A stretch of 19,972 bases of DNA from Fidelibacterota bacterium (GTDB lineage Bacteria > Fidelibacterota > Marinisomatia > Marinisomatales > UBA1611), in NCBI GenBank assembly GCA_018674095.1, contig JABHAX010000200.1, positions 1-19,972 on the forward strand, read 5' to 3'. Shown here piece after piece: positions 1-19,972 of this stretch (positions are counted from its first letter, which is position 1; every line of letters begins with the position of its first letter). The translations under genes and the position numbers were made by a program. Under the pieces are notes generated by a model. That model was not told the DNA's origin. It did not search any database and worked only from the letters and a program-made list of their open reading frames with translations.

Positions 1-253
1 ATCCTATATCAGTTAGATTATTTTTTAATTTGTTCAATGTAAGCAATTTTTATTCCAAAAATAATTAGATGCATCAATGTCAAAAATGAATTTATTAAAA
101 GAATTATTTCTGGCTTTTTGGCATAGAATATAATTACCCACCCATCGGGTTATGAGACTAACCTAAGTCCACATATATAAACCCCGATTAAACTCAAAGA
201 ATCTCTAATCAGGTTATGAGCAAAAATTTATTAATAAAATGTAAATAGAAAGA

Positions 254-841
254 TTAGGAAGAAAGTAAATCTTCTGACCAAGATTTATGCATTCCTTCAT
301 TAATTGTTTCTGAATAGTTATAATTTTTATAATTAATAATGAGCTTAACTGATTCGAGATTCTCTAAAAAGGCGGCTTTTGCAGTAGCATTAAAATTGAA
401 TTGAATATAGTGAACTGAGCTAATTTTATTCGATTCTTCTCTACCAATCTCAAATTCAGCATAAACTTTTTGGTTTTCAATTTCAAAATAAACCGCTTTA
501 CCTTCTGTAAGTCCTATAAACTGACTCAACACCGGTCGAATTTGAACTTCATCAGTCACTTCAATAAATAGAGTTGCACTCAGTCCATTTACCAAAGGGA
601 GCAACGAATTGTACACATCTATCTCTTCTTGGATTTGATTATCGTGCACCATACGTTCAGCACGCATCATTTCTTGAATTTGGAATTTCATTGTTTTCCG
701 ATTTTCAAACGTGATGGTAATATTGGGTCCCAGGGAAATACGACGCTTCTTTTTATAATCCATCAATTCACTGCGATAATCATTTCGAACTTTTTCATAT
801 TCTATAATATTCATTAAATCTGATAATACAATTGGTTTCAT
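254..841 (-). CDS. DUF3501-family protein (function unknown)
   Basis: 195-aa ORF with an ATG start. The N-terminal half (ISLGPNITITFENRKTMKFQIQEMMRAERM...IQEEIDVYNSLLP) matches my recollection of DUF3501 (PF12007). That family typically sits beside an HdrD-like Fe-S protein and a rubrerythrin, which is the context here. A 14-nt gap separates it from the upstream gene. Confidence 0.75.
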   Translation of the reverse strand: MKPIVLSDLMNIIEYEKVRNDYRSELMDYKKKRRISLGPNITITFENRKTMKFQIQEMMRAERMVHDNQIQEEIDVYNSLLPLVNGLSATLFIEVTDEVQIRPVLSQFIGLTEGKAVYFEIENQKVYAEFEIGREESNKISSVHYIQFNFNATAKAAFLENLESVKLIINYKNYNYSETINEGMHKSWSEDLLSS

Positions 842-855
842 TTTTTTCCTTAATT

Positions 856-2277
856 TTAACTAAAGCCGTACGCTTTATATAATTCTAAAATGGGATGGCT
901 CGGTGCCACATCCCCTTCACTCGCTTGGGTTAATTGCTGACTTGCCAAACTACAGTCAGAACAAACAATGTCTGCATCCCGCTTATTGATATCATTAACG
1001 CAACGTTCTGCCACCTTCATTGATGGTTCAAAATTTTCAGTTTTCATTCCCCAACCACCATCCATGCCGGAACATCGATTTATAAGATTTACTTTTGTAT
1101 TTGGAATTAATTTTAAAATATCTCGTCCCTTAAATCCCATTTGCTGTGCCTTCAAATGACAACTCACATGATAATTCACTGTACCGATTTCATTTTTGAA
1201 ATTTGTATTGAGTTTCCCTTGTTTATGGAGATAAATCAGGTATTCTGAAATATCAAATGTATTTTCTGATATTAATTTAATTTTTTCATTCATTTCCAAA
1301 TAATCCGGATATTCTTTTTTCAAGGTTAAACTACATGTAGGTGGTCCCGTAACCACTATCTTGTATCCATCTTTCACCCATTTACTCAATTCATCCACAT
1401 TGGGATTCGCTTGTTTTTTAAATCCTTCAAAATCGCCTGGACTTAAATACGGAGCGCCGCAACACTGTTGATTTGGATAAATACATTCAACACCATTATA
1501 CTCTAATATTTCTACGGCACTCTTACCAAGGCTTACATCATGGGCATTGGTAAAACACGTACCAAAAATGACTACTTTATCTATCGGGTCAGAAATATTT
1601 GACTGATGAGATTTAAACCATTTTTCAAACGTGTTGGTTTGGAATTTTGGTAAAATTCGTTTCCGATGAATACCGATGGTTTTTTCCATCATATATCGGA
1701 TAAAACTAATGCGATTAAAAATGTTTAATATGGGACCAAAAATAGATCCAATTTTCCCCGTAAAATCGGTATTGGATAAAAATTTATCATTAGTACTAAC
1801 TCCCCGCTCTTTTGTTCGAATAGCTTGAGCCCGGGTCATTAACTTTGGAAAATCTAGTTGAAATTCATGATCCTTCCCTGGCGTGTAAGGGCATATGGGA
1901 TCACATAATTTGCACTGATAGCATAGGTCAACGACCTCCCATCGTTCTTCTTCAATTAAGTCGGATACTTCACCGCGAAACTCAACTTCTATACTAGCAT
2001 TCGATGCATGTTCACCTTCTGGGAGATCTAAATAATCACTTCGGTCAATTGTTTTCCCCACCCGGCCTTCCGCCACTGCAATTTCACGTTTTTGTTCACC
2101 CGCACTATCAATAGAATTGAATAAAGATGGAAAAGATGGACATAGATTGAAACAAAGTCGGCACCCAATACATACATCATAAATACGGTCCATTTCTTGA
2201 TACAAAGATCCTTTATCCCAGTAAGTAGGATTGGTAATATCATAAATAGTATTTTGTGTATCGGAATGATTGAGCAA
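856..2277 (-). CDS. (Fe-S)-binding protein, HdrD/GlpC-like: two 4Fe-4S ferredoxin motifs plus two CCG domains
   Basis: 473-aa ORF. It has two CxxCxxCxxxCP motifs (CIGCRLCFNLCP and CYQCKLCDPICP). The C-terminal half carries CCG-type motifs (QQCCGAPY and the variant RCSGMDGGWG). Confidence 0.85.
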   Translation of the reverse strand: MLNHSDTQNTIYDITNPTYWDKGSLYQEMDRIYDVCIGCRLCFNLCPSFPSLFNSIDSAGEQKREIAVAEGRVGKTIDRSDYLDLPEGEHASNASIEVEFRGEVSDLIEEERWEVVDLCYQCKLCDPICPYTPGKDHEFQLDFPKLMTRAQAIRTKERGVSTNDKFLSNTDFTGKIGSIFGPILNIFNRISFIRYMMEKTIGIHRKRILPKFQTNTFEKWFKSHQSNISDPIDKVVIFGTCFTNAHDVSLGKSAVEILEYNGVECIYPNQQCCGAPYLSPGDFEGFKKQANPNVDELSKWVKDGYKIVVTGPPTCSLTLKKEYPDYLEMNEKIKLISENTFDISEYLIYLHKQGKLNTNFKNEIGTVNYHVSCHLKAQQMGFKGRDILKLIPNTKVNLINRCSGMDGGWGMKTENFEPSMKVAERCVNDINKRDADIVCSDCSLASQQLTQASEGDVAPSHPILELYKAYGFS

Positions 2278-2310
2278 TTAAAGTTACTCTTAAGTATTAA
2301 AGATTAAGCC

Positions 2311-2343
2311 GATTATCGGGTTCAACAAAAGAACCCGATAATC
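2311..2343 (-). promoter_or_regulatory. Intercistronic stem-loop between the rubrerythrin and HdrD-like genes (processing/stability element or weak attenuator)
   Basis: Perfect 13-bp inverted repeat GATTATCGGGTTC (2311-2323) / GAACCCGATAATC (2331-2343) with a 7-nt loop. No clear U-tract follows it on the minus strand, so it is not a canonical terminator. Confidence 0.5.
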
Positions 2344-2354
2344 AATCAACTGAT

Positions 2355-2768
2355 TTATAAAGAATCGAGTGTTTGCTGAAATTTACCCGCATGAGATTTT
2401 TCAGCTCGAGCAAGTGTTTCAAACCATTCTGCAATTTCATCATGGCCTTCTTCACGTGCTGTTGCAGCAAAACCAGGATACATTTCTGTATACTCATATG
2501 TTTCGCCAGCTACTGCTGCTTCTAAGTTTATATCTGTAGAACCAATTGGTTTTCCCGTTGCGGGGTCACCTACTTCTGATAAAAACTCTAAGTGCCCAAA
2601 GGCATGCCCAGTTTCACCATCAGCTGTATTTTTAAAAACACCTGCAGCTTCCGGATATCCTTCAATATCTGCTTGCCGCGCAAAATACAAATAACGACGA
2701 TTGGCCTGAGATTCACCAGCAAATGCCGCTTTCAGGTTTTCGTGTGTTTTTGTTCCTTCTAATCCCAT
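2355..2768 (-). CDS. rbr: Rubrerythrin-family diiron protein lacking the rubredoxin domain (erythrin-like)
   Basis: 137-aa ORF. It has [13 protein letters not shown] and two ExxH motifs ([18 protein letters not shown]). There is no cysteine and so no CxxC domain. AGGAGA lies 5 nt upstream of the ATG. Confidence 0.9.
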
Positions 2769-2779
2769 TATATTCTCCT

Positions 2780-3148
2780 TTATTTATTATGTTTATGACA
2801 TGTACCGATAATCGTCATTACAACATCATCGGGTTCAAACTTATACAGCTTCTTTACAGTCTTACGAATTTGATCATCAAATAATTGCACATCAATCAGA
2901 TCACCACAAATTTTGCATTTCAGATGATCATGTGGTTCTCTATTCCAATCGTAGCGTGCAATATTTCCATCATATATGGTATTAATTAATTGTGCATCAT
3001 CCAATTGTTTCAAATTTCGATAAACTGTACCTAAACTAATGTTAGGGATTTTTACCTTCGCCTTTTGAAAAACCCAATCAGCGGTTGGATGAGAATTTGT
3101 ACCATATACGATTTCTTGTATAGCTTCTCTTTTATGACTATATCGCAT
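2780..3148 (-). CDS. Fur-family transcriptional regulator, PerR-like by context
   Basis: 122-aa ORF. It shows a winged-helix region (ISLGTVYRNLKQL) and a metal site HDHLKCKICG...GTCHKH. It sits 11 nt upstream of the rubrerythrin gene, which is the classic perR-rbr arrangement. Confidence 0.85.
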   Translation of the reverse strand: MRYSHKREAIQEIVYGTNSHPTADWVFQKAKVKIPNISLGTVYRNLKQLDDAQLINTIYDGNIARYDWNREPHDHLKCKICGDLIDVQLFDDQIRKTVKKLYKFEPDDVVMTIIGTCHKHNK

Positions 3149-3268
3149 AGTTAAGATTAATCATAAATAGTAATAATTCCTATTATTGTTTATTTATTTC
3201 CTGAATTCATAAAATTCAGTCGTAAATTTTATGAGATAATTACTAACTATTTAGTGAAGGAAATAATA
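3149..3268. promoter_or_regulatory. Divergent promoter/operator region between the Fur/PerR-like gene and the small Cys-rich gene
   Basis: 120-nt AT-rich spacer with two palindromes. These are AATAAT-N4-ATTATT (3172-3187) and CTGAATT-N5-AATTCAG (3201-3219). AAGGA lies upstream of the ATG at 3269. No exact Fur or PerR box consensus was found. Confidence 0.4.
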
Positions 3269-3463
3269 ATGGCAAAATATCAATGTGAACATTGCGGCAT
3301 GGGTGTCGCAGATATGAAATGTGCAAAATGCGGTGAATCATTAAAACATGATCATATTACGAAAGATGACGGTACAAAAGTAGCAATTGCTAAATGCCCA
3401 AGTGGGTGTGGAAAAATTAAATCACCCATGTGTTGTGGAAATGACATGAGTTGCGATTTATAA
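3269..3463 (+). CDS. Small cysteine-rich (9 Cys in 64 aa) putative metal-binding protein, rubredoxin/zinc-ribbon-like
   Basis: I take the ATG at 3269, which is preceded by GAAGGAAATAATA; the ORF track starts at a GTG at 3254. Sequence: MAKYQCEHCG..MKCAKCG..KCPSGCGKIKSPMCCGNDMSC. The CxxCG and CPxxCG knuckles are spaced much as in rubredoxin. A strong terminator follows. Confidence 0.6.
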   Translation: MAKYQCEHCGMGVADMKCAKCGESLKHDHITKDDGTKVAIAKCPSGCGKIKSPMCCGNDMSCDL

Positions 3464-3483
3464 ATCACACCCCTAAAAAAACT

Positions 3484-3518
3484 AAAATCCCCCTGTATTA
3501 TGCCGGGGGATTTTTTTT
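3484..3518. terminator. Bidirectional rho-independent terminator
   Basis: AAAATCCCCC (3484-3493) pairs with GGGGGATTTT (3505-3514). T8 follows on the plus strand and an A/T run gives U-tracts on the minus strand. It sits between convergent genes. Confidence 0.8.
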
Positions 3519-3648
3519 AAGATGATATTTTAATTAATATATATATCTGAAGCACTAATACCATTATGGCAATCAATGTCCGAATTAATTCCATGGTATG
3601 ATTATGTTTATCGAGCCATCGTTCAAAATTATTTCGTCTTTCACTCAT
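3517..3648 (-). CDS. Hypothetical 43-aa single-pass membrane peptide (not in the ORF track)
   Basis: Hand translation: MSERRNNFERWLDKHNHTMELIRTLIAIMVLVLQIYILIKISS. Its ATG overlaps the EamA TGA stop as ATGA (3645-3648). It has a 19-aa hydrophobic stretch. The TAA stop abuts the terminator stem. Confidence 0.35.
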   Translation of the reverse strand: MSERRNNFERWLDKHNHTMELIRTLIAIMVLVLQIYILIKISS

Positions 3649-4493
3649 TGATTCTTCCTTATTTTCTTATTCTGAGCTGCCTGAATTAAACCTCGCCCCA
3701 AAACACCCGCCAAGACCAATGCTCCGCCAAATTGTGCATTCCCACTCATCAGTTCGCCTAAAAATAAAAATGCAAGAATCGGGTTAAAAACAGGTTCTAT
3801 CACTGGGTAGATAATGGAATCTAATGCAGAAACGTGCTTAATGGCAGTACTGTATAATATATAAGCTAAGCCCAGTTGAATTACACCAAGATAGGTGACC
3901 CTGATCCATGGCCCCATTTCGAAAGTAACATCTTGAAACAAAAAGGGAACACAAATCAAAAATGTTAAAATATTGCCCAACAATACAGAATCTATGGGTC
4001 GTCCATTTTTTTGTTTCCGCATAAAAAGTGTAGTTCCTGCAAATCCGAACCCGGCAATTAAGGCTGCAATATTTCCCCAAAAACTGGTGAAGGATAATCC
4101 TTCAAAAAAGAAAAGACCCAACCCAACAAGCATGAGAACTATAGTCATCCAATCTTTCTTGCTTGACTTTTCGCCTAAGAAAGAAAGACCAAAAATAGCA
4201 ACATAAACCGGTGCTGTATATTGAATTAAAATAGCATTTCCTGCTGTGGTCATTTTATTCGCCAATACATAGAATATAACCATGACTGTATAGCAGACAG
4301 CACCGCCAACTGTGTATTTCCCAAATCTTAATCGTTCCGGTTTATCATATAAATATATTACGATTGCGGTAATGCCACTCCGAATACCGGCAATCACCAA
4401 AGGAGGCCATGGAATCATTTTAACCATAAACCCGCCTGTGCTCCAGAGAATACCTGTCAGGATCAGCAAGCCAATTGCGGAAGATCGTTTCAA
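3645..4493 (-). CDS. EamA/DMT-family transporter
   Basis: 282-aa ORF, roughly 10 TM segments, with an apparent two-fold EamA-like layout (GILWSTGGFMVK... / ...YSTAIKHVSA). The start at 4493 is a TTG. Confidence 0.85.
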   Translation of the reverse strand: MKRSSAIGLLILTGILWSTGGFMVKMIPWPPLVIAGIRSGITAIVIYLYDKPERLRFGKYTVGGAVCYTVMVIFYVLANKMTTAGNAILIQYTAPVYVAIFGLSFLGEKSSKKDWMTIVLMLVGLGLFFFEGLSFTSFWGNIAALIAGFGFAGTTLFMRKQKNGRPIDSVLLGNILTFLICVPFLFQDVTFEMGPWIRVTYLGVIQLGLAYILYSTAIKHVSALDSIIYPVIEPVFNPILAFLFLGELMSGNAQFGGALVLAGVLGRGLIQAAQNKKIRKNQ

Positions 4494-4636
4494 ACAAGAG
4501 CCCGAAAAAATGGCTTCGCAAAATGGCTGATTAACGTCAATAAAATAACGGAGATAATGATGGCAATTGCTGAATCTTGAGAATATCCTGTAACAGTCAT
4601 TCCCAATGCTGTTCCTGCGGCTGGCGGATGGACTCC
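4490..4636 (-). pseudogene. C-terminal remnant of an HPP-family membrane protein
   Basis: Hand translation: GVHPPAAGTALGMTVTGYSQDSAIAIIISVILLTLISHFAKPFFRALV*. It contains the HPP signature followed by a TM helix. The upstream in-frame sequence is AT-rich and does not look coding, and there is no plausible full-length start. Its TGA overlaps the EamA TTG start (TTGA). Confidence 0.35.
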
Positions 4637-4784
4637 ATAATTCTTTATTTTTTTTACAACTCTAAATTGCCGGTTTAATAGTAAATAATTTATATTTCCC
4701 CTTCGTGAAACTTCGCGATCTTAGCGGCTGAATTACTGAGGTTGATTTGTTTTAAAATTACAATCTGAATACACTCGTTTTATA

Positions 4785-4826
4785 AACAAAAAACCCTCCA
4801 CAAACATGTGGAGGGTTTTCCCTTTT
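4785..4826 (-). terminator. Rho-independent terminator after the PuuD-like gene
   Basis: CCCTCCAC (4794-4801) pairs with GTGGAGGG (4808-4815) across a 6-nt loop. On the minus strand the stem is followed by TTTTTTGT. This is the first strong GC-rich terminator downstream of the long minus-strand gene array. Confidence 0.75.
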
Positions 4827-4845
4827 TGGTATGAAAAGGGGTTAA

Positions 4846-5652
4846 CTAAAAACCTTTAATAGTTCCTGCTTTTTTATAGATTTGCCAAACAATATGCCAT
4901 CCCAAAGCAAACATGATCATTAAGACCAACCAATTGGTAGAATCTGTAACACCAAAATTTCCACCAGCGAAAACTGTTGTGTGTTCATTAATCATTGTCC
5001 AAATAAGAGGAAAACTCATATAAGTATTATGCTTGGAACGAAGCCCAGCCATTCCGGCATCAGCAGGATCAGGTGCTACGCCATTTTTAATGGCTGTAAT
5101 AATTCTTTGTTGTGCAGGCCAAATCCGGTACCAAACATTGAAAGCCATATTGGTTCCTAAGAGCGCGCCAATATGAATATTGAAAGCACGATAACTGAAT
5201 CCTGCATAAAACTTCATAAGGTAAACAACACCAGCAATCAGTAAAAAACTCACAACCGTGATGACTCGTACATCTTTGATTAATCCACTGCTGTATAAAT
5301 AATCGTAAGCAAATACGGCAACAAAAGTAAGCAATAACATGCCATGGGCAAGGCCAGTTACGTCTGTTCCGACCTCAAACATGTTATTGCCGGCAGATTC
5401 ACCCATCATGAGGGCTCCATCCCAAAAGATAACATAAAGGAGTACAACCCCCGTTACCCACGTCCAAGCTGCGCCCCAACGAAAAAAGTAAAGTGTTCGT
5501 GGCATGATCTCAGGAACGACTTTTTGTTTTGTATCCCCATCCATGGTGGCCACAACATGACCATTAATCCAGTTAAAAAAGTAAAGCAGGCCAATCCAAA
5601 GTACGCCAGCTATGATGTGCAACCATTTAAATATCGGGTGTAATGCTTCCAT
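4846..5652 (-). CDS. PuuD-like (urate hydroxylase family, DUF989/COG3748-like) integral membrane protein without a cytochrome c domain
   Basis: 268-aa polytopic ORF. WLHIIAGVLWIGLLYFFNW and NVWYRIWPAQQRIITAIKNGVAPDP...RSKHNTYMSFPLIWTMINEH match my recollection of PuuD-type membrane domains. The protein contains no cysteine, so it has no CxxCH. Confidence 0.7.
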   Translation of the reverse strand: MEALHPIFKWLHIIAGVLWIGLLYFFNWINGHVVATMDGDTKQKVVPEIMPRTLYFFRWGAAWTWVTGVVLLYVIFWDGALMMGESAGNNMFEVGTDVTGLAHGMLLLTFVAVFAYDYLYSSGLIKDVRVITVVSFLLIAGVVYLMKFYAGFSYRAFNIHIGALLGTNMAFNVWYRIWPAQQRIITAIKNGVAPDPADAGMAGLRSKHNTYMSFPLIWTMINEHTTVFAGGNFGVTDSTNWLVLMIMFALGWHIVWQIYKKAGTIKGF

Positions 5653-5744
5653 TTTTATTTTCCTTATATCCTTGGTGTTTTTCCAAATTCAAGACTGTGA
5701 ATTTAGATGAAGTATGAATAGAGGGCAATTTAAAGAGATGAGTT

Positions 5745-7322
5745 TTATGTACCTGGATATGGAAACAATTTTTCCAAGGATGTTACTTGTCCATACTGAT
5801 TTCGATATACCACATGATTTCGTTCAAATTGAGAATAATTTTCTAATCCGGCAGCAGCGGCCAATGAATTAAGGCCGGTTCGCATTGTAATTACATAATT
5901 CAAAACACGCCATTTTTTCTCATCGATAACTAAAGCTTTTTGGTGTTCAGGGTCAGTCGTTGCTACACCTACAGGACATTTATTTGTATGACATTTTTCA
6001 GCACCAATACATCCTACAGAAATCATCATTCCTCTGGCAATGTTCACCAAATCTGCGCCCATTGACATGGCAATGGCAATTTTGTCTGGACTAAATAATT
6101 TTCCACTGGCGAAGATTTTAACACGATCACGTACCCCAAACTTTCTTAGTGCATCGTCAGCATATATCAAACCAGATTGGATTGGAAGTCCCATGGTATC
6201 AGCCATTTCTTTATACGTTGCGCCTGAACCACCCTCACCACCATCCACAGTAATAAAATCTGGACCACGCCCAGTTTCAGCCATAAAGCTTGCCAATTCA
6301 TTAGCAGAATCTGGGCCACCCATTACAATTTTAATTCCAACCGGTTTTCCACCATCTTCTCTCATTTTATCTAAAAAATCAAAAAGAGTAGGGAAATCGA
6401 TGAAACTTTTATGTCGATTGGGTGAATCAATATTTTTCCAAGGAGTTACACCACGGATGGCTGCAATTTCTTCATTTACTTTACTTCCCTCTACATGACC
6501 ACCACGAATCTTTGCACCTTGCGCCATCTTGAGCTCAAAACATTTTACATGCGGATTCGTTGCTTTCTCTTTGAATTTCTCCCAATTAAAAGTTCCATCT
6601 TCATTACGAACGCCAAATAATCCTGGACCGATCTGCATAACCACATCGCCACCACCAATTGTGTGATAGGGTGCTAATCCACCTTCACCCGTATTGACCC
6701 AAGATCCAGTTGCCATACCAAGTCCATGACTCATAGCACTAATAGCATTCTGTCCTAACGCACCAAAACTCATGGCACTCATTCCAATGGGACCTCTAAC
6801 ATGCCACGGCTCACGACAATTGGGTCCAATAATAACAGCATCTTCTGGCGTAAGTGTCCATGGCGAAATCTGCACATCTTCCAAATGTTCTTTTCTAGAG
6901 AATAATCCCTCTGTGCCCACATATCGTTTTGTTTGAATTTTTGGCTCTAATGTGATATCCATTTCTTCTGATAATTTTGGAAACATTGAATTTCGGAGAT
7001 ACCAACCCGGTTCTGTAAAATCACGTTTTGATCCGAAGGCAATTAGCGTTTTCATATATTTCCCTGAAATAACTATATTTGCAAAATCGGAACGGCTGAA
7101 TGGTTTGGCTTCTGTATCTCCATCAAACATATATTGTCTTAGTTCTGGCCCCATCATTTCCAAGAAATATCGGATACGACCCAACAAGGGGAAATTCCTT
7201 AGTATAGAATGCTGACTTTGACGAGTATCATGAATATACCAAAACAGAAATAGAATAGGCGGTACAGAAATCATGAACAATACAAGGCTCGTTAAAACTG
7301 TTAATCCAATATCCTGAAACAT
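5745..7322 (-). CDS. FMN-binding glutamate synthase family protein (GltB FMN domain-like) with an N-terminal membrane anchor
   Basis: 525-aa ORF with an N-terminal hydrophobic helix (LTVLTSLVLFMISVPPILFLFWYI). It has the Glu_synthase signature ITVDGGEGGSGA and the 3Fe-4S-type motif C-x5-C-x4-CP (GCIGAEKCHTNKCPVGVATTDP). Confidence 0.9.
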   Translation of the reverse strand: MFQDIGLTVLTSLVLFMISVPPILFLFWYIHDTRQSQHSILRNFPLLGRIRYFLEMMGPELRQYMFDGDTEAKPFSRSDFANIVISGKYMKTLIAFGSKRDFTEPGWYLRNSMFPKLSEEMDITLEPKIQTKRYVGTEGLFSRKEHLEDVQISPWTLTPEDAVIIGPNCREPWHVRGPIGMSAMSFGALGQNAISAMSHGLGMATGSWVNTGEGGLAPYHTIGGGDVVMQIGPGLFGVRNEDGTFNWEKFKEKATNPHVKCFELKMAQGAKIRGGHVEGSKVNEEIAAIRGVTPWKNIDSPNRHKSFIDFPTLFDFLDKMREDGGKPVGIKIVMGGPDSANELASFMAETGRGPDFITVDGGEGGSGATYKEMADTMGLPIQSGLIYADDALRKFGVRDRVKIFASGKLFSPDKIAIAMSMGADLVNIARGMMISVGCIGAEKCHTNKCPVGVATTDPEHQKALVIDEKKWRVLNYVITMRTGLNSLAAAAGLENYSQFERNHVVYRNQYGQVTSLEKLFPYPGT

Positions 7323-7339
7323 AAATTTCTCCTTTTAAA

Positions 7340-8224
7340 TTATTTAACAATCAAAATGGGACAGCTACAATTTTCCATCACATCTAACGGTTTACTGCCG
7401 ATAAAGAATTTTTTAAGTGGAGAACGAGTTGATGCGCCCATTATAATAATATGATTATTTGTAGCAATTTCCACAATGGTATCTGAAGGGTCTCCGACTT
7501 TAAAAATATTTTTTGCATCAATCCCACTTCGCCTTAGAAATTTGGCAGCTCGATGGGCAGCACCCTTATAACCATCCCTGAATTCTTCGTTTTTACTTAC
7601 CGTTAAAATATCGACTCCAATATTAAATGCTTGAGCAACACGAGCTCCATATTTTATAGCACGACTGGTTCCAGGAGAATCATCAACTGCCAATAAAATT
7701 CGATAATCCTGGCTTGGATCAAAATTCTTTACAATAAAAATAGAACTGTCAATGTATTGCACCATATCATGGGCCATTCGACGTTCTCCACTTCCGCCAA
7801 TTATGGTTACATCATACATTTCTGTTTGAACTTCGTCTCGAAGTTCTGCAATAATGTCTCCATTTCGTAAAATAAGATTTACATTATCGCAAACAGTTCC
7901 CTTAAGATATAATTCGCCGCGTCGTCCATCTCTATCCACAAAGGTATTTTTTGGAAACCCTGCTTCAATATGTTGGGGCTCAATAAAATTCTTTTCTGCT
8001 AAATAGGAAAATGCCCACTCCAACACCTCAATTCCAGGACGGTCAAAATCCCAAGATTCCATCCTCTCTCGCGCAAGTCCAACAGCTTTGGTTGAAAATT
8101 CGCTAATCTTTTCACCCACATCTACAATCGTGGTTGATGCGTTAAAAGCTTTAGCGACCTTGATTCCGACTTGAAGTGTTGGTCCAGAGTATTCTTTACT
8201 ACTTACTGCGATTAGAATTTTCAT
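7340..8224 (-). CDS. Tandem universal stress protein (two UspA domains)
   Basis: 294-aa ORF. Two Usp-like halves begin MKILIAVS... and YRILLAVDDS.... The second half has the ATP-binding-type motif MGASTRSPLKKFFIGSKP and ends CPILIVK. Confidence 0.85.
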   Translation of the reverse strand: MKILIAVSSKEYSGPTLQVGIKVAKAFNASTTIVDVGEKISEFSTKAVGLARERMESWDFDRPGIEVLEWAFSYLAEKNFIEPQHIEAGFPKNTFVDRDGRRGELYLKGTVCDNVNLILRNGDIIAELRDEVQTEMYDVTIIGGSGERRMAHDMVQYIDSSIFIVKNFDPSQDYRILLAVDDSPGTSRAIKYGARVAQAFNIGVDILTVSKNEEFRDGYKGAAHRAAKFLRRSGIDAKNIFKVGDPSDTIVEIATNNHIIIMGASTRSPLKKFFIGSKPLDVMENCSCPILIVK

Positions 8225-8245
8225 TACGATAAGTTTAATTCCATT

Positions 8246-9658
8246 TTAGTTGATAAACAGCCAATATGTATTGACATAAATAACGAGCAATATCATTGAC
8301 ATAATGCCTACTTTCCAACCCACTTTTAAAAAATCTACAGCCTTCACCATTCCACTGGAATATACAATTGTGCAGGCTGGAGCGGCTACTGCTGTAAAAT
8401 ATCCAAAGGCAGAAGCGATAGCTGTAACTAGCCCTGAGTGCATGGGATCGCTCCCTATATTTAGCGTTACAGGACCTAATACCGCAACTGTGGCAGAACT
8501 GGAAAGTACATTTGCCAAAGTTGTTGTCATGAGCACTACAATAGCATCAGAAACAAAAGGAAACGTTTCCATTAATTCCCCAAACAAATTAATAACTTGA
8601 TTCGCCAACCAATTTGCTGCGCCAGTTGCTTTAATATTAACACCCAGTGATACGGTTGCGCCAAAAAGAATAATTACGCCCCAATGTGTGTTTCTGTTTA
8701 AATCTTCCCATCTTACAAATCCTCCAATCATATAGGCCAAAACGCCTGTTAGTGCGATGGTACCCAGCCCTATGGATTCACTAAAGAAAACCCACCCAAG
8801 AAAAACCAAAAAGAAAATGAGTGCCGCTACTGTATTTCTACCCGTCATTTTTCTAGATTTGGCAACTTGTATAGCCAGTTTCCGAACACCACTATCTAAT
8901 TGAGAATATTCAGGAATAAAACTTTTTTGTAGAATCCATGCCACAATCGGTATTTGAATTAGAACCATTGGATAAATTTTAATCATCCAATCAATATATG
9001 AAATTGAAAGATTTGCATCCCGAAAATAGCTAATCATAATTGCATTTCTTCCACCGCCTGATGGTGTACCAATCGACCCGACTAGACATCCATAGGCGAT
9101 TGAGAATAAAAGAACGGCAGAAAGGTTGGAAACTTTGTTCGGGTCACTCGACGTAAAACGGATAAGTGTCATCGCAATGGGAAGCATTATTGCAGCAACC
9201 GTATGTTCACCAATAAATGATGATAAAATCGCGGAAATGGCTGTGAACCCAAAAACAATATTTGAAGTTTTATTTCCTGTAAGTTTAATAATGCCTAAGG
9301 CGATTCTTGTATCCCATCCTTGTTTCACAATAGCCACGGCGAGCATGAGTGAGCCCATGATGAAAAAGACTGCATCATTCATAAAAGATTCAGCAATCTC
9401 ATTGGCGGATCCGATACCAAAATACACTTCCATAACGAGTATATACATGGCTATAGCAGGAAGGGGAATCGGCTCAGTTATAATCATCATTAATGCAGTT
9501 ATGACAATTATGATGGTTCGGTAACCTGTAAGGGTTAGTCCCGCTGGAGATGGGAGAAAAAACAGAATTAATCCAATTACCATGGTGATAAGAAACCATT
9601 TTTTCTGGGTAAGCCAGAAAAGAAAATTGGTTAAGGATTGATTTGAAAAGCCTAGCAT
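8246..9658 (-). CDS. SLC13/DASS-type (ArsB/NhaD superfamily) anion permease
   Basis: 470-aa polytopic ORF. Features include ITEPIPLPAIAMY near the N-terminus and the hairpin-tip-like motif IGTPSGGGRNAIM. There is no TrkA-C insert. It lies 27 nt downstream of moaE and 21 nt upstream of the USP gene. Confidence 0.85.
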   Translation of the reverse strand: MLGFSNQSLTNFLFWLTQKKWFLITMVIGLILFFLPSPAGLTLTGYRTIIIVITALMMIITEPIPLPAIAMYILVMEVYFGIGSANEIAESFMNDAVFFIMGSLMLAVAIVKQGWDTRIALGIIKLTGNKTSNIVFGFTAISAILSSFIGEHTVAAIMLPIAMTLIRFTSSDPNKVSNLSAVLLFSIAYGCLVGSIGTPSGGGRNAIMISYFRDANLSISYIDWMIKIYPMVLIQIPIVAWILQKSFIPEYSQLDSGVRKLAIQVAKSRKMTGRNTVAALIFFLVFLGWVFFSESIGLGTIALTGVLAYMIGGFVRWEDLNRNTHWGVIILFGATVSLGVNIKATGAANWLANQVINLFGELMETFPFVSDAIVVLMTTTLANVLSSSATVAVLGPVTLNIGSDPMHSGLVTAIASAFGYFTAVAAPACTIVYSSGMVKAVDFLKVGWKVGIMSMILLVIYVNTYWLFIN

Positions 9659-9685
9659 AAAGATGCGGAATTTAAGAGGTAAAAA

Positions 9686-10102
9686 TTACACGTGAGTACA
9701 TTCACTTGGTATCCTTGATCCATCTTTTAATATGGCCCATTTCCAGATCGGGACCCGCTTTTTGAGTTCTACAATAAAATAATCCATGGCATCTAACCCT
9801 TCCCGGCGATGTTTAGACCAAATAGATATGTGGAGACTGGTTTCACCCACTTCCACTTTTCCAATTCTATGTTGGCAAAATAAATCGTTGATTGGAAACT
9901 TATCACAAACTTCATTTGCCAAATTGATCAATTCAGCTTCTACCATCCCTTCATATTGTTCATACTCAAGAGCAAGAATTTCTTCTCCGTGTTCTGTGGC
10001 ACGAACGCGACCATTAAAAATGAGTTCTGCACCATCTTGGTTTCGATCATCTTCGGATGGGAAAGGTGTAATATGTCCGTTTTTTATTTCTATTTTGATC
10101 AT
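9686..10102 (-). CDS. moaE: Molybdopterin synthase catalytic subunit MoaE
   Basis: Motifs seen: ELIFNGRVR, HRIGKVEVGETSLHISIWSKHRREGLDAMDYFIVELKKRVPIWKW. I use the ATG at 10102. The track's TTG at 10114 lies inside the repeated spacer box GCAATTAAATATG. Confidence 0.9.
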   Translation of the reverse strand: MIKIEIKNGHITPFPSEDDRNQDGAELIFNGRVRATEHGEEILALEYEQYEGMVEAELINLANEVCDKFPINDLFCQHRIGKVEVGETSLHISIWSKHRREGLDAMDYFIVELKKRVPIWKWAILKDGSRIPSECTHV

Positions 10103-10184
10103 ATTTAATTGCAACTAAGGCCCAAAGCAGAAAGGTTTATACAATTTTGCGACTTCTGTACCTTTTGTGTCTATTCTATTTCAA
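10103..10184 (-). repeat. Structured intergenic spacer element, copy A (moaD-moaE spacer)
   Basis: It shares three parts with copy B. The first is a 13-nt box CATATTTAATTGC including the start codon (10100-10112). The second is a 30-nt segment TTGCGACTTCTGTACCTTTTGTGTCTATTC (22/30 identical to copy B). The third is TCTATTCTATTTCAA (10170-10184). It also has a weak hairpin, 10128-10134 with 10153-10158, followed on the minus strand by CUUUGGG. Confidence 0.6.
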
Positions 10185-10423
10185 CCACCCTGAACCGGTG
10201 GAATGAAAGCCACTTCATCTCCATCTTTTATGTCAACTTCATCTAGCATGTATTTCTGATTCACGGCGATTCGTAAAGTAACATCGTCCAATTTCCCATT
10301 CGCTTTTTCGCGAACCATTTTTTCTAGTTGGACCGTGGTTGTTCCTGAATCTAATTCCATATCTAAGACATCTTCCCCTAAAGCATATTTCACTTGAGAA
10401 AAACATTTAATTTTTATTTTCAT
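10181..10423 (-). CDS. moaD: Molybdopterin synthase sulfur-carrier subunit MoaD
   Basis: 80 aa, ubiquitin-like, ending ...FIPPVQGG. I use the ATG at 10423; the track's TTG at 10438 lies inside the repeated spacer box. Confidence 0.9.
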   Translation of the reverse strand: MKIKIKCFSQVKYALGEDVLDMELDSGTTTVQLEKMVREKANGKLDDVTLRIAVNQKYMLDEVDIKDGDEVAFIPPVQGG

Positions 10424-10515
10424 ATTTAATTGCCACAAGGGCTCAAAAACACAATGATATATTTACCATTGTAACTTTTGTGCTTTTTATGGCTATCCAT
10501 TCTATCCTATTTCAA
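10424..10515 (-). repeat. Structured intergenic spacer element, copy B (moeB-moaD spacer, running into the last codons of moeB)
   Basis: It has the same 13-nt start box as copy A (10421-10433). TTGTAACTTTTGTGCTTTTTATGGCTATCC aligns to copy A. TCTATCCTATTTCAA (10501-10515) overlaps the moeB stop codon. The hairpin ACAATG (10451-10456) / CATTGT (10467-10472) is followed on the minus strand by GUUUUUG. Confidence 0.6.
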
Positions 10516-11470
10516 TAATTTCTGTTTGATGATTTTTACCATCATAGATTAATAATTTCCCCAACAAATTGGGTTCAATTCCCACAATCAATTTTACTGC
10601 TTCTAATGCTTGTATATTGCCAATAATATTCGGGAGCATACCCAAAACGCCGGCGTCCGCGCAAGTGTCCCCACCCGATGGTGGGTTTGGAAATAGTTCA
10701 CGATACCCCGGGCTACCATCTACATTTAATACTGCAACCTGACCTTCCCAACGATACAATCCGCCATAAATCATTGGCACATTTGTTTCTTTTGAAAATC
10801 GGTCAATCAATTGTCGAGCGTCAATATTGTCAGTGGCATCAATGACAATATCACAATTTCGAATAATATCCAATCCATTTTGTTCATCCAAATAATCTTC
10901 CACAATTTTAATTGCCGTCACTGAATTAATTTTCTCTAAACTCTCTTTTGCAGAAATGACTTTTCTTTTCCCAATATCGTCTGCTCCATGCAAAGGCTGG
11001 CGATGAAGATTAGACAGTTCTACAATGTCCCCATCTATCAATATCAATTTTCCTACACCAGCAGTTATAAGCGATTGTCCAGCGGGGCATCCCAGTCCCC
11101 CCATACCAACGATAGCTACAGTTGCATTCAATATTTTTTTTTGACCATCCATTCCGACTTCCGGCAAAATAGTTTGCCGAGACCATCGACTTAAATCAAG
11201 CTTTTTGGATTGAAATTCAATCCATGCTTGTGCACCACCCAATAAACTATATGTATCATTTAAATCATTTTCAATAATCATCCTTTCTGTCACAATTCCA
11301 AACTGGCACACCAAAACTTTTTCCCCGACAAGATTGGGCATAATTCCATTTTCAGAAACTATGGTTTCCAATCCATCCATTGGAAATTCAACTCTATGTG
11401 TTGCCGGGCGAACATCGATCACATTGAATTCGTTTATTCGATCATAAAGTTCTTTGGGAGTTATAATCAT
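10502..11470 (-). CDS. moeB: Rhodanese-like domain fused N-terminally to a MoeB/ThiF-type adenylyltransferase
   Basis: The N-terminal ~95 aa look rhodanese-like (VIDVRP..., KVLVCQFG, GGAQAW). They are followed by VAIVGMGGLGCPAGQSLITAGVGKLILIDGDIVELSNLHRQ and CADAGVLG. I use the ATG at 11470, which overlaps the moeA TGA as ATGA; the track's start at 11485 is a GTG. Confidence 0.85.
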   Translation of the reverse strand: MIITPKELYDRINEFNVIDVRPATHRVEFPMDGLETIVSENGIMPNLVGEKVLVCQFGIVTERMIIENDLNDTYSLLGGAQAWIEFQSKKLDLSRWSRQTILPEVGMDGQKKILNATVAIVGMGGLGCPAGQSLITAGVGKLILIDGDIVELSNLHRQPLHGADDIGKRKVISAKESLEKINSVTAIKIVEDYLDEQNGLDIIRNCDIVIDATDNIDARQLIDRFSKETNVPMIYGGLYRWEGQVAVLNVDGSPGYRELFPNPPSGGDTCADAGVLGMLPNIIGNIQALEAVKLIVGIEPNLLGKLLIYDGKNHQTEIIEIG

Positions 11471-12690
11471 TTTATTGATTTCCACGGTAATAATTTCACA
11501 CAGATTTTTTCACCTGCATTTAATGATGATTCGCCGGGTTCAGATGATAAAATACAATTTGCCGCTAAAGATGATGTTAACATATGAGAGCCAACTTTGG
11601 ATGCTGGTTTGCATATCAATTTCCCATTTTCAATCCAGGCATTCCCAAATAAAAAACGTTTTTTAATTTTCTCGCGTGGGAATGACCTTTCCAAAATTCC
11701 TGTTACTTTTTTCGATTCATCTTTACCCATCATGGTTTCAAGCACGGGCCAAGCCCATTCCATAAAACCAATATAAGATGATACCGGATTTCCCGGTAAT
11801 CCAAAAATCAAGGTGGAATTTCCGGTTCCAAAAAAGAGTGGTTTCCCGGGTTTTTGGGCTACTTTCCAAAAATGTTCGGTTACACCCAATTCCAAAAATA
11901 TTTCTCTGACATAATCATATCGCCCCATTGAAACGCCACCGGAAGAGATTACCATATCACAGGATTCTAATGCTTCCGATAAAAATTTTCGAAGTGACTC
12001 TTTATCATCTTTGATTACATTTCGCATGACCAATTCGCCACCAGCTTTTTCTACCAATTCTGCAAACACATATAAATTGAAATTGTAAATCTGTCCTAGT
12101 TTTAATGGATTCCCTGGTTCGATCAATTCATTCCCTGTCCCGAAAATGGCAACTCTCGGTTTTTTAGAGACAGTTACTTTTCCATATCCAAATGTGGCAC
12201 AAGTCCCGATTTCGCTAGGTGTCATTTTTGTGCCTTTCTTAATAAGAATCTCACCTTCTGATATTTCTTCACCCATTCTTCTGATATGTTTTCCGGGTTG
12301 AGCTTCAATCATAATTTGGACAGAATAATCATCAGAAAATCCACTTGAATCTTCTACCATTATGATTGTATCTGCACCCATTGGGATTTGTGCGCCAGTC
12401 ATACATTGAGCGCATTCGCCGGGACCAATTACAACATCCGAAGGCGTACCGGCAGCGCTAACGCTTACCATTTTTAGTGAAACCGGAATTGCTTTTGTTG
12501 CTCCTATTGTATCAGAAGCGCGTACGGCAAAACCATCCATGGCTGAATTATCAAATTGTGGAGATGGAAATGTGGCCACAATATTTTCTGCCAAAATTCT
12601 GTCCCCGCTATTCTTTAAGGAAACCGTCTCTGACCCTAATAAAAATATGTGTTTTTTAACAATCAGCTTTGCTTCTTGAAAGGGGATCAT
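11467..12690 (-). CDS. moeA: Molybdopterin molybdotransferase MoeA
   Basis: 407-aa ORF. Motifs seen: FDNSAMDGFAVR, RRMGEEI, ISSGGVSMGRYDYV, FGLPGNPVSS. It has an ATGA overlap with the upstream TauE-like gene. Confidence 0.9.
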   Translation of the reverse strand: MIPFQEAKLIVKKHIFLLGSETVSLKNSGDRILAENIVATFPSPQFDNSAMDGFAVRASDTIGATKAIPVSLKMVSVSAAGTPSDVVIGPGECAQCMTGAQIPMGADTIIMVEDSSGFSDDYSVQIMIEAQPGKHIRRMGEEISEGEILIKKGTKMTPSEIGTCATFGYGKVTVSKKPRVAIFGTGNELIEPGNPLKLGQIYNFNLYVFAELVEKAGGELVMRNVIKDDKESLRKFLSEALESCDMVISSGGVSMGRYDYVREIFLELGVTEHFWKVAQKPGKPLFFGTGNSTLIFGLPGNPVSSYIGFMEWAWPVLETMMGKDESKKVTGILERSFPREKIKKRFLFGNAWIENGKLICKPASKVGSHMLTSSLAANCILSSEPGESSLNAGEKICVKLLPWKSIK

Positions 12691-13427
12691 AGCATTTCCT
12701 TTAATAAAAATGAAACCGCAATTAATATGATGATGCCCATAATCCTTTGAATCGTTTTTGGATTATACTTCACTGAACCAAAATACGATCCTGCAAATCC
12801 GCCAATTAGAACTGCGCCGATTAAGGGTAACATGAAATCTAAATTAAAGGTACCCGATTGGTATCTTGCCATAATCCCAACCAATGAATTTGCCCAAATG
12901 AACATGGCGCCCGCGGCTGCCGCTTCTTTTTCTGTTCCAAGCCCAAACATAATTATTAGCGGAACAAGATATATTCCACCACCAATTCCCACTGCTCCTG
13001 CAATAAATCCGAGCGCTGCCCCAATCCCAAAGGTCATAACCCATTTTTGTGTATACGATAATTGATATGAAAGAGTCAATCCATTGATGATATAAATCCG
13101 TGCCACCACCAATAATAATGTGCTCATGAGAATAATTTGAAAAATGAATTCCGGTATATCAAGTGAACCGCCAAGATATGCCATGGGGATTGATGTGATG
13201 AGAAAGGGACCAACCAAATTTAATCGGCCATATCCATTGCGCCAAAAATTGATCATTCCAATAAAAGTTACGACCAAATTTAGAGTCAATGATGTGGTGG
13301 GAATCATGATATAACTCACACCCATTATCGCCATGATGGCAGTATAAGATGAGCCACCACCTAATCCTACCGAAGAGTAGATGAAGGCGACAAAGAGAAA
13401 TAATATGGGTAATAAATATTCAGTCAT
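12687..13427 (-). CDS. TauE/SafE (DUF81) family anion permease
   Basis: 246-aa ORF, about 7-8 TM segments. Glycine-rich repeated motifs occur in both halves (VGLGGGSSYT and VGIGGGIYLVPL), as is typical of DUF81. Confidence 0.85.
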   Translation of the reverse strand: MTEYLLPILFLFVAFIYSSVGLGGGSSYTAIMAIMGVSYIMIPTTSLTLNLVVTFIGMINFWRNGYGRLNLVGPFLITSIPMAYLGGSLDIPEFIFQIILMSTLLLVVARIYIINGLTLSYQLSYTQKWVMTFGIGAALGFIAGAVGIGGGIYLVPLIIMFGLGTEKEAAAAGAMFIWANSLVGIMARYQSGTFNLDFMLPLIGAVLIGGFAGSYFGSVKYNPKTIQRIMGIIILIAVSFLLKEML

Positions 13428-13430
13428 TTA

Positions 13431-13461
13431 TGACCACAGAGACATTGAGACACCGAGAAAA
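13431..13461 (+). repeat. Left copy of the 31-nt direct repeat flanking the GxxExxY gene
   Basis: TGACCACAGAGACATTGAGACACCGAGAAAA. 25 of 31 positions match 13857-13887, and an 8-9-nt ACAnnGAG periodicity is visible. It begins 4 nt from the TauE start codon. Confidence 0.7.
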
Positions 13462-13466
13462 ACAAA

Positions 13467-13841
13467 TTATAACACCATTCTTTTTATGCCATCTTTTAGA
13501 ACAGGAACATTGAAATTCATTAACATCCCAACTCGAATTCCTGTCAATTTCATATAAGTTAATAATTGCGCTTCTTGTACAGGGATAAGTGACCCTACTG
13601 CTTTTAATTCAATAATCACTTTTTGCTCTACAATTAAATCAATTAGATACCCAGCATCAATTCTAACTCTTTTATACTCTAAGGGTAACTCTATTTGGGA
13701 TTTGAATAAAACGTCCGATAATTCAAATTCTTTCATTAAACATTTTTCATATGATAATTCAAGTAAACCGGGACCTAAGGCCTTATGGACTTCAATTGCG
13801 CATTTAATAATTTTTCTAGTTAATTCTTGTTCTAATAACAT
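13467..13841 (-). CDS. GxxExxY protein (PD-(D/E)XK nuclease superfamily, TIGR04256/PDDEXK_3-like)
   Basis: 124-aa ORF. It has a GLLELSY (GxxExxY) motif and a D...ELK core (DLIVEQKVIIELKA). AGGAG lies 5 nt upstream of the ATG. Confidence 0.85.
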   Translation of the reverse strand: MLLEQELTRKIIKCAIEVHKALGPGLLELSYEKCLMKEFELSDVLFKSQIELPLEYKRVRIDAGYLIDLIVEQKVIIELKAVGSLIPVQEAQLLTYMKLTGIRVGMLMNFNVPVLKDGIKRMVL

Positions 13842-13856
13842 TTTAACTCCTTTTGT

Positions 13857-13921
13857 TTACCACAAAAACATGGAGACAAAGAGAAAATTCTATATGATTT
13901 TATTCTTTGTGTCTTCGTGGT
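13857..13921 (+). repeat. Right copy of the direct repeat plus an imperfect inverted partner
   Basis: TTACCACAAAAACATGGAGACAAAGAGAAAA (13857-13887) is the direct repeat of 13431-13461. TTCTTTGTGTCTTCGTGGT (13903-13921) is its imperfect reverse complement. The outer ACCAC/GTGGT arms match perfectly, so a long imperfect hairpin is possible. Confidence 0.7.
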
Positions 13922-13930
13922 TAAAAATCA

Positions 13931-14872
13931 TTAATGTTTTTCTCCACGCATCATATGAAACGAATGAAATATCGTCGGAATCAAAACCTTCAACGCATCT
14001 TTTACCGCACCAGTACTTCCCGGTAAACATATGATAATTGCACCATTCACAACGCCAGCTGTTAACCGTGATAACATGGCCGTTTTTACTTTTCCCCGAC
14101 CGTAAGCATGAAGCGCCTGTTCAATTCCTGGCAATTTTGAATCAAATATTTCTTCCACAGTTTGGATTGTTAAATCTCTGGGGCCAAGCCCTGTTCCACC
14201 CGTTGTCAGGATTAATTCGACTCCTTTATCAATCCATTCATGAATCGTGGGAACTAGTTTATCTGAACCATCTGAAAAAAAATCATGATGATTTACTTCA
14301 CTCCCCGCTTCAATAAATCCATTCAATAAAATGATACCCGATTTATCTTCACCTTTTTCAGAAGCGATGGAATCACTCAATGTAATAACACCAACTTTTG
14401 GCCGATAATCCGTGGCATGGTCTGATTTTCCACCTACTTTTTCTACCAATTTTATTTCGCTAATTACCATGGATTTATCCACGCTTTTGCACATATCATA
14501 AATGGTGAGTGCCGCTCCAGAGACAGCGGATAACGCTTCCATTTCCACACCGGTAGCTTCTTTTGTCTTAACCGTGGATTTTATCAAAATAGCATCACCT
14601 TCAATTTTAAATTCAATATCCACAAATGATAAATTCAACTGATGGCACATGGGAATCATTTCGGCTGTTTTCTTTGCTGCGTGAATCCCCGCAATTTTTG
14701 CGGTTGTGAGTACATTCCCTTTAGGAAGCGCATCGTTCTGGATGGCAGAAATTGTTTCCGGCAGCATTGTAATTTTGCCTTCGGCTTTGGCCATTCTTGC
14801 AGTGGTAACTTTGTCCGTCACATCCACCATTTTGACATTTCCATGTTTATCTAAATGTGAAAATTCATTCAT
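13931..14872 (-). CDS. moaC: Bifunctional MoaC (cyclic pyranopterin monophosphate synthase) - MogA/MoaB-type MPT adenylyltransferase fusion
   Basis: The N-terminal half has MVDVTDK, AKKTAEMIPMCHQL and TGVEMEAL. The C-terminal half has VGVITLSDS, LILTTGGTGLGPRDLT and LPGSTGAV. Confidence 0.9.
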   Translation of the reverse strand: MNEFSHLDKHGNVKMVDVTDKVTTARMAKAEGKITMLPETISAIQNDALPKGNVLTTAKIAGIHAAKKTAEMIPMCHQLNLSFVDIEFKIEGDAILIKSTVKTKEATGVEMEALSAVSGAALTIYDMCKSVDKSMVISEIKLVEKVGGKSDHATDYRPKVGVITLSDSIASEKGEDKSGIILLNGFIEAGSEVNHHDFFSDGSDKLVPTIHEWIDKGVELILTTGGTGLGPRDLTIQTVEEIFDSKLPGIEQALHAYGRGKVKTAMLSRLTAGVVNGAIIICLPGSTGAVKDALKVLIPTIFHSFHMMRGEKH

Positions 14873-14936
14873 AATATTTTTCTCTGTATTTTAAATTTTT
14901 CCGCAAAGATTTACAAAATTCCCAAAAAATTAATTT

Positions 14937-15983
14937 TTAGCCCCCAATTTGTGTCATGGATTCTCGATTATCATTTCCTTGTTTTTGGGCTTCCCAACCA
15001 TCTTTAAATTTTTTCTTCATTGTACCGTAAATCATTTCTTTAATTATCATATCAGTTTTTCCCGTCCGCATCGCATCCCTTAAATTCGTCTCATCTTGGC
15101 TATATAGACAGTTCAATAATTTTCCATCCGCAGTAATTCGGATTCGATTACACTCACCACACAAACTTCGTGAATAGGCAGGAATCACCGCCACTTTTCC
15201 TTTATAATCATTCACTCGAAAAATATGATGTTCTGTTCGTGACCCATCAATGGGCTTCAACGCATCAACCTGTTTTTTTATGTCTGCAACAATATCATCA
15301 GCCCCATAAAATTTTCCTGTCTTCCAAATCTGGTGAGAATCAAATGGCATGAGTTCAATAAAGCGAACGGTGATGTCATTATCTTTGGTTAATTCCACAA
15401 AATCCATGAGTTCATCATCATTGAAATCACGCATTGCTACAATGTTTAATTTGATTGATTGAATGTTGGACGCCAAGGCTTTCTGAAGACTATTCAAAAC
15501 CATATCTAAACCATCACGGCGTGTGATTTTTTTGAATTTATCAGTATCTAATGTGTCAAGGCTGATATTAATTCCTGATAATCCCGACTTTTCTAATTCT
15601 TCAATTCGTTTAGAAAGTAAAAGACCATTTGTGGTTAAATGCACAGATTCTATTCCTTCGCACTGGTGTGCAAACTGAACCAATTCAGACAAATCTTTTC
15701 GTAATAAAGGTTCACCACCCGTAAACCGAATTTTGGAGACACCCATTTTAGATGTTAATTTTATCAGTCGGAATATTTCTTCTGTAGTAAGGAGCTTGTC
15801 TTCACTGCGGAAATCAATCCCTTCTTCCGGCATGCAATAGATACAACGAAGATTGCATTGTTCATTAAGAGCTAAACGTAAATAGTTGAAGGATCGACCG
15901 AAGCGGTCAATAATGGGTGGCGCGGAATGATCCAGCTCACCATTAATTGGGATGGGTGTAATTATATTTTCTATCATTCTCAT
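14937..15983 (-). CDS. moaA: GTP 3',8-cyclase MoaA (radical SAM)
   Basis: 348-aa ORF. It has the CNLRCIYCMPEEG radical-SAM motif, a C-terminal cluster motif (CGECNRIRITADGKLLNC) and a C-terminal GG. Confidence 0.95.
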   Translation of the reverse strand: MRMIENIITPIPINGELDHSAPPIIDRFGRSFNYLRLALNEQCNLRCIYCMPEEGIDFRSEDKLLTTEEIFRLIKLTSKMGVSKIRFTGGEPLLRKDLSELVQFAHQCEGIESVHLTTNGLLLSKRIEELEKSGLSGINISLDTLDTDKFKKITRRDGLDMVLNSLQKALASNIQSIKLNIVAMRDFNDDELMDFVELTKDNDITVRFIELMPFDSHQIWKTGKFYGADDIVADIKKQVDALKPIDGSRTEHHIFRVNDYKGKVAVIPAYSRSLCGECNRIRITADGKLLNCLYSQDETNLRDAMRTGKTDMIIKEMIYGTMKKKFKDGWEAQKQGNDNRESMTQIGG

Positions 15984-16100
15984 TCCAAGTCACCCCGATT
16001 TTATATCGGGGATCGGGAGCAAATCTTGACGTTTCCATGAAAACCGTACCGGCCTATAACCCTATCTGCAAATCGGCTGACGTAGGTAATTCGGCTAAAA
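15984..16100 (-). promoter_or_regulatory. Probable molybdenum cofactor (Moco) riboswitch in the moaA leader
   Basis: The 148-nt spacer directly 5' of moaA is visibly more GC-rich than its surroundings. Minus-strand RNA: UAGCCGAAUUACCUACGUCAGCCGAUUUGCAGAUAGGGUUAUAGGCCGGUACGGUUUUCAUGGAAACGUCAAGAUUUGCUCCCGAUCCCCGAUAUAAAAUCGGGGUGACUUGGAAUG. The AGCC, GGCC, GGAAAC and CUCCCGA boxes resemble my memory of the Moco motif (RF01055). Two mutually exclusive hairpins compete for AUCGGGG, which overlaps an SD-like GGGGUGA. This has not been verified with a covariance model. Confidence 0.55.
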
Positions 16101-16101
16101 G

Positions 16102-16130
16102 AATATTTTTGATTTATTTAATCAAATCAA
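16102..16130 (-). promoter_or_regulatory. Candidate sigma70-like promoter for the riboswitch/moa transcript
   Basis: On the minus strand, TTGATT (16130-16125) is followed by a 17-nt spacer and AATATT (16107-16102). That would place a transcription start near the AGCCG that begins the structured leader. The match is weak and the background is AT-rich. Confidence 0.3.
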
Positions 16131-16131
16131 T

Positions 16132-17298
16132 TTAATTCAGAATTAATAGGTTTCTCGGCGATTTATCTTTCATTTCAGAAAGAATGCAACCGATCTCTTC
16201 AATCGCCGTGAGAATTTCTTCTTTAGTATTAAATCGTCCAAGGCTAAACCGAATAGACGAATGTGCTATTTCATTATTTAGTGCGATTGCTTTCAATACA
16301 TGGGATGGCTCCAAATTAGTTGTGCTGCATGCAGAACCAGTGGAACAGGCGATCCCTTTCATTTTGATAATAAGTGTTTCTGCATCCAATCCCGGAAAAC
16401 TAATATTAATATTATTCCCCAATCGATATTCCTGACTACCATTAAGTTGCACATCGGGGTGCGCTGTTACAATACCATCAATCAGCATTTTTTGTAAAAT
16501 GGCCATTTTTTCATTTTCCATGGTATTACAAATCTCGATAGCTTTCCCAAATCCAACAATTTGGTGAACCGGCAGAGTGCCAGATCGAAGGCCGTACTCA
16601 TGTCCACCACCGGTAATTTGCGTCGTCATTTTCAATTTTGGGCTTTTACCTTTTACGTATAATAATCCTATCCCTTTTGGTCCATAAATTTTGTGGGCTG
16701 TGGCAGCCAAAAAATCGATTTGCATAGTTTCAACATCAATAGGCAGTTTTCCATAAGATTGGGATGCGTCGACCAAAAAGGTTGCTCTTGAATTTCGACA
16801 AATGGAACCTATCTCCGCAATAGGTTGAATAGTCCCAATTTCATTATTGGCATGCATAATAGCAACTAAAGCTGTGTTATCTCGAATGGCATTTTTCACA
16901 TGGGACGGATCAACTCGACCATCCGTGTACACCGGTAAAATAGTAATATCCCAGCCCTTTTTTGCCATGGCATCACATGTATCCAAAACGGCCTTATGCT
17001 CTGTTGCCTGTGTAATGATATGACCTATTCCCGAGTTTTGTTCACAAATACCCCGAATAGCAAGATTGATGGATTCCGTGGCTCCACTTGTAAAAACTAT
17101 TTCTTTGGGGCGAGCATTAATTTCATTCGCTAAAATTTTACGTGAATTTTCAACAGCTTCTTTCGCATGCCGTCCGAAGGAATGGTGAATACTGGAGGCA
17201 TTCCCAAATTGATCAGATAAATAAGGAATCATTGCATCTTTTACTCTTGAATCAACGGGCGTGGTTGCCTGGTTATCTAAATAAATGGGCTTTATCAT
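16132..17298 (-). CDS. Cysteine desulfurase, NifS/IscS type (class V aminotransferase)
   Basis: 388-aa ORF. Motifs seen: YLDNQATTP, FTSGATESINLAIRG, the PLP lysine context AHKIYGPKGIGLLY, and the active-site loop STGSACSTTNLEPSHVL. Confidence 0.9.
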   Translation of the reverse strand: MIKPIYLDNQATTPVDSRVKDAMIPYLSDQFGNASSIHHSFGRHAKEAVENSRKILANEINARPKEIVFTSGATESINLAIRGICEQNSGIGHIITQATEHKAVLDTCDAMAKKGWDITILPVYTDGRVDPSHVKNAIRDNTALVAIMHANNEIGTIQPIAEIGSICRNSRATFLVDASQSYGKLPIDVETMQIDFLAATAHKIYGPKGIGLLYVKGKSPKLKMTTQITGGGHEYGLRSGTLPVHQIVGFGKAIEICNTMENEKMAILQKMLIDGIVTAHPDVQLNGSQEYRLGNNINISFPGLDAETLIIKMKGIACSTGSACSTTNLEPSHVLKAIALNNEIAHSSIRFSLGRFNTKEEILTAIEEIGCILSEMKDKSPRNLLILN

Positions 17299-17299
17299 C

Positions 17300-18079
17300 T
17301 TATTTTCCCATGGCTTCGCCGGAACCTGAATTCCGGTGCATCACAATTTCGGACATGATGCTTAATGCAATTTCTTCAGCCGTTTGGGCGTTGAGATCCA
17401 ACCCGGCCGGGGAATGAAAATTCGCCATAAATTCGTCCGCTACATTATTTTCTTTCAAATAATCTAAAATCATTCCCGCCTTCTTTTGGCTGGCAATTAC
17501 CGCCACAAATGGGATTCCATGATTTAGCGCACTTAGGGATTGATGATGGTCATCCCGATGGTGGGTGGCCAAAATAAAATAATCCACCGATTCATCGATT
17601 TCATCAAGATCCAATGGATCCGTAAAGATAAGATCCGCAGAATCATACCGATCTTTTTCATCTTCCTGGGTTTGAATCAATACTTTGAAATTCAAGGTCG
17701 CCGCCAATTCGCCCAACACTTCTACTACGCGTCCCATACCGCGGATCAATATTGTTTGGGAGCGATATTGGGGTTCAACAAAAACTGTCATCATACCTCC
17801 ACATGGTATGCCTAATTGCATATCATCACTGTCTAAGTTTACATTAATTATCCTAGTTTTATTATCCACCAAGGATTCTACAACCGTTTGGCCAACGCGG
17901 TTTTCCACACAACCACCGCCGATATAACCGACAATCCGTTTCCCTTTTTCATCATAAATCGCTTTGTCTCCAGGCTTCGCCGATGTGGACCCTTTCACCG
18001 CAATAATTGTGGCAATGGCAAAAGACACATTTCCACTTTTTAGATTTTCCATTACCTTAAATATATTTTTATGTGACAT
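17300..18079 (-). CDS. xdhC: XdhC/CoxI-family molybdenum cofactor insertion/sulfuration chaperone
   Basis: 259-aa ORF. It has an N-terminal XdhC_CoxI-like region (FAIATIIAVKGSTSAKPGDKAIY...GYIGGGCVE) and a C-terminal Rossmann-like region (ILIRGMGRVVEVLGELA). Its stop lies 1 nt before the desulfurase start. Confidence 0.85.
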   Translation of the reverse strand: MSHKNIFKVMENLKSGNVSFAIATIIAVKGSTSAKPGDKAIYDEKGKRIVGYIGGGCVENRVGQTVVESLVDNKTRIINVNLDSDDMQLGIPCGGMMTVFVEPQYRSQTILIRGMGRVVEVLGELAATLNFKVLIQTQEDEKDRYDSADLIFTDPLDLDEIDESVDYFILATHHRDDHHQSLSALNHGIPFVAVIASQKKAGMILDYLKENNVADEFMANFHSPAGLDLNAQTAEEIALSIMSEIVMHRNSGSGEAMGK

Positions 18080-18650
18080 TGATCCCTGCCTTTAAACTGT
18101 CCTGTGTATCATAATCTTGAAAAATCGCATCGGATTCAATTTCAATTTTAACTACACTCGATGGGTTTTCATGGATGACCTTTTTTGCGCCAAAATCACC
18201 GGACAATACCATTAATTCATCTCGGAATTTTGAACCAAAGAAAACAGGATTTCCTTGGCGACCCTTTTTCTCCGGGATGACAATGTTTTCCGAAGATCCA
18301 TGGTCAATAATTAGATTAATCAATTCGGCTGTGATGAGTGGCATGTCTCCCAATAGTATGAGATATCCATCAACTTGGTGCATTTGACCAACCCCTGCAA
18401 CAATGGATGAAGCAATCCCAGTTTTCCATTGTTCGTTTTCTATATATTGAACATCTTGGTTTGAAATTAATTTTTTAATATTTTCAGATTGCTGCCCAAC
18501 GACCACACCAACATGAGATAAATTTGAAGATTGGGCGGTATCCACCACATGAATCAACATAGGTTTACCTAGAAATCGCATCATTAATTTATTTTCATGT
18601 CCCATTCGAGATGATTCTCCCGCGGCTAAAATGAGTCCTGCAATCTTCAT
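18069..18650 (-). CDS. mocA: MobA-like NTP transferase, probably molybdenum cofactor cytidylyltransferase (MocA)
   Basis: 193-aa ORF starting GLILAAGESSRMG..NKL. As I recall, the AAG form of the N-terminal motif resembles MocA (TAAG) rather than MobA (LAGG). It sits between an XDH-family subunit and xdhC, with an 11-nt overlap with xdhC. Confidence 0.7.
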   Translation of the reverse strand: MKIAGLILAAGESSRMGHENKLMMRFLGKPMLIHVVDTAQSSNLSHVGVVVGQQSENIKKLISNQDVQYIENEQWKTGIASSIVAGVGQMHQVDGYLILLGDMPLITAELINLIIDHGSSENIVIPEKKGRQGNPVFFGSKFRDELMVLSGDFGAKKVIHENPSSVVKIEIESDAIFQDYDTQDSLKAGINVT

Positions 18651-18733
18651 GATTTAACCATGATTATCTAAAAGATTTCCTAAGGCAATCATGCCATTTT
18701 CACTAATATACTCTAACTTGTATTGATAAAATA

Positions 18734-19972
18734 TTAGCCCAATTGAATGGGCAAATTCCGAACTCGATTTCCCGTGGCGGCATAAACCGCATTAACAACC
18801 GCCGGGGCGATTGGGGGCAATCCAGGCTCACCAACACCCTTGGGTGCTTTGTCATTTTCCGCCAAATAAACATGAATTTTTGGTGCTTCATTCATTCGAA
18901 GCACTTCAAAGTCATCAAAGTTGCTTTGGGTTACGCGCCCATTTTTCATGGTGATTTTAGATTTCAGTGTGGCGGATAAACCAAAAATGATTGCACTGGA
19001 AATTTGCGCTTTCACAATGGCAGGATTAATAACGGTACCGCAATCCACGGCGGCAAATACTTCGTGAACTTTTACTTTTTTATTTTCGATTGAAACACGG
19101 GCAACCTGTGCCACCCAAGTCCCAAAAGATTTATGACAAGAAATGCCTTGATACGTGGAACCATTTTGAAAATCATACCACCCGGATTTTTCCACTACCA
19201 TTTTAATCACACCTACATCTCGGGATGAATTTGGTAATAAATCCAATCTGAATTGGACTGGATCTTTTCCTGCTTTTTCCGCTAATTCATCCATGAAACA
19301 TTCGGTGGCAAATGCATTTTGGGAATTATACACTGACCGCCACCATCCCAAAGGAATTGGTGTTTCCGTCATTTGATAATCCACCTGCATATTGGGTATT
19401 TCGTAGGGTAAATGTTTGGCACCTTCCACGGCAATAATATCCGCGTTCTCTTTAAGAGGGAATGGCATTTTTACTATTTGTGTAAATAAAATTGATGGCG
19501 CTACAATACGATGTTTAAAGGTCGTTATATTATTGTTTTGATCGAATGCACCAACCATCACATGAACACTGGATGGCCGATAGTAATCGTGCTGCATATC
19601 TTCTTCGCGGCTCCAAATCATCTTAACCGGTTTTTTCATTTCATTTGAAATCTCGACCGCTTCACTTACATAATCGTTAAAAGCTCTACGTCCAAAACCA
19701 CCACCCAAAAAGGTAACATTCACTTCAACTTGTTTTTTGGATAAACCTGTTATTTTTGAAGCAATTTTCCGAGCGCCATTGGGATCTTGCGTTCCGGCCC
19801 AAACTTCGCATTTATCCTTTTGAACGTATGCGGTACAGTTCATGGGTTCCATGGTGGCATGGGCTTGAAGTGGCGATTCATACATCGCTTCAATAATATT
19901 TTTAGAAGATTTCAGTGCCTTTTTTACATTCCCTTCTTTGCGGACGACTGATCCTTTTTCTTTGCTGGCTTC
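18734..19972 (-). CDS. Xanthine dehydrogenase/aldehyde oxidase family molybdopterin-binding large subunit (IorB-like), 5'-truncated by the window edge
   Basis: The reading frame stays open from 19885 to the window end (EASKEKGSVVRKEGNVKKALKSSKNIIEAMYESPLQAHATMEPMNCTA...). AHATMEP and GVGEPGLPPIAPAV are typical of this family. Only the 413 C-terminal codons are visible. Confidence 0.85.
   Translation of the reverse strand, partial: EASKEKGSVVRKEGNVKKALKSSKNIIEAMYESPLQAHATMEPMNCTAYVQKDKCEVWAGTQDPNGARKIASKITGLSKKQVEVNVTFLGGGFGRRAFNDYVSEAVEISNEMKKPVKMIWSREEDMQHDYYRPSSVHVMVGAFDQNNNITTFKHRIVAPSILFTQIVKMPFPLKENADIIAVEGAKHLPYEIPNMQVDYQMTETPIPLGWWRSVYNSQNAFATECFMDELAEKAGKDPVQFRLDLLPNSSRDVGVIKMVVEKSGWYDFQNGSTYQGISCHKSFGTWVAQVARVSIENKKVKVHEVFAAVDCGTVINPAIVKAQISSAIIFGLSATLKSKITMKNGRVTQSNFDDFEVLRMNEAPKIHVYLAENDKAPKGVGEPGLPPIAPAVVNAVYAATGNRVRNLPIQLG

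Follow-up and report, generated by a model that had tools for sequence, protein, structure and literature searches.

What does a small nuclease gene do between two genes of a molybdenum-cofactor operon, and why is it bracketed by repeats? The question is raised by a GxxExxY gene in the window studied here, i.e. the whole stretch of 19,972 nucleotides of a Fidelibacterota bacterium (GenBank assembly GCA_018674095.1, contig JABHAX010000200.1). At 50% identity, the GxxExxY/PF13366 family falls into 17,299 clusters, and the 2012 census of PD-(D/E)XK proteins filed it under ‘Unknown’ (PMC3424549). In the searchable literature GxxExxY is rarely named and receives passing mention.

The GxxExxY gene and its position in the moa operon

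The cassette formed by the gene and its repeats sits inside the molybdenum-cofactor (moa) operon. All genes of the moa stretch are encoded on the minus strand, with moeA and then moeB located beyond tauE. In the direction of transcription, the junction is composed as follows:

13931-14872, minus strand: moaC/moaB, upstream neighbour of the GxxExxY gene
13903-13921, minus strand: 5' arm of the hairpin, coding strand ACCACGAAGACACAAAGAA, with two purine-rich units
13859-13887, minus strand: proximal copy of the 3' arm, coding strand TTTTCTCTTTGTCTCCATGTTTTTGTGGT, the right-hand direct repeat of the original prediction
13847-13851, minus strand: Shine-Dalgarno-like AGGAG, 5 nt ahead of the GxxExxY ATG (direct reading)
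13467-13841, minus strand: GxxExxY gene, 124 aa, a small predicted PD-(D/E)XK nuclease (TIGR04256, E 2.9e-41)
13433-13461, minus strand: distal 3' arm, coding strand TTTTCTCGGTGTCTCAATGTCTCTGTGGT, with three units, the left-hand direct repeat of the original prediction
12687-13427, minus strand: TauE-family gene (tauE), downstream neighbour of the GxxExxY gene

The 5' arm begins 9 nt past the moaC/B stop and the distal 3' arm finishes 5 nt ahead of the tauE ATG. No rRNA match was found in the window, and the site of the cassette lies between protein-coding genes of the moa operon. A promoter and terminator scan gave no enrichment, no terminator at the cassette and no promoter of its own. Rfam searches of the window (gathering threshold) and of six hairpin-rich loci (E-value threshold) assigned no family, returning only sub-threshold matches to miRNA-like hairpins.

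The ORF covers the full TIGR04256 profile at 140.5 bits (cut-off 35) and a PF13366 (PDDEXK_3) match is precomputed for the identical protein, which confirms the gene identity given in the original prediction; the ribosome-binding site proposed there is likewise present. The family motifs are intact (G25-L-L-E28-L-S-Y31, D68, E78-L-K80 and Q92-LLT-Y96), their columns being invariant or at least 90% conserved, and the window copy carries two substitutions, S29L and H89Q, at residues that are at least 90% conserved in the family. An AlphaFold2 model built from a 94-sequence alignment (pLDDT 96.4, pTM 0.89) displays the element order ααββββαβ. Its top fold matches in the PDB are all PD-(D/E)XK nucleases, namely Cas4 SSO0001, lambda exonuclease, LHK-Exo, MGME1 and RecE, at weak scores (E 1e-3 to 1e-1, TM ~0.5); as modelled, the protein appears to resemble the DNA nucleases Cas4 and lambda exonuclease most. 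With Cas4, lambda exonuclease and RecE it has the E...D...ExK...QxxxY motif set in common, whereas it differs from them in its length of 124 aa, in lacking Fe-S cluster cysteines and toroid-forming extensions, in its low similarity (15-19% identity, TM ~0.5) and in its neighbourhood, where CRISPR and recombination partners are absent. No solved structure of a family member emerged when PDB sequences were searched with a profile, and neither PADLOC nor PHROG returned a match for GxxExxY.

Repeat arms and hairpins in the window

The pair of 31-nt repeats described in the original prediction was recovered by a repeat finder as 24 identities over 29 positions (83%) between 13433-13461 and 13859-13887. 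In 300 simulated windows (first-order Markov) the best score was 21, so that none attained this match, and no further position matching the repeat at 22/29 or better was found on either strand of the window. The predicted 8-9-nt periodicity is real as well, the units reading CACAGAG-A-CATTGAG-A-CACCGAG, and so is the inverted copy at 13903-13921 that had been proposed to fold with the right-hand repeat. These two, the 5' arm and the proximal 3' arm, form a hairpin of the cargo-less type just upstream of the GxxExxY gene, with a folding energy of -20 kcal/mol (z = -4.0 when the 86-nt stretch is considered, -2.8 with the entire intergenic region). Their duplex of -20.1 kcal/mol was matched by 0/500 shuffles, whereas the duplex between the 5' arm and the distal 3' arm, i.e. 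the stem enclosing the ORF, reaches -17.4 kcal/mol and was equalled by 9/500 shuffles, so that the local hairpin is favoured.

Beyond the cassette, a single degenerate hairpin and a single orphan arm were found in the 20 kb of the window, and the operon of relatives contains one or two more copies:

10432-10493, minus strand: cargo-less degenerate hairpin in the moeB/moaD intergenic region, GCCATAAAAAGCACAAAAG...CATTGTGTTTTTGAGCCCTTGTGGC, with its 3' end 8 nt before the moaD ATG
4701-4726, minus strand: orphan three-unit arm CGCTAAG-AT-CGCGAAG-TTT-CACGAAG, between the urate-oxidase-N-like and EamA genes

The degenerate hairpin (-23.2 kcal/mol, z -4.3, matched by 0/200 shuffles) has clearer CTCTGTG-type counterparts in the same or neighbouring intergenic regions of three other loci (L011, L018 and L222). 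For the orphan arm no partner was detected. It is kept in two loci (L001 and L007), and chains like it are expected by chance at ~0.06 per 20 kb, as estimated from the regex probability; whether it belongs to the family of cassette arms is uncertain.

A conserved inverted-repeat cassette across phyla

An arm is defined as at least two tandem units of CAC(N)(R)(R)G type. Beyond the window, the comparison covered 80 GxxExxY loci, taken from many phyla of bacteria and from one archaeon. Arms were present on both sides of the gene in 59 of the 80 loci, as against 8 of 502 control ORFs from the same loci, and on at least one side in 72. The CACAGAG-type repeats that the original prediction had mentioned beside GxxExxY genes of other phyla are indeed found there. 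Of the 80 loci, 59-64 carry a 5' arm homologous to that of the window and 67 a counterpart of its distal 3' arm, and the inverted-repeat score between upstream and downstream sides was 14 or higher in 62/78 loci, compared with 0/78 shuffles. In the reverse test, metagenome loci were selected on arm sequence and an interior of 385-415 nt; 101 of 120 hold a GxxExxY gene. Within this arm-selected set no other recurrent cargo family was found between the arms. This includes four-helix-bundle genes, for which a shared repeat had been suggested and is not seen for the window arm type and cargo size. The odd cargoes of two loci (L067 and L072) gave no Pfam, PADLOC or PHROG match.

Arms and gene form one conserved unit that is common to different phyla. 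Its geometry is that of an inverted repeat, with a 5' arm (ACCAC-RRAG-N-CAC-RRAG...) upstream and its reverse complement downstream, and the consensus of the element ends reads TTC|ACCAC(RR)AG-N-CAC(RR)AG ... CT(YY)GTG-N-CT(YY)GTGGT|GAA. The cassette spans ~440-500 bp, of which the gene takes up ~375 nt in the loop, and each arm comprises 2-4 tandem units of 8-9 nt. The window follows this layout with its two-unit 5' arm (13903-13921) and three-unit 3' arm (13433-13461). The direct repeats on which the original prediction centred exist, but they do not define the structure: the family rule is the inverted repeat, and the direct-repeat bracket is incidental, its two repeats being a duplicated 3' arm. 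The unit type (CACAGAG, CACGAAG, CATGAAG, CGCAGAG and others) is uniform per locus and follows the protein clade, not taxonomy. In canonical members, the upstream:downstream duplex ranges from -44 to -108 kcal/mol. Cultured carriers of canonical cassettes include Bacteroides finegoldii and Lacimicrobium alkaliphilum.

Cassettes are almost always co-oriented between same-strand neighbours, their arms abutting the upstream stop and the downstream start. A same-strand gene starts within 80 nt downstream in 115 of 158 cassettes (convergent in 8) and a same-strand stop lies within 80 nt upstream in 113, mostly at distances of 0-15 nt.

Hairpins built of the same units also occur without cargo. More than 120 such stretches were found in IMG/VR, mostly with loops below 150 nt, and further copies occur between other genes of the moa operon, both in the window and in relatives. 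Hairpins also sit within the loops of other hairpins, and the stem of some cassettes is prolonged by their flanks. IMG/VR loci with many cargo-less hairpins, 1.1 Mb in all, contain no GxxExxY gene, so that nuclease and hairpins are not always physically linked. The orientation of genes next to cargo-less hairpins is uninformative, since mechanical ORFs are unreliable in GC-rich contigs.

These counts bear on a further explanation of the repeats, namely that in AT-rich intergenic DNA they resemble each other by chance or through low complexity and mean nothing. The degeneracy of the window copies (24/29) and the AT-rich genome would suit it. Yet no simulated window out of 300 yields such a match, orthologues with synonymous saturation still carry the arms and the motif flanks most GxxExxY genes in other phyla. 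Chance similarity is refuted by the simulations together with the family-wide arm counts, and we consider its probability negligible.

Insertion, age and mobility

Empty moaCB/tauE junctions are present in related Marinimicrobia, in line with the proposal that a cassette was inserted between operon genes. In L224/L225 the moaC/B stop and the tauE start overlap (TGATG), which identifies the cassette as the insertion; in other relatives the gene is absent and a spacer of 62 nt (L222/L223) or 99 nt (L221) separates the two genes. Over the 6.9 kb of locus L222, the operon carries a cargo-less hairpin and no cassette.

Several Marinimicrobia lineages whose synonymous sites are saturated hold the GxxExxY gene at this same junction, and their arms persist too. 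Compared with distant orthologues (dS at least 1), dN/dS is 0.07-0.09, which suggests that the function of the GxxExxY protein has been maintained. From this saturation and low dN/dS it follows that the cassette is old in the lineage of the window. Against locus L015, the window copy has a dN/dS of ~1.5, and in this lineage both protein and arms bear signs of relaxation; the window cassette looks immobilised and partly decayed. Of the small selfish or mobile cassette envisaged in the original prediction, the insertion holds, but recent mobility of the window copy does not, as the same junction is occupied in saturated lineages.

On a poorly resolved host-gene tree, presence and absence of the cassette are patchy, a pattern that fits a single gain followed by losses as well as two gains. 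Between non-orthologous copies, nucleotide homology ends at the outer ends of the arms: a cassette of a Desulfobacteraceae MAG and that of Lacimicrobium alkaliphilum are 79.8% identical over 440 nt, with unrelated flanks. Among 180 copies, none was recently transposed (i.e. near-identical with different flanks), and all pairs with at least 85% nucleotide identity are orthologous by their flanks. No convincing target-site duplication was seen in the flanks of 116 cassettes, or on reading the filled and empty moa junctions. The flanks of these 116 cassettes instead display extra complementarity at outward positions 4-10 (0.30-0.47 versus 0.23-0.34 for shuffled partners). This speaks against an IS element or MITE, the flanks tending to be complementary rather than direct. 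Locus L018 keeps CATTGATGG at the left and ATGG at the right, which is suggestive only of a target-site duplication.

Strong purifying selection and long vertical retention mean that a gene beneficial to the host also fits. Such a domesticated gene, serving for example in DNA repair or end processing, would not be mobile; the units would be operators for the protein or a host factor, or expression signals, and the patchiness would reflect old transfers and losses. The dN/dS of 0.07-0.09, the synonymous saturation and the shared junction in several Marinimicrobia lineages agree with this explanation, as do the 180 copies without recent transposition, the size and conservation of the family (17,299 clusters) and the units that are uniform per locus and track the protein clade, as if a protein reads each unit. 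It is harder to reconcile with cassettes in unrelated operons (trpE/trpG, carA/carB, radA, mcm genes and moa), empty sites in close relatives and ~80%-identical copies across phyla whose homology ends at the arms. Nested and cargo-less hairpins have a parasitic look, PADLOC and PHROG are without a match, and the window copy itself is under relaxed constraint (dN/dS ~1.5 versus L015, S29L, H89Q). A domesticated host gene is, in our view, distinctly improbable.

We favour the reading, at a probability of roughly 60%, that a widespread selfish element, which we call the ‘hairpin-borne GxxExxY cassette’, is represented in the window by an old copy passed on by vertical descent. An IVS-like and REP/RAYT-like selfish hairpin cassette is the most likely description of it.

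DNA- or RNA-level action

The original prediction also considered the repeats as RNA-processing sites. This part finds no support in the sequences: transitions in the arm mismatches are compatible with G:U pairing on the sense strand in 90 cases and on the antisense strand in 89, so a sense-strand bias is absent, and register-specific covariation of the arms was not found, unit mismatches amounting to 0.47 in register and 0.44 off register. Spacers within the arms match weakly (40/109 versus 28/114).

A purely RNA-level, IVS-like element would consist of a transcript stem of ~25 bp that is cut by RNase III, or that serves as an intercistronic stabiliser or insulator, thereby releasing or regulating the cassette mRNA, and the nuclease would have no part in spread. 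The length of RNase III substrates accommodates arms of 24-30 nt, and the cassette arms, at 24-30 nt, suit it. The strong co-orientation with neighbours, the arms abutting stop and start codons and the strong canonical duplexes (-44 to -108 kcal/mol) also speak for an RNA-level element, and geometry and size agree with those of ORF-bearing 23S rRNA intervening sequences (PMC4990558). Opposed to this are the G:U-compatible mismatches, which do not exceed those of A:C type on the sense strand (90 versus 89), the in-register mismatches, which are no fewer than the off-register ones, the weakly matching spacers and the lack of a matching Rfam family. The long-range stem of the window is weak (-17.4 kcal/mol, equalled by 9/500 shuffles), and an RNA-level element leaves unexplained why one family of DNA nucleases is nearly its sole cargo. 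We deem this explanation unlikely. A putative action on DNA rather than RNA is favoured by the predicted fold matches to Cas4 and lambda exonuclease, the QxxxY motif and the missing G:U excess.

Comparison with known systems

No published description of a hairpin-borne GxxExxY element, nor printed arm sequences, was found in the searchable literature. The closest described analogue is the ORF-bearing intervening sequence (IVS) of 23S rRNA, known from Leptospira, Coxiella, Brucella and Xanthomonas (PMC4990558). Such an IVS is a selfish insertion, as the cassette probably is, and both have ~430-500 nt, an ORF of ~120 aa and terminal inverted repeats, which in canonical cassettes, too, are predicted to form a stem of ~28 bp; in both systems the transcript tolerates the interruption, and the distribution is sporadic with signs of horizontal transfer. 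The Coxiella IVS measures 428-444 nt and takes the place of a helix tetraloop; RNase III cleaves its terminal stem, which is 28 bp long (PMC4990558). RNase III cleavage has been demonstrated for 23S IVSs and is putative for the GxxExxY cassette. An IVS replaces the tip of an existing helix, to which hairpins nested in hairpin loops, and flanks that in some cases extend the stem, correspond on the side of the cassette. The two differ in host, an rRNA gene (tip of helix 9, 25 or 45) versus a protein-coding operon, and in cargo, as the IVS ORF encodes the S23p four-helix-bundle protein (PMC4990558), unrelated to GxxExxY, and the cassette a PD-(D/E)XK nuclease. The statement in the original prediction that GxxExxY proteins were first noted within 23S intervening sequences found no confirmation in that paper. 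The arms of the cassette consist of tandem 8-9-nt units with a consensus common to many phyla.

REP/RAYT systems also have a nuclease gene between inverted copies of a short repeated hairpin. This hairpin recurs without cargo in intergenic regions, often inside operons, and in both systems vertical inheritance is accompanied by occasional transfer. The RAYTs belong to the HUH/Y1 enzymes of IS200/IS605 type, the GxxExxY proteins to the PD-(D/E)XK proteins, with a Cas4/lambda-exonuclease-like fold. A given REP is confined to one species or genus; the cassette arms, made of tandem short units, follow one consensus across phyla. Free-standing homing endonuclease genes resemble the cassette as small, compact nuclease genes with filled and empty alleles at one site and little harm to host genes. 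They differ from it in that no recent homing event was seen among 180 cassette copies and that the proposed target of the cassette is a structure or repeat (hairpin), not a unique long sequence. Integron gene cassettes (attC) are likewise promoterless single genes with an imperfect inverted repeat that can fold as a hairpin, expressed from an external promoter. GxxExxY arms, in contrast, lie on both sides of the gene, and there is no array and there are no attC R/L core sites. In L001-L010, the genes called over 10 kb around the site include no integrase family, which together with the two-sided arms speaks against an integron gene cassette.

Proposed mechanism and implications

For the hairpin-borne GxxExxY cassette, we propose that transcription of the operon carries the element along, which is why it is tolerated. 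A ribosome-binding site may be provided by its outer 3' end (GTGGTGA; GTGGT in the window), located 5-14 nt ahead of the next start, and the arm stem may loop the insert out or undergo cutting like that of 23S rRNA intervening sequences. The nuclease would act on DNA at its cognate arms, in hairpin or cruciform form, and repair of the break with the arms as homology would copy the cassette into cargo-less hairpins or the loops of other hairpins. The outcome would be homing in a REP/RAYT-like arrangement. More broadly, and tentatively, there could be a pan-prokaryotic class of hairpin elements that has GxxExxY proteins as its autonomous nucleases. These would recognise tandem-unit arms as a DNA hairpin or cruciform and cause the arms, whether or not they enclose cargo, to be copied into the loops of hairpins and the junctions between cistrons. 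We hold this general form possible but doubtful. Experiments are feasible, since cultured carriers of canonical cassettes are available (B. finegoldii and L. alkaliphilum).

GxxExxY genes constitute a fixed module: a tandem-unit hairpin with the gene in its loop, placed between adjacent same-strand genes. This module provides GxxExxY/PF13366, a large family of no known function, with a concrete, testable biology, and annotators can use it to spot such insertions as well as hairpins without cargo. The module also connects small multicopy orphan nuclease genes, REP-like intercistronic hairpins and ORF-bearing rRNA intervening sequences, the origin and mobility of which have been in question since ~1990; we did not find this connection in searchable papers. 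If GxxExxY proteins are indeed autonomous nucleases, this would explain the cargo-less CACAGAG-type hairpins, the nested hairpins and possibly the origin of 23S rRNA intervening sequences, and the cassettes would represent a class of mobile elements with a new enzymology.

GxxExxY cassette of the moa operon

All genes in the moa region of the window lie on the minus strand, with the GxxExxY gene between the moaC/moaB fusion (moaCB) and tauE:

14937-15983, minus strand: moaA
13931-14872, minus strand: moaC/moaB fusion
13467-13841, minus strand: 124-aa ORF, GxxExxY (TIGR04256, PF13366)
12687-13427, minus strand: TauE-family membrane protein
11467-12690, minus strand: moeA
10502-11485, minus strand: moeB

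The 124-aa ORF scores 140.5 bits against TIGR04256 (GxxExxY; cut-off 35) and also matches PF13366. Many marine metagenome contigs and one Candidatus Marinimicrobia (SAR406/Fidelibacterota) MAG encode the identical protein. The original prediction, a GxxExxY gene bracketed by direct repeats, is confirmed as an observation: the repeats lie at the claimed coordinates with an identity of 24/29, a match reached in 0/300 simulated windows, and no second site with ≥ 22/29 to the repeats occurs elsewhere in the window. The proposed inverted partner (13903-13921) pairs with the proximal repeat (-20 kcal/mol, z -2.8 to -4.0). In a scan of the window cassette, promoter-like sites were not enriched and a terminator was not found.

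Conserved architecture across phyla

A protein-based scan with one genome per species yielded 80 GxxExxY loci, spanning Planctomycetota, Acidobacteriota, several proteobacterial classes, Bacteroidota, Chloroflexota, Verrucomicrobiota, Omnitrophota, Chlamydiota, Cyanobacteria, Nitrospinota and one Methanothrix MAG. A crude unit regex detected arms on both sides in 59/80 loci, bearing out the original mention of CACAGAG-type repeats beside such genes in other phyla, and on at least one side in 72/80, compared with both sides of 8/502 other ORFs in the same loci. The upstream/downstream inverted-repeat score was ≥ 14 in 62/78 loci, 0/78 shuffles and 16/78 pairings with another locus's downstream flank. 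Unit types vary by locus (CACAGAG, CACGGAG, CACGAAG, CATGAAG, CGCAGAG, CACCAAG and others), with 0.44-0.47 mismatches per unit within a locus versus 1.39 between loci, and track the protein clade across phyla (association reached by 0/2000 permutations).

As a reverse test, metagenomes were scanned for two arm halves 385-415 nt apart, leaving protein information unused. The 120 loci retrieved carry an intact (92) or disrupted (9) GxxExxY gene or are nested or adjacent cargo-less hairpins (19), i.e. arms without a gene between them; no other protein family was found among them. Nucleotide homology between non-orthologous cassettes breaks off where the arms end on the outside: its left limit mostly falls 20-60 nt ahead of the gene and its right limit 20-60 nt behind it, and almost no limits lie 80-300 nt out. 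Over 440 nt, the cassette of a Desulfobacteraceae MAG is 79.8% identical to that of Lacimicrobium alkaliphilum, and the flanks of the two are unrelated. The consensus of the element ends is TTC-ACCAC...GTGGT-GAA (boundaries at the hyphens).

Other arrangements were also observed. Locus L067 (686-1630) holds two back-to-back cassettes between methylmalonyl-CoA mutase genes, the first with a 154-aa ORF without a match in Pfam, PADLOC or PHROG, the second with a GxxExxY gene whose arms are swapped (3' arm type before the gene, 5' arm type after it). Arms bracket two small, mutually related ORFs (110 and 74 aa) matching no known family in locus L072 (4006-5102), and in the Omnitrophota MAG locus L042 a pair of separate GxxExxY cassettes, both bounded by arms of their own, lies within 1.5 kb (1489-1848 and 2916-3293). 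Many representatives (P0361-P0371 and others) are ~270-295 aa long with two tandem GxxExxY domains, and may stem from neighbouring cassettes that have fused or been wrongly joined.

Genomic context

A downstream arm was detectable in 158 cassettes. In 115 of these a gene on the same strand starts ≤ 80 nt downstream, and 8 others are convergent; on the upstream side, 113 have a same-strand stop codon ≤ 80 nt away and 8 others are divergent. Stop codon and arm are mostly separated by 0-15 nt; for arm and start codon, the separation peaks at 5-14 nt. Besides the moa operon of the window, sites include the trpE-trpG, carA-carB and rRNA-methyltransferase-rarA-like junctions, a position between methylmalonyl-CoA mutase genes and one after radA in Bacteroides finegoldii. 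GxxExxY was found in 0/50,697 phage records and in only 8 plasmid or chromid records. In L. alkaliphilum (CP013650.1; L346 1-6058), nine small same-strand ORFs and, after them, a divergent tyrosine-recombinase gene (Phage_integrase) resemble a chromosomal integron array; the GxxExxY cassette is ~4 kb away.

History of the moaCB-tauE junction

Orthologous moa operons of Marinimicrobia carry GxxExxY at the same junction, encoding proteins 92%, 86% and 73% identical to that of the window, and their flanks display the motif more clearly. On the coding strand, relative L011 has ACCACGAAGCCACGGAG ... CTCTGTGTCTCCGTGTTTCTGTGGT upstream and TTTTTCTCTGTGTCTCCGTGCCTCCGTGGT downstream, and in relative L018 three purine-rich copies (AACCACGGAGTCACGGAGGCACGGGG...) precede the gene and a single pyrimidine-rich copy follows it. 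Common to these lineages is an upstream purine-rich 5' arm with its downstream reverse complement. The window has an additional 3' arm copy between the 5' arm and the gene, which produces the direct repeat originally noticed; the repeats exist, but the shared layout is inverted. Arms have two or three units, differing among lineages that encode an identical GxxExxY protein.

Other Marinimicrobia with equally similar MoaCB (78-83% identical) lack GxxExxY here. In L224 and L225 the moaCB stop overlaps the tauE start (TGATG). A spacer of 62 nt separates the two genes in L222 and L223 and includes a small palindrome, which recurs in the 99-nt spacer of L221. These empty sites in relatives identify the cassette as an insertion between operon genes, as had been proposed. 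In a host-protein tree its presence is patchy and would fit one gain with losses as well as two gains. The palindrome at the empty junctions of L221 (3943-4041) and L222 (3943-4004) is perfect, differs from the cassette arms (AACTTTGCGGAAGTT...AACTTCCGCAAAGTT) and contains a CGCAAAG unit; in L221 a GC-rich hairpin is nested within it and 8-nt periodic TTGGAGTA-like units precede it.

Synonymous sites are saturated among the lineages with GxxExxY at this junction (dS 1.1 to above 2) and dN/dS is 0.07-0.09; selection has long maintained the gene. The window copy has a dN/dS of about 1.5 against its closest relative (L015, 92% identical), on few, mostly non-synonymous changes, carries S29L and H89Q at columns ≥ 90% conserved and has degenerate arm units, which suggests relaxed constraint in the window lineage.

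Cargo-less and nested hairpins

The arm pattern alone retrieved more than 120 stretches from IMG/VR contigs. Loops are < 150 nt in 113/140 convergent arm pairs, and the hairpin-rich IMG/VR loci, 1.1 Mb in all, yielded no GxxExxY gene. Tandem arrays of hairpins occur, as do hairpins nested within hairpins of other short units. In Marinimicrobia moa operons, cargo-less hairpins occur at moeB-moaD (L011), moeA-moeB and moaD-moaE (L018) and moeA-moeB (L222); in L224, the genes overlap throughout and hairpins are absent. The window holds:

10432-10493, minus strand: degenerate cargo-less hairpin of the same unit family, moeB-moaD intergenic (-23.2 kcal/mol, z -4.3)
4701-4726, minus strand: putative orphan three-unit arm with no partner detected (CGCTAAG/CGCGAAG/CACGAAG), conserved in the compared loci L001 and L007

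The former terminates in GTGGCAATTAAAT immediately before the moaD ATG, and the moaD-moaE spacer (10103-10180) has the near-identical ending GTTGCAATTAAAT without significant structure. The orphan arm directly follows an intrinsic-terminator-like hairpin between urate-oxidase-N-like and EamA genes. Interiors of CACAGAG-type hairpins (L263, L285, L326, L104, L113) contain inner hairpins of other tandem units (CACGCAGAT, GAACACGGAT, CACAGATG and complements). Such nesting suggests that tandem-unit hairpins form a wider superfamily whose members insert into one another's loops. Tandem hairpin-unit arrays with a period of ~120-143 nt occur in L108 (5767-6094) and L046 (225-1654).

DNA or RNA

The AlphaFold2 model of the window protein (94-sequence alignment) has a pLDDT of 96.4. 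Its best PDB fold matches are Cas4 SSO0001, lambda exonuclease, LHK-Exo, MGME1 and RecE, with tRNA-splicing endonucleases ranking below them; all of these matches are weak. The conserved residues (alignment columns) are E28, D68, E78-x-K80 and Q92-xxx-Y96, which make up the RecB/Cas4-type motif set. G:U-compatible transitions in arm mismatches show no coding-strand excess (90 vs 89), unit variants are unmatched in register between arms, and spacer matching is weak. Arm mismatches, register and fold matches lend no support to selection for an RNA stem in itself; arm and fold data fit per-unit recognition by a protein, or a DNA-formed structure. RNase III tolerates mismatches, so its cutting of the arms is compatible with the mismatch data.

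Relation to known systems and proposed mechanism

The closest described systems are ORF-bearing 23S rRNA intervening sequences (IVSs) and REP/RAYT. In the Coxiella IVS, which takes the place of a helix tip and contains an S23p ORF, RNase III cleaves the 28-bp terminal stem (PMC4990558), whereas the GxxExxY cassette sits outside rRNA and its cargo is not S23p; unlike in REP/RAYT, its nuclease is not an HUH enzyme. The element lacks defining features of each. The window and six hairpin-rich loci gave no Rfam family match, the arm sequences are not printed in any paper of the literature searched, and just three of its papers name GxxExxY. A 2012 PD-(D/E)XK census gives the function of PF13366 as unknown and records multiple transfers (PMC3424549).

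Arms and nuclease gene form a conserved module that is inserted in operon junctions in the host's orientation, has cargo-less relatives of its arms, has been transferred between phyla and has long been retained under purifying selection. We rate the cassette as a selfish hairpin element. Against mobility, recent transposition was not seen among 180 copies, and the flanks of 116 cassettes gave no target-site duplication. The element has no detectable promoter and would ride on operon transcription, and its 3' end (GTGGTGA) lies where the next gene would have its ribosome-binding site. The arm stem may cause the insert to loop out, or undergo IVS-like processing, and the nuclease would act in DNA on its cognate arms, spreading the element via break repair. 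The window copy is an old example of such an element.
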